64,000 nt of DNA, taken from NCBI GenBank assembly GCA_047972425.1, contig JBKEAR010000039.1, positions 20,127 to 84,126 of the forward strand, given 5' to 3'. Shown one piece after another: positions 1 to 64,000 of this stretch. Made by a program: the position numbers and the translations under genes. The notes under the pieces are model-generated. The model saw nothing but the letters and a program-made list of their open reading frames with translations, made no database searches and was not told where the DNA came from. Position 1 is the stretch's first letter. Every line of letters starts with the position of its first letter. The DNA comes from Alphaproteobacteria bacterium (GTDB lineage: Bacteria; Pseudomonadota; Alphaproteobacteria; JBKEAR01).

Positions 1-14
1 TAGGAGTTAAATTG

Positions 15-1295
15 ATGAATATCGTTAAAAGTAAACTTTACATTCCTGCAATAGCAATAGGAATAATCGGATCGCTTAATGCATTTGCCGATGAAGTCAA
101 TAGTGGTGATACTGCTTGGATTTTAACAGCAACAGCCTTGGTTCTTATGATGACAATCCCTGGGCTTGCCATGTTTTATGGTGGTATGGTGCGCCGAAAA
201 AATATTTTAGCAACAGCTGGGCAATCTTTTGCAACCGCTATTGTTATCTCTTTGGTATGGGTTGTCATTGGCTATAGTTTAGCAGCAGGTGAAGGCAATG
301 CCTATATTGGTGACCTTTCGATGGTATTTTTAAACCATGTAACGCTTGATAGTGTTAACGGAAGCTTGCCCGAAAGCCTATTTATTACCTTTCAAATGAC
401 ATTTGCTATTATTACAGCAGCAATTATTACCGGTGCCTTTGCCGATAGAATGAAATTTTCGAGTTTTTTACTCTTTATTACCGCTTGGTCTATCTTAGTA
501 TATAGTCCAATTTGGCACTGGGTATGGGGTGGCGGATTTTTAAGCAGCGATGGCGTGTTAGATTATGCTGGCGGTACGGTTGTTCATATATCAGCGGGTG
601 TTTCAGGTTTAGTTGCTGCCCTTATTATTGGCCCACGTTATCGCTTTGGTCAAGCCAATATGGCACCATCTAACTTAACATATACAATCTTAGGTGGTTC
701 ACTTTTATGGGTTGGTTGGTTTGGCTTTAATGCGGGCTCGGCAGTTGCTGCTAATGGCTCGGCGGGTATGGCTATATTAGTTACACAAATTGCCGCTGCT
801 GCCGGTGGTTTAGCGTGGACAGCAAGTGAATGGCTCATTCATAAAAAACCATCAATTTTAGGTATGGTTTCAGGTGCGATTGCTGGTTTAGTTGGTATTA
901 CACCGGGCTCGGGATTTGTTGACCCAATGGGGGCTATATTCATTGGTTTAATTACCGGTGTTGCATGTTTCTTTGGTGCAACCACATTAAAAAATACCCT
1001 TAAATATGATGATAGCTTAGATGCCTTTGGTATACATGGTATTGGTGGGCTTGTCGGTGCTGTTTTAACAGGCGTATTTGCTAAAGAAGCCATTGGCGGA
1101 ACAAAAGGTGCGTTAGAAGGTAACTTAATGCAAGTTTGGATACAAATAGAAGGTGTTATAGCCACCATCGTTATTTCGATTATCGGTACAGCTATTATTT
1201 TATTTGCCATTAAAGCCCTTATTGGGTTGCGTGTTACCCAAGAAGAAGAAGTTGAAGGCCTTGATAAAGCTATTCATGGCGAGGCTATTCACTAA
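15..1295 (+). CDS. amtB: Ammonium transporter AmtB (Amt/MEP/Rh family), with N-terminal signal peptide
   Basis: 427-aa ORF; cleavable signal (..SLNAFA/DEV); about 11 TM segments. Amt signatures present (GGxxxR, paired His, C-terminal GLR..EEE tail). AGGAG 7 nt upstream of ATG at 15; the track start at 12 is a TTG. Confidence 0.9.
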   Translation: MNIVKSKLYIPAIAIGIIGSLNAFADEVNSGDTAWILTATALVLMMTIPGLAMFYGGMVRRKNILATAGQSFATAIVISLVWVVIGYSLAAGEGNAYIGDLSMVFLNHVTLDSVNGSLPESLFITFQMTFAIITAAIITGAFADRMKFSSFLLFITAWSILVYSPIWHWVWGGGFLSSDGVLDYAGGTVVHISAGVSGLVAALIIGPRYRFGQANMAPSNLTYTILGGSLLWVGWFGFNAGSAVAANGSAGMAILVTQIAAAAGGLAWTASEWLIHKKPSILGMVSGAIAGLVGITPGSGFVDPMGAIFIGLITGVACFFGATTLKNTLKYDDSLDAFGIHGIGGLVGAVLTGVFAKEAIGGTKGALEGNLMQVWIQIEGVIATIVISIIGTAIILFAIKALIGLRVTQEEEVEGLDKAIHGEAIH

Positions 1296-1331
1296 ACCTA
1301 TTGCCCTCCCTTATAAATGAAGTAAACTTAA

Positions 1332-1362
1332 ATTGCGCAAATATATTTTGCGCAATTTTTTT
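1332..1362 (+). terminator. Rho-independent terminator after amtB
   Basis: Perfect 10-bp inverted repeat ATTGCGCAAA-tatat-TTTGCGCAAT followed by a T7 run. Confidence 0.5.
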
Positions 1363-1510
1363 ATAATATATGTTTCTATGCAAAAGTTTATTGAAACAAA
1401 TTCCCCATTTATGCAAGCTTGCCGTTTTGTTTCTTTTATTGCAATTATGGACAAAAACGATTAAAACTATATATCGATATAGAGATAATAAAAATAATAA
1501 TAGGCATAGA

Positions 1511-3481
1511 ATGGCAGAGAATTTAGAAAATAATTATTCGGCAAAAAATATTACATTACTCGAGGGGCTAGAGGCTGTTCGGCATCGGCCGGGCATGTAT
1601 ATTGGGGGTACCGATAGCCGTGCGTTGCACCATATGGTTGCCGAAATTTTGGATAACGCAATGGATGAAGCCGTTGAAGGCTATGCAACCCGTATAGAGC
1701 TTGAATTACATGAGGATTACTCGGTAACGATACGTGATAATGGCCGGGGTATTCCGGTGGATCCCCACCCTTCGGATCCGACAAAATCGGCATTAGAAAT
1801 TATTTTCACTAATCTGCACTCTGGTGGTAAATTTAATAACGATAATTACCAAACATCGGGTGGGTTAAACGGTGTGGGAACATCGGTTGTTAACGCACTT
1901 TCGGATAAAGTTGTGGTCGAGGTTGCCCGCGAGCAACAATTGTTTCGCCAAGAATATCAAAAGGGTCGCCCATCAGGACCGTTAGAAACTGTTGGTGAGG
2001 TTAGAAATCGCCGTGGAACCACCATTACTTTTCACCCCGATGGTGATATTTTTGGTGCAACCAATAAATTTAAGCCTTATCGTTTGTATGAGATGGCACG
2101 TTCTCGGGCAAGCTTGTTTAAAGGTGTGGAAATCCGTTGGAAATGTGCCGAAAATCTTTTAACAAGTGACGATAAAACGCCCCAAGAGGCAACATTACAT
2201 TTTCCCGGTGGTTTGGTGGATTATTTGCAGTTTCATTTGAATGGTCGCCCAACTATGACCAATACGGCTTTTTCGGGCGAGGCAAAATTCCCGAATGGTG
2301 AGGGCAAAGCGGAATGGGCAATTGCTTGGACAAACACCAATGATTTATCCATAAACACATGGTGTAATACTATCCCTACTCCCCTTGGTGGAACCCACGA
2401 GGCCGGTATGCGCACCGCACTTACAAAAGGCTTGCGTAATTGGGGAGAGCTAACCAATAATCGGGGGGCATCTAAAATAACAGCCGATGATGTTTTGGCG
2501 GGTGGGCATATTATGCTCTCTATCTTTTTAAAAGAACCCCAATTTCAGGGGCAAACCAAAGAAAAACTCACTTTAGTTTCTGCCCAACGCATGGTTGAAA
2601 ATGCCATTAGAGATCGGTTTGACTTATGGCTTTCAAGCGCACCGGAGCAAGCCAATATTTTGTTAGATGCTGCCATTGACCATGCCGATAGCCGCCTTAA
2701 ACGCCGTGAGAAAAAGAAAACAACAAGGCAAACAGCCACACAAAGGCTTCGCCTGCCCGGTAAATTAACCGATTGCGCCCGTACTATTGCCCAAGGGACA
2801 GAAATGTTTATTGTAGAAGGTGACTCGGCTGGTGGTTCCGCCAAACAAGCGCGTGATCGTAAAACACAGGCGATATTGCCTATTCGGGGTAAAATCCTCA
2901 ATGTGGCATCGGCATCGTTAGATAAAATAAAAGCCAACCAAGAAATTAAAGATATTTCTGAGGCTATTGGTTGCGGTATGGGTAAGGATTTTAATATTGA
3001 TGATATTCGTTATGAACGTGTTATCATTATGACCGATGCGGACGTAGATGGCGCCCATATCGCCTCTCTTTTGATGACGTTTTTCTTTAGATTAATGCCC
3101 GAGCTTGTTAAAACAGGCCATCTATATTTGGCAATGCCACCATTATATCGCATTGTTCAGGGTACAAAATCGATGTATGCCATGGATGATATTCATAGAG
3201 AAGAGCTTTTAAAAACGGAGTTTACCGGCCGCGGAAAAATTGATGTTAGCCGGTTTAAAGGTTTGGGCGAAATGCCCCCTGCTCAGCTTAAAGAAACAAC
3301 AATGAACCCCGACAGTCGGACATTGTTAAGGGTAACTTTGCCTGATGCCTTAGATGATTTTTCGGTAGAAGAATATAAAGAGACTGAAAATATCGTTGAA
3401 ACATTAATGGGTAAAAAACCTGAGGGGCGTTTTAATTTTATTCAAGAAAATGCCGAATTTATCACCGATATTGATATTTAG
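1511..3481 (+). CDS. parE: DNA topoisomerase IV subunit B (ParE)
   Basis: GHKL ATPase plus TOPRIM motifs (LEGLEAVRHRPGMYIGG, EGDSAGG, PLRGKILN). About 656 aa without the GyrB insert; a ParC-sized partner is elsewhere in the window. Start moved to ATG 1511 (MAENLEN..); the 47-aa upstream extension in the track has no homology. Confidence 0.8.
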   Translation: MAENLENNYSAKNITLLEGLEAVRHRPGMYIGGTDSRALHHMVAEILDNAMDEAVEGYATRIELELHEDYSVTIRDNGRGIPVDPHPSDPTKSALEIIFTNLHSGGKFNNDNYQTSGGLNGVGTSVVNALSDKVVVEVAREQQLFRQEYQKGRPSGPLETVGEVRNRRGTTITFHPDGDIFGATNKFKPYRLYEMARSRASLFKGVEIRWKCAENLLTSDDKTPQEATLHFPGGLVDYLQFHLNGRPTMTNTAFSGEAKFPNGEGKAEWAIAWTNTNDLSINTWCNTIPTPLGGTHEAGMRTALTKGLRNWGELTNNRGASKITADDVLAGGHIMLSIFLKEPQFQGQTKEKLTLVSAQRMVENAIRDRFDLWLSSAPEQANILLDAAIDHADSRLKRREKKKTTRQTATQRLRLPGKLTDCARTIAQGTEMFIVEGDSAGGSAKQARDRKTQAILPIRGKILNVASASLDKIKANQEIKDISEAIGCGMGKDFNIDDIRYERVIIMTDADVDGAHIASLLMTFFFRLMPELVKTGHLYLAMPPLYRIVQGTKSMYAMDDIHREELLKTEFTGRGKIDVSRFKGLGEMPPAQLKETTMNPDSRTLLRVTLPDALDDFSVEEYKETENIVETLMGKKPEGRFNFIQENAEFITDIDI

Positions 3482-3507
3482 ATTTTAATAAATAATAGGT
3501 AACATCA

Positions 3508-5685
3508 ATGCAAGATAATGAAAATGCCGTGGATTTAAGCCATGCAAAAACGATTAGTGGAAAAATTTTAGAGCTTGCACGCCCTTATTGGTTTACTAAG
3601 ACCATAACACCTTTTAAAGTTTTTTGGATTTATATATTATTATTAGCTATCATTGTTTTAAGTTTAGAGATACCAACGGCATTAATTGTAAAACGCGATA
3701 CTATTATTGCTATGCTGGGTTTAGATGGCCAAATGGGTTGGGTGAAAAATTGGCAGAGTATCTCGTTTGAGCAGAATTTTCGGTGGATATTATTAGCTAT
3801 TACCCCCGATAAATATGATCATATTATTCCAACAAAATTGGTTTTTACCGAATTTTATATTCAATCTATTTGGTTTATGACTGTTTTTTCAATATGTTAT
3901 ATTGTTTATAAACTACGAAACAAAAGACTAACAACACAAAGACGCGCGGCATTTTTGCTTTTGTTTAATGTTTTTACGACAATATATTCGGTAAAAATTT
4001 TGGTATTCTTAGCCAATTGGTATCGCCTATTTTATAATGCATTACAAGGTCGAGACGAAAATATGTTTTGGCAGTTGATTACCTTGGTAACGCCATTTTT
4101 GTTCTTATATATCTCGGTACTTGTTATACAACTTTATTACCGCCTATATTTACAAGTGGATTGGCGGCGTTTTATGACCGAGGCTTTTGATCGCCGTTGG
4201 TTAAATAAAAGTGTATATTATCAAACCGAAGTTCATGATCATCGTAGTGATAACCCTGACCAACGGATATCAGAGGATATAGATCGCTTTACATCAAGCT
4301 CGCTCGATTTAAGCTTGGGTTTATTCAAAGCGATTTATACATTATTTGCCTTTTTATTCTTACTGTGGAACTTTACCCCAGACGGCGTTGTTGGTTATTG
4401 GTCGGCCTATAAATTATCCATGCCAGAAATTGCAATTTTATTTGATGGCCAAAATTTTGTGGAACCCCATAATATTAGCATGGCATTCTTCCGTTGGCTA
4501 TCGGTAGAAAATATCATTGGCCCTTTTATGGTAATGGTGGCTTTTGTTTATGCTATTTTGGGTACGATTGTTGCCCATTTAATTGCGCGCCCGCTCATTC
4601 GCCTATTCTTCCAACAACAGCATTACGAGGCCGATTTCCGTTATTCTCTTATTCGTATTCGGGAAAATGCCGAGGGTATCGCTCTTTATCGGGGGGAAAA
4701 ATTAGAGCGTAAAGAGCTCGATTTACGTTTTGGTCGTATTTGGTATAATTATTGGCAGTTGGTAAAATATCAAAAGCGTTTGTTGGCTTATCGCAGCTTT
4801 TATGGCCAATTGGCGGTGTTATTCCCATTTGTTGTCGCATCACCCATTTACTTTCCTTATGTTATCTCCTTTGGCGCCATATTTATTTTAATTAACGCCT
4901 TTGGTGAAATACGGGATTCATTTAGTTGGTTTATCGATAATTACCAAGTGCTTGCTAGTTGGCGGTCAGTTGTTGATCGTTTGCTTACTTTTGAAGATGC
5001 CATGACAAAAGGTGAAAATTTGTTAGCAAATAATCAATTGAAACTCGATGAAGGTTATGAAAAAATAGAGTTCATCAATTTGAATGTAATGTTAGATGAT
5101 GGTAGCTATTTATTTAAAGCCAAGGATATTGCAATTAATCCGGGCGAAAAAGTGTTGGTCACAGGGCCATCGGGAGCGGGTAAATCCACACTTATACGCA
5201 CTATTGCAGGTATTTGGCCTTATGCATCGGGTACAATTAATCGCCCTGCTCAAAGTGAAACATTATTTGTGCCGCAAAAATTATATTTGCCTTTGGGTAC
5301 ATTAAAAAATGCCCTATGTTATCCAATGGATGCCGAAAATTTTGATGATGATTATATCAAAGATTTGCTCCAAAAAGTAAATTTAGGCCATATTACAAAT
5401 GAGCTTAATAATAGCGATAATTGGTTGCACCGGCTATCGCCCGGTGAGCAACAACGCTTAGCTGCCGTTCGGATTGTTTTAAACAAACCCAAATGGCTAT
5501 TTTTAGATGAAGCAACATCGGCATTAGATGAAGGTTTAGAATATACAATCTATTCTTTAATCACATCGGAGCTGAAAGAAAGTACGATTATTTCGGTAGC
5601 CCATAAATCATCGGTGCGTCATTTTCATCAGATTGAGCTAAAGATTAATACAGAAACAAAAACTTTAGAGAAAATGAATATCTAA
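3508..5685 (+). CDS. Fused permease/ATPase ABC transporter, SbmA/BacA-like (ABCD-type half transporter)
   Basis: N-terminal roughly 480-aa polytopic domain plus C-terminal NBD: Walker A GPSGAGKST, signature LSPGEQQRLA, Walker B LFLDEATSALD. Confidence 0.6.
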   Translation: MQDNENAVDLSHAKTISGKILELARPYWFTKTITPFKVFWIYILLLAIIVLSLEIPTALIVKRDTIIAMLGLDGQMGWVKNWQSISFEQNFRWILLAITPDKYDHIIPTKLVFTEFYIQSIWFMTVFSICYIVYKLRNKRLTTQRRAAFLLLFNVFTTIYSVKILVFLANWYRLFYNALQGRDENMFWQLITLVTPFLFLYISVLVIQLYYRLYLQVDWRRFMTEAFDRRWLNKSVYYQTEVHDHRSDNPDQRISEDIDRFTSSSLDLSLGLFKAIYTLFAFLFLLWNFTPDGVVGYWSAYKLSMPEIAILFDGQNFVEPHNISMAFFRWLSVENIIGPFMVMVAFVYAILGTIVAHLIARPLIRLFFQQQHYEADFRYSLIRIRENAEGIALYRGEKLERKELDLRFGRIWYNYWQLVKYQKRLLAYRSFYGQLAVLFPFVVASPIYFPYVISFGAIFILINAFGEIRDSFSWFIDNYQVLASWRSVVDRLLTFEDAMTKGENLLANNQLKLDEGYEKIEFINLNVMLDDGSYLFKAKDIAINPGEKVLVTGPSGAGKSTLIRTIAGIWPYASGTINRPAQSETLFVPQKLYLPLGTLKNALCYPMDAENFDDDYIKDLLQKVNLGHITNELNNSDNWLHRLSPGEQQRLAAVRIVLNKPKWLFLDEATSALDEGLEYTIYSLITSELKESTIISVAHKSSVRHFHQIELKINTETKTLEKMNI

Positions 5686-5762
5686 ACTTACGGATAAAAG
5701 CAGTAATGGCCAGTAATTTTATATTTAAATAAGATATCATTGGCTTTAGAGCCAAAGTCTAT

Positions 5763-5960
5763 TTAATTATCCCGTTCATCAAGCCAAGCCATTTGGATGG
5801 CTTCTAAAATTTTTTCGTTACTATTTTCTGGCTCATCATTAAAATCATCAAGCTCACATATCATCTGGTGTAGCTCGGTAAAACGCAGCGATAAAATTTC
5901 GGTATCCGGAAATTTGTCATCGAGTTCAATTGCAATATCTAAAATATCAGTCCACTTCAT
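5763..5960 (-). CDS. iscX: Fe-S assembly protein IscX (YfhJ)
   Basis: 65-aa acidic protein MKWTDILDIAIELDD..FTELHQMICELDDF. AAGGAG RBS 6 nt upstream of ATG at 5960. Last gene of the ISC operon. The upstream part of the track ORF (99 aa) is discarded. Confidence 0.7.
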   Translation of the reverse strand: MKWTDILDIAIELDDKFPDTEILSLRFTELHQMICELDDFNDEPENSNEKILEAIQMAWLDERDN

Positions 5961-5971
5961 GATTATGCTCC

Positions 5972-6313
5972 TTAATGATGCCCACCAGAGATAACATTGC
6001 GTGTTTTTTCGGGTACACGTACTTCTATGCCGTCTAATTCTTCGGTCATCACCACTTGGCAACCTAAGCGCGATGTACGGGTTAAACCAAATGCCAAATC
6101 AAGCAAATCTTCTTCATCTTCCGATGGTTCATCTAATTTTTTATACCATGATGGCTCCACAATAAGATGGCAAGTTGAACAAGCCAGTGAGCCTTCACAT
6201 GCGCCCTCTAAGGGGATATGATTTTGATGGGCGGCCTCTAATAAATTATCGCCAATAGCAACTTCAACTTCTTTTCGGCTATCATCGGCAAAAACAAAAA
6301 CGACTTTAGGCAT
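5972..6313 (-). CDS. fdx: [2Fe-2S] ferredoxin, ISC-type (Fdx)
   Basis: 113 aa with the CxxxxxCxxC...C adrenodoxin-type motif ([18 protein letters not shown]). AAGGA RBS. Sits between hscA and iscX. Confidence 0.85.
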
Positions 6314-6339
6314 ATAATTTTTCCTTAAACAGAATATTT

Positions 6340-8217
6340 TTAGTTAATATTATCAATATTTTCGCCCCTTAATGCAGAGCGTATTGTATTATCCATGCGG
6401 CGTTCCGCAAAAAATTTGGTTTGTTCTTCAGCTTTTTCTAAAGCATCTTCAATAGCATCACGGTCATTCCCTTGGCTAGCAATCGCTAGGTTTTGTACAA
6501 CCGTATCCATTTTTTGGCGTTCTTCAGCCGATAACATATTACCATCTACCGAAATAGCCGTATGTATCGCATTAATCACCCGCTCAGCTTCAACACGGCT
6601 TTCGGTCAAAATACGCCATTTCATATCGTCCTGAGCATTTTGTAAGGAAGATTTGAGCATTTGTGTCACTTCTTCTTCCGATAAACCCCAACTTGGTTTT
6701 ACATCAATATGTTGCTCTACACCCGTTGTTTCCTCTTTGGCAAAAACACTTAATAAACCATCGGCATCGACCGAATATGTCACTTGTATCCGTGCGGCAC
6801 CAGCAACCATTGGGGGGATACCGCGTAAAACAAATTGCGCTAAAGAACGGTTTTCGCTCACCATTTCGCGTTCACCTTGCAATACATGGATCATCATAGC
6901 GGTTTGGCCATCTTGAAAAGTTGTAAAATTTTGCGCTTTGGCTACAGGTATTGGTGTATTGCGATGAATAAGCTTTTCGACCATTCCACCCATCGTTTCT
7001 ACACCTAATGATAATGGCAACACATCTAATAACAACATATCAGAGCCTTTGGTTAAACCATGGGCTTGTTGGGCTGCACCAGCTGCCACAACAATATCTG
7101 GGTCAATATCTACCAAAACCGGTGCATTAAATAATGCCCCAACCATTTGGCGCACAAGCTCTTGCCTTGTAGAGCCACCAACCATGACTACACCTTGGAT
7201 ATCATTTTCATCAAGATTGGCATCGGCCAAAACACTGGTACAAATTTTAAGAGTTTTTTCGATGATATTTTTTGAAGCATTATCGACCTGCTCTTTGGTT
7301 AATTTATGTGTTGTTTCAACAGCATTCGGGTCAATTTTCCATTCCCCTATCTCGTGATGAGTGAGGTATTCTTTGGCTTCTTTTGCACATAATTGCGCTT
7401 GGCGAATATCGGTTTTATTAAGCTTTTCATCACCAATTTGTTTTTGCCTATCAGCTAAGATAAGTGCTGCAATTGCATTATCAATATCATCTCCGCCAAG
7501 GGCCGTATTTCCACCGGTTGCTAATACTTGGAAGATACCTTTCTCGAGCCGTAGGATAGAAATATCAAAAGTACCGCCACCAAAGTCGTAAATGGCATAG
7601 ATACCTTCGCTCCCTTTATCGAGCCCATAAGCTAAAGCGGCTGCTGTTGGCTCGTTAACAAGGCGCAAGACATCTAACCCAGCTAAACGGGCGGCATCGC
7701 GGGTGGCTGTTCGGGCAGCGTCATCAAAATAAGCCGGAACCGTAATAACAGCTCGATGAATTTTTTGCTCTAAATGTTCTTCGGCACGTTGTTTAAGCTC
7801 TTTTAAAATATCGGCAGAGACCTGAACCGGAGATAGTAACTTTGTCCCCACATCAATACGTATATCATTATCTTGTATCATCAGTTTTAGCGGCATTGTT
7901 TCTAATACTTTATCACCAGCACCCCGCCCCATTAAGCGTTTAACCGAGCTAACTACAGCATCGGGCTGGCGTAATAAAAGCTGGCTGGCTAACCACCCAA
8001 CAATCGGTTGCCCTTTTGGGGGATAAGCAACGACTGAAGGAATTAAATTGGAGCCACTATTTTCATCAGGAACTATTTGCGCTTTGCCTTCATCATCAAT
8101 CCATGCCACAACCGAATTTGTTGTGCCTAAATCGATACCAATCGCAATATCATCTAAAATTTCTTCATGGGGGTCGGGTGTTTGCCCGGGTTCAAATATT
8201 TGTAATAATTCTGCCAT
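6340..8217 (-). CDS. hscA: Fe-S cluster chaperone HscA (Hsp70 family)
   Basis: 625 aa; Hsp70 signatures ([18 protein letters not shown]); C-terminal lid; located in the isc operon. Confidence 0.9.
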
Positions 8218-8229
8218 ATATCAATCTCG

Positions 8230-8865
8230 TTATAAAGGAAAAGCCATGGGTGTTGCCATGTTCCCCCCTTTTACCTTTGCTATTTTTTCTTTGATTTCTT
8301 GCATAAATCGCCGTTCATACTGAAAGCTTAATATTTCATTTTCTAACGCTGCAATATTTTTTTCGTTATAAAATTTTGAAATATTATTAACGACTTCATC
8401 TTGTTTTTTTTGATTTTTTTGGAGCATCTCATTTAAAGCAGCCTCATCCTTTGCTTGGCCTAATGCCTCGCGCATCATCATAGAAGCCATAAGAATTTGC
8501 GGATTAACGTTTTTTCGGGTTTCGTCCTTATAAGATTCTCCCCCCAAAACAACACATAGATAATCGGCGCGATCTAAAGGTGATTTTAGTAAATTATAGG
8601 CATCATTTACCGCCATTGCTTGTTGAGATGCATACATTTTTTCTTTTGATGTTTTGGTTGCAAAACGATCGGGGTGGAGCAATTTTTGGCGTTCAAAATA
8701 TTGATGATCTAATAATTTAGGGTCAATGATAAAAGCTTCACTTATACCCATTATCTCAAATGGATTAAGCCCAACTAGTGGCTGGACAATATGGCAAGCA
8801 TCGCAAAAAAATGATGCTGGAGCTGTTTGGCTATGGCAGCTCCAACAAATAGCGGTGTTAGACAT
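8230..8865 (-). CDS. hscB: Co-chaperone HscB (J-domain) with N-terminal Cys4 zinc-finger
   Basis: J-domain with HPD (LLHPDRF); N-terminal CWSC...CDAC. Start placed at ATG 8865 (MSNTAICWSC), 3 nt after the iscA stop. The track start at 8919 would overlap iscA by 61 nt. Confidence 0.75.
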   Translation of the reverse strand: MSNTAICWSCHSQTAPASFFCDACHIVQPLVGLNPFEIMGISEAFIIDPKLLDHQYFERQKLLHPDRFATKTSKEKMYASQQAMAVNDAYNLLKSPLDRADYLCVVLGGESYKDETRKNVNPQILMASMMMREALGQAKDEAALNEMLQKNQKKQDEVVNNISKFYNEKNIAALENEILSFQYERRFMQEIKEKIAKVKGGNMATPMAFPL

Positions 8866-9193
8866 GGAAGCTTTCCCCGCAACCACATCTTCCTTTTTCA
8901 TTGGGGTTTTCAAATACAAAGCCCGAGGCTAATTTTTCGGCTTTGTAGTCCATCTCTGTACCAATAACAAACATAATCGCTTTCGGGTCAATAAATACGG
9001 TAACCCCTTTATCGGTAACAACTTCGTCATATTCACCTTGGTCATCGGCATATTCTAATGTATAGCTCATGCCCGAGCATCCGCGAGTTTTAACACCCAC
9101 ACGAATACCAGCAGACTCTTTACCGCGTGCTGCTAATAAGGCCTGAATTTGCTCGGCAGCTGCATTGGATACGGATATGATTGGTTCGGCCAT
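8858..9193 (-). CDS. iscA: Fe-S cluster assembly A-type carrier IscA
   Basis: 111 aa; conserved C..(60 aa)..CGCGESF motif. Confidence 0.85.
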   Translation of the reverse strand: MAEPIISVSNAAAEQIQALLAARGKESAGIRVGVKTRGCSGMSYTLEYADDQGEYDEVVTDKGVTVFIDPKAIMFVIGTEMDYKAEKLASGFVFENPNEKGRCGCGESFHV

Positions 9194-9211
9194 TTTTCCC
9201 CCAAATTGACT

Positions 9212-9595
9212 TTATTTTACTTTTTTCTCTTTATAATTAGAAATTGCAGCTTTAATTGCATCTTCGGCTAAAATAGAACAATGAACTTTTACGGGCGGTA
9301 ATGCAAGCTCTTTAGCAATATCGGTATTTTTAATTTCACCGGCTTCGTTAAGGCTTTTGCCTTTTACCCACTCGGTGATAAGCGATGAAGATGCAATGGC
9401 AGAGCCACAGCCAAATGTTTTAAATTTTGCATCTTCAATAATACCATCTTCGCTCACTTGAATTTGCAAACGCATTACATCGCCACATGCCGGTGCACCA
9501 ACAAGCCCTGTGCCGATATTTTCGGCATTTTCATCCATAGATCCCACATTCCGTGGATTTTCGTAATGATCTAATAATTTTTCGCTATATGCCAT
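9212..9595 (-). CDS. iscU: Fe-S cluster scaffold IscU
   Basis: MAYSEKLLDHYENPRNVGS..GAPACGD..HCS..; AAAGGA RBS. Track ORF trimmed by 19 codons. Confidence 0.9.
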   Translation of the reverse strand: MAYSEKLLDHYENPRNVGSMDENAENIGTGLVGAPACGDVMRLQIQVSEDGIIEDAKFKTFGCGSAIASSSLITEWVKGKSLNEAGEIKNTDIAKELALPPVKVHCSILAEDAIKAAISNYKEKKVK

Positions 9596-9617
9596 TTCTT
9601 TATCCTTTCTATAACTC

Positions 9618-10835
9618 TTAATGATCTGCCCATTGAATTGTTGATAAATCAATGCCAGCTAAATGCATTTCCCAAAGGGGTGAAAGCTCGCGTAAGCGCT
9701 TAACTTCTTTGATTAAACAATCGCATGCATAATCAATTTCCTCTAATGTCGTCCAACGGCCAAAAGACATGCGTAAAGATGAATGCGCCATCTCATCCGA
9801 TACATCAAGTGCAGCCAATACATAAGAAGGCTCTAAACTGGCCGATGTACATGCCGAGCCTGAACTAACGGCAATATCTTTAATCGACATCATTAAACTT
9901 TCGCCCTCAATATAACCAAATGAAATATTTAAGCTATTGGGTAAACGATGCTCTAAAGAACCATTCACATGGATTTCATTAAGCTCTGCATTTAAGCGAT
10001 TAAGCATATGCTCTTGCAAAGCTTTTAGGCGTTTATGTTCAGCTTCCATTTCTTGGTTAGCAAGTTCGGCGGCTTTACCAAGCCCCACAATAAGCGGTGT
10101 GGGTAATGTGCCCGAGCGCATTCCGCGCTCTTGCCCGCCCCCATGGATTTGGGCCAAAATGCGTACCCGTGGGCGACGGCGAACATATAAGGCACCAACC
10201 CCTTTTGGGCCATAAATTTTATGGCCAGAAATTGACATTAAATCGATATTCATATCGTTGACATCAAGCGGAATTTTACCAAAAGCTTGGGCGGCATCGG
10301 TATGAAAGAAAATTCCGTTTTCTTTTGCAATAGCACCAATTTCTTTAATTGGTTGCAGAACACCAATCTCGTTATTTGCAGCCATAACCGATATCACTAA
10401 AGTATCATCGCTAATAGCATCTTTTAACACTTGCAAATCAAGTAAACCATCTTTTTGTACCGGAAGAAAAGTTACACGAAAACCTTCTTCTTCGAGTTGG
10501 CGGCATGTATCGATAATACATTTATGTTCTGTGGCAACAGTGATAATATGTTTTTTTTCGTCACCATAAAATTTAGCTAATCCTTTAAGTGCAAGATTAT
10601 TGCTCTCGGTTGCCCCCGATGTAAAAATAATCTCTTTTGATGAGGCACCAATAACATCCGCAACTTGCACACGTGCTTTTTCTACAGCTTCTTCGGCTTC
10701 CCAACCATAAGGGTGAGAGCGCGAATGCGGATTACCGAATTTTTCGAAAAAATACGGATACATTTCTTTAACAACACGTGGATCAGTTGGCGCAGTTGCT
10801 TGATAATCGAAATAAATTGGGGCTTTTTCTGCCAT
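9618..10835 (-). CDS. iscS: Cysteine desulfurase IscS
   Basis: 405 aa class-V aminotransferase; PLP Lys motif [12 protein letters not shown]; active-site SSGSACTS loop. Confidence 0.9.
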
Positions 10836-10868
10836 GTTAATCTTACCTTATATTTATTGGTTATTAAT

Positions 10869-11354
10869 TTATAATTGTATTTCATACATTCGGTTAACGA
10901 CATCAGCAGCAGAAGAACAACGGGCTGATTCATCATGGTCAAAATTATCGGCACATACATCAGCTAATGTTACCTCATTTAACCATGCATGAATACGGCG
11001 TGTAAGCTCATGCCATAAGCGGTGGGTAACGCAACGCCCTGTACCTGTGCAACCTTCGTCATCATCTTCTTTATGGTCACAACCCATGGCTGTTAAAGGT
11101 TCATCGACCGATAAAATAATATTCGAAATACTAATTTCGTTGGCTTCACGTCCTAAATGATAACCACCACCGGGGCCACGGATAGAGCGAACAAGCTCCT
11201 CGCGGCGTAAACGCGAAAAAAGTTGCTCTAAATAGGAAAGAGAAATCCCTTGCCGGTCGGCGATATCTGAAAGTGATACCGGGCGATCGCCCGAATTTTG
11301 GGCTAAATCTACCATTGCCATTACGGCATATCGGCCGCGTGTACTGAGTTTCAT
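10869..11354 (-). CDS. iscR: Rrf2-family Fe-S regulator IscR
   Basis: 161 aa; Rrf2 wHTH (MKLSTRGRYAV..) plus C-terminal Cys cluster (CDH..GC..GRCVTH); immediately upstream of iscS. Confidence 0.8.
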   Translation of the reverse strand: MKLSTRGRYAVMAMVDLAQNSGDRPVSLSDIADRQGISLSYLEQLFSRLRREELVRSIRGPGGGYHLGREANEISISNIILSVDEPLTAMGCDHKEDDDEGCTGTGRCVTHRLWHELTRRIHAWLNEVTLADVCADNFDHDESARCSSAADVVNRMYEIQL

Positions 11355-12103
11355 TTACTGTCTCCAATATAATCTGTATTTGTGTCTGATTGTAGGGGGG
11401 CGGCTTCAGAAAAATTTTGATGGTCTTCATCAGTTTTTTTCATAGAAGCTTGCTCAATAACTTCAAGACGTTGTTTAATCAATATAATCTCTTGCATTGT
11501 CACATCGGGTAGACCATCGGGGTTAATGCCATAAGCACGAAAGTCACTTGCATCGTTATCTTTGGCCTGCCCAATAATTCGTGCCGGGTTACCAACAGCT
11601 GTTGTATTAGCCGGAATATTTTTTGTGACAACGGCATTGGCACCAATGCGGGCATTATCATCAACAATAATATCCCCTAATACGGAAGCACCAGAGCCAA
11701 TAATAACATTGTCTCTAATTGTTGGGTGGCGTTTAACACCAACTTGCGCGGCACTATTAATAGAGGGTGAAACACCACCTAATGTAACATTATGATAAAG
11801 AGTCACATTATCGCCAATAATCGCGGTTTCGCCAATAACAACACCCGTGGCATGATCAATCACAAAACCTTCGCCAATTTGTGCGCCGGGGTGAATATCA
11901 ACCGAGGTTAAAAAACGCCCCATCCCTGATAAAAGCCGCGCAATAAAATGTGTGTATTTTCTCTTCCAAAACCAATGCGAAAGACGATAAAATACAATTG
12001 CATGAAAACCCGGCCATAATAAAATTACCGATATTTTGTTAGGAGCTGCCGGGTCGCGCTCAAGAAAAGCATTTAAATCTGTATTAATTTTCTTGAAAAT
12101 CAT
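11351..12103 (-). CDS. cysE: Serine O-acetyltransferase CysE, translationally coupled (ATGA overlap) to iscR
   Basis: N-terminal SATase helical domain plus hexapeptide LbH repeats; alphaproteobacterial-style C-terminal extension. Confidence 0.85.
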   Translation of the reverse strand: MIFKKINTDLNAFLERDPAAPNKISVILLWPGFHAIVFYRLSHWFWKRKYTHFIARLLSGMGRFLTSVDIHPGAQIGEGFVIDHATGVVIGETAIIGDNVTLYHNVTLGGVSPSINSAAQVGVKRHPTIRDNVIIGSGASVLGDIIVDDNARIGANAVVTKNIPANTTAVGNPARIIGQAKDNDASDFRAYGINPDGLPDVTMQEIILIKQRLEVIEQASMKKTDEDHQNFSEAAPLQSDTNTDYIGDSK

Positions 12104-12173
12104 GGTCTTTTTGTATATTCTTCTTTATTTCATAGATTTATAAAAATATAAATCCTTTGTTTCTATAAGGTTA

Positions 12174-12206
12174 TATATAATATAACCAAGTGAAATAGTC
12201 AAGTAT
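12174..12206 (-). promoter_or_regulatory. Putative sigma70 promoter of the cysE-isc operon overlapped by an IscR type-1-like box
   Basis: Minus-strand ATACTTGACTATTTCACTTGGTTAT matches the type-1 consensus ATASYYGACTRwwwYAGTCRRSTAT at 22/25. Embedded TTGACT, then 17 nt, then TATATA, about 70 nt upstream of the cysE ATG. Confidence 0.4.
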
Positions 12207-12262
12207 TTTTACCTGAATATTTCAACAATGGACAAAATGTTTTAATATAAGGATGAATGTTA

Positions 12263-12904
12263 ATGCCAGAAGTCATTATTCCCGGCCCTGAAGGAAGATT
12301 AGAAGGTCGTTATCATCACAATAAACGTGAGGATGCGCCAATTGCAGTTGTTTTGCACCCTCACCCCGAGCATGGCGGTAATATGAATAGCAAATTGGTT
12401 TATTTGCTTTTTCATTCTTTTGTTGAACGCGGATTTTCTGTTCTTCGTTTTAACTTCCGTGGAGTCGGTAAGTCACAAGGTTTATTTGATAATGGCGAAG
12501 GTGAATTAACCGATGCTGCTGCGGCACTTGATTGGTTACAATCTCATAATCCGGGCGCCAGAGATGTTTGGATGGGTGGTTTCTCTTTTGGATCATGGAT
12601 TGGTATGCAGTTAATGATGCGTCGCCCTGAGATTTCGGGTTTTGTTTCTTTAGGAACACCGGCATCAATGTTCGACTTTAGCTTTTTGGCACCTTGCCCG
12701 GCATCGGGTGTGTTGGTTCATGGTGGTGCAGATTCAATTATCCCACAAGAGTCGGTAGAAAAATTGCATAAACGATTATCTAGTCAAAAAAATATTAAGG
12801 TTGAAATGCATTCGATTAAAAATGCCGATCACTTTTTTACCGATCGACTACCTGATCTCAATAAAACTATCAATAGCTATCTCAATAAACGCTTAGGTGC
12901 GTAA
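12263..12904 (+). CDS. Alpha/beta-hydrolase fold protein (COG2945-like)
   Basis: GxSxG-type nucleophile elbow (GFSFGSW); AAGGA 9 nt upstream of ATG 12263. Confidence 0.55.
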   Translation: MPEVIIPGPEGRLEGRYHHNKREDAPIAVVLHPHPEHGGNMNSKLVYLLFHSFVERGFSVLRFNFRGVGKSQGLFDNGEGELTDAAAALDWLQSHNPGARDVWMGGFSFGSWIGMQLMMRRPEISGFVSLGTPASMFDFSFLAPCPASGVLVHGGADSIIPQESVEKLHKRLSSQKNIKVEMHSIKNADHFFTDRLPDLNKTINSYLNKRLGA

Positions 12905-12928
12905 TCATAATCAATTAGGAGTAACCTG

Positions 12929-14182
12929 ATGTCTTTTCAGTCTGAATTTTTGCGTGTTTTAGACGAACGTGGCCTTATTAATCAATGTACGGATTTGGAA
13001 GGTTTAGACCAATTATTATCAACCGAAACCGTATCGGCCTATATTGGTTATGACCCCACAGCGGCATCGTTACATGTGGGGCATATGATTTCTATTATCA
13101 TGTTGCGTCGTTTTCAGCAAGCGGGTCACCGCCCTGTTGTTCTTGTGGGGGGGGGCACAGGTATGGTTGGCGACCCTACAGGTAAAGACACACAACGCAA
13201 CATGTTAACCGAAGAAGTCATCGCTAAGAATATTGAAGGCATTAAAGGAACTTTTGCAAAATTCATTCATTTTGGCGATGGTAACCAAGATGCTATTATG
13301 GTGAATAATGCCGATTGGCTCAAAAAATTTGGTTATTTAGAGTTTTTACGTGATTTTGGCCCTCATTTTACAATTAATCGTATGCTTGCGTTCGATTCTG
13401 TGAAATCTCGGCTCGACCGAGAACAGCCCCTCACCTTTTTAGAGTTCAATTATATGTTGCTCCAAGGTGTAGATTTTTTACAGCTATCGCGTGATTATAA
13501 TGTGCGGCTACAAATGGGTGGTTCGGACCAGTGGGGGAACATCTTAAATGGTGTGGAGCTTGGCCGCCGGATTGATGCAAAACCATTATTTGGCCTTACG
13601 TGTCCCCTACTTTTAAACTCTGCAGGCAAAAAAATGGGGAAAACAGAATCGGGTGCCGTATGGTTAGATGCCGAATTAATGACCCCTTATGATTTTTGGC
13701 AATATTGGCGTAATGTAGATGATGCCGATGTTGGTAAATTATTACGTATGATTACTGATGTGCCTATGGATGAAATTAAAAAATTAGAGGCTTTAGAAGG
13801 TGCAGAAATTAACGAGGCCAAAAAAGTTTTAGCAAATGAAATTACAACATTGGTTCATGGGGTTGAGGCCGCAAAAAATGCTCAAGAAACTGCCGAAAAT
13901 ATGTTTGAGCAAGGCCGCATTGGTGATGACTTGCCCCGGTTTGAGGTTGCACGCTCCCAGCTTAAAGATGGGATTAAAGCTTTTGAAGCTTTGATTTTAA
14001 CCAATCTTTGTTCCTCTAATGGCGATGCACGCCGACAAATTAAAGGTGGTGGTGGCCGTGTAAATGGTGCAGCCTTTGCCGATGCTAACCAGCTTGTAAC
14101 CCTTGATGATATTAATAATGAAGATGTGATTATGATATCTCTTGGTAAAAAGAAACATGCATTAATTATTCCTGTTGAATAA
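12929..14182 (+). CDS. tyrS: Tyrosine--tRNA ligase TyrS
   Basis: HIGH motif (SLHVGH) and KMSKS-like (KMGKT); C-terminal S4 domain; AGGAG RBS. Confidence 0.9.
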   Translation: MSFQSEFLRVLDERGLINQCTDLEGLDQLLSTETVSAYIGYDPTAASLHVGHMISIIMLRRFQQAGHRPVVLVGGGTGMVGDPTGKDTQRNMLTEEVIAKNIEGIKGTFAKFIHFGDGNQDAIMVNNADWLKKFGYLEFLRDFGPHFTINRMLAFDSVKSRLDREQPLTFLEFNYMLLQGVDFLQLSRDYNVRLQMGGSDQWGNILNGVELGRRIDAKPLFGLTCPLLLNSAGKKMGKTESGAVWLDAELMTPYDFWQYWRNVDDADVGKLLRMITDVPMDEIKKLEALEGAEINEAKKVLANEITTLVHGVEAAKNAQETAENMFEQGRIGDDLPRFEVARSQLKDGIKAFEALILTNLCSSNGDARRQIKGGGGRVNGAAFADANQLVTLDDINNEDVIMISLGKKKHALIIPVE

Positions 14183-14184
14183 CT

Positions 14185-17100
14185 TTATTGGGCAACACCC
14201 CCAATAACATCAAAGATATTTCGTAAAACACCCGGAGCCAAAGCTTTTAACGGATTGCTTGTTATTTGCATATTCTGTTTGGTGCCTCTGATTTTATAAT
14301 CAGCAGCAAAAATTCCTTTGCCTTGCACGCCTGTAAGTAGTGTTCCTAATACAGGTATTTTACCTGTTGTATTAGAAAATGAATTAAACGGAACTATAAC
14401 GCCACTCAGATTTAAAAGCCCATTATCATCTAACCCAACTGTTCCATCAATTGTACCAGCCAATGCATTACCGGCCACCTCGGCATCATTTATAGAAAGC
14501 ATTTTATTTTCCATTTTAAACGGAATATTGGCTTTTTCAAAAACCAATCCATTGCCCGATAATGAATTGCTGAGCTGCGATAGACTCAAAAAACCAAGCA
14601 AATGGGTTAATGCGGGGGCATCTTTTACTGTAAAATTGGTAAGTGTTGCCACGCCTTCAAATGGTTGAGATGCTTTACTATCATCAATAATGCCCGATAT
14701 TTCTAATATGCCATTATAAATGGATTGGTTAATGCCAAACCCGCGGATAACAGAGCCGCCATCGTTAGAAACAACCCGCACATCGCGTAAATTCCCCCTT
14801 GGAGTGATTGTTATCTTTATAGGGGCTGAGTTTCCGGCTTTGGCCGTAATTTCGGCCTGAATAGCGGTATTTCCTTGAAAAACAAGCCAGCCTTTAGCAT
14901 CGTTAAACTCTGCTGCATTCATATAAATTTTGCTGAGGTTAATATTAACTCTGGTTGGTTTGGAGTTTTTATTAATTTTTTTATCCGCCAAATCAGCTGT
15001 AAAATTCTCTCTGCGTAAATCGAGTATACCTTTAACATCGGCTGTATTTTGTGATGAACCCGTATAATATTTTGCGGTTAAATTTGTTTCTTTTTGAGTA
15101 AAGCTCTCAACATCAATAGTTTCTAACTTGCCATTATTTATGCTTGTTTTTGCTGTTAAAGTTAAATCTTTTGCATTAAGGTAAATTTTAGGAATATCGA
15201 TATTATTACCATTCAGATGAATTTCTAAGTTAAGTTTTCCGGCTGTTCCGGCAGGTTTTTTAAAAGAGATAGCTTCAATATTAAAATCGGTATTATTTAG
15301 GTTTATAGATACATCAATTTTATTCGGATTACTGCTATTTGCTGTAATAGTCGCTACTAATGACCCTTTTGCATAAATAGCTTCTAATGCTTTTTTTGCA
15401 TCGGGACTATAGGATTTAAGCCATGATATAGGGATATTCGCGGTTGCTTTAAAAGACCATAAAGGTTCTTTTCCGGCAATATTAATTGATAAATCATCAA
15501 TATTTACCTGTTGGTCTTGAAATGTGAATGGCCCAGAAAATTGAATTATTTCGCCATTGATTATATATTTTAAATTATCGGATGTAATATTTTTACCATC
15601 AAAAATATCTTTAATTGAGGCTTTTGAAATAACCCCTTCTCCATTCAAATTTAAATCGGCAATATTGAGGTTATTATAATCAACTGTATTATCAAAGTTA
15701 AGTTTTAGGCTGAAATTCCCAATAATTTGTCCTGTAATTTGGCTGAGTTTGATATTGGTATTTTTTAGCATATTTTCGTTAAAATATTGTAGATATTTTA
15801 AAATAGAAGATACTGTGTGATTAATGTTGATATTGGTGGTTAACCATGGTGACTTACCCTGTTGAATATCTCCAACCATCACTTGCGCATCGTTAATAAC
15901 CAGATCATCAGTTTTGGCATCAATATTATCAATGATAATATTTTCACCCTGCATTTTAACCGATGCATTTTGCACCATGATATCCGGTGTTTTTGCTGTA
16001 TAATTAAGAATAACATCTTTTAAAGATAAAAAACTGCTAAAGTCGGTTTTCCACATATTATCAGCATCATGGTCAATGCGCATCGCAAGCAGGCCTTTTG
16101 CATAGCCATCTTTAACATTTTGTTTTATCCATTGCCATGCAGGCTCGCCTGCATTTTGCGGCCACATATCCATGATATCGGTAATATGAATTTCGGGGAG
16201 TTGTGCCGAAAAAGCATTTTTTGTAATTGGCCAGCCTATTTGTGTTTTATATGCGCCCTCGGCTTTATATCGGCCTGTATCAATGGAAATATTTGTTAAA
16301 TCTAAATATCTATTTTTGAGATTTAAGTAACCTGATGCTTGCCCTTCTTTAACCCGATAGGCTGCTTTTGCATTAGGAAAATACATAGGTTTTTCAGGAT
16401 CAGCTTGAATTTCAATAGCCTTAATACCTAAAATCATGGTTTTAAAATTAAAATCACCATCAATCAGAATTTCTTTGGCAAATGTCGGATTATTTGGCCA
16501 ATCGGGAAAAATAAGTTCAACTTCATTTGTCCTTAAATTCCAATGAGAGGTTAGCTGAATATTTTTAAAATCTTCTATTGAGCCCTCAAATGTAGCAAAA
16601 AAAGTAGCCGGCGCACTGCCTGTGGGCCAATATGGTACCAACATTTTGGGTAAAGGACCATATTCACTAAAATCGACAAAATCAAAATCCTCTATGAGCA
16701 TGCGCCCATGAAGTGCAAGGGTTTGTTTATTTATACCCGCAAAAATTTGTGCGCCTTTTTTAAGTATCATCTCATTATCATGCAGATAGCCTAAGAGTTG
16801 AAATTCATCGTCTTTTGCACGCAAGCTAACTGAAATATAAGGAAAAACATAAATTTGTTCACTATCATTATCTTGAAATTGTATCTGGATATCTTGAACA
16901 GAAATACCACCAATGCGCCCTAAAATATTATAAAGCTGGTTATAATTGATATTGGGTGTTGAGATTTCTTGGCGGTTTCCATTACTACGCCGACTGAAAG
17001 CCCGTAAAAAAACTTTACCGTCTTCTTTCACAATGGTTATTGTTAAGTTTTTAATCGATATGTCTTCGAGTATTGATTGAAAGCTGAGCGCTTTTTTAAA

Positions 17101-17391
17101 ATTGGAGCTTATGGCAACATCACCCAGATAGATAGAGCTATTGGCCTCTTGCCATTTTGCATTATTTAATCGTAGCTCTGGCCCCCAAGAATTTTGACCC
17201 CAAGCGAGTTCAAAATCGGAATATGTTAATTCATTAGGGATATTAAATTTATTGTCAGCCCAATCCATTGCAAAATTTAGGTTAATTGGCTTAATGGCAA
17301 TCCAAACGAATAAAAGGCTAAAAAGCAATAACAATATAGAAATAAAAATACAAAAACTTTTTAAAAGTTTTATGAATATAGCTTTTAGCAA
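14185..17391 (-). CDS. Large AsmA-family / DUF3971 envelope protein (YhdP/TamB-like)
   Basis: 1068 aa; single N-terminal TM anchor then long beta-rich Asn/Ile-rich region; C-terminal AsmA-like segment. Confidence 0.55.
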   Translation of the reverse strand: MLKAIFIKLLKSFCIFISILLLLFSLLFVWIAIKPINLNFAMDWADNKFNIPNELTYSDFELAWGQNSWGPELRLNNAKWQEANSSIYLGDVAISSNFKKALSFQSILEDISIKNLTITIVKEDGKVFLRAFSRRSNGNRQEISTPNINYNQLYNILGRIGGISVQDIQIQFQDNDSEQIYVFPYISVSLRAKDDEFQLLGYLHDNEMILKKGAQIFAGINKQTLALHGRMLIEDFDFVDFSEYGPLPKMLVPYWPTGSAPATFFATFEGSIEDFKNIQLTSHWNLRTNEVELIFPDWPNNPTFAKEILIDGDFNFKTMILGIKAIEIQADPEKPMYFPNAKAAYRVKEGQASGYLNLKNRYLDLTNISIDTGRYKAEGAYKTQIGWPITKNAFSAQLPEIHITDIMDMWPQNAGEPAWQWIKQNVKDGYAKGLLAMRIDHDADNMWKTDFSSFLSLKDVILNYTAKTPDIMVQNASVKMQGENIIIDNIDAKTDDLVINDAQVMVGDIQQGKSPWLTTNININHTVSSILKYLQYFNENMLKNTNIKLSQITGQIIGNFSLKLNFDNTVDYNNLNIADLNLNGEGVISKASIKDIFDGKNITSDNLKYIINGEIIQFSGPFTFQDQQVNIDDLSINIAGKEPLWSFKATANIPISWLKSYSPDAKKALEAIYAKGSLVATITANSSNPNKIDVSINLNNTDFNIEAISFKKPAGTAGKLNLEIHLNGNNIDIPKIYLNAKDLTLTAKTSINNGKLETIDVESFTQKETNLTAKYYTGSSQNTADVKGILDLRRENFTADLADKKINKNSKPTRVNINLSKIYMNAAEFNDAKGWLVFQGNTAIQAEITAKAGNSAPIKITITPRGNLRDVRVVSNDGGSVIRGFGINQSIYNGILEISGIIDDSKASQPFEGVATLTNFTVKDAPALTHLLGFLSLSQLSNSLSGNGLVFEKANIPFKMENKMLSINDAEVAGNALAGTIDGTVGLDDNGLLNLSGVIVPFNSFSNTTGKIPVLGTLLTGVQGKGIFAADYKIRGTKQNMQITSNPLKALAPGVLRNIFDVIGGVAQ

Positions 17392-17471
17392 TTTTTATTC
17401 CTTATTTTTTATCACTCTTTCCTGTATAATATACATAGGTAACATCTATGATACTAGGATTTTAAAGAAAA

Positions 17472-20369
17472 ATGAATAAAATTTATTCGCTCAGAGAAAA
17501 CTTTATCCCCTCAATAGTTGAAAAGCTAAAGGATCTCCCTTTAAGTGAAGATATTAAAGATGATTTTTGGCAAGATAATGACATTATTGATTGTTTAAAT
17601 TTTATTGAATGCCATAGTAGCTATTTAACGATGTTATGCCAAAGGGAAGTTGCTTTTTTACCGGATATGTTTGCGCAAGATGCGCAGATTTTTTTTGATA
17701 AAATAAAAGAAGCTATTGCATCAGCCCCCGATACGCATAAAGCATTGCGTATAGCAAAACGGCGTGTCGCTTTATATTTAGCCATTGCCGATATTTGCGG
17801 AAATATGGATGTAATGTCGGTGTGTAAATATTTATCTTTATTTGCCGATATTGCAGTGCAAGCAGCTTTAACTGCGCTCTGGCCTAATTTTTATCGCCGC
17901 GCAAAAATAACCAATGGTTCAAACGATATACCTTTTGGATTTTTTATTTTGGGTTTGGGTAAATTGGGTGGGTGTGAGCTTAATTATTCATCGGATATTG
18001 ATTTAATTGCTTTTTATGATCCTTTATCCTTTGAAAGCGAAGCTCCGGATATGTTGCAAGATAATTGTGTACGTCTTTGCCGGCAGTTAGTCCAAATGCT
18101 TGATACCCGCGATGCCGATGGATATGTTTTTCGGGTAGATTTTCGTTTGCGCCCCGACCCAGCATCGACAGCCTTAACAATGACGGTGAATGCGGCAGAG
18201 CAATATTATGAAATGCATGGTCAAAATTGGGAGCGCTCAGCCTTAATAAAAGCGCGTATCATTGCTGGTGATAAAACAGTTGGTGAAAATTTTTTAAAGC
18301 GGCTTACGCCATTTTTATGGCGAAAAAATCTTGATTATGCGGCTATTCGGGAAATTCATGCGATAAAAAAACGAATTCATGATCACCGGGGTGGTTATGT
18401 TATTAAAAATTTAGAGGGTCATAATGTTAAGCTTGGCCGTGGGGGTATTAGAGAAATTGAATTTTTTGCTCAGGCTTGGCAACTTATTTGGGGGGGGCGC
18501 AATTTAAATTTGCGGATACGCCCAACCTTAAAAGTTTTAAAAACGCTCTATGCACAAGAGTTTATTGAGGCCGATACCTATAACGAACTGAAAGAAGCTT
18601 ATTTATTTTTGCGTCATGTTGAACATAGATTACAAATGCAAATGGATGAGCAAACACAAACGCTACCTTTAGAAACAGATAAGTTTGATCAATTTGCTCT
18701 TTTTTGCGGATATGAAAATGCAATAGATTTTCGCAAAAATTTAACAAAATATCTTTCGAATGTCGAAAAACAATATGGTAAATTATTTGAAGATAGCCAA
18801 AGCAATACCACAGAACAAAAATTTATATTTTCAACATCAGAGATTGATGAAGCGACCTTTAACGAACTTTTAGGGCTTGGTTATAAAGATCCAAAAATTA
18901 TTGATATGCAAATTCGCCAATGGCTCAATGGCACTTATCGGGCAACAAGGTCAAAACATGCGCAAACATTAATATTAGAAATGATCCCTAATTTATTGTT
19001 GGCATTTGCCGAATATGATGACCCGCAAAAATCTTTTATGCGATTTGATCAATTTTTAAAAAATATTAATCGGGGTGTGCAGCTTTTGGCTATTATCCAT
19101 GCCAATCCATCAATTTTTGATTTATTGATGCGGATATTAAATGGTGCCCCCATGCTAAGCTTATATTTGGAGGCTAATCCCCATTTGCTCGATGCATTAT
19201 TGGAGGGTGAATTATTAAATCCGCCCCCTTCTTTAAATGAGATGAAAAAAGAGCTTAAAGGCAGGCTAAAATCATTTTCGTATAACAAGCAGGTTATTTT
19301 ACAGGATTATTTAGAACTAGCAGCGCGATGGTCGCAAGATCGCCGATTTATTTTAAGTATTCAGGCTCTTTATAGCGATATGAACCCAAGGTTGATATTT
19401 ATGGCATATAGTCATATTGCCGAGGTTACTTTGCAATTTATTTTGCCTTATATAACCGAAGATTTTAAGGGTCGCCATGGGGTTATTAAAGGCGGCGAGC
19501 TTACAGTTGCTGCTTTGGGACGATTAGGCAGTATGGAGATGACCCCAACATCGGATTTGGATCTTATTTTCATTTATAAGGCTGACGATTATTTATCAAG
19601 CTCCGATGGCCAACGAAGCCTTATTTGTTCGCAATATTATGGTAAATTAGGCCAACGAATTATTAGTGCGTTAACCGCCCCAACAACAGCCGGTATGTTA
19701 TACGAGGTTGATATGCGCCTTCGGCCATCGGGTAATAAAGGGCCATTAGCTGTAAGTGTGGATAGTTTTATTAACTATCAATATAACGAGGCTTGGACAT
19801 GGGAGCATATGGCATTGTGCCGTGGGCGGATTGTAAGTAAAAAAACTGATTTTTCAGCAAGGATTTCCCAAGAAATCCAAATAATTCTGACTCAAAAAAG
19901 AGATAAAATCACACTTAAAGAAGATATTAGCGATATGCGTAATCGTTTATATAAAGAAAAGCCACCACAAAATATATGGGACGTTAAACATTGCGAAGGT
20001 GGAATATTTGATATGGAGTTTATGATCCAATATCAATTATTAAGTAGTGCGCATCAATATCCCGAAATACTCAGCACAAACCCTTTATCGGCTTTGGATA
20101 ATTTAAAAAAATCGGATTTATTAGATGATTATTGTTATGAACTACTCAAAGAACATTTAAATTTATGTCAAATTTTACAGCTGTATCAAAGATTAAGCTA
20201 TGGAAAGATCGATTTAAGCGAATTATTTAATTTAGAAGAAAAAAATAACGAAAATAGTATTTTAGAAGCCATATTGTCTCAAACCAATATGGCATCGGCA
20301 TCGGCATTAACCGAAAATTATTTGACAAATTGTCAAAAAGTAAGAGAAATTTACAATGAATGGCTTTAA
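17472..20369 (+). CDS. glnE: Bifunctional glutamine synthetase adenylyltransferase/adenylyl-removing enzyme GlnE
   Basis: 965 aa with two nucleotidyltransferase domains (G..SD.DL.F x2) and GlnE helical domains. Confidence 0.85.
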   Translation: MNKIYSLRENFIPSIVEKLKDLPLSEDIKDDFWQDNDIIDCLNFIECHSSYLTMLCQREVAFLPDMFAQDAQIFFDKIKEAIASAPDTHKALRIAKRRVALYLAIADICGNMDVMSVCKYLSLFADIAVQAALTALWPNFYRRAKITNGSNDIPFGFFILGLGKLGGCELNYSSDIDLIAFYDPLSFESEAPDMLQDNCVRLCRQLVQMLDTRDADGYVFRVDFRLRPDPASTALTMTVNAAEQYYEMHGQNWERSALIKARIIAGDKTVGENFLKRLTPFLWRKNLDYAAIREIHAIKKRIHDHRGGYVIKNLEGHNVKLGRGGIREIEFFAQAWQLIWGGRNLNLRIRPTLKVLKTLYAQEFIEADTYNELKEAYLFLRHVEHRLQMQMDEQTQTLPLETDKFDQFALFCGYENAIDFRKNLTKYLSNVEKQYGKLFEDSQSNTTEQKFIFSTSEIDEATFNELLGLGYKDPKIIDMQIRQWLNGTYRATRSKHAQTLILEMIPNLLLAFAEYDDPQKSFMRFDQFLKNINRGVQLLAIIHANPSIFDLLMRILNGAPMLSLYLEANPHLLDALLEGELLNPPPSLNEMKKELKGRLKSFSYNKQVILQDYLELAARWSQDRRFILSIQALYSDMNPRLIFMAYSHIAEVTLQFILPYITEDFKGRHGVIKGGELTVAALGRLGSMEMTPTSDLDLIFIYKADDYLSSSDGQRSLICSQYYGKLGQRIISALTAPTTAGMLYEVDMRLRPSGNKGPLAVSVDSFINYQYNEAWTWEHMALCRGRIVSKKTDFSARISQEIQIILTQKRDKITLKEDISDMRNRLYKEKPPQNIWDVKHCEGGIFDMEFMIQYQLLSSAHQYPEILSTNPLSALDNLKKSDLLDDYCYELLKEHLNLCQILQLYQRLSYGKIDLSELFNLEEKNNENSILEAILSQTNMASASALTENYLTNCQKVREIYNEWL

Positions 20370-20381
20370 TAAGGAGAATAT

Positions 20382-20852
20382 ATGATGTTAACAATTGGCA
20401 ATAAAGTACCCTCTTTTTCTTTACCGGCAAATGGCGGAAAGCATATAGACGAAAAAGATTTGCTTGGTAAAAATACGATACTTTATTTTTATCCAAAAGA
20501 TAATACACCCGGTTGTACATCCGAGGCTAAAGATTTTACGGCACTTAAAGATGATTTTGCGAAGCTAAATACACAAATCATTGGCGTGAGTGCCGATAAT
20601 GTTACCTCTCATGAGCGTTTTATTGAAAAACAAGATTTAGATATTCAGCTTATTTCCGATGAATATAAAAAACTAATAGAAGCTTTTGGGGCTTGGGGTG
20701 AAAAAAAGAATTATGGAAAAATCTATTTTGGATTAATTCGCTCGACATTTCTAATAAATACAAAAGGTGAAATTATTGCAGAATGGCGCAATGTGCGTGC
20801 AAAAGGCCATGCCGAGCGGATATTAAAAGAAGCAACTGCACTTTTATCTTAG
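20382..20852 (+). CDS. bcp: Peroxiredoxin Bcp (thiol peroxidase)
   Basis: FYPKDNTPGCTSEA peroxidatic Cys motif; AGGAG 5 nt upstream. Confidence 0.85.
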   Translation: MMLTIGNKVPSFSLPANGGKHIDEKDLLGKNTILYFYPKDNTPGCTSEAKDFTALKDDFAKLNTQIIGVSADNVTSHERFIEKQDLDIQLISDEYKKLIEAFGAWGEKKNYGKIYFGLIRSTFLINTKGEIIAEWRNVRAKGHAERILKEATALLS

Positions 20853-20853
20853 C

Positions 20854-21183
20854 TTAAAATGGTTCTTGATTGGCTAGATATTCGGCAATAGCTTTGATTT
20901 CATCTTCTGTAAAAGGCTCAAGGGCGGTTTTCATGGTAACAGCAAGCCCATTTGTCCGCAGGCCGGTTTTGTAATCAAGCATTTGTTTATATAGGTAAAT
21001 ATAAGATTGCCCACCAATTTTAGGATAAATGGGTACAATGGGCTCGTTACCAGTTTCTCCATGGCATTCAACACAACCACCTTTGCCGTAACTTAAATAA
21101 AGTTCTTTACCTTTGGCTTCATCACTGTGAGCAATGCTGAGTGATAGTGTAAAAATAACCGGAATTAGTATCTGTAATTTCAT
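20854..21183 (-). CDS. Periplasmic class I c-type cytochrome
   Basis: Signal peptide; single CVECH haem-binding site; distal Met. Confidence 0.75.
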   Translation of the reverse strand: MKLQILIPVIFTLSLSIAHSDEAKGKELYLSYGKGGCVECHGETGNEPIVPIYPKIGGQSYIYLYKQMLDYKTGLRTNGLAVTMKTALEPFTEDEIKAIAEYLANQEPF

Positions 21184-21689
21184 TGCTTTACCTTATTTTG
21201 TTGTGTAAGACAATTGAGCCATTCACTTAATTGTAATGATGTTTGTTTTATAACACCATAATGGGCAAATAATGTATCGTTATTTTCTTTGACCAATGTT
21301 AAAGGCAAACCCTGCGCATGCCACCGAGAAAGTATATTTGTATCGGGTATATACCAAGCGGTTAAATCTTTGATTGTATCTAGAAATAATAAATTTTTGC
21401 TTTCGGGAATATTCCCCAAATAAATCGTATATACACCATATTGATTACCCATTGATTTTACCTCGGCTAACAATGGTAGCTCGGTTAAACATGGGGCGCA
21501 CCATAAGGCCCAAAAGTTAATTAAGGATACATCATTAAGTTTTTCGGTTACTCGTGTTTCATTTTCATAAATAGTTAAGTCTTGAATAGATAAATTAGAA
21601 TCTATTTTTATAAAATTTGCGGGTGTGTTACATATTTCTGCAAAAGATGAAAAACCGAAAAAAAATAATATAAGCCCCATATATTTCAT
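21180..21689 (-). CDS. TlpA/ResA-like periplasmic thiol-disulfide oxidoreductase
   Basis: Signal peptide; thioredoxin fold with WCAPC active site. Confidence 0.7.
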   Translation of the reverse strand: MKYMGLILFFFGFSSFAEICNTPANFIKIDSNLSIQDLTIYENETRVTEKLNDVSLINFWALWCAPCLTELPLLAEVKSMGNQYGVYTIYLGNIPESKNLLFLDTIKDLTAWYIPDTNILSRWHAQGLPLTLVKENNDTLFAHYGVIKQTSLQLSEWLNCLTQQNKVKQ

Positions 21690-22249
21690 TATGGTTTTTC
21701 CTCAATATATTCTTTAATGCTTTGCGCAACTTGTGCCGTATCGGAACCATAACCAAAAACGTCAATCAATTCTCTTTTGGGGGAATATAAATATGTATAG
21801 GTTGAATGAAAAACCTCATAACGTGCAGGTAATGGCGGCTCAATAGGTTCGCCATCAAGTGTATATCCATAAGTCGCGTTTAGCTTTTCAGAAACCGCTT
21901 GTGTTTGTTCCCAATCACCAACAAGCCCATAAACTGCGGGTGAGAAATAATGAACATAATCATTCAATTTTTCTGCTGTATCTCTATTGGGATCAATAGA
22001 AATAAATATAGGGGCAATCTTATTGGCTTCTTCTCCTAAACGCCCTATTACATTTGCCATATCTAATAAAGTTGTCGGGCAGATATCGGGGCAAGATGTA
22101 TATCCCACAGCGATATACAAATATTTATCCGGCCATGTTTGCTCCGATACATCCCCTAAATTTTTATCGGTCAGATTAAATGATAATTTATCATCCGCCA
22201 ATGCAACAAATCCAAAGATAAGTAAAAAAATCGATAATAGTTTATACAT
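21689..22249 (-). CDS. SCO1/SenC copper chaperone
   Basis: Signal/TM anchor; CPDICP copper-binding motif plus downstream His. Confidence 0.8.
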   Translation of the reverse strand: MYKLLSIFLLIFGFVALADDKLSFNLTDKNLGDVSEQTWPDKYLYIAVGYTSCPDICPTTLLDMANVIGRLGEEANKIAPIFISIDPNRDTAEKLNDYVHYFSPAVYGLVGDWEQTQAVSEKLNATYGYTLDGEPIEPPLPARYEVFHSTYTYLYSPKRELIDVFGYGSDTAQVAQSIKEYIEEKP

Positions 22250-22259
22250 ATTTATTTCC

Positions 22260-23351
22260 TTAATTGCATACAGTGTTGGTTCGACCCATAATAATTTGCT
22301 TAGGTTTGGTTAAGTGGGTTTCGATATCATCTAAAACTTCATGATTACGCAAATTAATCGCTTTAATCTTTGTGCTTTGGCTTTGTACGGCAAAAAGGCT
22401 TTTGCTATCAGTGGTAACAACCATATCTTTAATATACCCTTCTGCTTTTATTGTGGTGTTTTTTCCTTTATCATCAATAGGGAAAATATCAATTTGATTA
22501 TACCCCGAGATTACCCCAACTTTTTCTAGCCAACCGGTACGGATAATATTAGGAGCAGCACCGATATTAACACTGTATTTTGCAAATGGTTGCCAAGGTT
22601 TAATCACATAGGCTTTTCCATTATCAGAAGCGACAAGAATATTTTTACTATCTGCACTCATATAGGGTCGGTTTAGTTGTCCATCTAAAATAATAGGACT
22701 ATATTGCTGTTTTTCCACGCGGTTATACATAATAAGCTGATTATCTGAAGATACCAAAGCCAGCAATGAATTGGCTGAAAGGCTGATATCGGAGACTGGC
22801 TGATGATTACCAAGCGCGATATTGCGTGAGAATTTATGATACACGCTCCAAATTAAAGTTTCACCCGTATTTTTATCGGTAATAAATAGCTTATAACCAT
22901 CTGATGAAAAATTAATACTCACATCATTCGCAATATTCTCTAACTCCTCATTAATTTCTTGTGTCATTGGGTCTATAATCGTGATTTTATTTTGGCTGAG
23001 AACCGCAATTTTTGAGCCATCTGGGTAAAAGATAATTTCTTTGGGTAAATTAGTGAGTTTAATTTCCCACTCATTTCCATTCTTTAAATCAATGGCAAAA
23101 ATAGTTGGGGTTGCACCATCATGATATAAAAGAATATCTTTGATATCGCTCACAATAACTTGTTGAGGAATGTTTTTTAAATCATAATGTTCAACAAATG
23201 TTTTTTCAACCGTATCTATAATTGCTATTTTATTTGATGTTTCATCGGAAACAAAAGCCCAACGGCTTCCATCTTCATAACCTTCAAGGGCAATGGCATT
23301 GAAATGAAGACAAATCCACGCAAAAAGAATAAAAAGCTTTTTAAGCATCAA
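22260..23351 (-). CDS. Secreted YVTN-type beta-propeller repeat protein
   Basis: Signal peptide; repeated ~40-aa blades (..NKIAIIDT.., ..TIFAIDL.., ..LFITDKN..). Confidence 0.5.
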   Translation of the reverse strand: MMLKKLFILFAWICLHFNAIALEGYEDGSRWAFVSDETSNKIAIIDTVEKTFVEHYDLKNIPQQVIVSDIKDILLYHDGATPTIFAIDLKNGNEWEIKLTNLPKEIIFYPDGSKIAVLSQNKITIIDPMTQEINEELENIANDVSINFSSDGYKLFITDKNTGETLIWSVYHKFSRNIALGNHQPVSDISLSANSLLALVSSDNQLIMYNRVEKQQYSPIILDGQLNRPYMSADSKNILVASDNGKAYVIKPWQPFAKYSVNIGAAPNIIRTGWLEKVGVISGYNQIDIFPIDDKGKNTTIKAEGYIKDMVVTTDSKSLFAVQSQSTKIKAINLRNHEVLDDIETHLTKPKQIIMGRTNTVCN

Positions 23352-23352
23352 C

Positions 23353-23826
23353 TTAATGCTTCATATCCATATGTTTCATATCCATATGTTTATCCCCTTT
23401 TATATCTTGTAAGCTCATCACAGGTGCATCACAGCTTAATATATTATCATCGGATAATTTGAGCTTTATCTCATAACTATCACCAGCCTTAGGGTGCTCT
23501 TTTAAATTCATTATCATGATATGTAAACCACTTGGTTGAAGCTTAGTTTCTTCGTTTATATTTAACGGAATTGTATCCACCGGATACATTTTCATAACAC
23601 CATCCGTCATTTCGGTATTATGAAGCTCAATATGATCAGATAACATATCAATTGATGCCGATTTTAGTTCTATTGCTTCTGTCCCGCCATTGATAATTGT
23701 TAAATAAGCCGCTGTCATGTCCGATGCATCAATGGCTTCACGTATTCGGCAATCACTAACCGAAACCTCGGCAATGGCAGGTATAGAAATTGATAAACAA
23801 GCAATAATTGGTAATAGTTTTTTCAT
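23353..23826 (-). CDS. Periplasmic copper chaperone PCu(A)C (DUF461) with His/Met-rich tail
   Basis: Signal peptide; H(M)x10Mx21HxM-type motif; C-terminal HMDMKHMDMKH. Confidence 0.75.
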   Translation of the reverse strand: MKKLLPIIACLSISIPAIAEVSVSDCRIREAIDASDMTAAYLTIINGGTEAIELKSASIDMLSDHIELHNTEMTDGVMKMYPVDTIPLNINEETKLQPSGLHIMIMNLKEHPKAGDSYEIKLKLSDDNILSCDAPVMSLQDIKGDKHMDMKHMDMKH

Positions 23827-23895
23827 TGTTTTTCCCTATTTATAAAATTATGTAAAAAATATAGCATTTTTGAATATATATATGCAACCGATGCC

Positions 23896-24456
23896 TTATT
23901 GGTTATTTAATTTTTTCCACTCATGGGGCAAAATAGAATATATATAAGAATCACCTTGATAATATTGGGTTTGTACTTGTGCGCGTAACCGACCCTCGCG
24001 TACAAAGCCAAGCCGTTCTATTAATTTAATAGAAGCCAGATTATCCACAACAATCACAGCCTGTATGCGGGGTAAACTCCAATGAATAAAACAATAATCC
24101 AATAATATGTGTAGTGCTTCGGTCATTAACCCTTGGTGCTGATATGCTGGGTTAAGTGCAAAACCAATCTCGGCTGTGGGGCTGCCAATGCCTGTTGCCC
24201 AAAGCTCAATATTGCCAATAACTTTATAACTGCCCATGGGTGTAATAGCCCAGCTCATAGAGCTGATTCCCATATTTTCATTATGAATTAAACGCGCATT
24301 AAGCCAATCATATATTGCATCTTTAGAGCCATCATCCATATTTAAATAACGGCGAACTTCTATTAAGCTTAGCCATTCATTTAAATCTTTAAAATCGCCT
24401 ATCGTAAATGGCCTTAGGGTTAAGCGTTTCGATTGCAAAATAGGAACTTCAGTCAA
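23896..24456 (-). CDS. GNAT family N-acetyltransferase (RimJ/RimL-like)
   Basis: LTLRPFTIGDFKDL start typical of RimL-type GNATs; acetyl-CoA motif A region. Confidence 0.7.
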   Translation of the reverse strand: MTEVPILQSKRLTLRPFTIGDFKDLNEWLSLIEVRRYLNMDDGSKDAIYDWLNARLIHNENMGISSMSWAITPMGSYKVIGNIELWATGIGSPTAEIGFALNPAYQHQGLMTEALHILLDYCFIHWSLPRIQAVIVVDNLASIKLIERLGFVREGRLRAQVQTQYYQGDSYIYSILPHEWKKLNNQ

Positions 24457-24532
24457 TAAACAAACCTTTTGAAATTATAACCATTTATATTTTAGCGTTG
24501 ATTTTTCATCAAAGCAACGTTAGTAAAGTTTT

Positions 24533-26998
24533 ATGAACAATTTTAATATATATGAAGACGGAAAAATTCGAGCCGTATTAGGCCCTACAAATACAGGCAA
24601 AACTTGGTTGGCGATTGATCGTATGCTCTCGTTTAGTTCGGGTATTGTCGGCTTTCCATTGCGTTTATTGGCACGTGAAAATTACGACCGCGCATTAAAA
24701 GTAAAAAATATTCGTGAGGTTGCTTTAATTACTGGCGAAGAAAAAATTATTCCACCGCAAGCAAAATACTTTTTTTGCACAACAGAATCTATGCCGATGG
24801 ATCGCGATGTTGATTTTGTTGCCATTGATGAAATTCAGCTTTGTGCTGATTCTGAGCGTGGGCATATATTTACCGATCGCCTATTACATGCCCGTGGGCG
24901 TTTTGAAACCATGTTTATGGGCGCCGAAATTATAACCCCTTTCATTCGTATGTTGGTCCCTAAAGCAGAGATTGAAACAAGGGAAAGATTATCGACTTTA
25001 CGATGGGCAGGTAAAAAACCGATAGACCGATTACCGGCGCGCTCGGCAATTGTGAGTTTTTCGACCAATGATGTTTATGCCCTTGCCGAGCTTATTCGGC
25101 GGCAAAAAGGTGGTGCAGCAGTTGTGCTTGGTGCTTTAAGCCCCCGTACCCGTAATGCACAGGTAGAGATGTATCAGGCTGGCGAAGTGGACTGGCTTGT
25201 TGCAACCGATGCCATTGGTATGGGGCTGAATATGGATATAAATCATTTAGCCTTTGCGGCGACTAAAAAATTTGATGGCCATAATTTTCGCCCATTAAAT
25301 GCGCAGGAGCTTGCTCAAATTGCCGGCCGTGCTGGCCGTGGTGGTAATGATGGTACTTTTGGAACAACCGGTGGCATTGCGGCATTAGATGATGAAATGA
25401 TTGATGCGATTGAAGCCCATGAGTTCCAAAGCCCCAAACATATTTACTGGCGCAATACAGATTTAAATTTTGCCTCGGTTGAGGCACTTGTTTATAGTCT
25501 AAAAAAAATGCCCCCCAAAAAAAATATGCAGCGCCCCCGCTATGCCGAAGATGAAGCCGTTTTGGGGATTTTGGCACAAGATAGTGATATCAAAATTCGG
25601 CTTAATGGATTATCGAATATCAAAACCCTATGGGATATTGCCCGAATACCCGATTTTTCTAAAACCCATGCGGGTGCCCATGCTAATATGTTAAAGCCGA
25701 TTTTAATTGATATATTAGATAAAGGTGTTATTCGTGCGCAATGGATGGAAAAACAATTTACACGCTTAAATAAAGAAACCAATGATTTAGAAAAATTATT
25801 ACAACATATTGCTGCCGTTCGAACACTAACTTATATATCTTACCAAAAACAATGGCTAAACAATGCCGAGAGCTGGCAAGCACAAACCCGATCGCTAGAG
25901 GATCAATTATCCGACCGCTTGCATGATAGCCTTACTAAGCGTTTTGTTGACAGGAAAACAGCAACATTATTGGGTAAAATCAAACAGCATAATGAGGTCT
26001 CAGCGATTGTTCATAACGATGGCCGAGTAGAAATTGAAGGCCATGAGTTTGGTCATTTAGATGGCTTTGCTTATAAAAGTAAAAAGAATAAACAGGCAAG
26101 CGAGAGTTTTAGCGATAAAACCGTACAATCGGCAGTTAACCGCGCGATTAAAGTTAATTTAAAAATACGTGTTGATGAGTTTTTAAATGGAAATTTAAAA
26201 GATATGAACCTTAATGCACAAAATCAATTATTATGGCGTGGCGATGTTATTGCTTATTTGCAAAAAGGTCCCGATATTTTATCGCCGATAATTAAGCTGA
26301 TTGATGCTCCATTACTTAAACCGGTACAGGCAGAGTTGATTATTGCAAAATTACAACAATGGATGAATACTCAAGTAAAAACATTGCTCCACCCAATTAA
26401 CCAGCTAAAAAAATATAGTGAAAAACAAGCCAAATATCTGCGTGGTGTTGCTTATAGTTTAGAGCAAAATTTAGGAAGTACCGTTTTTGCGATATCAGAA
26501 AGTCAATTAAGACAAGGCTTTGATTATAAACGCTTAAAACAGCTAAATATTCATTGGGGGGCAGCATTTATTTATAGTATATCATCTCTTTCTCAAAAAA
26601 ATATCACACTAAGGTTAGCTCTTTGTAATATCTATTATCAAACAGTATCTTATACATATTTCAGCAATGAACGATCGATTATAAACCCAAATTTTTCAGA
26701 AAATATAGCCATTTCTCTTGGCTATTATCCGTTAAAAAATATTTGGCTAAGAGTAGATATTATCGAAAAACTTATTGCACAAGGCAGAAAAAAAGAACAT
26801 TTGTCTTTAGAGCAAGCGGCAAATTTTTCTGGTATTTCAAAGGAAAAAATTAAAAATATCTTAAAAAATATCGGATTTGTTAAAGCCAAAAAGGATACAG
26901 ATACTTATTTTTGGCGGGGTTATTTGCCAAAGGCTAAAGAGACCAAAAGGATTGACCCTTCTTCGCCATTTGCAAAATTACAGGAAATAAAAATGTGA
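24533..26998 (+). CDS. Suv3-like ATP-dependent RNA helicase with about 400-aa C-terminal extension
   Basis: Near-identical Suv3 motifs: GPTNTGKT, FPLRLLA, TGEE, AIDEIQL, FSTNDVYA, LVATDAIGMGLN, QIAGRAGR. Confidence 0.7.
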   Translation: MNNFNIYEDGKIRAVLGPTNTGKTWLAIDRMLSFSSGIVGFPLRLLARENYDRALKVKNIREVALITGEEKIIPPQAKYFFCTTESMPMDRDVDFVAIDEIQLCADSERGHIFTDRLLHARGRFETMFMGAEIITPFIRMLVPKAEIETRERLSTLRWAGKKPIDRLPARSAIVSFSTNDVYALAELIRRQKGGAAVVLGALSPRTRNAQVEMYQAGEVDWLVATDAIGMGLNMDINHLAFAATKKFDGHNFRPLNAQELAQIAGRAGRGGNDGTFGTTGGIAALDDEMIDAIEAHEFQSPKHIYWRNTDLNFASVEALVYSLKKMPPKKNMQRPRYAEDEAVLGILAQDSDIKIRLNGLSNIKTLWDIARIPDFSKTHAGAHANMLKPILIDILDKGVIRAQWMEKQFTRLNKETNDLEKLLQHIAAVRTLTYISYQKQWLNNAESWQAQTRSLEDQLSDRLHDSLTKRFVDRKTATLLGKIKQHNEVSAIVHNDGRVEIEGHEFGHLDGFAYKSKKNKQASESFSDKTVQSAVNRAIKVNLKIRVDEFLNGNLKDMNLNAQNQLLWRGDVIAYLQKGPDILSPIIKLIDAPLLKPVQAELIIAKLQQWMNTQVKTLLHPINQLKKYSEKQAKYLRGVAYSLEQNLGSTVFAISESQLRQGFDYKRLKQLNIHWGAAFIYSISSLSQKNITLRLALCNIYYQTVSYTYFSNERSIINPNFSENIAISLGYYPLKNIWLRVDIIEKLIAQGRKKEHLSLEQAANFSGISKEKIKNILKNIGFVKAKKDTDTYFWRGYLPKAKETKRIDPSSPFAKLQEIKM

Positions 26999-27276
26999 AT
27001 TTAGTTTCTTACGAAAAACAAAGGCTTGATCAGTGGTTGGTTTATGCCCGCTTTGCAAAATCGCGTAATGTGGCCAAAGAGATTATTTTAAAAGGTAAAA
27101 TGCGTATCAATGGTGAGCCGACCAATAACATAAGCATAAAAATAAAGGTGGGAGATATAATCGTTTTTTTCAAACAAAATAACCTTTATATGATTGAAAT
27201 TATTGGTTTAAGTCATCAACGTATAGCCGCAAAATTTGTGCATCATCTATATAAAGACATCTTAGTTGATGAATAA
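26995..27276 (+). CDS. S4-domain RNA-binding protein (Hsp15/HslR-like)
   Basis: RLDQWLVYARF..SR S4 motif; GTG start overlapping the helicase stop (ATGTGA). Confidence 0.6.
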   Translation: MNLVSYEKQRLDQWLVYARFAKSRNVAKEIILKGKMRINGEPTNNISIKIKVGDIIVFFKQNNLYMIEIIGLSHQRIAAKFVHHLYKDILVDE

Positions 27277-27457
27277 TCTGTAAAAGCAAATTGAGTAGCC
27301 TCTATTTTTATCAATTTCCTTGAAAAAAGTAGGGAAAACTGTTATTATTATTTTTTACATACCTTATAAGTTTTTCTTATTATCATTTTAAAAGAATAAT
27401 TTTAAGTATATTTTTATTATACCTTACCAAGCTATTAATCATTTAAAGAAGGCTTTT

Positions 27458-27952
27458 ATGACAGACTATAATATTGGAGATTATGTTGTTTATCCGACCC
27501 ATGGTGTTGGACAAATAGAAGGAATTGAAACTCAAGAAGTTGCCGGACATAAGCTCGAACTCATTGCAATTAAATTTAGCGAAGACCGTATGACTTTGCA
27601 TGTACCCATGATGAAAGCAAAAAAATGTGGGCTTCGTGCGCTTTCAGATGATGGAATTATCGAAGAAGCCTTAACTGTGCTAAAAAGTAAGGCAAAAACA
27701 AGCAAAGAAATTTGGGCACGTAGAGCCCAAAATTACGAACAAAAAATCAACTCGGGTGACCCTGTAATTATTGCCGAGGTTATTCGGGATTTATATCGCA
27801 AAGTTAACCAGCCAGAGCAAAGTTTTTCGGAACGGAAAATTTACGAGCAGGCATTTGATCGCTTAGCAAATGAAGTTGCGGCATCGCGTGATTATGACAA
27901 TAAAGATAAAGCCGCACAATTGCTATATGCGTCTTTAAAATTACAGCCCTAA
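27458..27952 (+). CDS. cdnL: CarD/CdnL-family RNAP-binding transcription regulator
   Basis: N-terminal CarD_TRCF domain (YPTHGVGQIEG..); AAGAAGG RBS. Confidence 0.8.
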   Translation: MTDYNIGDYVVYPTHGVGQIEGIETQEVAGHKLELIAIKFSEDRMTLHVPMMKAKKCGLRALSDDGIIEEALTVLKSKAKTSKEIWARRAQNYEQKINSGDPVIIAEVIRDLYRKVNQPEQSFSERKIYEQAFDRLANEVAASRDYDNKDKAAQLLYASLKLQP

Positions 27953-28591
27953 TTCTTTTTTTTCGAATAGTCTAAAAATAGTATTATCTTCTTTATAAAT
28001 AATTTGATTGGGATGATGAATTTGCATAACTATATCATCCCATTTTTCTATTTGAGCAATGGCGTAAATTTCTTTACCAATATAAGGTCTCAAATTTTTA
28101 AATTTAAAGGTGGCATAGACATTTTTGGGGATATATATACGCAATTTTATTTCATTATTTGTTTTAAGATATAATGAATAGGCAAATGATGATTTTTTAT
28201 ATTCAGCCAAATCCCCTTTTATGACCCTATATTCATATAAATGTTTTTTTGCATCATCCGTTGTAAATATTGGTAATTTTAAACGGGCATTCCAGTAAGT
28301 TTCAAAATCTTTTTCATTTAGATCTTTTGCCGTAATCTCAAAACCATATGCAAACATCTGCTGCGGATGCACCTGTGCTTTTATCGCTTGCATAGGTATT
28401 GATGGCATAGCAATATCATCGTATGAAAAATTATTTAGTCGAATTTCATTATTTATATAATATCCGTACAGATAATATTCATCATTTTGGGTGGTAACGA
28501 TATTTTTATCGATAATAACATCATTATCGGCATGTGCCATTACTGGCAGTAAATATACCATTAAAACAAAAATTATTTTAGAATATCGCAT
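27941..28591 (-). CDS. Hypothetical secreted protein (signal peptide, no recognisable domain)
   Basis: MRYSKIIFVLMVYLLPVMAHA/DN signal. Tyr/Lys-rich, 216 aa. Its 3' end overlaps the cdnL 3' end by 12 nt. Confidence 0.4.
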   Translation of the reverse strand: MRYSKIIFVLMVYLLPVMAHADNDVIIDKNIVTTQNDEYYLYGYYINNEIRLNNFSYDDIAMPSIPMQAIKAQVHPQQMFAYGFEITAKDLNEKDFETYWNARLKLPIFTTDDAKKHLYEYRVIKGDLAEYKKSSFAYSLYLKTNNEIKLRIYIPKNVYATFKFKNLRPYIGKEIYAIAQIEKWDDIVMQIHHPNQIIYKEDNTIFRLFEKKELGL

Positions 28592-28612
28592 TAATGATTA
28601 ATCAGATAAAAT

Positions 28613-28737
28613 TACTTTTGCGATTTTTGTGGCCATTTTTCTGGCTTACGGCCAAAAAGAGCACGCACCCAAACTACGGCGGCAACACAGCCTAAAATAA
28701 CTTTTACGAGTATATTTTGTGTTTTTGTTTTTTCCAT
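28613..28737 (-). CDS. Possible small membrane protein (41 aa), not in the ORF track
   Basis: ATG preceded by a GAGGA RBS; one hydrophobic helix (ILVKVILGCVAAVVWV). A 35-aa ORF overlaps on the opposite strand; cannot discriminate. Confidence 0.2.
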
Positions 28738-28759
28738 TTTGTCCTCATATATTATCCAA

Positions 28760-31700
28760 TTATTTTAGCATATTTTTTAGGCAGTCCAAAATATTATTTA
28801 CAGCATCTAACTTTTGTGTTTTATCGGTCAAATTTTGACTAAATACAACCGATTGATCTGCCCGAATTTTAGTTGTTTGCCCATGTTGCTGTATATAGTT
28901 AATGAGCGCAACCGGATTTTTAAAAATATCGTTATAAAATTTAATAACAATGGCCTTCGGGCCAACATCTAATTGCTCAATGCCCAAATATTTACATTGG
29001 ATTTTAATGGCAGATATCGTTAATAAATTTTCTACTTCATCAGGGAGTTGCCCGAATCTGTCTTGTAGCTCTGTTGCAATATCTTCTAGCTGCGCTGCAT
29101 CATTGACATTCGCAATTCTTCGGTAAAGATTCATACGTAAATCTAAATCCGGCACATAATCGGTTGGGATCATAATTGCTAAACCCATATTAATTCGGGT
29201 GGACCATAATTGTCTTTCTTCACTTTCTTTATCAGTCGCTTTTTGTATTTTTGCGTCTGCTACTGCTTCTTCAAGCATTTTCTGATACAGCTCGATACCG
29301 ACTTCTTTAATATGCCCCGATTGTTCATCGCCAAGTAAATTACCCGCTCCACGTTGATCTAAATCGTGGCTGGCAACCGAAAACCCTGCACCCAAATTAT
29401 CTAAGGTCTGCATAACCTCTAAACGTTGTAAGGCAGTTTTATTAATATATCGGTGAGGTTCGGTAACCAACCAAGCCCAAGCCCGAATATCTCCCCTACC
29501 AACGCGCCCGCGCAATTGATAAAGCTGCGAAAGGCCAAACATATCCGCCCGATAAATGATAATTGTATTCACATTGGGCATATCAATGCCGGATTCTACA
29601 ATTTGGGTCGAAAGTAAAACGTCAAACTCTCCATCAATAAAAGCTGCAATGGTTTCTTCTAACGCGCGAGCCGGCATTTGCCCATGGGCAATACCAATTT
29701 TTATTTCAGGTAACAGGGTTTTTAGTTTTTCTTCCATACGGCGCACATCTTTAAGCCTTGGGCATACAAAAAAGCTTTGCCCACCCCGGTATTTCTCTTT
29801 TAAAATAGCCTCGCGAATGGTTACACTATCGTAAGCTTGGATAAAGGTACGGATAGCTAAGCGATCTACTGGTGGCGTGGCAATAATACTTAAATCTCGT
29901 ACGCCTGTAAGAGCCATTTGCAAAGTACGGGGTATGGGCGTTGCTGTGAGTGTAAGCACATGCACATTATTGCGAAGTTGTTTGAGTTTTTCTTTATGAG
30001 CTACACCAAAATGCTGTTCTTCATCTACCACCACTAATCCAAGGCGGTCAAATTCCACATCTTTGCTCAAAAGTGCATGGGTTCCGATTAAAATATCAAT
30101 TTTACCTTGTTTCACATTCTCTTTAATCTCTTTCGCATTTTTTGCGGTAATTAAGCGAGAAAGCTGGGCAATTTTTACCGGGAAACCCTCAAAACGTTTA
30201 ACAAAATTCTGATAATGTTGCTTGGCTAATAAAGTTGTGGGCACAATAATCGCCACCTGATAGCCACTCATAGCCGTGATGAAGGCAGCGCGTAAAGCAA
30301 CCTCGGTTTTACCAAAGCCAACATCGCCGCAAATTAAACGATCGGCCACTTTACCCGAGGTTAAATCTTTAAGGACATCATTAATCGCATTATATTGGTC
30401 ATCGGTTTCGCGATAGCCAAAGTTAGAGCAAAATTCTTCATACGCCCCCTCTTGCACATCCATTACAATTCCTTGTTTGATTGCACGTTGTGCGGCAACT
30501 TTCATCAGCTCACCGGCCATTTCGGTAATGCGTTCTTTAGCTTTGGCTCGGCGGGCTTGCCAAGCAACACCACCCAATTTATCAAGAGCAACGCTTTTAT
30601 TATCCCCGCCATATCGCGAAAGTAGCTCTAAATTTTCTACCGGAACATAAAGGCGATCCCCGCCACTATATAAAAGTTTTAGGCAATCATGGGGGGCACC
30701 TAAGGCGGTTACAGTTTCTAAGCCTTCATATTGGCCAACACCATGCTCTATATGGACAATAAAATCCCCTTCATTAAGTGCTGAGGCCTGTAATATTACA
30801 TCTTCTGCCCGTTGCGAGCTCCGCCGGGCTGTTCCGTATGTTTTCCCTAAAATATCATCATCAGAGATAAAAGCGATATTATTAATAATTAAACCACGGG
30901 ATATTCGCCCGCGAATAATAGCCATTGTTGAGCTACCATACTGTGCTGCATCGCTCAGTGTTTCAATTACACTTGTTTGTGGCCCATGAGTATCTTTAAG
31001 TAAACGTATCAACCGGTTTTGCGCATTGGGGTTTTTAGAAAATGTAACAATATGCTTAAGATTTTGCTGGTTTATCCAATTTTGTATCCGTTCACCAATG
31101 GGTAAATGGGTTGGCGCAATCTCGTAATATCGGGGGACTATTTTACTATTGAGATGAAACAAATTCCCTTCTTCTACAAAAGGAGAAAGCTGTAGGACTT
31201 TTTTGCTTTTTAAAATTTCCCACCAAGTTTCGGTATTTTCAAAGAATGATTCAGGTGGTACAGGCACATAACGTTCATCAATATTCTTTTCATCTTTTTG
31301 GCTCTGCCTTGCCTGATAATAATCATGTATGGTTTCTAAACGATTTTTTTGAAGTTCTTCAAACTGGTAAGCAATAATAACTGGCAGATTTGGACAATAA
31401 TCCAATAAATTATCTAACTTTTTATAAAATAAAGGCAACCAATGCTCCATAGCTGGCCAAGCCACACCATTGGATATCGATTGGTATAAAATATCGGATT
31501 TTTCTATTGTGCCTGCAAGATTACGATAATTTTTGCGAAATAGCTCAATAGATTCTTCCGATAATAAAATTTCGGTTGCCGGAATCAGCGTAAGAGTTTT
31601 GACATGTTTGTTACTGCGTTGGGTCGATGGATCAAATAGCCGAATATCATCAATATCATCCCCAAAAAAATCGATACGATACCCCGATGTTTCCCCTGCT

Positions 31701-32242
31701 GGGAAAATATCTAATATGCCCCCTCTTACAGCAAATTCGCCTGCCTCGCGCACTGTTGATGTACGGGTATATCCTAAGGTTGAAAGTAGCTTAGTGAGCT
31801 GCTCGAGTGGGATTGTAGAGCCAATTTTTAACGTTTGCCCGGTGGATTGAATATAAGCTTTGGGTAATGTGCGTTGGGTAATAGCATTAATTGTTGTGAG
31901 AATAATACAATTATCTTTGATGCGATTTTGGGCAAGCTTATGTAATGTTTTTAAGCGTAATGACTGAATATGGCTTGCCGGAGAGCTGCGCGAGTAAGGA
32001 ATAACATCCCATGCGGGAAACTCTAAAATCTCACAATCTTTATTTATGGCAATCAGATAATCTTTAACAAGTGCTAAATGTTTATCGTCCCTTGCCACAA
32101 ATACACAAGAGCTTTTTTGTAACATTTGCTTGATGATAAATGATTCGGCACCTTCGGTTACACCACCAATAGAAAATGTACCATTATCTGCCGCAGATAA
32201 TGTTTGGAGCCATTCATTGGCTAACGGATTATATATCTCCAC
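28760..32242 (-). CDS. mfd: Transcription-repair coupling factor Mfd
   Basis: 1160 aa; UvrB-homology N-terminus; RNAP-interacting CarD-like domain; SF2 translocase motifs ([13 protein letters not shown]). Confidence 0.9.
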
Positions 32243-32489
32243 GCTCGGCCTTTATCCATTGCCAAATGATATTGTCATATTCGGGCTCTATAGGTTTTTT
32301 CTCGGTTATCCACCACCAAACTTTGGCATCATCAGCATCTAAAAAATGCTCAAGCATATCCATTTCCTCGGTACTCATTGTGGCTAAATGTTTATCGGCA
32401 GTTGTACCAATTAAAATATCTAGCTCACGCATGCCCCTATGCCATGCATGCCATCGTAATTTTTTTTGGCGGTCAGATAAATTATCCAT
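32229..32489 (-). CDS. sdhE: FAD assembly factor SdhE (YgfY/DUF339)
   Basis: 86 aa; RGxxE motif (WHRGMRELD); overlaps the mfd start by 14 nt. Confidence 0.75.
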   Translation of the reverse strand: MDNLSDRQKKLRWHAWHRGMRELDILIGTTADKHLATMSTEEMDMLEHFLDADDAKVWWWITEKKPIEPEYDNIIWQWIKAERGDI

Positions 32490-32566
32490 TAGCTTTTGTC
32501 TCTCATTTGTTGTTTTGTTTTTTTTACGGTATAAAGAATATAGAAAAAAAATGTGTTAGGAGCAAT

Positions 32567-34651
32567 ATGCGCCCGCAAATATTATACCCTTTATTTACAC
32601 CAATTGAAAATTTACAAGGTGTGGGCTCGGCTTTAGGTAAAAAGCTCGAGAAGATTCATATTACGCGGATTATCGATTTATTATGGCATTTACCCGTAAA
32701 AATACAAGACCGCCGTTATATGCCCAAAATTGCCGATGCCCAAAGCGGGAATATTGCAACCATAAAAATACGCATAGATGGTATCGAAAAGCCCAGTAAT
32801 CCGCGCCAACCTTGGCGAATTGGTGCTTCGGACGGTACGGGGCAAATGGTAATTTCTTATTTTCGCGCATCGGAAAGTTGGATTAATAAAACTTTTCCTA
32901 TTGGTGAGATTCGTGTGGTATCTGGCACATTAGATTATTGGCATGGAACATTGCAAATGAGCCATCCTGATTATATTGGTTCGTTTGATGACATTGCCCA
33001 TATCGCCCGTATTCAGCCTGTTTGGCCGCTAACTGCAGGGGTAACCAATAAATTGATGGGGCGCTTGGTTACGCAATCCTTAGAAAGATTAGCCGATTTA
33101 GAAGAATGGCAGGATGTCCATTGGCTTAACAAACAATCTTGGCCGGGTTTTAAAGAATGTTTGTTGGGGTTACATAATCCCGAATCTGCGGAGTTTTTAA
33201 AGTTAAGCCATCCCTATCATCGCCGCTTGGCTTATGATGAAATTTTAGCTCACCAATTAGCACTTCGATTATTGCGCAAATATATCAAAGCGCAAAATGG
33301 TGTTGCAATTAAAGGTAATGGCGAAATGGTCAAAGCCATATTAAAACAACTCCCTTTTGAGCTGACCGAAGCCCAAAAAAGATCGCTGAGGGAAGTTTTA
33401 ACGGATATGCGTGAGCCTTCGAAAATGATACGGCTTATCCAAGGTGATGTTGGCTCGGGGAAAACCATGGTGGCATTATTTGCAATGATAACAGCCAATG
33501 AGGCAGGTTTTCAGGCTTGTATGATGGCACCAACAGAAATTTTAGCAAGGCAACATTATAAAACAATCTCCGACTTTGCCCAATATGCTGGTATAGAAAC
33601 GGTTTTACTTACGGGGCGAGAAAAAGGAAAAACCCGCGAAGCTATATTAGAAAAAATAGCGAATGGTGAAGCCCAGATTATTATTGGAACCCATGCTTTA
33701 ATCCAAGATGATGTGCAATATTATAATTTAGGCTTAGCGGTGATTGATGAACAACATCGGTTTGGGGTGCAGCAACGCGTAACCTTAACAAGTAAAGGCA
33801 AAGCGGTAGATTTGCTTGTAATGACCGCTACTCCCATACCGCGTTCTCTTATGTTAACCATGTGGGGCGATATGGAAAGCTCTAGGCTCGATGAAAAACC
33901 CCATGGTCGCAAACCTATAGAAACCCGGACCATATCGAATGAGCGCTTACATGATGTAACCGAGGCGATTGGCAGAGCCATGCAAAAGGGAGCGAAAATT
34001 TACTGGGTATGCCCGTTAGTGGAGGAATCTGAGCAATCCGATATGGCCGCAGCCGAAGATAGATACCATCAGCTCCAAGATTATTTTGGTACCGATAAAG
34101 TACATTTGGTTCATGGTAAAATGAAGGGTAAAGATAAAGATGCAGCAATGAATGCTTTTAAAGATGGCCCGCCAAGCATTTTGGTAGCGACCACAGTGAT
34201 TGAAGTTGGTGTTGATATACCCGAAGCCACAGTTATTGTAATTGAGCATGCCGAGCGCTTTGGTTTGGCACAGTTGCACCAATTACGTGGGCGTGTGGGG
34301 CGCGATACCACACAATCATCATGTTTGCTTGTTTATAGTCGGCCATTAAGTTATGTGGCTAAAGAGCGTTTGAAAATCATGAGAGATACCAATGATGGTT
34401 TTTTAATTGCCGAAAAAGATTTAGAGCTTAGAGGAGCCGGTGATATTTTAGGTACAAGGCAATCGGGGTTGCCTGAATTTAAATTTGTGGATTTAGATGC
34501 CCATAAAGATTTGTTATTGGCTGCAGCAGATGATGTAAATTTAATCTTAAATAAAGACCCCGAGCTTAAATCGGAACGTGGGCACGCATTAAGAAATTTG
34601 CTTTATTTATTTGAGCGCGATGCGGCGGCAAGCTTATTGTCATCGGGATAA
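32567..34651 (+). CDS. recG: ATP-dependent DNA helicase RecG
   Basis: Wedge domain plus SF2 motifs (GDVGSGKT, DEQH). Start moved to ATG 32567 with AGGAG 4 nt upstream; the 63-aa extension in the track is discarded. Confidence 0.9.
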   Translation: MRPQILYPLFTPIENLQGVGSALGKKLEKIHITRIIDLLWHLPVKIQDRRYMPKIADAQSGNIATIKIRIDGIEKPSNPRQPWRIGASDGTGQMVISYFRASESWINKTFPIGEIRVVSGTLDYWHGTLQMSHPDYIGSFDDIAHIARIQPVWPLTAGVTNKLMGRLVTQSLERLADLEEWQDVHWLNKQSWPGFKECLLGLHNPESAEFLKLSHPYHRRLAYDEILAHQLALRLLRKYIKAQNGVAIKGNGEMVKAILKQLPFELTEAQKRSLREVLTDMREPSKMIRLIQGDVGSGKTMVALFAMITANEAGFQACMMAPTEILARQHYKTISDFAQYAGIETVLLTGREKGKTREAILEKIANGEAQIIIGTHALIQDDVQYYNLGLAVIDEQHRFGVQQRVTLTSKGKAVDLLVMTATPIPRSLMLTMWGDMESSRLDEKPHGRKPIETRTISNERLHDVTEAIGRAMQKGAKIYWVCPLVEESEQSDMAAAEDRYHQLQDYFGTDKVHLVHGKMKGKDKDAAMNAFKDGPPSILVATTVIEVGVDIPEATVIVIEHAERFGLAQLHQLRGRVGRDTTQSSCLLVYSRPLSYVAKERLKIMRDTNDGFLIAEKDLELRGAGDILGTRQSGLPEFKFVDLDAHKDLLLAAADDVNLILNKDPELKSERGHALRNLLYLFERDAAASLLSSG

Positions 34652-34686
34652 AATAAAAAAAGCGGTAATTTACTTACCGCTTTTTA
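34652..34686. terminator. Bidirectional rho-independent terminator (recG / tRNA-Pro)
   Basis: A-run, hairpin AGCGGTAA-ttta-CTTACCGCT, then T5. Confidence 0.55.
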
Positions 34687-34688
34687 AA

Positions 34689-34766
34689 TGGTCGGAACGG
34701 CGGGATTTGAACCCACGACCCCTACACCCCCAGTATAGTGCGCTACCAGACTGCGCTACGCTCCGA
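34689..34766 (-). tRNA. tRNA-Pro (anticodon GGG)
   Basis: Reverse complement folds as a cloverleaf: 7-bp acceptor stem, D-loop AGTCTGGTA, anticodon loop CUGGGGG, T-loop GGTTCAAATCC, encoded CCA. Confidence 0.85.
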
Positions 34767-34812
34767 ATAGGGTTTTCTTATATAAGAAGAGCAAAAATAT
34801 TGCAATAATTTT

Positions 34813-35292
34813 TTATTTATTTGGCAAAGAAATTTTCTCATTTTGTAATAAAATATGAATATTGACAAGCTCATCCATAATTTCGCGTAAGACTAATTTC
34901 TGTTTTGCCGGCAGATTAACCATATTCTCATCAACCTCTAACGGCAAAATAGCCTGATTTTCGTCCTCTGCATCATCAAATAAATCAAATGTGGCTTGGT
35001 CAGTATCTTTTAACCAAGATTTCACTAAATTTTGCCGGCTTGTTTCGCGAATGAGCTTTTGGGCACCCCGAATACTCAAGCCTTCATCTTTAAGTAAAAT
35101 TTTAATAATCTGCAGTAGTTCAACATCATCTTTACGATAATAACGTCGCCCACCTGCACGCCGAACTGGTGTAATCCATGGGAAGCGTTGTTCCCAGTAA
35201 CGAATAACGTGAGCCTCGACCTGCAATAGATCGGAGACCTCACGAATATTCTTTAAAGCGTTTGCTGATTTTTTTGCCGAAAGTACGGCCAT
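34813..35292 (-). CDS. MerR-family transcriptional regulator
   Basis: N-terminal MerR HTH ([19 protein letters not shown]); conserved ihfA-merR pairing. Confidence 0.7.
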
Positions 35293-35309
35293 AGATCTAC
35301 CTTTGACGT

Positions 35310-35597
35310 TTAATTGTTAATACGTTTTTTAAGTAGTTGCGATGGTTTAAAAACGGCAACGGTACGTTCACTAATCGGAACTTCAATCCCTGTTTTAGGG
35401 TTCCGCCCTGTACGTTCTTTCTTTTGACGAACAGAAAAACGACCAAAAGATGAAATTTTTACAGTTTCGCCTTTGGCTAATGTATCGGTTATTTCATCCA
35501 AAATCATTTGTAGCACATCGGCTGATTCTCTTTTACTTAAGCCAACCTCGCGATAAATAGAATCAACAATATCAGCACGTGTTAGAGTATTAGACAT
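35310..35597 (-). CDS. ihfA: Integration host factor subunit alpha
   Basis: 95 aa HU/IHF fold (..GRNPKTG..). Start ATG 35597 with GGAAGGAAAGG RBS; the 7-aa extension in the track is discarded. Confidence 0.85.
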
Positions 35598-35730
35598 TAT
35601 AGAGCCTTTCCTTCCCAATATGTTTAATGTTAATTTTAATTTAAAACTGACTCTCTACTATTACTTATATTCTTTTCATCGGTCAACTAACTATAGCAAT
35701 TTCGTACATTTTTGACCTAAAAATACGAAA

Positions 35731-36705
35731 TTATAGGCGAACCAAAGCTGCAGCCCATGTCATTCCGCCACCTGCGGCCTCCATTAAAATAGTTTGCCCC
35801 GGCTCGATTCGACCCGATTGCACCGCTTCATCGAGTGCAAGTGGAATAGAAGCGGCAGATGTATTGGCATGTTTATCAATGGTGATAATCACATTATCCT
35901 CACCCAAATTTAACTTGCGCGCCATTGACATAATAATCCGTTTATTTGCCTGATGCGGCACAAGCCAATCAATATCTGCCTTTTCCATATCATTTGCTTT
36001 TAGAGCCTCTGATACAACGGCAGAAAGCGAATTAACAGCAACCTTATAAACCTCGGGGCCATCCATATATAATTTACCTTCTTGACCAAGCGAAGGCCCG
36101 CCTTGAACCTTTAATATATCATAATGTTTACCATTAGAATGTAAATGTGTACTTAAAATACCCGGGTTGTTATTTTTTTTTGGGTTATTATTGGTGGCTT
36201 CTAAAACAACAGCACCCGCACCATCACCAAATAATACACAGGTTGCTCGGTCATTAAAATCTAAAATTCTGCTCATTGTTTCGGCACCAACCAATAAAAT
36301 ACGTTTGGCAAGATGATTTTTAATCATACTATCGGCTACCGATAAACCATAAACAAAACCACTACATACAGCCTGTATATCAAATGTAGGAATATTTTCG
36401 TTAATTTTCAATAGTAAATGTAATTTTGCAGCCGTTGAAGGGAAAGTATTATCCGGTGTGGTTGTTGCCACAATAATCATATCAATATCTTCGGCATCTA
36501 CTTGTGCGCTTTTCAATGCTTTAATGGCGGCATTATAGGCTAGCTCCGATGTTAATTGACCATCAGCAGCAAAGCGCCGTTCTTTAATCCCTGTACGTGA
36601 AGAAATCCATTCATCAGACGTATCAACAAATTTAGCCATATCGTCATTGGTTACAATTTTTTCGGGTAAGTAGCTACCAGTCCCGATTATTTTTGAAAAA
36701 ACCAT
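35731..36705 (-). CDS. fabH: 3-oxoacyl-ACP synthase III FabH
   Basis: 324 aa; Cys-His-Asn triad context (AVCSGF, HQAN, NTSAAS). Confidence 0.9.
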   Translation of the reverse strand: MVFSKIIGTGSYLPEKIVTNDDMAKFVDTSDEWISSRTGIKERRFAADGQLTSELAYNAAIKALKSAQVDAEDIDMIIVATTTPDNTFPSTAAKLHLLLKINENIPTFDIQAVCSGFVYGLSVADSMIKNHLAKRILLVGAETMSRILDFNDRATCVLFGDGAGAVVLEATNNNPKKNNNPGILSTHLHSNGKHYDILKVQGGPSLGQEGKLYMDGPEVYKVAVNSLSAVVSEALKANDMEKADIDWLVPHQANKRIIMSMARKLNLGEDNVIITIDKHANTSAASIPLALDEAVQSGRIEPGQTILMEAAGGGMTWAAALVRL

Positions 36706-37745
36706 TAAAACCCCTCTTCTTCAATCCAATAATCGGCTTGGTGACTTTCTAAATGTGCTTTCATTTTTGGCAAAAGATCTTTTTTAGTGGTTGAATATGC
36801 ATTTTTAATTGCATTATAAAAACCAAACTCATCAGTACCACCATGAGATTTTACACAAACACCGTTAAGCCCTAATAACCATGCACCATTATATCGGCGC
36901 GGATCAACCCTTTTATAGGCTTTACGTAAGGCCTTTTGCGCAATAAACAAACCAATTTTAGCTAAAATGGAATGTTTAATCTCGTCAGCAATAATTTTTT
37001 TACTGGCTTTTAATGTGCCTTCAATACTTTTTAGCGAAACATTGCCTGTAAAGCCATCGGTAATAACAACATCAACTGTGCCGTTAGCAATATCGTCACC
37101 CTCAACAAAGCCAACATAATTGATACCTAAGCTATCTTTTTGTAAAATTTTATGGGCATCTTGGATAAGCTTATTGCCTTTACCGCTTTCTGCACCAATG
37201 TTTAATAACCCGATACGTGGGCTTTTAACGTCCATTACGGCTTCGGCATACACATGCCCCATACTGGCAAATTCAACTAAGTTACGGGCACTAGATTCGG
37301 CATTAGCGCCCAAATCAAGCATTAAACAATCGCGCTCATAAGCCGACATAACCGCAGCAATTGCTGGGCGGTCAATACCCGGGAGCATACGTAAACCAAA
37401 CAAACCTAAAGCCATTAATGCGCCTGTATTTCCGGCCGAGACCACACAATCTGCTTGGCCATCTTTAACAGCTTTAATTGCTAAACCCATCGATGAATTA
37501 CGCCCCTTTCGAAGCGCCACCGATGGTTTCATTTCATTGGTTATTTTATCTTCGGTATGATGAATTTCAATGCGACTTTCATCGATTTGAGCTTTTTTTA
37601 TTAATGGTATCAGCTCTTCTTTGTTACCAAAAAAAATAAGCTTAATATCATCAATTTCTTTAAGGGCAATTTGTGCACCATATACAACGAGGGCGGGTGC
37701 ATTATCCCCGCCCATTGCATCTAAAGCTAGTGTAATCATTGTCAC
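36705..37745 (-). CDS. plsX: Phosphate acyltransferase PlsX
   Basis: ITLALDAMGGDNAP N-terminus; overlaps fabH by 1 nt. Confidence 0.9.
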   Translation of the reverse strand: MTMITLALDAMGGDNAPALVVYGAQIALKEIDDIKLIFFGNKEELIPLIKKAQIDESRIEIHHTEDKITNEMKPSVALRKGRNSSMGLAIKAVKDGQADCVVSAGNTGALMALGLFGLRMLPGIDRPAIAAVMSAYERDCLMLDLGANAESSARNLVEFASMGHVYAEAVMDVKSPRIGLLNIGAESGKGNKLIQDAHKILQKDSLGINYVGFVEGDDIANGTVDVVITDGFTGNVSLKSIEGTLKASKKIIADEIKHSILAKIGLFIAQKALRKAYKRVDPRRYNGAWLLGLNGVCVKSHGGTDEFGFYNAIKNAYSTTKKDLLPKMKAHLESHQADYWIEEEGF

Positions 37746-37785
37746 TCACTAAATTTAAGTTTACTTCGCAAAAGATGCTCTAAAG

Positions 37786-37971
37786 TTAAAGAGAACCTTT
37801 TCCTTCAATAACCTGACGACCACGATATAAACCTGTTTTAAGGTCAATATGATGTGGGCGGTGAATTTCACCAGTTTCTTTATCTTCGCGTAATGTTACC
37901 GAATTTAAAGCATCATGTGCACGGCGCATATTGCGACGAGACTTTGTTACTTTCTTTTTAGGAACAGCCAT
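37786..37971 (-). CDS. rpmF: 50S ribosomal protein L32
   Basis: [19 protein letters not shown]. Confidence 0.9.
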
Positions 37972-38065
37972 GGGTCGTTACCTCATAATCTATATTATTT
38001 AAACAAAATTGAACGTATCTTCTATCTTAAACTTGACGGTAGTGCAAGTAAAATCGTTAAAAATA

Positions 38066-38620
38066 TTATTTTTTTAACTTCAAATCTTTAAGAATAGCAA
38101 AAGGATTATCTGTCTTTACCTCATCTTCTTTAATATTAAAGGTTGTTTCAACCGAGTTACTTTCATCAAATGATACCCCTTTTTTACGTGGATATGGGTT
38201 TTTATTAATCAATATTTCCTCTAAAATGATTTCACCTAAGTTAATATTTTTACCATCCCATAGCTCTTGTTCATCATCTAAATTTTCCCAATCTTCTTCA
38301 TTTAAAGAGTCAGGCAATATAATATTATCGGTTAAGTGACGCTCAAATATAATATTTAGATTTTCGCTTATATCCTCTAATGAAATAATACAAGATTGCA
38401 CCAAATTTGTGTTGATTTTACCTTTGACTACCGCCTTTTGCGCATGATTACGCTGAACCGTGATTTTTGCCGATAATTTTTTTATAGCAACAATATTCAA
38501 CCAATTGGCCACTTGGGAATATTGCGATGGTTCTAACGCAAATTCAAATATCTTGGGTTGTTTATCATTTGGGGCAATATTGATTTGCCAATTAATGGGT
38601 AATTTTTGTTCCATTTTCAC
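38066..38620 (-). CDS. yceD: YceD/DUF177 family protein
   Basis: Conserved position upstream of rpmF-plsX-fabH; acidic; C-terminal region present. Confidence 0.65.
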   Translation of the reverse strand: MKMEQKLPINWQINIAPNDKQPKIFEFALEPSQYSQVANWLNIVAIKKLSAKITVQRNHAQKAVVKGKINTNLVQSCIISLEDISENLNIIFERHLTDNIILPDSLNEEDWENLDDEQELWDGKNINLGEIILEEILINKNPYPRKKGVSFDESNSVETTFNIKEDEVKTDNPFAILKDLKLKK

Positions 38621-38715
38621 CTTTGTTATGCCAAAATTAAATTATAGTTTACAAAAAATAAACATTTAGGCTATATTCTTTACATAAAGAGGCAGCTTAA
38701 GCTGCAATTTGTTGA

Positions 38716-38758
38716 CAGAATATATATAAATAGTATTCTGTTGCAATAATTATTGTAA
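38716..38758. promoter_or_regulatory. Paired inverted repeats in the yceD/bamE divergent promoter region
   Basis: CAGAATA-N11-TATTCTG overlapping a TTGACA hexamer; adjacent near-palindrome TTGCAATAATTATTGTAA. Confidence 0.25.
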
Positions 38759-38786
38759 TATTATTCTAAATCCTAAGGAGAATAAT

Positions 38787-39245
38787 GTGATTAAACGCAT
38801 AGCCCAAGCTAGTTTGGTTGTTGTGACATTGGTATCTTTATCTGGTTGCTTTACCGAAAGAGGTTTTAGTGGTCATATCGTCGAATCTAAAAATGTTGAT
38901 CTGATTAAAGTCGGAAAAACATCAAAAGCCGATGTTTATGATATTTTAGGTAGCCCCTCTTCTAAAGGTAGTTTCGATCGGGATATTTGGTATTATGTTG
39001 GCGATTATCGCTCACAAACGGCATTTATGGATCCTAAGGTGCAGAATCGGCAAGTTGTTGCTATTCATTTCAATAAAAATGAAGTTGTATCTGAAATTGA
39101 ACGCAAAACATTATCCGATGGCGAGAAAGTTAAAGTGGTCAATAGCAAAACGCAGTCTTATGGTACGCAAAAAGGTGTTTTAGAAGAATTGTTTGGCCAT
39201 GTGGGATTATCTCCGTTACCGCAAGATGGTGGTGAAATTCGCTAA
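38787..39245 (+). CDS. bamE: Outer-membrane assembly lipoprotein BamE (SmpA/OmlA)
   Basis: Lipobox LSGC; SmpA_OmlA fold motifs; GTG start 6 nt after AGGAG. Confidence 0.7.
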   Translation: MIKRIAQASLVVVTLVSLSGCFTERGFSGHIVESKNVDLIKVGKTSKADVYDILGSPSSKGSFDRDIWYYVGDYRSQTAFMDPKVQNRQVVAIHFNKNEVVSEIERKTLSDGEKVKVVNSKTQSYGTQKGVLEELFGHVGLSPLPQDGGEIR

Positions 39246-39269
39246 TTAATATAACCAGAAATATATTAT

Positions 39270-39300
39270 AAAAAAAACCTGCTTAATGCAGGTTTTTTTA
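39270..39300. terminator. Bidirectional terminator (bamE / msrA)
   Basis: A7-ACCTGC-ttaat-GCAGGT-T7. Confidence 0.6.
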
Positions 39301-39828
39301 TTCCCATATTCTTTTAAGCCCAAATTTACGGCCAGAACCAATATAATAAGCTTCATAATGTTCGGGTTGTTTTTGATAGTAATCTTGGTGATAATCTTCG
39401 GCCGGATAAAAATTTGTAAAATTGAGTATTTTTGTTTGTATTTCGTTGGTTCTAAACTTGCTTTGCATCTTAGCTAAACTTTCCTCTGCCAATCTACGCT
39501 GATCATCATCATGCACATAAATTGCCGATGTATACTGAAAGCCCTTATCGGCAAATTGTCCAATGGCATCAAATGGGTCAATATTTTGCCAAAATATATC
39601 CAATAAAGTCCGATAATCTACAATATTAGCATCATAAATTACCTGAATAACCTCTCTATGGCCAGTCGTTCCGCTGCAAATTTGCTCATAAGTTGGGGAT
39701 AAAACATGGCCACCGGCGTATCCGGCAGTTACTGAACGGACACCAGTGGCTTTAAATGGCTTAACCATGCACCAAAAACAGCCCCCGGCAAATGTTGCGG
39801 TTTCTAATTTTTGTTCTTTTTTGCTCAT
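39298..39828 (-). CDS. msrA: Peptide-methionine (S)-S-oxide reductase MsrA
   Basis: GGCFWC active-site motif. Confidence 0.9.
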   Translation of the reverse strand: MSKKEQKLETATFAGGCFWCMVKPFKATGVRSVTAGYAGGHVLSPTYEQICSGTTGHREVIQVIYDANIVDYRTLLDIFWQNIDPFDAIGQFADKGFQYTSAIYVHDDDQRRLAEESLAKMQSKFRTNEIQTKILNFTNFYPAEDYHQDYYQKQPEHYEAYYIGSGRKFGLKRIWE

Positions 39829-39837
39829 ATCATGCCC

Positions 39838-40239
39838 CTATTCATCTTTGGGAACAAACTGTAAAGCAATACCATTATTGCAATAGCGTAAGCCTGTTGG
39901 CTCGGGGCCATCGGTAAATACATGGCCTTGGTGGCTACCACATTGGGCACAATGATATTCTACGCGTGGCATTGCGAGTTTGTGGTCAATATGTGTTTCA
40001 ATATTATTGGGGTCAATTGGCTGAAAGAAAGATGGCCAACCGCTCCCGCTATCATATTTGGCGATACTCTCAAATAAGGGTAAACCGCAAGCGGCGCAAG
40101 TAAATATCCCCTCACGCTTTTCCCCATTAAGTGGGCTGGTAAAGGCATGCTCTGTACCTTGATTACGCATGACGTCAAATTGTTTTTCGGTTAAAATTTC
40201 TTTCCATTCATTTTGAGACTTCTTTATTTTATGAGCCAT
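39838..40239 (-). CDS. msrB: Peptide-methionine (R)-S-oxide reductase MsrB
   Basis: SelR domain with 2x CxxC zinc site and RYCxN catalytic motif. Start ATG 40239 with GGAGA RBS. Confidence 0.9.
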   Translation of the reverse strand: MAHKIKKSQNEWKEILTEKQFDVMRNQGTEHAFTSPLNGEKREGIFTCAACGLPLFESIAKYDSGSGWPSFFQPIDPNNIETHIDHKLAMPRVEYHCAQCGSHQGHVFTDGPEPTGLRYCNNGIALQFVPKDE

Positions 40240-40350
40240 CATTATTCTCCATATTATACGCATAAGATATAATCTGATTGTCGTAGATATCAAGATACAA
40301 AAAGAGCAGGTAAAACCTGCTCTTTATATTAAAAAAGAAAGATACGTCAA

Positions 40351-41643
40351 TTATTCATAAATAGGAAATTGCGCACATAGAGCCTTAATTTTTTCTTTTG
40401 CAGCTTGTTCGGCTACGCTATTATCGTCTTCGTTTTTTGCTAAAGATTCAAGAACATCGGCGATGAGGTTGCCAATTAAGATAAACTCTTTTTCTTTAAA
40501 ACCACGTGTTGTTCCCGCCGGTGTTCCTAAGCGAATACCCGAGGTTACAAATGGCGATGTTGGGTCAAACGGAATGGTGTTTTTGTTACAAGTCATCCCT
40601 GCTTTGTCTAAAGATTTTTCAGCAATTTTTCCCGTTACGCCATAAGGGCGAAGATCAACAAGTAATAAGTGATTATCCGTTCCGCCCGAAACAATCTCTA
40701 AACCGCGTGTAGAAAGTGTATCGGCTAATGCACGGGCATTTTTAACCACTTGGTGCGCCCAATCTTTAAATTCGGGTGCTAAGGCATCTTTAAATGCAAC
40801 GGCTTTGGCTGCAATAACATGCATTAAAGGCCCGCCTTGTAAGCCGGGGAATACAGCCATGCGGATTTTATTGGCAATCTCTTCGTTATTGGTGAGTATC
40901 ATACCACCACGGGGGCCACGGAGGGTTTTATGGGTTGTTGTGGTTACAATATCGGCAATTTCAACGGGGTTTGGGTGTGCACCACCGGCAACTAACCCGG
41001 CAAAATGCGCCATATCTACCATTAAATAAGCCCCAACTTTATCGGCAATCGCTCTAAATTTTTCAAATTCAATCACACGGGGATAAGCTGTTGAGCCTGC
41101 AATAATCAGTTTGGGTTGGTGCTGAACGGCCAAAGCTTCTAATTCATCAAAATCAATGCGTGCATCTTGGCGGCGAACACCATAAGGTACAACATTAAAC
41201 CATTTACCCGACTGATTAACCGGTGAACCATGAGTTAAATGCCCGCCCGCAGTAAGCTCCATACCCATGTAAGTATCGCCTGTATTTAATAAGGCCATAA
41301 AAGCTGCTTGGTTCGCTTGTGAGCCAGAATGCGGCTGTACATTCACATATTTAGCTCCAAAAATTTGTTTGGCACGCTCAATCGCTAGTTCTTCAGCAAT
41401 ATCCACAACTTCGCAACCGCCGTAATAGCGTTTGCCCGGATAACCTTCGGCATATTTATTGGTTAAAACTGAGCCTTGGGCTTCGATAACAGCTTCGGAA
41501 ACAATATTTTCCGATGCAATAAGCTCTACCTGCTCTTGCTGGCGATTTTTCTCTTGCTCTAATACTTTAGCAATATCCGGATCACGGCTTTCTAAGCTTT
41601 GCGTAAAGTATTTTTTTGTATATTCATTAGGGTATGTAGTCAT
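40351..41643 (-). CDS. glyA: Serine hydroxymethyltransferase GlyA
   Basis: 430 aa; PLP Lys in [14 protein letters not shown]. Confidence 0.95.
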
Positions 41644-41684
41644 TTGTATCCTCTTTTGAGATTGATTGGTTTATAAGATTTTCC

Positions 41685-42140
41685 TTATAAATCATTTATT
41701 TTTGCAACACGGCGCTCGTGGCGGCCGCCGCTTTCGAAAGCGGTATTTAAAAAGGCTTTTAATGCATGCCATGCGGCATCGGGGCCAATAGTGCGCCCGC
41801 CAAACACAATAACATTGGCATTATTATGTAGCCGTGTAATTTCGGCCTCATAAGTGGTATGTACTAATGCTGCACGTATCCAAGGGTGGCGATTAGCCGC
41901 AATAGAAATGCCGATGCCTGTACCGCATAAAAGTAAACCAAAAGCGGTTTTGTCGGATTTTATGGCTTGGGCAACTTCTTTGGCTTTATCCGGATAATCA
42001 ACAGATTGGTTATCATTAACGCCAAAATCGGTAATTTCTAAATTGGGATATTCTTCTTGCATCTTTTGATGAAGAAAATTTTTTAATTCATACGCACCTT
42101 GGTCGCATGCAATATAGATTTTATGTGTTTGTAATGTCAT
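41685..42140 (-). CDS. rpiB: Ribose-5-phosphate isomerase B
   Basis: RpiB/LacAB family (IYIACDQGAYELK, CGTGIGISIAANR). Confidence 0.85.
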   Translation of the reverse strand: MTLQTHKIYIACDQGAYELKNFLHQKMQEEYPNLEITDFGVNDNQSVDYPDKAKEVAQAIKSDKTAFGLLLCGTGIGISIAANRHPWIRAALVHTTYEAEITRLHNNANVIVFGGRTIGPDAAWHALKAFLNTAFESGGRHERRVAKINDL

Positions 42141-42237
42141 TATTTTGCCTTTTTGATTAAAATCTCTTTAAAAAAAGCGTATTGCGTTTTAAACTATAGG
42201 TCTTTGTGAGAAAAAGTAAATATTAATGGGTAGAAAA

Positions 42238-43248
42238 ATGATAAAAAATCATGGAAAATTTCCGAATATTCGCCTACGCCGTAACAGAATGAAATCGTGG
42301 TCACGAGTGTTAACGCAAGAACATTGCTTGCAAACAAGCGATTTAATTTGGCCAATTTTTGTATGTGATAATGAAGGTGATTATGCCGAACCAATTGCAT
42401 CTTTGCCGGGGGTTTTTCGGTTATCGATTGATAAATTAATCGAATCAGCTAAAGAGGCTTATGCGCTCGGTATTCCTGCAATTGCCCTTTTCCCTTATGT
42501 GGAATCGCATTTAAAAACCGCCGATTGCAGTGAGGCTTGGAGTGATGATAATTTAATTGCCCGTTGTTTAAGGCGGTTAAATGCCGAGGTTCCGGAATTG
42601 GGTATAATTTGCGATATTGCCTTAGACCCTTACAACATCACAGGTCATGATGGTTTTGCCGCCAAAGATGGAACATTGCTTAATGATGAAACTTTGGAAG
42701 CCTTAGGTAAACAAGCCTTATGTATGGCAAAAAATGGCGCATCGGCTGTTGCACCAAGCGATATGATGGATGGCAGAATTGGTTATATACGTACATTATT
42801 AGAAGATAATGGATATAAAGACTTACCAATTATTGCTTATTCGGCTAAATATGCATCGGGCTATTATGGGCCTTTTCGTGATGCGGTTGGGAGCTCGGGT
42901 AATTTAAAAGGCGATAAAAAAAATTATCAGATGAACCCAGCCAATAGTGATGAAGCTATAAGAGAAGCTGCATTGGATATTCATGAAGGTGCGGATATGT
43001 TTATGGTGAAACCCGGTTTACCTTATTTGGATATTATCTATCGTATTAAAACAGAGCTAGGTGTGCCCACATTAGCTTATCAGGTATCGGGCGAGTATGC
43101 ACAAATTATGGCCGCAGTACAAAATGGTTGGTTAGATGAAGAACAAATTATTTTAGAAAGCCTAATTTGCTTTAAGCGCGCGGGTGCAGATGGAATATTA
43201 ACCTATTTTGCCCCTAAAGTTGCCAAATATTTACAATCGAAAAAATAA
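42238..43248 (+). CDS. hemB: Porphobilinogen synthase HemB
   Basis: ALAD TIM-barrel; active-site Lys regions (SAKYASGYYGPFRD); start ATG 42238, alternative 42226. Confidence 0.9.
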   Translation: MIKNHGKFPNIRLRRNRMKSWSRVLTQEHCLQTSDLIWPIFVCDNEGDYAEPIASLPGVFRLSIDKLIESAKEAYALGIPAIALFPYVESHLKTADCSEAWSDDNLIARCLRRLNAEVPELGIICDIALDPYNITGHDGFAAKDGTLLNDETLEALGKQALCMAKNGASAVAPSDMMDGRIGYIRTLLEDNGYKDLPIIAYSAKYASGYYGPFRDAVGSSGNLKGDKKNYQMNPANSDEAIREAALDIHEGADMFMVKPGLPYLDIIYRIKTELGVPTLAYQVSGEYAQIMAAVQNGWLDEEQIILESLICFKRAGADGILTYFAPKVAKYLQSKK

Positions 43249-43262
43249 AAAAGGAGAAAATT

Positions 43263-44339
43263 ATGGAAAGACGGAAGTTTTTAAAAAATGCATCACTCTC
43301 AGGTTTGGCTTTAGGCGCTGCAGCAGTGCCGGTTGTCGCCTCGGCTGAAGGTAAAAAGCATCAGTGGACAATGGTTACAGCCTTTGGTAAAGGTGGTATT
43401 TTGGGTGACCATGTAAAACGTATTGCGGATTGGATTATGTTTGCATCAAACGGACGCATTAACATAGAGCTTTATTATGCGGGTGAAGTTGTTGGTGCTT
43501 ACGAAAGCTTTAATGTTGTCGCCGAAGGCGAAGCACAAATCGGTGTGGGTGCCCCCTATTACTGGGCTAACCGTACACAAGCTTTTCAGTATGCATCGAC
43601 CATTCCTTTTGGCTTAACCTTAGATGAAGCCGTTACTTGGTTACAATATGGTGGCGGGCAAGAAGCAACCGATGCTTTATATGCAGCTAATAACACCAAA
43701 TTTTTTGCAGCTGGCGATACAGCTTTTCAGTGGGGGGGCTGGTTTAATAAAGAAATTAATACATTAGATGACCTTAAAGGTTTAAAACTCCGTATGCCGG
43801 GCTTGGGTGGTGAAATTCTTAAAGAGTTTGGTGCGTCTATCGTGAATATTCCGGGAACAGAGGTTTTACAAGCTTTATCCACCGGTGTAGTTGAGGGTGT
43901 AGAATGGGTATCGCCTGTGGCCGACTTGGGTGCTGGTTTACAAAAAGCAGCCAAATATTATTATGGCCCCGGTTGGCAAGAGCCCCATTCCTTCATTGAT
44001 TTATTTATCAATTTAGATGTTTGGAGCGAGCTTGATGATGATTTAAAACAAGCGATTGAGATTGTATCTCATTTAGCTATTTATGCCTGTGCCGAAGAGT
44101 TTTTAGCGAAAAATAACGAAGCCCTACAAACACTCATTACAGAAGGCGTAGAATTACGTACATTTAGTGATGATATTTTAAAGGCTTTTAAAGAAAAAAC
44201 AGATGAACTATTGCCAGTTTGGGCTGCGCAAGACCCATTAGGATTAGCTATTTATGAAAGCATTGTCAATTATCGTAAAACAATGTTGGAATATGCCGAA
44301 TATACAAGCCTTGCCTATGCACGAGCCCGCTCTTTTTAA
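43263..44339 (+). CDS. dctP: TRAP transporter solute-binding protein (DctP family) with Tat/Sec signal
   Basis: RRKFLK twin-Arg signal; DctP-family fold; AAGGAGAAAA RBS. Confidence 0.8.
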   Translation: MERRKFLKNASLSGLALGAAAVPVVASAEGKKHQWTMVTAFGKGGILGDHVKRIADWIMFASNGRINIELYYAGEVVGAYESFNVVAEGEAQIGVGAPYYWANRTQAFQYASTIPFGLTLDEAVTWLQYGGGQEATDALYAANNTKFFAAGDTAFQWGGWFNKEINTLDDLKGLKLRMPGLGGEILKEFGASIVNIPGTEVLQALSTGVVEGVEWVSPVADLGAGLQKAAKYYYGPGWQEPHSFIDLFINLDVWSELDDDLKQAIEIVSHLAIYACAEEFLAKNNEALQTLITEGVELRTFSDDILKAFKEKTDELLPVWAAQDPLGLAIYESIVNYRKTMLEYAEYTSLAYARARSF

Positions 44340-44351
44340 CCAGAAAATACA

Positions 44352-44386
44352 ATAAAAAATGGGGTGTTTATCACTCCATTTTTTTA
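44352..44386. terminator. Bidirectional terminator between convergent dctP and dctM
   Basis: A6-AATGGGGTG-tttat-CACTCCATT-T6. Confidence 0.5.
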
Positions 44387-45775
44387 AAACAAATATTCGT
44401 GCCAATGCACCATATTCGGGACTAAAAATAATAATATCATCATAATAATTTGGATGATAACAAAAGGAATTGCGCCCCGATAAATATCGCTTGTATGGAT
44501 TTCTTTGGGAGCAACTCCCGATAGAAAAAATAGTGCAAATCCAAATGGGGGCGTTAGAAAGCTTGTTTGTAAATTTATACCCACCAATATACCAAACCAT
44601 AACGGATCCACCCCAAGGATTAAAATTGCCGGCGTAACAAGGGGAATAATAACAAAAATAATCTCCATAACATCTAAAAAGAAACCCAAAAAGAAGATAA
44701 AAAGCATAATAACAAACAAAGCGGCATATTTACCACCGGGGAGATTGGTTAAAAATTCCTCTATCACCCTATCGCCACTAAAACCGCGAAAAACTAAGTT
44801 AAACAAAGCTGCGCCGATTAAAATAGTAAATACCATTGTGGTAATGCGTACGCTTTCTTGGCTCACCCGAAAGAGTGTTTTAAAAGAGAAATTTTTACGG
44901 ATAAACCCATTAATGAAAGAAAGTACCATAGCCCCTACTGCACCAAAAGATGCTGATTCTGTGGGGGACGCAATGCCTAAAAACATCGAGCCCAATACAA
45001 CTAAAATGAGTGATAACGGAATAATAACCGCAATCAAAAACTCACCAATTGTTACTTTTTCCCCTTCTTGCAATAAAGGTGGGCAAGATTTAGGTGATGT
45101 CATCGCTTTATAGAGCAGATATAAAATATATAAACCAACCAAAATAAAACCCGGAATAAAAGCGGCTGCAAATAAATCTTTTGATGTGATGGGTATAAGG
45201 CTTGTATTGCTCGACTGCATAACAGCCGCAATTTGGCTAGATAATACAATAAGTACAATAGATGGGGGAATAATTTGGCCTAACGTGCCCGATGCTGTGA
45301 TTAAGCCTGTGGCTAATTTTTTATCGTAACCTGCTTTAAGCATAGTGGGTAGACTAATAAGCCCCATAACCACAACGGTAGAACCTGCAATACCGGTAGA
45401 TGCCGCAAGCAACATACCCACAATGATGATGGATAACCCTAACCCACCGGGGCGGTTACCAAAGGCTTTACCCATTGTTTCAAGCATATTTTTGGCAAGG
45501 TCGGATTTTTCGAGCATGATGCCCATAAAAATAAAAGGCGGAATAGCCAATAATGTTTGGTTTTCAATAATACCAAAAACTCTATCGGGGTAAGCTCTTA
45601 TAGGAAACCACTTAATTAAGCTTGGCTCAATCCAAGAGGCTAAAAAAGCAAATAATAATGCATTTCCACCCAAAACAAGAGCCACCGGATAGCCTGTTAA
45701 TAATAAAATGAATGTTGTGCTAAACATGGCAATAGCCCAATATTCGGGTGGTAAGGAGCCTAAAAATTCAATCAT
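44384..45775 (-). CDS. dctM: TRAP transporter large permease DctM
   Basis: 463 aa, about 12 TM, DctM family. Confidence 0.85.
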   Translation of the reverse strand: MIEFLGSLPPEYWAIAMFSTTFILLLTGYPVALVLGGNALLFAFLASWIEPSLIKWFPIRAYPDRVFGIIENQTLLAIPPFIFMGIMLEKSDLAKNMLETMGKAFGNRPGGLGLSIIIVGMLLAASTGIAGSTVVVMGLISLPTMLKAGYDKKLATGLITASGTLGQIIPPSIVLIVLSSQIAAVMQSSNTSLIPITSKDLFAAAFIPGFILVGLYILYLLYKAMTSPKSCPPLLQEGEKVTIGEFLIAVIIPLSLILVVLGSMFLGIASPTESASFGAVGAMVLSFINGFIRKNFSFKTLFRVSQESVRITTMVFTILIGAALFNLVFRGFSGDRVIEEFLTNLPGGKYAALFVIMLFIFFLGFFLDVMEIIFVIIPLVTPAILILGVDPLWFGILVGINLQTSFLTPPFGFALFFLSGVAPKEIHTSDIYRGAIPFVIIQIIMMILLFLVPNMVHWHEYLF

Positions 45776-46392
45776 TATACTTGCTCCTCACTGACTTCGG
45801 CAACAACTGGTTTTTTAAATTGTGCGCCAGCTTCGGGCTGCCCTAAAAGAACTAAAAAACTGCGACATATAAGGGCAATGATTTGTAAAATGAGGAGTAA
45901 TGCCGCCAAAACAATAAAATATTTTAATATCCAATAAAATGAAAGTCCATCGCTATATTGTGAGGTTAATTTTAAACTATAAGCATATTGAGCCTTACTT
46001 AATGCCTTAATAAAAAGATAGATTGTACAAGGTAAACCCAGAAAAAAACTACCCAAAATATTAACCCATGCCCGTACACGCGGTGTTGTATTTGCGTAAA
46101 AAATATCAATACGTACATGGCCATGATGCAACATTGTATAGCCTGTGGCAAAAGTGAATGTTATGGCAAACAGAATAATAGCGCTATCATCTAATTTACT
46201 ACTGGTAAATAAAAAGAGCTCCCGAAAAATGGATATGGAAAATGTTACTAAAATAAACACAACCATTGCAATTGTTGCAATAAAGCCAAAAGCCCTATTG
46301 ATATAACCACAAATCCATTCAATAAATTTTAAAAAACCAATCACTTTACAATATCCTTTTTCGGGCTTTTTTAAATTCGCTATCATCTTCAC
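45775..46392 (-). CDS. dctQ: TRAP transporter small permease DctQ
   Basis: 205 aa, 4 TM; ATGA overlap with dctM. Confidence 0.7.
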   Translation of the reverse strand: MKMIANLKKPEKGYCKVIGFLKFIEWICGYINRAFGFIATIAMVVFILVTFSISIFRELFLFTSSKLDDSAIILFAITFTFATGYTMLHHGHVRIDIFYANTTPRVRAWVNILGSFFLGLPCTIYLFIKALSKAQYAYSLKLTSQYSDGLSFYWILKYFIVLAALLLILQIIALICRSFLVLLGQPEAGAQFKKPVVAEVSEEQV

Positions 46393-46450
46393 AATATTTT
46401 GGTAAAGCTAATATAGCTTTTTCTTTAAAAGGTCTTTTCTTTTAAATTTT

Positions 46451-48724
46451 TTAGGCAAATAAGTTACTTTTCGGAAAGCCCGTTGGCGGCATGCGCCCAG
46501 CTTGCCCGCGTGCTCCAACCCACATGGTTAAATCTGTTTCGCTGCGGGTTCTTTCACCAAGTTGCCAACTTAAACCTTCTGCACTATTAAATGTTTTTGC
46601 ATCAGAGAGTTTGCCTAAGCGATAACGTTGTAAAATAACACCACGGCCACGCCCCATCTCGGGGAGTTCATCAAGCTTAAATACCAACATGCGTCTATTT
46701 TGACCGATAACGGCAATCATATCGTCATTTTTACCAATTGGGTAACAAACAAGTGCTCTTTCTCCTTTGGCCGGATTAAGAACTTGTTTTCCGGTTTTTG
46801 TAGAGGCTATGGCACTATCGGCTTCGGTAACAAAACCACGCCCATCACTCGATGCCACAAGCAATTTTTGCTCGGCCTGATAAGGGATAATTTTTACAAT
46901 GTCTCCATCTTCGGGTAAATCAACAATAATGCTTAATGGTTGGCCAAAACCACGCCCACCAGGGAGTTTATCGCAAGCGAGGGTAAAAAAGCGCCCTGTA
47001 GATGCAATGATAAGTAATTTATCGGTTGTATAAGCTTCTAGGGCAAAACGACCTTCATCACCTTCTTTATATTTTATATCATCTAAATTGACGTTATGTC
47101 CTTTAATCGCACGTACCCAACCTTGTTTAGAGCAAATAAAAGTTAACGGCTCTTTTTCGACTAAAGCATCAAAATCAACATCGTCAGAGATTGCCTCGGA
47201 GCCTGCAATTTCGGTTCGGCGTAACGAGAGCGCTTTATCGGCAGTAAATATCTTTTTAACTTCTTTAATGTCCGCCGCAATAGCCTTCCACTGAAGTTCA
47301 TCAGATGCAATTAATGCTGTAAGCTCATCACGTTCTGCCGAAAGAGAATCATGCTCGGATTTAATCTCAAATTCTTCTAATTTGCGTAATTGGCGTAAAC
47401 GCATATTTAAAATGGCTTCGGCCTGATTATCAGTTAGATTAAAGCGTTTAATCATTACAGGCTTTGGTTTGTCTTCCTCGCGGATGATTTTAATCACTTC
47501 ATCAATATTTAAGTAAGCAATTAATAAGCCCTCTAAAATCTCAAGCCGTGCAATGATTTTATCTAACCTATGTTGTGAGCGCCGCACCAAAACATCTTGC
47601 TTATGCACCAAAAAGGCTTTTAATACGTCATCAAGTGCCATTACATGGGGTACATGGTTGCTATCTAGCACATTCATATTTAAACCAAAGCGACTCTCTA
47701 AATCGGTGAGTTTAAAAAGTTGCTCCATAATAAGAGCAGCTTCGATATTTTTTGTGCGCGGCTCAATAACAATACGGATATTTTCATCAGATTCATCTCT
47801 GATATCGTTAACCGCTTGAATTTTTCGGCTGGTGATTAAATCGGCAATTTTCTCGATTAATTTTGCCTTTGGCACGGCATATGGAATTTCGGTAATGATA
47901 ATACGATACATACCATGGCTGAGTTTTTCTTCCTGCCACCGGGCACGAATACGTAAGCTTCCGCGGCCTGTTTGATAAGCCTTTAAGATGGTTTCTTGAT
48001 CTTCTACCAATACGCCACCTGTAGGGAAATCAGGCCCTTTAACATATTTTAATAAAGTTTCAATAGAAGCATTGGGTGACTTAATTAGATATAACAAAGC
48101 ATCGCAAAGCTCTAAAATATTATGGGGCGGAATATTGGTTGCCATACCCACAGCAATACCCGATGAACCATTGGCTAAAATATTGGGGAAACGTGCGGCT
48201 AAAACAACAGGCTCGGCATCTTCGCCATCGTAAGTTTCTCTAAAATCAACCGCATTTTCATTAAGCCCTTCTAACATCAACATCGCTGCAGGTGTTAAGC
48301 GCGCCTCGGTATAACGCATGGCCGCTGCGTTATCGCCATCGATATTACCAAAATTGCCTTGTCCCTCCACTAGTGGATAACGAACAGCAAATGTTTGTGC
48401 TAAACGAACCATGGCATCGTAAACTGCAGTGTCGCCATGAGGGTGATATTTACCAATGACATCGCCCACAACCCGCGCACATTTTTTAAACCCTTTGTTT
48501 GGGTCTAGATGCAGTTGGTTCATTGCATATAATAAACGCCGATGTACCGGTTTTAAACCATCGCGAACATCGGGTAATGAACGCGACATAATGGTAGACA
48601 TTGCATAGGCTAAATAGCGCTCACTTAAAGCCTCACCCAGCAATGTGTTTCTGATTTCGCCGGCATTTAATGTTTCGAGTTGTTCTTCAGACAAAATAGA
48701 CGCTCCGTAAATAGTGTAAGCCAA
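46451..48724 (-). CDS. parC: DNA topoisomerase IV subunit A (ParC)
   Basis: 757 aa; active-site Tyr region (AAMRYTEARL); GyrA/ParC box; shorter than GyrA. Confidence 0.85.
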   Translation of the reverse strand: MAYTIYGASILSEEQLETLNAGEIRNTLLGEALSERYLAYAMSTIMSRSLPDVRDGLKPVHRRLLYAMNQLHLDPNKGFKKCARVVGDVIGKYHPHGDTAVYDAMVRLAQTFAVRYPLVEGQGNFGNIDGDNAAAMRYTEARLTPAAMLMLEGLNENAVDFRETYDGEDAEPVVLAARFPNILANGSSGIAVGMATNIPPHNILELCDALLYLIKSPNASIETLLKYVKGPDFPTGGVLVEDQETILKAYQTGRGSLRIRARWQEEKLSHGMYRIIITEIPYAVPKAKLIEKIADLITSRKIQAVNDIRDESDENIRIVIEPRTKNIEAALIMEQLFKLTDLESRFGLNMNVLDSNHVPHVMALDDVLKAFLVHKQDVLVRRSQHRLDKIIARLEILEGLLIAYLNIDEVIKIIREEDKPKPVMIKRFNLTDNQAEAILNMRLRQLRKLEEFEIKSEHDSLSAERDELTALIASDELQWKAIAADIKEVKKIFTADKALSLRRTEIAGSEAISDDVDFDALVEKEPLTFICSKQGWVRAIKGHNVNLDDIKYKEGDEGRFALEAYTTDKLLIIASTGRFFTLACDKLPGGRGFGQPLSIIVDLPEDGDIVKIIPYQAEQKLLVASSDGRGFVTEADSAIASTKTGKQVLNPAKGERALVCYPIGKNDDMIAVIGQNRRMLVFKLDELPEMGRGRGVILQRYRLGKLSDAKTFNSAEGLSWQLGERTRSETDLTMWVGARGQAGRMPPTGFPKSNLFA

Positions 48725-48771
48725 TATATTAGTGAAAATTGCTTAGCAAATCAAGCAACTTAAAGTGAAAA

Positions 48772-49482
48772 CTAAATTAATCGAACGATTAATCGTTCCC
48801 GAGCCGCAGGTAAGATAGCCTGATGAAAATCCAATGATTTTTGTAAGAAAAACCCCGATAGCCGAAAGCCATCGATTAAATCTTTATTTGTTGGGATATG
48901 GTTGGTAGAGATAATAAATTTGGGTAAGGGTAAAAGCTGTTCTTTCCATGGTAATCCGGCCGAATAACATGCCGCTTTGCCTGAGTTGGGTGAAACCCAA
49001 GCAAGATTTTCGGTGCTGCCAGTTAAGGCACATTGGCTTAAATCGAGCCCAAAACCGATATCTGCTAATAATTGAATTTCCCAACGAATATATAAAATTG
49101 CCCAATATGGGGAGTTGATATGTTCTAAAAGCCCAATAAGTGATTGATAAATATGCGGGTAACTTTGGCGTTCGGGCAATAGTTGGTTAATAAGGGTAAG
49201 TGCCGAAACCATACTATCTAAATATACGGGATTATCCATTAATTGAGACCAATAAAGCTGTTGCGGCTCTAATGTAAAGCGCCCCAACTGATTATCGAGC
49301 CTTGCTTGCCATGTGGCTTTTACTTGGCTGCCGATTTGCAAAAAAGCTTTATTTTTTTTATTTTTTACACCCGAAAACAAGCCCATATATTTGCCTTGTT
49401 GAGCCGTAAGTATGCTAAGTGTAGCACTATTTTCGCCTGTGGGCTTTATATTTAAAATGACACCATCATCAACCCATCGCAT
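48772..49482 (-). CDS. recO: DNA repair protein RecO
   Basis: N-terminal OB-fold (MRWVDDGVILNIKP); conserved recO-era-rnc synteny. Confidence 0.8.
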   Translation of the reverse strand: MRWVDDGVILNIKPTGENSATLSILTAQQGKYMGLFSGVKNKKNKAFLQIGSQVKATWQARLDNQLGRFTLEPQQLYWSQLMDNPVYLDSMVSALTLINQLLPERQSYPHIYQSLIGLLEHINSPYWAILYIRWEIQLLADIGFGLDLSQCALTGSTENLAWVSPNSGKAACYSAGLPWKEQLLPLPKFIISTNHIPTNKDLIDGFRLSGFFLQKSLDFHQAILPAARERLIVRLI

Positions 49483-49485
49483 GGT

Positions 49486-50379
49486 TTATACCGAAAAATC
49501 TAATCCCCATTTTTCAAAATGGGAGCGATCTTCTGACCAATTAGGGCGAATACGGACTTGCAAGAACAAATGAACTTTTGTATCTAATATTTGGCTGAGC
49601 TCAATACGTGATGCTTTACCGATATTTTTAATCATTTGCCCTTTATGCCCTAAAACAATGGCGCGTTGCGATTTGCGTTCTACATAAATAACTTGCTCAA
49701 TACGAACGGAGCCGTCATCTTGCTCGGTATAAACATCATTTTCTACTGCAATTGCATAGGGTAACTCTTGGTGTAAATATTCATAAATTTTTTCGCGGGT
49801 AATCTCAGCCGCGAGCATACGCATAGGAAGGTCGGAAAGTTGATCCTCCGGATAATGCCATGGACCTTGGGGCATATGATCATATAAATATTTCACTAAA
49901 TCATCAACGCCGCTACCGTTAAGTGCCGATATCATAAAGCTTTGCTCAAAAGATAAAACCGTATTGATTTCTTGGCTAAGAGATAAAAGTTTATCTCGGG
50001 CAATGGTATCGATTTTATTAAGAGCTAAAATCAAAGGTGTTTTGACTTCTTCTTTTAAACGCAATAGCATTTCGCGTAATTTTTTGGTAAGACCTGCATT
50101 GGCATCGATGATAACAATAGTCATATCCCCTTCGGTTGTTCCTTGCCAAGCTGCTTGAACCATTGCTTTATCCAAGCGGCGTTTTGGTTGGAATATACCG
50201 GGGGTGTCTTGCAAAATAATTTGGGCGTCATTGACGATTGCCACACCTAAAATTCGATTACGTGTCGTTTGAACTTTATGCGATGTAATACTGACTTTTG
50301 CCCCAACAATTTTGTTAACAAGTGTTGATTTACCCGCATTGGTTAAACCAAAAACAGTCACAAATCCACATTTTGTCAT
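49486..50379 (-). CDS. era: GTPase Era
   Basis: G1 GLTNAGKST, G3 DTPG, C-terminal KH domain. Confidence 0.9.
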   Translation of the reverse strand: MTKCGFVTVFGLTNAGKSTLVNKIVGAKVSITSHKVQTTRNRILGVAIVNDAQIILQDTPGIFQPKRRLDKAMVQAAWQGTTEGDMTIVIIDANAGLTKKLREMLLRLKEEVKTPLILALNKIDTIARDKLLSLSQEINTVLSFEQSFMISALNGSGVDDLVKYLYDHMPQGPWHYPEDQLSDLPMRMLAAEITREKIYEYLHQELPYAIAVENDVYTEQDDGSVRIEQVIYVERKSQRAIVLGHKGQMIKNIGKASRIELSQILDTKVHLFLQVRIRPNWSEDRSHFEKWGLDFSV

Positions 50380-51065
50380 TTAGGAGATACTTTCATTAAT
50401 AGATTTTGCGCTGCTATTCGCTCGGCCTTTTTTTTATTTTTTGCCGTGGCCGATGCTTTTTTATTACCTACAGAAACCTCAACAACAAACTCAGGGTCAT
50501 GGTCGGGGCCAGTTTGTTCGATAATAGTGTATAAGGGTAAATCATAACCTTTTTTTTGCGCCCATTCTTGTAAAGCCGATTTTGCATCTTTAGGGGCATC
50601 TCCTGCGCGCAAAAAGTTGTACCATAAATCGTTAATAAACTCATTACAGTAACTTAAACCATATTCTAAATAGAAATACGCAATTAATGCCTCTACGGCA
50701 TCGGATAATATTGCCGGATTTTCTCTGCCACCGGATTTTTCTTCGGAAAATGACATTAAGATATGCTCGTTAATTTTAATTTTGAGCGCCACCTGAGAAA
50801 TAACATCGCGGCTGGCCAACCAAGCTAAACGCCGTGCCAAATGCCCCTCTTTTTCCTTTGGGTAAAGTTTATATAAGCTTTCGGCTATAACCAAACCCAA
50901 AATACGATCGCCTAAAAATTCTAATCGCTCGTTACTCTTTCCCTTGCCCCCCGCTTTTTTAGAGATACTATCGTGGGTGAGCGCCGTACGAAAAAGCTTT
51001 TCGTTCACAAGAGTTTTTTGGGATAATTGATTAATCCATAATATGGTTTTTTTGGTAAGTATCAT
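50376..51065 (-). CDS. rnc: Ribonuclease III
   Basis: ERLEFLGDRIL signature plus dsRBD; overlaps era (4 nt) and lepB (35 nt). Confidence 0.9.
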   Translation of the reverse strand: MILTKKTILWINQLSQKTLVNEKLFRTALTHDSISKKAGGKGKSNERLEFLGDRILGLVIAESLYKLYPKEKEGHLARRLAWLASRDVISQVALKIKINEHILMSFSEEKSGGRENPAILSDAVEALIAYFYLEYGLSYCNEFINDLWYNFLRAGDAPKDAKSALQEWAQKKGYDLPLYTIIEQTGPDHDPEFVVEVSVGNKKASATAKNKKKAERIAAQNLLMKVSPK

Positions 51066-51885
51066 AATCTTTATCCGTATACATTTTCATAAATATGCGT
51101 TTTCCTTTTAGACTTTGGAAAAAGTTAAAATTGATATAGGTTGCTTTACCTAAAAGATATGTTTCTTCAACAGTTCCCCAATCTCGTGAATCGGCAGAAA
51201 GATCCCGATCATCACCCATAAAGAAATAATGTTTATCGGGGATAACAAATGTTTGTGTATTATCAAATTGTGCACCAGATATTGGTAGTATCCGATTATT
51301 TTTATCTAAAGCTTCAACCTCATATACAATATAATTTTGCCCGTTTGGCATATATTCACGGTAACGTGTAAAGACTGAATCGCTCCGATTATGTTTGATA
51401 ATATGGTCGATTTTTTCTTTTTTTAATGGGACATCATTAATATAAACAACACCATTAACCACTTTTAAACGCTCCCCCGGTAAACCGAGTAACCGTTTAA
51501 CCATAATGCGACCATCGGAAGGGCGTTTAAAAACAATGACATCTCCCCTTTTAGGCTCACCCCCTAATATTTTTAAACGGCCATCAGGAACAAAAGGAGC
51601 CGTAAAAAATGAAGGTGATTTTTTAGAATATCCATAGGCCATTTTATTAACTGATATAAAATCGCCAATTTCTAATCGGGGCAACATCGATTCTGATGGA
51701 ATACGAAAAGGTTCCCATAAAAATGTGCGTATCGCAAGGAGAATTGCTAAAAGAACCACTATTGAGCGAATAATCTCTTGAGGTGTCTCTTTCTTTTTAT
51801 TGCGTTTTTTATTTTTTTTGCTGCTACCGCTAATATCGTTATCTTCGGTAACTATATTCTCTATAATCTCGGATTTATCGGCCAT
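51031..51885 (-). CDS. lepB: Signal peptidase I LepB
   Basis: Box B SESMLP, box D/E GDDRDLSADSR. First ATG at 51885 with AAGGAG upstream; the track start at 51894 is a TTG. Confidence 0.85.
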   Translation of the reverse strand: MADKSEIIENIVTEDNDISGSSKKNKKRNKKKETPQEIIRSIVVLLAILLAIRTFLWEPFRIPSESMLPRLEIGDFISVNKMAYGYSKKSPSFFTAPFVPDGRLKILGGEPKRGDVIVFKRPSDGRIMVKRLLGLPGERLKVVNGVVYINDVPLKKEKIDHIIKHNRSDSVFTRYREYMPNGQNYIVYEVEALDKNNRILPISGAQFDNTQTFVIPDKHYFFMGDDRDLSADSRDWGTVEETYLLGKATYINFNFFQSLKGKRIFMKMYTDKDYDTYQKNHIMD

Positions 51886-52312
51886 AAATGCCAAGCTCCT
51901 TAGCTAGTTTTTTATCAATTGCGGAAATGATAACAATTCCATGGGCTAAAGGATACTCGTCTGTAAGAGAAACGTCAATCTTTGGGTAGTAATTTTTGGG
52001 GGTGAGTTCTAAAACACGCTTATAAGCCCCGCCCGTTAGACGAATTGTTGGTTGGCCCGATGGTAAATGAATAACCTCCATATCGCGCCAAAAAACCCCT
52101 TTACGCAAGCCTGTACCTAAAGCTTTTGAACATGCTTCTTTAGCTGCCCATCGTTGTGCCAAGCGTGCCGATGGATTTTTACGCCGAAATGAAGATTCAA
52201 TTTCTTGTTGGGTATAAATACGATTTAAAAAACGCTCGCCAAATTTTTTAATTGTATTATCAATGCGTGTAATATCCGCTAAATCGGTACCTACCCCTAA
52301 AATAATGCCCAT
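51875..52312 (-). CDS. acpS: Holo-[acyl-carrier-protein] synthase AcpS
   Basis: GVGTDLADITRI, AAKEACSKALGTG. Confidence 0.85.
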   Translation of the reverse strand: MGIILGVGTDLADITRIDNTIKKFGERFLNRIYTQQEIESSFRRKNPSARLAQRWAAKEACSKALGTGLRKGVFWRDMEVIHLPSGQPTIRLTGGAYKRVLELTPKNYYPKIDVSLTDEYPLAHGIVIISAIDKKLAKELGIYGR

Positions 52313-52899
52313 TAAATGCTCTCCTTATCCTGTATATTATTATTTTTGCCTCTAGCTAATATTAATTTTCTTTTTTGCCGGATAGTTACCAAAATAATAT
52401 AGACAATATAGCGGGTAATTAACCAAATGGGAATGAATAAGATGAGTGAGCTGAGCATCATTATTTTGAGTAAAGGCATAATATCGTGTAAAATGATTTG
52501 AAACATATGCCAAAAATTATTGAAATCATGATTAAAAACAGATGCCCGAAAATAATAACCAATTTGGTTTAATTGGTGTAAATCATTTAACTCGCCATTA
52601 TATTTATTATCAAAAATAAAAAGACCAAATCCATACACAAATAGCCAAATAAACGGAAATGTAATAGGATTACCAATAAAAGTTCCCATTATCCCTGCCC
52701 AAATATTTTTGCGGTGCAATTTGCAAGCAATAATTGTTAGCAGAAGGTGAAAACCTAATAATGGTGTAAATGATATTGCAACACCCCATGCAAACCCTGC
52801 GGCCAATGAATCTTCGGCATCATTTTTTCGGCTCATTTTAAATATTAAATACTGAAACCACCGATGCGGATAACGGAGCGACCAAATTAAATTTTTCAT
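52312..52899 (-). CDS. DUF2062 membrane protein
   Basis: Polytopic; conserved GNPxTFP region. Confidence 0.5.
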   Translation of the reverse strand: MKNLIWSLRYPHRWFQYLIFKMSRKNDAEDSLAAGFAWGVAISFTPLLGFHLLLTIIACKLHRKNIWAGIMGTFIGNPITFPFIWLFVYGFGLFIFDNKYNGELNDLHQLNQIGYYFRASVFNHDFNNFWHMFQIILHDIMPLLKIMMLSSLILFIPIWLITRYIVYIILVTIRQKRKLILARGKNNNIQDKESI

Positions 52900-52918
52900 T
52901 TTGCTATATCATTATGCA

Positions 52919-55060
52919 TTACGTTGATAAACTTCGGGGTCGTGTAATATGCATGATATTCGGTGATTGGCTTAATTGTTCTCTGATTTTATTAAGATGG
53001 CGTAAAGAATGAACATGGATATCTAAAATAACATCGCGATTATCCCCACCTGAAAGGGTTAAATCGATATGTTCAATATTAATCTGATTTTGTGTTAATA
53101 TAGAAGTGACATCATTCAGTGAGCCTAAATTTTCTTTTATTGTTAATTTTAAGCGCGCAATATATTCATGGTTTTCGCTTTCTTCGTTCCATGCAATATC
53201 ATGCCAGTGATATTTGGGGCCATCATTATTATCAAAATGGGCAAGTTGATGACAATCAATCGAATGCACACTTAATGTTTGCCCGGGCATTGATATGCCA
53301 ACAATACGGTCGCCCGGTAACGGATGGCAGCAATTACTAAAAGTAATAATTCCTTTAAACTTCCCATTAATCGGCATTTTATAGTTATCTTCATTCGATA
53401 CAAAATCTAAAGTTTCACTTTCGGTTTGGCCTTCAAGCTCTGGATGTAAAAACCATAAAACTGCCCTTGTATCTAGCTCCCCTTTACCAATTGCACTAAA
53501 TAAATCCTCTTTGGCAGGAAAACGAAAATGTCGTATCGCTTTTTGAAGCTCTTCTTGCGAAAAATTTTGTTGCGCTTGAGAAAAGGTTTGAAATAACAAG
53601 CCATGGCCAATCTCGGCATATTTTTCGCGATTATTCAACCGCCAAAATCGCCGAATGCCGGAGCGTGCCGAACCTGTTTTAACCAAAGGTATCCAACTGA
53701 CTTTGGGCTTGGTAGTATCATCGGTAAGAATTTGGACTTGCTCGTTATTATTCAATTGGTGTAAAGGCCCAACCTCGATACCATCAACAATAGCACCCAC
53801 ACATTTATCACCAACTTCACTATGCACAGCATAAGCAAAATCAATGACTAAAGCCCCTTCTCTTAATTGAATAATATCCCCCTTAGGTGTAAAGCAGAAC
53901 ATTTGGTCTCGGAACATTTCCATGCGTGTATGCTCTAAAATTTCCTCGGTTGTGAGGCTTTCTTTCATAATATTAATCAGCGAGCGTAAACCCAAATATT
54001 CATGTACTTGCGGTTTACCATTTTGCTTGTAACGCCAATGTGCCGCAATACCATGCTCGGCAATTTCATGCATCTCAAAGGTGCGAATTTGCACTTCAAT
54101 ACGCTCCTTACGCGGGCCGATTAAGCTAGTATGTAATGATTGATAACCGTTGGGTTTAGGGTTGCTGATAAAGTCTCTAAAACGGCCTGTTCGGAACTTA
54201 TAGCCCGATGTATGTAATGCCCATAAGGCACGATAACAATCCTCTACCGTATTCACAAAAATCCGAAAAGCAACAATATCCCAAATCTCTGAAAATCGGA
54301 TTTTTTGGGTTTGCATTTTCTTCCAAATACTATACGGCTCTTTAAAGCGCCATTTAATCTCGGCATCTATTTGGTGATTACTTAATGTATCGACCAAGCC
54401 ATTTTCTATACGGATAATATCATCATCGCCTCGTGATTGAATAAATTGAATACGTGCTTCAATATTCTCCCATGTTTTGGGGTCGATATATTTTAAGCTG
54501 GTATTTTCGAGCTCACTTTTAAACTCGTTAATCCCAATACGCTCGGCTAAAGGCGCATAAATATCTAAAGTTTCTTTGGCAACCCGTTGTTGTTGCTCTG
54601 GCTGGGTAAAATTGAGCGTACGGATATTATGCACGCGATCGGCTAACTTTACCAATAATACCCGAATATCACTTGCTGCGGCTAAAATAAGTTTACGGAA
54701 ATTCTCGGCTGCTTTTTCTTCTTTTGTTTCCGTATTAAAGTGATATTGGCTTAATTTTGTAACAGCTTCGACCATTTGGGCAATATCTTCTCCAAAATAT
54801 TCAACCAAATCTTCATAACTGGTATCGGTGTCCTCAATTGTATCATGCAACAACCCCGTACAAATTGTATCAACATCGCAACCGAAATCGGCCAATATGC
54901 CCGCAACCTCTACCGGATGATGAAAATATGGATCCCCAGATTTTCTTTTTTGGTGCCCATGGGCTTTCATAGCATAAACATAGGCTTTATTTATAAGGTT
55001 TTCATCGGCATTGGGGTTGAATGCTTTAACCTTTTCCACAAGTTCGTATTGGCGGAGCAT
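52919..55060 (-). CDS. spoT: Bifunctional (p)ppGpp synthetase/hydrolase (Rsh/SpoT)
   Basis: 713 aa; HD hydrolase (HHPVEVA..HD), synthetase domain, TGS and ACT. Confidence 0.9.
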   Translation of the reverse strand: MLRQYELVEKVKAFNPNADENLINKAYVYAMKAHGHQKRKSGDPYFHHPVEVAGILADFGCDVDTICTGLLHDTIEDTDTSYEDLVEYFGEDIAQMVEAVTKLSQYHFNTETKEEKAAENFRKLILAAASDIRVLLVKLADRVHNIRTLNFTQPEQQQRVAKETLDIYAPLAERIGINEFKSELENTSLKYIDPKTWENIEARIQFIQSRGDDDIIRIENGLVDTLSNHQIDAEIKWRFKEPYSIWKKMQTQKIRFSEIWDIVAFRIFVNTVEDCYRALWALHTSGYKFRTGRFRDFISNPKPNGYQSLHTSLIGPRKERIEVQIRTFEMHEIAEHGIAAHWRYKQNGKPQVHEYLGLRSLINIMKESLTTEEILEHTRMEMFRDQMFCFTPKGDIIQLREGALVIDFAYAVHSEVGDKCVGAIVDGIEVGPLHQLNNNEQVQILTDDTTKPKVSWIPLVKTGSARSGIRRFWRLNNREKYAEIGHGLLFQTFSQAQQNFSQEELQKAIRHFRFPAKEDLFSAIGKGELDTRAVLWFLHPELEGQTESETLDFVSNEDNYKMPINGKFKGIITFSNCCHPLPGDRIVGISMPGQTLSVHSIDCHQLAHFDNNDGPKYHWHDIAWNEESENHEYIARLKLTIKENLGSLNDVTSILTQNQINIEHIDLTLSGGDNRDVILDIHVHSLRHLNKIREQLSQSPNIMHITRPRSLST

Positions 55061-55145
55061 TAGTATTTTTGACTTTCATTCATTAAAAAAAAGCTACCCT
55101 ACAAATATAGAATAGCTTTTTTTTTAAATCAAATTTATTGATAAT

Positions 55146-55595
55146 TTATTCTTCAACTTTTATATCGGCATCATCATCAAAATCATCCGGAAGCTGATCA
55201 GCTAGCGCCTCTAATGCTTTAGCAAAATCTTCATCAAAGCTATCATTTTTCGATTGTGCATCTTTTGCTTCTTCTTCAACTTTATCGCTTACAATACCGG
55301 CCTCTCGTTCAAGATCTTTTAATAGGCTTTCTTCTTCGGCGTCGTCTTTTCCAAAAGGATCGTCCGATTTTACATAGCGTTGTGTTGTGCGAATGAGATC
55401 GTGCATTAACTCACCAGCATCTTCTTTATCTTCAGCAATTTCCCTAAGGGCGATTACCGGATTTTTGTCATTGTCGCGGTCAACCTTTGGTTCCACACCC
55501 GATGATAGTGCACGGGCACGTTGAGCCGCAACCAAAACAAGATCAAACCGATTTTCGACCTTTTCAATACAATCTTCTACAGTAACACGAGCCAT
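55146..55595 (-). CDS. rpoZ: RNA polymerase omega subunit with long acidic C-terminal tail
   Basis: [28 protein letters not shown]. Confidence 0.85.
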
Positions 55596-55671
55596 AGTTT
55601 AGAAAATCTCCAATAATTTAAAAACAGAACAAGTAGAATAATCAATTTAGCATCAATTATCAATAGTTAGT

Positions 55672-56211
55672 TTATGATAAACTGGCTTTTTTATAAATTT
55701 GAATATCATCTGGGTTATAATCAAGCTTATCGGCATATTCTTTACATGTTAATTGGGTGTTTGGGATAATGAGATTAGGAGCTATTTGTGCTAAAGGAAT
55801 TAAAACAAAATAGCGCTCCAAAATACGCGGATGCGGTATGGCAATATCTTGTAAAGTATCATGATTTTCGGTTGTATAATCATTCCATATTAATAAATCT
55901 AAATCCAATGTTCTATCCCCCCAACGCTCATTGCGTTCTCTGCCAAAATAAGCCTCTATCTTATGAAGCTCTTGTAGAAATATTCGGGGGTTGGTTGTAT
56001 AGGGTTCTACTTGTGCCACGGCATTAATATAAGCTGGTTTGTAAGAATCTGGCCAAGCCGTTGTTTGATACCAGTCGGATGTTTGTATTATTTGGCAAAT
56101 ATGATTTTTCTCTAAATAATCTAAAGCTTGCTGGCAGGTCTGATATTTTGTCGATTTATCGTGAATATCTAGGTTTGCACCAATAGAAATAATAATCAAA
56201 AATAACCTCAT
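55672..56211 (-). CDS. folK: HPPK (2-amino-4-hydroxy-6-hydroxymethyldihydropteridine diphosphokinase) FolK
   Basis: IGANLD N-terminus, RWGDRTLDLDLL, HPR motifs. Start ATG 56211; the track start at 56250 adds 13 non-conserved residues. Confidence 0.75.
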   Translation of the reverse strand: MRLFLIIISIGANLDIHDKSTKYQTCQQALDYLEKNHICQIIQTSDWYQTTAWPDSYKPAYINAVAQVEPYTTNPRIFLQELHKIEAYFGRERNERWGDRTLDLDLLIWNDYTTENHDTLQDIAIPHPRILERYFVLIPLAQIAPNLIIPNTQLTCKEYADKLDYNPDDIQIYKKASLS

Positions 56212-56307
56212 TTCATAAAATATGCTTGCAGAATTGTAAAAATATGACAATAAATTAAGATTATATATTAAATTAAATTATTATTAAAATTATTTAGGTG
56301 AAATATT

Positions 56308-56946
56308 ATGTATATTAATAAAAAAGAAAAAACCGCTATTTTTATTGATGGCTCTAATTTATATACCACAGCTCGTGTATTGGGTTTTGATTTAGATTAT
56401 CAAAAATTACTTAAATTCTTCCAAAAAGAATGTAATTTGGTGCGTGCTTATTACTATACGGCTTTATTAGAAGGCCAAGATTATTCTCCTTTACGCCCAC
56501 TAGTGGATTGGTTGGATTATAATGGTTATAGCATGACAACAAAATCGGCTAAAGAATATACCGATAGCAATGGTAAAAGCCGAATTAAAGGTTCGGTAGA
56601 CGTGGAACTTGCTGTGGATGTTATGGAAATTGCCGATAAAGTAGATCATATCATTTTATTTTCAGGCGATGGTGACTTTAAGCATTTGATTGCCGCCGTA
56701 CAGCGTAAAGGTGTAAAGGTTACGGTTATTAGTACGGTTCGTTCTCAGCCAGTTATGGCTGCCGATGAATTACGCCGGCAAGCTGATTATTTTGTCGATT
56801 TACTCTCTATAAAAAATATTGTTGCACGCAAAGCATCAGGTAACGCACAAAATGAAAATTCTACAAAAAAAATTGATGAAGAACTCAATGATGAAATTCT
56901 AGCCAATCAAGATTCAGGTATTGATTGGGAAAATGAGTTTGAATAA
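56308..56946 (+). CDS. NYN-domain (LabA-like, PIN-related) protein
   Basis: AIFIDGSNLY..ILFSGDGDF NYN motifs; AGGTGA RBS. Confidence 0.7.
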   Translation: MYINKKEKTAIFIDGSNLYTTARVLGFDLDYQKLLKFFQKECNLVRAYYYTALLEGQDYSPLRPLVDWLDYNGYSMTTKSAKEYTDSNGKSRIKGSVDVELAVDVMEIADKVDHIILFSGDGDFKHLIAAVQRKGVKVTVISTVRSQPVMAADELRRQADYFVDLLSIKNIVARKASGNAQNENSTKKIDEELNDEILANQDSGIDWENEFE

Positions 56947-56966
56947 AAAGTAACGGAGTAAAAATT

Positions 56967-57572
56967 TTGGAAATTATATGCTTAGATATGGAAGGTGTTA
57001 TTGTTCCTGAAATTTGGGTGAATTTTGCCGAAAAAACAGGAATAAAAGAGCTGCGCCTAACGACAAGAGATATTAAAGATTATAATGAGCTTATGGATTA
57101 TCGGTTAAAAATACTTAACCAACATGGATATAAAATAAAAGATATCCAAGATGTTATTGCAACACTTAAACCATTTGATGGTGCAAAAGAATTTTTAGAT
57201 TGGATAAGAGAAAGAACCCAATTGGTTATTCTTTCGGATACATTTAGTGAATTTGCAAAACCATTAATGGTGCAGCTTGGAATGCCAACACTTTTTTGCC
57301 ATGAACTGGAAATTGCCGATGATGGGCAAATCACGGATTATAAATTACGTATGAAGGATCATAAAACCCATGCCACAAGAGCTTTTCAGAGCTTAAATTT
57401 TGATGTTTTTGCCGCAGGTGATTCGTATAATGATACAGGTATGCTAAAGCAGGCTCAAAAAGGTGTTTTATTCCGTGCGCCACAAAATGTTAAAGATGAA
57501 TTTTCTCAATTTAAAACTGCCGAGACTTATGAAGAAATGAAAGATATAATCTCAACATTTTTAGAAAGATAA
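56967..57572 (+). CDS. thrH: HAD-superfamily phosphatase, ThrH-like (phosphoserine phosphatase / homoserine phosphotransferase type)
   Basis: MEIICLDMEGVIVPEIW..ILSDTF..AAGDSYNDTGML closely parallels the Pseudomonas ThrH sequence (recollected from memory). TTG start 9 nt after GGAG. Confidence 0.6.
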   Translation: MEIICLDMEGVIVPEIWVNFAEKTGIKELRLTTRDIKDYNELMDYRLKILNQHGYKIKDIQDVIATLKPFDGAKEFLDWIRERTQLVILSDTFSEFAKPLMVQLGMPTLFCHELEIADDGQITDYKLRMKDHKTHATRAFQSLNFDVFAAGDSYNDTGMLKQAQKGVLFRAPQNVKDEFSQFKTAETYEEMKDIISTFLER

Positions 57573-57578
57573 TCATTT

Positions 57579-58718
57579 ATGGCAAAAGACCCCTATTTGG
57601 AACAAATAAAAAATAAAGCACAAAAGATGGAGCTTTTGTTGCGGTATATACCATATCCGCCTTTAAAAGTTCGTTTATTGCGTTATTACACGCGACTATA
57701 TAATTTTGATAAGGTTTCTGAAATTTTATCGGAAATACCCATTCGCTTTCCTTATAATTCTAACGATCGCTTTCAACTTGCATTTACTTGCTATAAATTG
57801 AACCAATTTAAAAAAGCTAAAGAATTATTACAGCCTTATTTTCCCGATAAAATCAACAGGGAAAAACTGGTATCACCCCATGCAAAAGGATTAAGCCTTA
57901 CGCATAAAGAAAGACTAATTCTTTTAGCCGCTCGGTTTCATATTCAAGAGGTTTATCAAAATAAGGGTATAACTATAGCATCAGATGTATTTAACGATGT
58001 TCAAGATTTGCTGGATAAAGTTATCGTTAAGCGTATTAAAGCAAAAAAACAAACAGATGATAGCCCGAAAACGGCATATATATTAAATTCGTTAAATGAT
58101 TTTATTAAAAATATAAAAAATGCCACTTCGGTCGCTATTATTGGTAATGGGCCAAACTTATTGAATAAAAAGCTTGGCAAAGAGATTGATATGCATGATA
58201 TTATTGTGCGTATGAATTTTTTTCATACCAAAAATTACGAGCAAGATACTGGAATAAAAACGGATATTTGGGTAACAGGTGCAAACGAAGCCTATGTTGA
58301 TAAACAATTAGATCAGACACCCAAAAATATATTATCTATTTTAAAATCATCAGGACTTCAAAATAAAACTACCTTTTTGCCAACAATCGAAAAAATTGAA
58401 GAAAGATTAAGGCAAGCATATACAGATTTTATTACGATACCTGCTGAGCAGCAAACTCTGGCTGAAGTGAAATGTTTAACTGAAACTCCATCAACCGGAA
58501 TGCGCTCTATTAGTTTTATGGTAAATATTTGTAATAAAAATGTCGATTTATACGGGTTTGACTTTTTTAGCACAACAGCGCATCATTATTACGATGTTAA
58601 TCGCCCGCTCGGAAAAGATTTTAAAGATAGAAAAATGTGGTATGTAGGGCATGATTTTTCTTGGGAGGCTATTTATGCACAAATACTAGCTTATCAGAAA
58701 AGAGCAAATATTTTTTAA
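57579..58718 (+). CDS. GT29-like (eukaryotic-type sialyltransferase family) glycosyltransferase, paralogue A, with N-terminal helical domain
   Basis: L-motif VAIIGNGPNL..LGKEIDMHDIIVRMN..YEQDTGIKT; S-motif PSTGMRSISFMVNICNKNVDLYGFDFF; motif III HHYYD; VS GHDFSWE. No signal peptide or TM. Confidence 0.7.
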   Translation: MAKDPYLEQIKNKAQKMELLLRYIPYPPLKVRLLRYYTRLYNFDKVSEILSEIPIRFPYNSNDRFQLAFTCYKLNQFKKAKELLQPYFPDKINREKLVSPHAKGLSLTHKERLILLAARFHIQEVYQNKGITIASDVFNDVQDLLDKVIVKRIKAKKQTDDSPKTAYILNSLNDFIKNIKNATSVAIIGNGPNLLNKKLGKEIDMHDIIVRMNFFHTKNYEQDTGIKTDIWVTGANEAYVDKQLDQTPKNILSILKSSGLQNKTTFLPTIEKIEERLRQAYTDFITIPAEQQTLAEVKCLTETPSTGMRSISFMVNICNKNVDLYGFDFFSTTAHHYYDVNRPLGKDFKDRKMWYVGHDFSWEAIYAQILAYQKRANIF

Positions 58719-58729
58719 GGAATATTCTA

Positions 58730-59803
58730 TTGAGAATAAAAGATAAATTTAAATTTGGTTCTGCATTTTTGCAAAATCGCTTTTTCCCAACCGAAAAAAG
58801 TATTTATCGGGCATCGCAATATTTTGTCAAAACAAATGATGTTAATGGATTTGATAATTTTTTGAGCAAAGTTGATCCGCAATTATTTCATCGAAAAGAG
58901 TTTTATTATACATATTTTTTAATTATGTCTCTTAAACGGAAAAATTTGAGGTTATATCAAAAATTTATTGAGACAAAAAAAAATATCAAAATACCTGAGA
59001 AACAGCATTTTCGTTCTTATCCGTATGATTTATTTTTGGCAGAGCAACGGCAATCTATTATGCAAATAGATACAGTTTCAGAGGCAGCATCTTCTTTTGT
59101 TTATTTACAAAAAAATCAACTTAATGATTTTTATCAAGATATCGTTTCTCACTATACAGTACCAAAAGAATATTTACCTTATGAAAAAAATTATAGGGAA
59201 TTTATTACAAAAATTTCACCCAATACAAAAATTGCCGTTGTGGGGAATGCGCCAAGCTTAAAAGAAAAAAAACTGGGTAAATTTATTGATAGTTTTGATA
59301 TTGTTATTCGGGTTAATAATTATTTAGTTAAAGGTTTTGAAGAATTCACAGGTAAAAAAACCAGTATATGGATGAGTGGTAATACACGCCGATATGAAGA
59401 TGAGAATAATTTACCTAAAATGGATATGCAGGTTATCATTACCCCTTCTTCTTGGTATTTTCGGCGACATGATCATCATGGACATATTAGCCATTTATTT
59501 GAAGGCAATGTGAAAAAAAATGTACCAAACGCTTTAATCCTTCCCTATGCTGTAATGATGAAAAATGAATGTATGGCGTTAATGATGAACCCTACAACGG
59601 GAATGAGAGCCATATTATGGGCATTATCAATGACGGATGAACCTGTAAATATTTTTGGATTTAATTTTTTTCAGGATACAGAAAATATCTATTATTATGG
59701 AAATCAAAATGTTCCTCTTGTGTGGAAAGAACAACATGATCTGGATTGGGAAAGAAAATTTATTGATATTCAGGTTTTCAATAATAAAGTGATTTGGCAT
59801 TAA
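58730..59803 (+). CDS. GT29-like glycosyltransferase, paralogue B
   Basis: IAVVGNAPSL..LGKFIDSFDIVIRVN, PTTGMRAILWAL, NIFGFNFF, YYYG, QHDLDWE. Start set at TTG 58730 (AAGGAA 7 nt upstream, directly after the A stop); the track ATG 58661 would overlap A by 58 nt. Confidence 0.55.
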   Translation: MRIKDKFKFGSAFLQNRFFPTEKSIYRASQYFVKTNDVNGFDNFLSKVDPQLFHRKEFYYTYFLIMSLKRKNLRLYQKFIETKKNIKIPEKQHFRSYPYDLFLAEQRQSIMQIDTVSEAASSFVYLQKNQLNDFYQDIVSHYTVPKEYLPYEKNYREFITKISPNTKIAVVGNAPSLKEKKLGKFIDSFDIVIRVNNYLVKGFEEFTGKKTSIWMSGNTRRYEDENNLPKMDMQVIITPSSWYFRRHDHHGHISHLFEGNVKKNVPNALILPYAVMMKNECMALMMNPTTGMRAILWALSMTDEPVNIFGFNFFQDTENIYYYGNQNVPLVWKEQHDLDWERKFIDIQVFNNKVIWH

Positions 59804-59804
59804 A

Positions 59805-60932
59805 ATGGGCAATAATAAAGAACTTAAAAGTCAATTTTATCATCTAGCATATAAATTAACGAAATCCGATAAATATGCACAAAAGATACTAAAATATTTG
59901 CTGCCATTAAGGGATGAACAGAAAGTATCGGTATTTCTGAATGAGCTAAAACACAAGCAGATGAAAGATCCACAACTTTTATATCATGCAGCCTCTACAA
60001 TGCATCGTATGGGTAAAAAAGAAGATGCTCTATCGATATTGGATAATCACGATGTAGGCAGATATTATGCCGAAGATATTATGGACTTAGATTTTTCTCC
60101 GCGACTTTCGTTATTTTTGCTTTCGGAACGCGTAAAGATTTATAATGATTATATTGATGGTAAAAGAGATAATGCCTCGGTCTATTATATGCATCTTATT
60201 GATACATATATTAAAAAAACTATAAGTGACTTACAACTATTATCACTTAATGATCATCATAATTCGGTTGTAGAAGCCAATAACCATAAATACCAAATTC
60301 TTTCGGTAAAACTTAAACAGCTCTATAACGAGGGTAAAACTTTTGCCATTGTTGGCAATGGGCCATCTTTAAAAAACAAAAATTTCGGCGAGCTGATAGA
60401 TTCCCATGATTATATTATCCGAGTGAATTATTATAACCTGAAGGGTTATGAGCAAGATGTTGGTTCTAAAATTAATTTATGGGCCACAGCTGCGAGCCCT
60501 GCTTATAAAGGATTGCAAAAGGATACTGAGCCAGAGGATATTGTTTGTATTTTAGGCCGTGGAAAATCTGCTAGAAAAAATAATGAATTACAGACAACAA
60601 TTAGCCGGGCTGCTGCGGGTTTAGAGCTAGATGCGAATGACTTTATGATGATGGATCATATCACCCAAATATCTACGGAGTTATATTCCTTATATCGCAC
60701 CCCTTGTACAGGTTTTCGGGCGATTATATGGATAACTCAAATATTAGATATTAAAGCATCAATTTTTGGTTTCGACTTCTTCCAAACAACCAATACACAT
60801 TATTACGATAAAGAAGTAAAAACCCATCAAAAGCATGGGGCCGAAGGTAAATGGTACTCTAACCATGACTTTAAATGGGAAAATTGTTTATGTGATATCC
60901 TTGATTATCAAGGGAGGTTAAAGCGGTATTGA
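59805..60932 (+). CDS. GT29-like glycosyltransferase, paralogue C
   Basis: FAIVGNGPSL..FGELIDSHDYIIRVN..YEQDVGSK, PCTGFRAIIWI, SIFGFDFF, THYYD, NHDFKWE. ATG 2 nt after the B stop. Confidence 0.7.
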   Translation: MGNNKELKSQFYHLAYKLTKSDKYAQKILKYLLPLRDEQKVSVFLNELKHKQMKDPQLLYHAASTMHRMGKKEDALSILDNHDVGRYYAEDIMDLDFSPRLSLFLLSERVKIYNDYIDGKRDNASVYYMHLIDTYIKKTISDLQLLSLNDHHNSVVEANNHKYQILSVKLKQLYNEGKTFAIVGNGPSLKNKNFGELIDSHDYIIRVNYYNLKGYEQDVGSKINLWATAASPAYKGLQKDTEPEDIVCILGRGKSARKNNELQTTISRAAAGLELDANDFMMMDHITQISTELYSLYRTPCTGFRAIIWITQILDIKASIFGFDFFQTTNTHYYDKEVKTHQKHGAEGKWYSNHDFKWENCLCDILDYQGRLKRY

Positions 60933-60934
60933 TA

Positions 60935-62962
60935 TTATCTCAACCGCTTTGGAATACCACCGTTAGCCATGATAGATGTGAGTGTTTCATCTTCATCTAC
61001 ATCATCAAAAATTGTGCGATAAACAAGCAAATTTTCTAAAACATGTTGCACATAACCACGAGTTTCTTCTATCGGGATATTTTCTACCCATTCAATGGCA
61101 TCTACATTTTTCGATCTCGGGTCGCCATAAGTTTTTATCCATTGGTTTGCTCTTCCGGGGCCCGCATTATATGCAACAGCAGCTAATATATAGCTTCCGT
61201 CAAATCGGCTTACTTGGTCAGCCAAGTAATGTGTACCCAAAGTAATGTTATAATCCTTTGTAAATAATTTTGATGTTCCCGACCAACCTAAGCCATATTT
61301 TCCGGCGGTTTCTTTGGCTGTTGCAGGCATTAATTGCATATAACCTTTGGCTCCAGCATGAGAGCCAACATCCATATCAAATGCACTCTCTTGGCGGATA
61401 ATTGCATGTATCAACGATTTCTCTAAGCGTTCATAACCGGCCGAGTTTTTGACAGTTGGTATGGATATTGTTGGGTAAAGCTCACTCATCAACACATAAT
61501 CGCCCGAGCGATCTAATTGCTTTGCCATCGAGAGTGCAGCATCTGGTAGGTCAATAGAACGTGCCCATAAAGCGCAGGATTTTATAACATTAGAGCCCGA
61601 ACCTTCGGGGCAAGCCGATGTTGCAAAGGCACGCGCTTCTCTTGAACGTCCATTTTTTACCAACATTTCGGCAATATTGGCTAATCTATTTTCTCCAGTT
61701 GTTGGGATTGCTAAATATGCATTGCCAATTTTTAATGGTAATGCACGTTCTTCCATAATTTTTTGCGGTACAGAAACCCCTGCCTTACCCGCAGCTAATT
61801 GACCATAATATGTATGGGCAAATTGTGCTCCTTTTTGATACCAAGCTTGGGCTTCGGCTGATTGCCCAGCTTTTTCCATACTACGCCCAGCCCAAAAGGC
61901 ACCCCGGGCACGTTGTGCCGGATTATTTGCTTTGTTATATAAATTGCCAAAATGCTCAGCGGCAATATTTTCCCAGCCATTCACTTTATAAGCTGCACGC
62001 CCTGCAAGCCATTCACCATCTGTAAAGACGGATGAAGAACCATCACTACTCCCATGTGATGCGGCAATTTTTGTAGCCGTTTTATATTTTTTTAGGTTAT
62101 AAGCATCTTTACTGGCTTTTTCTTGCACACGCCACCACATTGTTGTCCAGTCATTCGGCCGGCCAGCATCAAATGCTAAATCAATCGCACCTTGGGTTAG
62201 TCCTTTATTTTGCCGCCAACGGATACGTTCGTATTGCAAACCTTCATTCGATTTTAAATTAGCCGGCACAGCTGCAATAAGTGCATTCACGTTATTACCA
62301 TCATAACGTAATGCAATTCGGGCTTCGGATAATTTTTCCCAATCCTTTGGAACATAAGAATACATACGCCGAGCCTCAGAAGCTGCACCTAAATATAATA
62401 AATTATCCAAACGACGAATATGATCATCTTGTGTCAAATACCCTTTATATCTTCCCAAATAGTCAGCAGCTAATGCGGGTTTAAAGCGACTTAATGCCCA
62501 ACCATCTTTTACTAATTTTGCAAAATTTTCGGGCTTTCCATTTTGTTCTAATGCATGTAAATAATAATACCATCCTTGCCCTGTTGAAGGCACAATGCCG
62601 GCCTGATAAAAATTAACAATATCCGATGCTGGTGTTGCGGATGAGAATGTTTCTTCTATTCGGCGTTTAATTAGGCTGCTATTGGGCCAATAGCGCCAAC
62701 CGGCATTACGGCGGATAAAATTGAGCGCTTCCACATCGTTAATCTCTACATTACTATTGGTTGTTAGGCGTTTCCACCGTAAATAATCCGATACCTCTAA
62801 TTGTCCGGCATTTTGTGCCGCAACAATATGGCTGGGTTCCGGATAATTTTTCCAACCGCTAAAATATGTTTGAACTTGTGCATGAGAAAATGAGCTAAGG
62901 AAAATTGCCGAGCTTAACATCCCGGCTTTTATCGCTGTTGAAAATATGGTATTTTGATTCAT
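60935..62962 (-). CDS. Soluble lytic murein transglycosylase (Slt family)
   Basis: Signal peptide; superhelical N-terminal region; C-terminal SLT domain (ESAFD..GYMQLMP..AYNAGPGR). Confidence 0.8.
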   Translation of the reverse strand: MNQNTIFSTAIKAGMLSSAIFLSSFSHAQVQTYFSGWKNYPEPSHIVAAQNAGQLEVSDYLRWKRLTTNSNVEINDVEALNFIRRNAGWRYWPNSSLIKRRIEETFSSATPASDIVNFYQAGIVPSTGQGWYYYLHALEQNGKPENFAKLVKDGWALSRFKPALAADYLGRYKGYLTQDDHIRRLDNLLYLGAASEARRMYSYVPKDWEKLSEARIALRYDGNNVNALIAAVPANLKSNEGLQYERIRWRQNKGLTQGAIDLAFDAGRPNDWTTMWWRVQEKASKDAYNLKKYKTATKIAASHGSSDGSSSVFTDGEWLAGRAAYKVNGWENIAAEHFGNLYNKANNPAQRARGAFWAGRSMEKAGQSAEAQAWYQKGAQFAHTYYGQLAAGKAGVSVPQKIMEERALPLKIGNAYLAIPTTGENRLANIAEMLVKNGRSREARAFATSACPEGSGSNVIKSCALWARSIDLPDAALSMAKQLDRSGDYVLMSELYPTISIPTVKNSAGYERLEKSLIHAIIRQESAFDMDVGSHAGAKGYMQLMPATAKETAGKYGLGWSGTSKLFTKDYNITLGTHYLADQVSRFDGSYILAAVAYNAGPGRANQWIKTYGDPRSKNVDAIEWVENIPIEETRGYVQHVLENLLVYRTIFDDVDEDETLTSIMANGGIPKRLR

Positions 62963-63122
62963 AATTTATCCCAAAATTTAATAAAAAACTTGCGAAAGCA
63001 TTGTTTTTAAGGCATCGTATAGCCAGATTCATAACTATATTAAAATCTAGACATTATTGTGATGCTAATTGGTTAAAAGAATCATAACGTGAATACAGTT
63101 TTCAACTTAAGGAGCAATAAAA

Positions 63123-63995
63123 ATGATGAGAGGATATTTACCGGCGTTAATCACCCCATTTAAAAATGGTTTGGTGGATGAAAAGCGGTTTGCAGACTTA
63201 GTTGAGTTTCAGATAAAGAACGGTACTCGGGGGTTGGTGCCGGTTGGAACAACAGGTGAGTCGCCAACTGTAAGCTACAAAGAGCATGAGCGTATTGTCG
63301 ATATATGTATTGAAGCTGCTGCGGGCAGAGTTCCTGTAATTGCAGGCGCAGGATCGAATTCAACAAGCGAAGCTATTGGATTTTCTGAACATGCTAAAAA
63401 ATCTGGAGCCGATGCAACACTTATTGTTACCCCCTATTACAACAAGCCCACACAAGAAGGCTTAAAAGCCCATTATTTAGCCATTGCCAATGCTGTGGAT
63501 ATTCCATTATATATTTATAATATCCCCGGTCGTTCTGTTATTGATATGAGTTGCGAAACAATGGCAGAGCTTGCTAAACACCCTAATATTGTGGGTGTTA
63601 AAGATGCCACAGCCGATTTAACACGCCCTGTAACAATGCGGCGTTTAGCGGGTAAGGATTTTAACCAATTAACCGGTGAAGATGGTACGGTTTTGCCATT
63701 TTTAGCGGCTGGTGGCCATGGTTGTATTTCGGTAACGGCAAATATTGCCCCACGCTTATGTGCTGATTTATTTGAAGCATGGGAAAATAAGGATCTAGAA
63801 AAGGCGCTTGAGCTTCATACAAAGTTGATGCCATTGCATCAGGCTATGTTCTGTTCAACATCGCCAGGGCCTGTTAAATATGCTGCAGAGCTTTTGGGTT
63901 TATGCTCGGCTGAGACGCGCCTGCCAGTTGTACCGATTGATGAAGCCTCTCGTAAAAAAGTGGAAGAAGCCCTTAAAATGGTTGGGCTCATTTAG
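63123..63995 (+). CDS. dapA: 4-hydroxy-tetrahydrodipicolinate synthase DapA
   Basis: GTTGES motif, Schiff-base Lys (GVKDAT), Y-N-I-P; AAGGAG RBS. Confidence 0.9.
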   Translation: MMRGYLPALITPFKNGLVDEKRFADLVEFQIKNGTRGLVPVGTTGESPTVSYKEHERIVDICIEAAAGRVPVIAGAGSNSTSEAIGFSEHAKKSGADATLIVTPYYNKPTQEGLKAHYLAIANAVDIPLYIYNIPGRSVIDMSCETMAELAKHPNIVGVKDATADLTRPVTMRRLAGKDFNQLTGEDGTVLPFLAAGGHGCISVTANIAPRLCADLFEAWENKDLEKALELHTKLMPLHQAMFCSTSPGPVKYAAELLGLCSAETRLPVVPIDEASRKKVEEALKMVGLI

Positions 63996-64000
63996 GTAGA

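Follow-up and report, generated by a model that had tools for sequence, protein, structure and literature searches.

Three back-to-back GT29 genes, here called A, B and C, lie on the + strand of a contig from an uncultured alphaproteobacterium. They raise the question of what enzymes with sialyltransferase motifs do in such a cell, and whether they are of eukaryotic or of bacterial type. We analysed them within a window of 64,000 nt, the whole stretch of DNA considered here.

Gene organization and genomic context

The first-pass annotation had described three co-directional ORFs of 379, about 357 and 375 aa, and these positions and lengths were confirmed. The genes and their upstream neighbors are as follows.

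56308..56946, + strand: NYN-domain protein (PF01936, E = 5e-40; synteny), opening the co-directional run NYN-thrH-A-B-C
56967..57572, + strand: thrH, bifunctional phosphoserine phosphatase/homoserine phosphotransferase (NCBIfam NF010109, 314 bits against a cut-off of 133; synteny)
57579..58718, + strand: paralogue A, 379 aa (GenBank MFV0322249.1, there 373 aa)
58730..59803, + strand: paralogue B, 357 aa (MFV0322250.1; PF00777, 77.3 bits)
59805..60932, + strand: paralogue C, 375 aa (MFV0322251.1, there 323 aa; PF00777, 72.8 bits)

For B, the gene callers' start is TTG 58730 with AAGGAA 8 nt upstream, so the length of about 357 aa is correct; an alternative start at TTG 58661 yields the mechanical ORF of 380 aa with the same end (59803). 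Only 6 nt separate the thrH stop from the start of A, a spacing that makes co-transcription of these two genes probable, and thrH keeps its position across all related contigs.

The surroundings consist of housekeeping genes (thrH, NYN, slt, and dapA), not of a polysaccharide cluster. No CMP-sugar synthetase, NeuB/PseI/LegI, LPS, capsule, or flagellar genes were found in the window, for which reason donor and acceptor can be inferred only from relatives that are about 30% identical.

GT29 membership, fold, and motifs

All three proteins match the Glyco_transf_29 profile (PF00777) far above its gathering cut-off of 23 bits, with 83.5 bits for A (E = 2e-23), 77.3 for B (2e-21), and 72.8 for C (4e-20), over profile positions of about 41–52 to 245–264 of 272, bearing out the family assignment of the first-pass annotation. 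A phmmer search against the PDB recovered ST3Gal1 (E = 3e-12) and also matched ST6Gal1, ST8Sia3, and ST6GalNAc2. The fold agrees: the best 28 Foldseek matches of the AF2 model of A (pLDDT 80.8, pTM 0.82) are all GT29, ahead of GT42 and Maf, and the predicted fold is that of GT-A variant 2, with a seven-stranded parallel sheet, helices on both sides, and no DxD. The model of C is of low confidence (pLDDT 61) and has the same helix/strand order as A; within the model of A, residues 330–356, a loop beside the active site, have pLDDT < 50.

None of the three matches the GT42 Pfam profile CST-I (PF06002), and CstI/CstII are not the best structural match. The MptE-like (PF01973)/MAF_flag10 profile remains below its gathering score for A–C, and none of them has the FlmG-type architecture of an N-terminal TPR and a C-terminal GT-B domain.

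All four GT29 motifs (L, S, III, and the VS motif H-x4-E) occur in A, B, and C and, judged at the sequence level, the combined motif and profile match is far beyond chance. Their positions are listed below.

58131..58271, + strand: A, sialylmotif L (residues 185–231, VAIIGNGP...IDMHDIIVRMN...IW)
58488..58568, + strand: A, sialylmotif S (residues 304–330, PSTG...C318...LYGFDFF)
58584..58595, + strand: A, motif III (H336-Y-Y-D339)
58650..58667, + strand: A, motif VS (H358-D-F-S-W-E363)
59231..59371, + strand: B, sialylmotif L (residues 168–214, IAVVGNAP...IDSFDIVIRVN...IW)
59591..59671, + strand: B, sialylmotif S (PTTG)
59690..59701, + strand: B, motif III (YYYG)
59735..59752, + strand: B, motif VS (HDLDWE)
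60342..60482, + strand: C, sialylmotif L (residues 180–226, FAIVGNGP...IDSHDYIIRVN...LW)
60702..60782, + strand: C, sialylmotif S (PCTG)
60798..60809, + strand: C, motif III (HYYD)
60864..60881, + strand: C, motif VS (HDFKWE)

The S motif comprises PSTG, PTTG, or PCTG (A, B, and C, respectively), then 19 residues, then GF(D/N)FF, with (L/I)(Y/F) before GF. YYYG in B combines both rare alternatives of the motif III consensus, (H/y)-Y-(Y/W/F/h)-(D/E/q/g). The motif strings quoted earlier are all present, but not in every copy: B has GNAP rather than GNGP and GFEEFTGKK rather than YEQD(V/T)G.K, and the L motif of C starts with F.

Catalytic and donor-site residues

Residues were mapped through a phmmer alignment to ST3Gal1, with roles taken from PMC6884586, and conservation was counted over 117 homologous domains. 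In human ST3Gal1, N147 and N170 bind the CMP phosphate, Y191 contacts the sugar, H316 is the catalytic base, and H299 is the catalytic acid, H299A being inactive (PMC6884586). N147 and N170 have their counterparts in N190 and N213 of A, and neither position varies among the three paralogues. In the VS motif of A, H358 falls on His319 of pig ST3Gal1 (human H316), as expected from the earlier reading of this His as putatively catalytic, and E363 on pig Glu324. H336 of motif III occupies the H299 position; this His is present in A and C, and B has Tyr. Besides the CMP-phosphate Asn pair, A–C keep the sugar-loop motif P-S/T-T-G, the ribose-contacting G-F, and the His...Glu of the VS motif. Conservation across the homologous domains is high for N190 (108/117), N213 (116/117), G307 (115/117), and F327 (114/117). 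The Y191 position is taken by Trp (W231 in A), as in 98 of the 117 homologues, and A–C have no Trp at the position of the cytosine-stacking W297 of ST3Gal1.

A bacterial rather than eukaryotic type of GT29

The first-pass annotation had called the sialylmotifs "complete eukaryotic-type". The four motifs stand, but the label is overstated: the L–S Cys pair and the anchor are lacking, B has Tyr at motif III, and the closest homologues come from prokaryotes or metagenomes. The L–S disulfide (C142–C281) is essential in human ST3Gal1 (PMC6884586). At the L-motif Cys position, A–C carry V185 (A), I168 (B), and F180 (C), and the S-motif Cys occurs only in A (C318); by sequence, all three lack this bond, an invariant feature of eukaryotic GT29. 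No signal peptide or membrane anchor was found in A, B, or C: the maximum 19-residue Kyte–Doolittle hydropathy is 0.63–1.25, and the charged, helical N-termini do not amount to a type II anchor. Cys pair and anchor are likewise missing in 100 of the 117 nearest homologues.

We consider it extremely unlikely that a recent horizontal transfer from a eukaryote brought these motifs into the bacterium. The G+C content of the three genes (29.6–34.4%) lies at the low end of the window range (mean 38%), and the Pfam model and all solved GT29 structures are eukaryotic, but other poorly conserved genes in the window are equally low in G+C, and the A-B-C array is syntenic across lineages whose flanking genes differ by a dS of about 0.5–0.7. 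The catalytic domains share 30–34% identity with prokaryotic/metagenomic homologues versus 23–25% with pig ST3Gal1, and at least 98 prokaryotic species from many phyla encode a GT29 domain. Of the 23 bacterial GT29-like sequences described by Petit et al. (2018, Sci Rep 8:2946, PMC5811610), 19 come from Alphaproteobacteria. In published trees bacterial GT29 branches basally within the family, and it has been suggested that all eukaryotic sialyltransferases descend from such proteins, possibly via an alphaproteobacterial endosymbiont (PMC5811610).

On sequence grounds, A, B, and C are thus bacterial-type GT29, not eukaryotic-type. They are real, but of a kind of bacterial enzyme already described and annotated; GenBank/PGAP names all three "glycosyltransferase family 29 protein". 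In line with the first-pass annotation, which held bacterial GT29 to be functionally uncharacterized, our literature search found no paper with measured activity or biochemical characterization of any bacterial GT29.

N-terminal domain, paralogue divergence, and selection

Each protein combines an N-terminal helical domain of ∼175 aa with a C-terminal catalytic domain of ∼200 residues; in A, residues 1 to ∼181 are all-helical and TPR-like, and ∼182–379 form the GT29 catalytic domain. In sequence searches the TPR matches stay below threshold (E = 0.05–0.09). In an exhaustive search, only 5 of 1.84 billion representatives covered the N-terminal domain, all from the same small uncultured lineage.

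Pairwise identity among A, B, and C is 27–29% over the full length and 30–39% in the catalytic halves (BLASTP E 2e-29 to 8e-47), so that the 30–40% given earlier is true of the C-terminal half only. The N-terminal halves show no BLAST similarity to one another; with hhalign, A and C are related (E = 4e-5), and comparisons with B are not significant. Against orthologues of 83–90% identity, dN/dS is 0.06–0.12 (B 0.124, C 0.060); A, B, and C are functional genes under purifying selection. A sister lineage shows turnover of copies. Such turnover, with N-terminal domains diverged past BLAST recognition, makes the diversification of specificity suggested by the first-pass annotation plausible.

One or more copies, B above all, might alternatively be catalytically dead and act as a glycan- or nucleotide-binding protein or as a scaffold partner of an active copy. 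Tyr in B at the residue whose loss inactivates human ST3Gal1 (H299A; PMC6884586), the shrinkage of B to a 91-aa remnant in one case (L006), and the splitting of C into two ORFs in another (L004) would fit. However, Tyr falls within the consensus that active human enzymes show at this position of motif III, and B retains both Asn, PTTG, GF, and the VS His...Glu under a dN/dS of 0.12, which leaves a dead copy very improbable.

Proposed function

A, B, and C are most likely cytoplasmic inverting CMP-ulosonic-acid (Kdo or nonulosonic acid) transferases of the bacterial GT29 branch, with three acceptor specificities. They would be soluble cytoplasmic two-part proteins, a TPR-like N-terminal domain joined to a GT-A variant 2 catalytic domain. 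To judge from their residues, they would move a CMP-activated 2-keto-3-deoxy (ulosonic) acid with inversion onto an acceptor hydroxyl, by the GT29 mechanism, a metal-independent SN2 displacement with a His base and a His acid. Candidate donors are CMP-Kdo or a CMP-nonulosonic acid (Neu5Ac, Leg, or Pse); CMP-Kdo production is expected of a Gram-negative cell, for LPS. The three copies may differ in acceptor or linkage specificity, with the fast-diverging N-terminal domain as a candidate acceptor- or partner-recognition module.

The acceptor would most likely be a lipid-linked surface glycan (LPS core/O-chain or capsule) built at the cytoplasmic face of the inner membrane, a proposal made because the gene neighborhoods of other bacterial GT29 genes suggest such glycans. 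Among 147 neighbors of 30 bacterial GT29 loci, we counted GT2 (8), polysaccharide pyruvyl transferase (8), sugar epimerases/dehydratases (7), RmlD (6), GT8 (4), CMP-sugar cytidylyltransferase (4), NeuB (3), and capsule synthesis (2). Counting against the overall reading of A–C as such transferases are Trp at Y191, the lack of Trp at W297, Tyr at the catalytic-acid position of B, the poorly modelled loop beside the active site of A, the absence of donor-synthesis and surface-glycan genes from the window, and the housekeeping neighbors, which set this locus apart from those other GT29 loci.

Genuine sialyltransferases, the reading implied by the first-pass annotation, which would cap a surface glycan from CMP-Neu5Ac (e.g. 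in host mimicry) in three linkages parallel to ST3/ST6/ST8, are an unlikely alternative to Kdo or nonulosonic acid transfer in general. The best sequence and structure matches of known function are Neu5Ac transferases, and NeuB adjoins 3 and a cytidylyltransferase 4 of the 30 loci, but NeuB-family synthases make Leg and Pse as well, and neuA, neuB, and neuC are all absent from the window. A TRAP transporter lies 12 kb from A-B-C, yet its binding protein matches the generic DctP subfamily only, not the sialic-acid equivalog. The Neu5Ac-contacting Y191 is replaced as described above, and no sialyltransferase activity has been detected in plant GT29 enzymes that share the motifs, one of which, RCKT1, is a proposed Kdo transferase (PMC11288761). 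By analogy with plant RCKT1 (PMC11288761) and E. coli K6 (PMC13171606), a GT29 protein need not use sialic acid.

Cytoplasmic protein O-glycosylation would put the TPR-like domain to use in binding a flagellin, pilin, or adhesin to which the GT29 domain adds nonulosonic acid or Kdo. Analogues exist in FlmG (TPR + GT-B), whose TPR domain binds flagellin (10.1101/2022.03.25.485807), and in Maf (a GT-A resembling GT29/GT42), and A–C have sub-threshold MptE-like/Maf-family matches at the L motif. The location outside any polysaccharide cluster and the rapid N-terminal divergence also fit. Against this, the TPR matches are themselves sub-threshold, the helical region may in part be the N-terminal helical portion of GT29 catalytic domains, the window holds no flagellar or other candidate substrate gene, and flagellin is not among the 25 neighbor families listed by member count for other bacterial GT29 genes. 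We therefore regard this reading as improbable. Its boldest form, in which A–C would be a third, previously unrecognized class of cytoplasmic protein ulosonic-acid (NulO/Kdo) O-glycosyltransferases beside Maf and FlmG, each copy sent to a different protein by its own N-terminal domain, is decidedly unlikely.

Significance

What is specific to this locus is the N-terminal domain, its divergence among paralogues, purifying selection with copy turnover, and the housekeeping neighbors. Current understanding is unchanged unless the donor or acceptor proves unusual. Being soluble, without a disulfide or anchor, A–C should express more easily in E. coli than the animal enzymes; they are practical subjects with which to begin the biochemistry and structural biology of the bacterial GT29 branch and could become glyco-engineering catalysts. 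The triplet, with conserved catalytic and divergent N-terminal halves, would offer a natural experiment on the evolution of acceptor specificity.

Comparison with known systems

A–C resemble the bacterial GT29 of Petit et al. (PMC5811610) in their four sialylmotifs, lack of a transmembrane domain and of the L/S Cys pair, and alphaproteobacterial hosts, but differ from that set in the N-terminal helical domain and the triplet arrangement. Many other bacterial GT29 proteins are single-domain (∼200–230 aa) or large fusions, and their genes lie mostly in polysaccharide clusters, whereas A–C sit among housekeeping genes.

With mammalian ST3Gal1 (PDB 2WNB/2WNF), ST6Gal1, ST6GalNAc2, and ST8Sia3, they share motif order and spacing and the equivalents of ST3Gal1 N147, N170, S268/T269, F289, H299 (Tyr in B), H316, and E321. 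Unlike these enzymes, at 23–25% identity, they have no type II anchor/stem or C142–C281 disulfide, carry the extra helical domain, depart at Y191 and W297, and are predicted to be cytoplasmic rather than Golgi-lumenal.

Among soluble bacterial proteins, Maf (PDB 5MU5; MptE-like/MAF_flag10) is likewise cytoplasmic and multi-domain, with a central GT-A resembling GT29/GT42 and CMP-NulO donors. The GT42 enzymes Cst-I/CstII of Campylobacter jejuni are soluble or peripheral, metal-independent sialyltransferases of a related GT-A variant fold.

Arabidopsis RCKT1/MGP2 is a GT29 proposed from mutant evidence as the CMP-beta-Kdo transferase of rhamnogalacturonan II (PMC11288761). Unlike A–C it is a plant Golgi membrane protein, and the likeness is drawn from its description: it carries sialylmotifs in an organism with little or no sialic acid, with the same inverting mechanism proposed on a CMP-ulosonic acid, and so shows a possible donor for A–C. 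The GT29-GT107 dual-domain protein of the E. coli K6 capsule, a predicted poly-Kdo maker (PMC13171606), differs in its fusion to a GT107 retaining Kdo transferase and its place inside a capsule locus, but like A–C it has a bacterial GT29 domain, in its case with a predicted role in ulosonic acid (Kdo) transfer.

Genes and genomic context

Paralogues A, B and C, three GT29 genes each encoding an N-terminal helical and a C-terminal catalytic domain, lie closely packed on the same strand within 57579-60932, downstream of the NYN and thrH genes. The features considered here, in window coordinates, are:

57579-58718, forward strand: paralogue A, ORF of 379 aa
58661 (TTG) to 59803, forward strand: paralogue B, mechanical ORF
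58730 (TTG), forward strand: start of paralogue B from independent gene calls (357 aa), with AAGGAA 8 nt upstream and 11 nt past the A stop
59805-60932, forward strand: paralogue C, ORF of 375 aa
43263-46392: TRAP transporter, dctP on the forward strand, dctM and dctQ on the reverse strand

The thrH stop is 6 nt ahead of the A ATG and the B stop 1 nt ahead of the C ATG; given this tight spacing, NYN-thrH-A-B-C is probably one transcription unit. When the locus was scanned for promoter and terminator consensus sequences, matches did not exceed the shuffled-sequence expectation. A gene for an SLT-domain lytic transglycosylase (slt) faces the block convergently.

GenBank holds the three proteins (MFV0322249.1, MFV0322250.1 and MFV0322251.1, on a 98.9-kb MAG contig labelled 'Alphaproteobacteria bacterium') and already names them 'glycosyltransferase family 29 protein'. 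For A (373 vs 379 aa) and C (323 vs 375 aa), its models fall short of the longest ORFs, which start at 57579 and 59805. Because the 323-aa model would drop 52 residues of conserved N-terminal helices, the GenBank start of C is probably mis-called.

The remaining window genes are housekeeping (isc, parE/parC, glnE, mfd, recG, plsX/fabH, glyA, spoT, rpoZ, era, rnc, lepB, and others). They include an ordinary, complete isc operon (6340-12103, reverse strand; iscR, iscS, iscU, hscB, hscA), with cysE directly upstream of iscR. A 1068-aa ORF (14185-17391, reverse strand) carries a hydrophobic helix at its N-terminus and matches nothing in Pfam or NCBIfam at E ≤ 1e-3; by eye, its C-terminus may resemble AsmA/YhdP-type envelope proteins. 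A 216-aa ORF (27941-28591, reverse strand) has a signal-peptide-like N-terminus and no family match; no window gene has lower G+C (28.4%).

Family membership and predicted fold

The match of A, B and C to GT29 rests on more than a few motifs. The motif strings quoted in the first-pass annotation were all found, with the four sialylmotifs in canonical order in each protein, and its GT29 identification was borne out by Pfam PF00777 (83.5, 77.3 and 72.8 bits for A, B and C; gathering score 23) and by phmmer against PDB sequences, where ST3Gal1 ranked first (E = 3e-12), followed by ST6Gal1, ST8Sia3 and ST6GalNAc2, all GT29, with no other significant match. NCBIfam holds no specific model for the three proteins. 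The 30-40% identity estimated by eye among the paralogues applies to their C-terminal halves (30-39%; BLAST E 2e-29 to 8e-47) and not to their full length (27-29%), since all similarity is confined to those halves; BLAST found none among the N-terminal ∼160-180 residues.

An AlphaFold2 model of A, built from a seven-sequence alignment, was confident (mean pLDDT 80.8, pTM 0.82) save for a loop (residues 330-356) that links motifs III and VS. In this predicted structure, residues 1-181 form nine helices, followed by an alpha/beta domain. Its fold-match scores were highest for the GT29 structures ST3Gal1 (14.6), ST6GalNAc2 (14.2), ST8Sia3 (12.6) and ST6Gal1 (12.6), ahead of MptE-type HPPK (10.9), GT42 Cst-I (10.2) and Maf (8.0); a top rank for GT42 or Maf, the outcome first named as contrary to a GT29 reading, did not appear.

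The model of C has low confidence (pLDDT 61), yet its helices and strands succeed one another as in A, and profile-profile comparison supports homology between N-terminal domains of the A and C types (115 columns, E = 4e-5). The same comparison did not support homology of the B N-terminal domain to either type. Other bacterial GT29 proteins of ∼380 aa that we checked lack the N-terminal domain of A, B and C. Four metagenomic ones (P0013, P0018, P0038 and P0100) have N-terminal halves with sub-threshold MptE-like or CST-I matches, which suggests tandem degenerate sialyltransferase-like domains, unlike the helical domain of the window. Another protein, P0006, is a GT8-GT29 fusion with a precomputed match to Pfam PF18404, and other matches reach 1591 aa.

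Host lineage and distribution of bacterial GT29 domains

The ParE of the window is at best 64-66% identical to that of named organisms (Rhodospirillales-type taxa) and 76-89% identical to that of a handful of uncultured relatives; the low identity to named organisms points to a deep, uncultured alphaproteobacterial lineage as host. A word-indexed search returned 3-6 close homologues of A, all from this lineage. When 1.84 billion representative proteins were searched exhaustively with a profile, 6479 matched at E ≤ 1e-3 and 1439 at E ≤ 1e-10; only five of them, all from the host lineage, covered the N-terminal domain.

A genome-contig scan with a single protein query found nothing. With two strict peptide patterns, GT29-like domains were gathered from at least 98 species-representative genomes (Melainabacteria, Verrucomicrobiota, Kiritimatiellia, Lentisphaerae, Spirochaetes, Planctomycetota, Alpha- and Gammaproteobacteria, Helicobacter, and Firmicutes) and at least 337 metagenome contigs. 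A six-sequence alignment was used for the species-representative scan, and the source species is not in that set. In both the genome and the metagenome scan, relatives aligned over most of the domain shared at most ∼36% identity with A.

The first-pass annotation had called the sialylmotifs 'eukaryotic-type'. The eukaryote-type Cys pair occurs in 6 of the 117 best full-length domains (from four proteins), and, in a rough alignment, A, B and C are closer to their nearest non-family homologues, which are prokaryotic or metagenomic (30-34% identity), than to pig ST3Gal1 (23-25%). Both observations argue that the label is a misnomer and that the three proteins are members of a large prokaryotic GT29 branch, described in 2018 by Petit et al. 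(PMC5811610). The premise of rarity falls as well: the class was already in the literature, prokaryotes carry the domain widely, and these very proteins had GT29 annotations.

Catalytic residues and comparison with animal enzymes

Residues were mapped through a phmmer alignment to the 2WNB chain (chain index + 45 gives pig numbering, and pig − 3 gives human) and the ST3Gal1 roles compiled for human and pig in PMC6884586.

Residues of paralogue A, their human ST3Gal1 counterparts and the roles of the latter
N190; N147; hydrogen bond to CMP phosphate
N213; N170; hydrogen bond to CMP phosphate
S305-T306; S268-T269; sugar contacts
F327; F289; ribose contact
H336; H299; catalytic acid
H358; H316; catalytic base
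E363; E321; conserved Glu of the VS motif

All mapped residues are common to A, B and C, the sole exception being a Tyr in B at the H336 position. This Tyr (Y321, 59690-59692) replaces the usual catalytic-acid His of motif III, and in a more distant lineage (L006, below) it is B that has decayed; in the human motif III consensus, Tyr is a rare alternative at that His. The conserved residues would serve CMP binding and inverting transfer with a His base and a His acid, and with these retained, A, B and C are probably active CMP-ulosonic-acid transferases.

Other positions differ from the animal enzymes. In eukaryotic GT29, an essential disulfide joins the L and S motifs without exception; in the three paralogues, V, I or F takes the place of the L-motif Cys, and only A has the S-motif Cys. 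The Neu5Ac-contacting Y191 of ST3Gal1 is Trp in all three and in 98 of 117 homologous domains, and the position of the cytosine-stacking W297 is not conserved in them. By hydropathy, no segment qualifies as a membrane anchor or signal peptide. With the L-motif Cys replaced and no such segment, A, B and C are predicted to be cytoplasmic, disulfide-free enzymes, as bacterial GT29 sequences have likewise been described (Petit et al. 2018, PMC5811610).

Evolution of the locus

The NYN-thrH-A-B-C-slt block recurs in several assemblies (L002-L005), with A orthologues at 83% identity. Against L002, dN/dS was 0.106 for A, 0.124 for B and 0.060 for C, compared with 0.050 for thrH and 0.044 for NYN, and the dN of A, B and C was 2-4 times that of the flanking genes. 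These values argue that all three copies are kept by selection, yet evolve faster than their neighbours.

In the more distant L006, identity of A falls to 78%, while the flanking thrH and NYN are still at 93-95%. There (L006:6753-10372), B has shrunk to a 91-aa ORF followed by two C-like GT29 genes (374 and 372 aa, 41-47% identity to C), and a 312-aa gene with no Pfam match replaces the downstream SLT gene. In L004, two ORFs (206 and 126 aa) stand in place of an intact C orthologue (L004:3760-4886), which could reflect pseudogenisation or an assembly error. A rough neighbour-joining tree grouped A, C and the C-like genes in 81 of 100 bootstraps; monophyly of A, B and C was recovered in only 8 of 100, leaving the placement of B without support. 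The G+C of the three genes (29.6-34.4%) is at the low end of the window (z −0.9 to −2.2). They are not outliers, however: other weakly conserved window genes are as low, so G+C makes no case for recent horizontal transfer.

The new elements are modest: the N-terminal domain is confined to one lineage, the three-gene array is under selection yet unstable, and its housekeeping surroundings are atypical. Some value remains because our literature search found no biochemically characterised bacterial GT29; soluble and disulfide-free by prediction, A, B and C would be convenient first subjects for such biochemistry.

Donor, acceptor and related systems

The GT29 name leaves the donor unfixed. In plant GT29, sialyltransferase activity is not detectable, and RCKT1 has been proposed as a CMP-Kdo transferase on mutant evidence (PMC11288761); for the E. 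coli K6 capsule, a GT29-GT107 protein is predicted to synthesise poly-Kdo (PMC13171606). Scanning 147 ORFs adjoining bacterial GT29 genes at 30 genomic loci against Pfam, we found GT2 (8), polysaccharide pyruvyl transferase (8), NAD-dependent sugar epimerases/dehydratases (7), RmlD (6), GT8 (4), CMP-sugar cytidylyltransferase (4), NeuB-family synthase (3), capsule synthesis protein (2) and GT25 (2). These families are a surface-polysaccharide signature, with some loci using Kdo or nonulosonic acids. Within the window, the A-B-C triplet is outside any such locus. Two candidate links to ulosonic acids were rejected: thrH as a Kdo-8-P or Neu5Ac-9-P phosphatase, being a clear ThrH equivalog, and the TRAP transporter as a sialic-acid importer, as it matches only generic DctP/DctM subfamilies.

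We infer, as the likely reading for both donor and acceptor, that the three enzymes work in the cytoplasm, taking CMP-Kdo or a CMP-nonulosonic acid as donor and adding the sugar to a surface glycoconjugate, each with its own acceptor or linkage specificity. The main alternative replaces the surface glycan with a protein acceptor; by analogy with the flagellin glycosyltransferases FlmG and Maf, this may be indicated by the architecture, a soluble protein of two domains in which the N-terminal helical repeats diverge fast. In FlmG, a TPR domain binds flagellin (10.1101/2022.03.25.485807), and A, B and C carry a predicted helical-repeat N-terminus; in Maf, the GT-A domain resembles GT29 and GT42.

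Follow-up and report, generated by a model that had tools for sequence, protein, structure and literature searches.

A tandem trio of GT29-family proteins with divergent N-terminal helical domains in an uncultured alphaproteobacterium

The closest described relatives of the proteins considered here are the bacterial members of glycosyltransferase family 29 (GT29), for which Petit et al. 2018 (Sci Rep 8:2946, PMC5811610) reported 23 sequences lacking both the membrane anchor and the cysteines of the L and S motifs. The same authors proposed that the eukaryotic sialyltransferases were derived from alphaproteobacterial GT29. Of the four sialylmotifs of the family (viz. L, S, III and VS), motif III has the consensus (H/y)-Y-(Y/W/F/h)-(D/E/q/g) and motif VS the pattern H-x4-E, the His of motif VS serving as the catalytic base (PMC8433944). 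Proteins of this kind are already named 'glycosyltransferase family 29 protein' by NCBI (e.g. in Paracoccus and Thalassobius). However, in the literature searched, neither biochemical data nor an assigned donor or acceptor was found for any bacterial GT29 protein, and due to this the donor considered below is extrapolated from the eukaryotic enzymes. A further system of relevance is FlmG, in which a TPR domain binds flagellin and the glycosyltransferase domain sets the donor specificity (bioRxiv 10.1101/2022.03.25.485807).

The gene trio, its catalytic motifs and predicted fold

The window (i.e. the whole stretch of 64,000 nucleotides that was analysed, from an uncultured alphaproteobacterium) contains three co-oriented, adjoining genes on the plus strand, referred to here as A (57579-58718, 379 aa), B (58730-59803, 357 aa) and C (59805-60932, 375 aa). 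The mechanical open reading frame of B begins at 58661, where it overlaps A, but the likely start is the TTG codon at 58730, which has the sequence AAGGA 8 nt upstream of it and which was also chosen in the gene calling of a public contig of identical sequence (L001), where the protein is likewise 357 aa in length. In Pfam searches all three proteins match PF00777 (Glyco_transf_29) with scores far above the gathering cut-off of 23 bits (83.5 bits and E 2.2e-23 for A, 77.3 bits and E 1.7e-21 for B, 72.8 bits and E 3.9e-20 for C). Based on their sequences, A, B and C are thus assigned to the GT29 family as soluble, bacterial-type relatives of the animal sialyltransferases. In a word-index search with A only three near-identical proteins were retrieved, and the more distant homologues were obtained from a full HMMER scan; A, B and C together with their orthologues form an exclusive clade, without bootstrap support, when 135 catalytic domains are placed in a neighbour-joining tree.

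The sequence alignments show that the sialylmotifs L, S, III and VS, inclusive of the catalytic His, are all kept in A, B and C. In A, motif L is found at 58125-58259 (approximately residues 183-227), with G189, N190, D204, R211 and N213 invariant across the three paralogues; motif S (PSTG ... YGFDF) is found at 58488-58562, motif III (HYYD) at 58584-58595 and motif VS (HDFSWE, H358-x4-E363), which aligns with HDGDFE of ST3Gal-I, at 58650-58667, all on the plus strand. The corresponding motifs are IAVVGNA (L), PTTG..FGFNFF (S), YYYG (III) and HDLDWE (VS) in B, and FAIVGNG, PCTG..FGFDFF, HYYD and HDFKWE in C, and the general patterns xAxxGNG for motif L and PxTG...GFxFF for motif S are found in all three proteins. 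The first residue of motif L is at position 185 in A, 168 in B (counted from the short start) and 180 in C, in agreement with the roughly 170-185 residues that the earlier note had placed ahead of this motif, and the catalytic domain that follows is about 200 aa long.

The invariant pair of cysteines that links motifs L and S in the eukaryotic Golgi-type GT29 enzymes is not present in any of these proteins, as the earlier note had also observed. The position of the L-motif Cys is occupied by V185 in A, by I in B and by F in C; that of the S-motif Cys is occupied by T in B and L in C, and only A retains it (C318), where it has no partner in motif L. Among the 150 best representatives in the database, the majority similarly carry V or I where the Cys would stand and lack a transmembrane segment. 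The missing anchor and cysteines are thus a feature of the bacterial GT29 class and indicate nothing special about this organism, and the cytosolic location and the absence of these cysteines, having already been published for the class, are not new. The trio also shows the combination of characters described for the bacterial GT29 group by Petit et al. 2018, viz. four motifs, no transmembrane segment or conserved Cys, and a proteobacterial origin.

The AlphaFold model of A (pLDDT 90.4, pTM 0.89) has a catalytic domain that superposes on the mammalian sialyltransferases. The top Foldseek matches of this model are ST6GalNAc2, ST3Gal1, ST8Sia3 and ST6Gal1, and mammalian GT29 enzymes make up all of the 29 best PDB matches (E 1e-6 to 5e-4). 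The profile of the family (alignment A2) matches ST3Gal-I (2wnb) with an E value of 9e-20, the match covering all four motifs and extending to the last residue. The predicted fold is therefore GT-A variant 2, as in ST3Gal-I.

The N-terminal helical domain

The N-terminal domain of A (57579-58121, plus strand; residues 1-181) is predicted to consist of eight helices in a TPR-like arrangement, as assigned by DSSP from the AlphaFold models, and the last of these (163-181) is followed by the first strand (strand 1) of the catalytic domain. The top Foldseek matches of this domain are all TPR proteins (viz. BcsC, MamA, BamD, APC/C, PcrH and OGT); however, their E values are 0.06 or worse, with TM scores of about 0.45-0.5, and none of them is significant. 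Weak matches of the same kind are seen in sequence searches, to TPR_19 and ANAPC3 of Pfam in residues 57-87 of A (E 0.05-0.08) and to TPR-type NCBIfam models in residues 25-82 of C (E 0.07-0.08). In other bacteria a Pfam-detectable TPR does occur directly N-terminal of GT29 (in P0089, P0151 and an 868-aa protein of L002), but when the N-domain was compared by hhalign with the TPR region of the protein from L002 the E value was only 0.17, and with a 374-aa protein of Granulosicoccus no significant match was found. The suggestion that these domains are helical and possibly TPR-like was thus upheld in its first part, the model of A being all-helical with a TPR-like arrangement, whereas the matches to known TPR sequences and structures stay below significance.

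The N-domains are rich in Lys, Leu and Tyr, as had been described (K 11-12%, L 7-15%, Y 6-8%), and they are clearly the most divergent part of the proteins, with an identity between paralogues of 14-18%, as compared to 28-38% for the catalytic domains; between the N-domains of B and A no similarity is detectable. In profile and hhalign searches no sequence relatives of this domain were detected outside of the small A/B/C clade, the best E values outside this clade among 155 collected proteins being 0.001-0.02, which were judged to be not significant. However, for A and its orthologue dN/dS ratios of 0.12 (N-domain) and 0.10 (catalytic domain) were obtained, and values of about 0.1 indicate that both domains are under strong constraint. 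Due to this, the expectation that the N-domains should prove variable when more homologues are aligned holds for the comparison of paralogues, and beyond the clade, where the domain is undetectable, but not for the orthologue pair, in which purifying selection is seen. The fastest divergence between the paralogues being in the N-domain fits with a role in acceptor choice, and it is probably this domain that sets the choice of acceptor. As a clade-specific extra domain, it is also the mildly new feature of these proteins.

Cellular location, genomic context and competing interpretations

The hydropathy of all three proteins is low throughout, which indicates that they contain neither a transmembrane segment nor a signal-like h-region. 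No 19-residue window exceeds a Kyte-Doolittle value of 1.25 (maxima of 0.63 in A, 1.25 in B and 1.25 in C) and none within the first 70 residues exceeds 0.30, and there is likewise nothing corresponding to the N-terminal type II anchor and stem of the eukaryotic Golgi-type enzymes. With no hydrophobic segment and without the eukaryotic disulfide, A, B and C look soluble and cytoplasmic. These results confirm the absence of a signal peptide and the cytosolic appearance that were claimed in the earlier note, whose central observation, viz. three soluble GT29-like paralogues with divergent N-domains, is borne out as a whole.

The three genes occupy a variable islet of low GC content (57573-60934; 32.1% GC as compared to 38.0% for the whole window), which is located between thrH (56967-57572, plus strand) and slt (60935-62962, minus strand). 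The ParC protein places the organism in the Alphaproteobacteria, its identity being 62-65% to the closest named genera (Terasakiella, Thalassospira and Kordiimonas), and an unclassified alphaproteobacterial MAG comes closer, at 86%. In this MAG the same flanks are present, but the place of the islet is taken by one unrelated 247-aa ORF (L037), whereas another relative (L029) has A, a 91-aa remnant of B, two C-like genes and a 312-aa ORF, and for neither of these extra ORFs was a credible Pfam or NCBIfam family found. The trio is an accessory islet, which close relatives either lack or carry in rearranged form. A repeat search revealed no flanking direct repeats or IS ends around the islet, and in a promoter and terminator scan the counts were at the shuffle level and are thus uninformative as regards an operon. 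ThrH was also considered as a sugar-phosphate phosphatase of a donor pathway, but it was rejected for this role as it is a clear ThrH equivalog (E 4e-94).

Based on these observations, the interpretation that we favour, and which we regard as probable, is that the trio are cytoplasmic transferases using CMP-ulosonic acids for the synthesis of surface glycans. According to this interpretation, A, B and C would be old tandem paralogues belonging to a bacterial branch of GT29 (GT-A variant 2), presumably co-transcribed, which act in the cytoplasm and probably at the inner face of the membrane. Binding of the CMP-sugar donor would fall to motifs L and S, and the catalytic His base would be supplied by motifs III and VS, so that the catalytic domain appears to retain all that is needed for the GT29 reaction, which is expected to be metal-independent and to transfer, with inversion, a CMP-activated 2-keto-3-deoxy acid sugar (Kdo or a nonulosonic acid). 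The TPR-like N-domain of about 160-180 aa would, most plausibly, serve for docking, with acceptors or partners that differ from one enzyme to the next, and the trio as a whole would constitute an accessory, horizontally mobile glycosylation islet, varying between close relatives, which decorates a surface glycoconjugate such as the LPS core, O-antigen or capsule. As regards the surroundings, the flanking genes are housekeeping genes, and neither a CMP-sugar synthetase nor a NulO or Kdo synthase, a flippase or any other glycan gene is found in the window, an absence that counts against this interpretation.

If instead the N-domains bind a protein such as flagellin, pilin, an S-layer protein or an adhesin, then the trio would be cytoplasmic protein O-glycosyltransferases, in which the GT29 domain adds a nonulosonic acid or Kdo to the bound protein, in functional analogy with FlmG (TPR plus GT-B) and Maf. 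We consider this to be unlikely. TPR domains are typically protein-binding, as is that of FlmG for flagellin (bioRxiv 10.1101/2022.03.25.485807); however, the TPR similarity of the present N-domains is not significant. The TPR-plus-glycosyltransferase proteins SPY and OGT come after the sialyltransferases when the full-length model of A is searched (E of about 1e-3), but with TM scores of only 0.2-0.3. The central domain of Maf has been described as similar to GT29 and GT42, and B and C show weak matches to PF01973 (MptE-like; 12.9-13.8 bits, E 0.05-0.1, with none in A), but these are far below the cut-off of 34.6 bits. The occurrence of several paralogues is in keeping with the maf genes, which typically form multi-paralogue families, but no flagellar, pilus or S-layer gene is found in the window. 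Further, the context of GT29 domains elsewhere points to glycan rather than protein acceptors, since in a Pfam scan of the 86 longer of 145 representatives they were found fused to GT2, GT4, GT8 or DUF4422, one GT29 gene overlaps a GT4 gene, and in Granulosicoccus a GT4-unknown-GT29 cluster lies beside NDP-sugar genes. The more specific proposal, that the N-domains are protein-acceptor modules and that the trio represent an as yet unrecognised class of cytoplasmic protein O-ulosonyl (Kdo or nonulosonic acid) transferases of GT29 fold, a third design beside Maf and FlmG, appears to us distinctly doubtful. If it is true, then the trio would provide a living alphaproteobacterial example of the soluble ancestral state that has been proposed for the eukaryotic sialyltransferases.

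It is quite improbable that the GT29 scaffold of these proteins has been turned to another use or is in decay, so that they are inactive, use some other nucleotide sugar, or have a binding or regulatory role. The absence of donor-pathway genes nearby and the decayed copy of B in one relative are consistent with such a change, as is the fact that the related MptE-like fold supports chemistry other than glycosyl transfer, an archaeal HPPK (8sd5) being present in the Foldseek list for the model of A (E 0.015). However, the four motifs, inclusive of H-x4-E and the motif III residues, are intact in 3/3 paralogues, the dN/dS ratio of about 0.1 for A and its orthologue indicates strong constraint on both domains, and full-length ORFs of the trio are conserved in relatives.

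The earlier note had further suggested that these proteins may be secreted as unfolded effectors, with the N-domain possibly serving for recognition in delivery into a host cell, and it had proposed a check for type IV C-terminal signals on the grounds that the C-terminal tails are basic. These suggestions found no support. Counted over the last 30 residues, the net charge is +1 in A, -1 in B and 0 in C, and the C-termini, whose alignment reaches the end of the catalytic domain of ST3Gal-I, are modelled as the last beta-strand of the fold, so that they do not provide a basic or free signal. Neither was a secretion apparatus seen in the window, as no gene of a type III, IV or VI system was noted among its ORFs of 140 aa or more in 1-52,900 and of 80 aa or more in the remainder. 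Terasakiella, Thalassospira and Kordiimonas are free-living marine genera, and the relatives identified by ParC give no sign of an obligately host-associated lineage. Thus, although eukaryote-like enzymes in a low-GC accessory islet, a family of paralogues with variable N-termini, and the TPR-like repeats that some effectors carry could all be read in favour of translocated proteins that glycosylate host targets, such a role is highly improbable, as in addition to the above the three genes are missing from a close relative of the same synteny, anchor-less GT29-like proteins are widespread (Paracoccus, Thalassobius, Celeribacter, Mesorhizobium, Granulosicoccus), and CMP-sugars are, to our knowledge, not normally available in the host cytosol outside of the nucleus and Golgi.

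Significance and comparison with known systems

The trio provides a compact, expressible set of proteins for addressing the question of donor and acceptor in bacterial GT29. Since a shared catalytic core is combined in them with differing N-domains, they form a natural domain-swap series, from which both what is transferred and how acceptor choice is encoded may be learned. Further, a soluble, disulfide-free GT29 enzyme could serve in chemoenzymatic synthesis in E. coli.

Of the known systems, the bacterial GT29 proteins of Petit et al. 2018 are the most similar to the trio, as they share with it the PF00777 domain, the four sialylmotifs and the lack of a transmembrane anchor and of the L/S disulfide cysteines, and they are mostly from alphaproteobacteria. 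However, most bacterial GT29 proteins in the databases are either single-domain proteins of about 190-250 aa starting at motif L, or are fused to other glycosyltransferase domains, whereas the trio is distinguished by a clade-specific helical domain of 160-180 aa upstream and by its tandem triplication. The mammalian enzymes ST3Gal-I (2WNB), ST6GalNAc-II (6APL), ST8Sia-III (5BO9) and ST6Gal-I (4JS1) share the fold, the four motifs and the His base (for ST3Gal-I, profile E 9e-20 and Foldseek E of about 1e-6), but they differ in having a type II anchor and stem, a conserved disulfide, a secretory-pathway context and a catalytic domain of about 270 aa rather than about 200 aa; the position of their stem is taken in the trio by the helical domain. 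FlmG (a flagellin Pse/Leg transferase), OGT and SPINDLY similarly carry a helical-repeat module N-terminal of a nucleotide-sugar transferase. However, as their catalytic domains are of the GT-B type (GT41, FlmG type) and not GT29, and the TPR character of the trio is below significance, this likeness should be interpreted as an analogy of design and not as homology. Lastly, the Maf proteins (MAF_flag10, PF01973) are, like the trio, cytoplasmic and multi-paralogue; they use CMP-NulO or Kdo donors, and their central domain has been described as GT29- and GT42-like and is flanked by helical domains. The trio differs from them in that its matches to PF01973 are below the cut-off, those to PF00777 are strong, and its genes lie outside any flagellar gene context.

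Gene layout and the accessory islet

The three GT29-like paralogues (A, B and C) are situated in one orientation, on the forward strand, between thrH (56967-57572, +; NCBIfam ThrH equivalog, E 4e-94) and the convergent lytic transglycosylase gene slt (60935-62962, -). Paralogue A (379 aa; 57579-58718) starts 6 nt past thrH, and C (375 aa; 59805-60932) starts 1 nt past the stop of B. The longest ORF for B opens at a TTG at 58661, within A, which gives a 58-nt overlap with the end of that gene. The real start of B (357 aa) is likely the TTG at 58730, which has AAGGA 8 nt upstream and is also the start in the gene call on an identical public contig; longest-ORF calls thus make B 23 residues too long (58661-58729). 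Immediately upstream of thrH, on the same strand, lies an NYN-domain (LabA-like) gene (56308-56946), which is probably unrelated to the glycosyltransferases, as the NYN-thrH pairing is kept in relatives without the trio.

The GC content of the trio is 32.1% versus 38.0% for the window. An unclassified 'Alphaproteobacteria bacterium' MAG, whose ParC shows 86% identity to that encoded here (62-65% for Terasakiella, Thalassospira and Kordiimonas), has the identical order slt ... thrH-NYN-folK-rpoZ-spoT, with a single unrelated 247-aa ORF (contig L037, 377-1120), hydrophobic at its N-terminus, in place of the trio. In another relative (contig L029, 5602-10372), the same site is occupied by A, two C-like genes, what is left of B (91 aa) and a 312-aa ORF of no known kind with a DxD-like motif (VDCDAI). 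Due to its low GC content and the variable content of this site in close relatives, the trio is, as judged from these sequences, a flexible accessory islet between thrH and slt; no flanking repeats were found around it (57573-60934). Islets of this kind are usual for surface-glycan genes. The other ORFs read in the window (>=140 aa in 1-52,900 and >=80 aa beyond) appear to be housekeeping genes (among them amtB, parE/parC, the isc operon, glnE, mfd, recG, fabH/plsX, glyA, hemB, a TRAP transporter, era/rnc/lepB/acpS and spoT/rpoZ); no secretion-system, flagellar or sugar-pathway genes were seen among them, and neither these ORFs nor the ParC relatives gave a sign of host dependence. The iscR-iscS-iscU-hscB-hscA cluster, adjoining cysE (6340-11354, -), is complete. 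Many alphaproteobacteria depend on the Suf system rather than isc, and this cluster might be useful for placing this low-GC (38%) uncultured lineage.

The catalytic domain

All three proteins match Pfam PF00777 (Glyco_transf_29) with 73-84 bits (cut-off 23 bits; E 2e-23 to 4e-20), and NCBIfam has no model for any of them. The first residue of the L-motif is 185 in A, 168 in B and 180 in C, and from there the alignment of the family profile with porcine ST3Gal-I (2WNB; E 9e-20) is unbroken via motifs S, III and VS up to the final residue, where '...KRANIF' of the family is paired with '...KIRIF'. Motif III (HYYD in A and C, YYYG in B) and motif VS (H-x4-E; HDFSWE, HDLDWE and HDFKWE in A, B and C) agree in alignment with the published consensus for GT29 enzymes, which are metal-independent inverting transferases with the VS histidine as catalytic base (PMC8433944). 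An AlphaFold2 model of A, built from an 89-sequence alignment (pLDDT 90.4, pTM 0.89), has ST6GalNAc-II, ST3Gal-I, ST8Sia-III and ST6Gal-I as its top PDB matches (E 1e-6 to 5e-4). Based on the ST3Gal-I alignment, the consensus-fitting motifs and the confident model of A, the three proteins look like intact enzymes.

The N-terminal domain

The earlier note described the regions before the L-motif as Lys/Leu/Tyr-rich, free of hydrophobic segments and more divergent than the rest, and this description holds: Lys accounts for 11-12%, Leu for 7-15% and Tyr for 6-8%; the 19-residue Kyte-Doolittle maxima of A, B and C are 0.63, 1.25 and 1.25, none reaching 1.6; their first 70 aa do not exceed 0.30, with nothing like a signal-peptide h-region; and identity between paralogues is 14-18% in this domain versus 28-38% in the catalytic domain. 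The predicted helical character is also seen in the model of A, where residues 1-181 form eight helices (5-23, 27-39, 43-52, 61-73, 77-87, 109-129, 131-155 and 163-181), the last running into strand 1. The same helices are obtained when this domain is modelled alone from nine sequences (pLDDT 85). Its 50 top PDB matches are nearly all TPR or TPR-like proteins (e.g. BcsC, MamA, BamD, PcrH, APC/C subunits and the TPR domain of OGT); the E-values are 0.06 or worse, with TM ~0.45-0.5 over ~140 residues. Independently of these structural matches, sub-threshold sequence signals fall on an equivalent hairpin in A (residues 57-87; TPR_19 and ANAPC3, E 0.05-0.08) and C (LcrH/SycD and HemY-type TPR models, E 0.07-0.08), and the full-length model of A matches, after the sialyltransferases, the TPR-plus-GT proteins SPINDLY and OGT (E ~1e-3, TM only 0.2-0.3). 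The suggestion that the domain is TPR-like is thus reasonable as a structural label for the modelled fold, and it should not be interpreted as demonstrated membership of the TPR family.

In profile-profile comparisons, the A-type and C-type domains are related (P 2.5e-5 across 115 columns, versus 0.85 for the reversed control), indicating that they are homologous; B versus C is marginal (P 0.013), and A versus B gave no detectable similarity. HMMER, run over all 1.84 billion representatives (E <=1e-3), retrieved 6818 GT29-like proteins (50%-identity cluster representatives, eukaryotes included), in which the match extends across the N-terminal domain only in the clade's own members (P0003-P0007); a profile of this domain alone found nothing significant in the other top GT29 matches. 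When A is compared with its orthologue from a related metagenome (78% identity), dN/dS comes to 0.12 in the N-terminal and 0.10 in the catalytic domain, these ratios being approximate at a dS of ~1.1. The variability described earlier is thus seen between paralogues and not within an orthologous line: by these comparisons the domain is much diverged among A, B and C, unique to the clade and constrained in each line, a pattern to be expected if the paralogues each keep a stable specificity of their own. A neighbour-joining tree of 135 catalytic domains, without bootstrap support, places A, B and C with their orthologues in a clade of their own, which fits an origin of the trio from old duplications within the lineage.

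Bacterial GT29 proteins and the probable role of the trio

The prokaryote-type GT29 family far exceeds the 23 sequences analysed in 2018, with database proteins P0008-P0152 among the matches. Many homologues consist of one domain only (190-250 aa, beginning at the L-motif), so the fold does not require the N-terminal domain. In longer homologues GT29 is fused to DUF4422, GT2, GT4 or GT8 domains, recurrent fusions being DUF4422-GT4-GT29, DUF4422-GT8-GT29, GT2-GT29 and TPR-GT29; Pfam-detectable TPR repeats occur in 3 of 86, and such repeats lie directly upstream of the GT29 domain in P0089, in P0151 and in an 868-aa Sphingomonadaceae protein, the top genome match. Several of 380-610 aa (P0012, P0013, P0030, P0040, P0043, P0053, P0058 and P0122) have a second Rossmann-type motif, VLILGNG, at residue 4, ahead of the GT29 domain, and this may mark an additional nucleotide-binding or GT29-like domain in degenerate form. 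Elsewhere a GT29 gene is overlapped by a GT4 gene; in Granulosicoccus, a GT4-unknown-GT29 cluster adjoins NDP-sugar epimerase/dehydratase and nucleotidyltransferase genes; and a GT8-GT29 fusion (10001-11215) lies directly upstream of a GT2 gene on a contig (L033, L034) judged phage-like or virus-like from its long co-oriented ORF runs without Pfam matches. GT29 folds are also present in a viral structure library (Mimiviridae, herpes- and poxviruses, tailed phages). These gene neighbourhoods point to glycan synthesis.

On our best reading, which we consider probable, A, B and C would be soluble enzymes acting in the cytoplasm, with a CMP-activated ulosonic acid (either Kdo or a nonulosonic acid) as the sugar transferred, a precursor of a surface glycoconjugate as the recipient and the helical N-terminal domain as an acceptor- or partner-docking module different in each paralogue. 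A variant in which the acceptor would be a protein, by analogy with the flagellin glycosyltransferases FlmG (TPR plus GT) and Maf, is rather unlikely. That the GT29 scaffold is inactive or repurposed is improbable, given the intact appearance of the enzymes. The proposal that they are effectors is very improbable and lacks support: no secretion system is seen among the ORFs read, the basic C-terminal tails are not borne out (the final 30 residues carry a net charge of +1, -1 and 0 in A, B and C), and the C-terminus of A is modelled as a beta-strand of the fold (residues 376-378) with no free tail. Apart from this charge, the earlier observation is real and accurately described, and its interpretation is partly right.

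Bacterial GT29 proteins were analysed by Petit et al. 2018 (PMC5811610), where 19 of 23 sequences were alphaproteobacterial and all 23 had the four sialylmotifs, and where the lack of a TM anchor and of the L- and S-motif cysteines is described for them; a 2023 review gives the same picture and assigns the bacterial enzymes no function, and the NCBI name 'glycosyltransferase family 29 protein' is already in use for Paracoccus and Thalassobius. Most of the best 150 of the 6818 representatives have V or I at the Cys position and no hydrophobic segment; the eukaryote-type Cys occurs in about 9, and about as many have an N-terminal TM segment. Because its main points have been in print since 2018 and are common to most of these 150, the core of the finding is a class property and not a peculiarity of this locus; what is modestly new is a clade-restricted TPR-like N-terminal domain on a tandem-triplicated bacterial GT29 in a variable islet. 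In comparison with the eukaryotic GT29 enzymes, which have Cys in both the L- and S-motifs, the L-motif Cys is, as the earlier note had stated, replaced by V, I and F in A, B and C, and the S-motif Cys kept in A only (C318); the S-motif position holds T in B and L in C.
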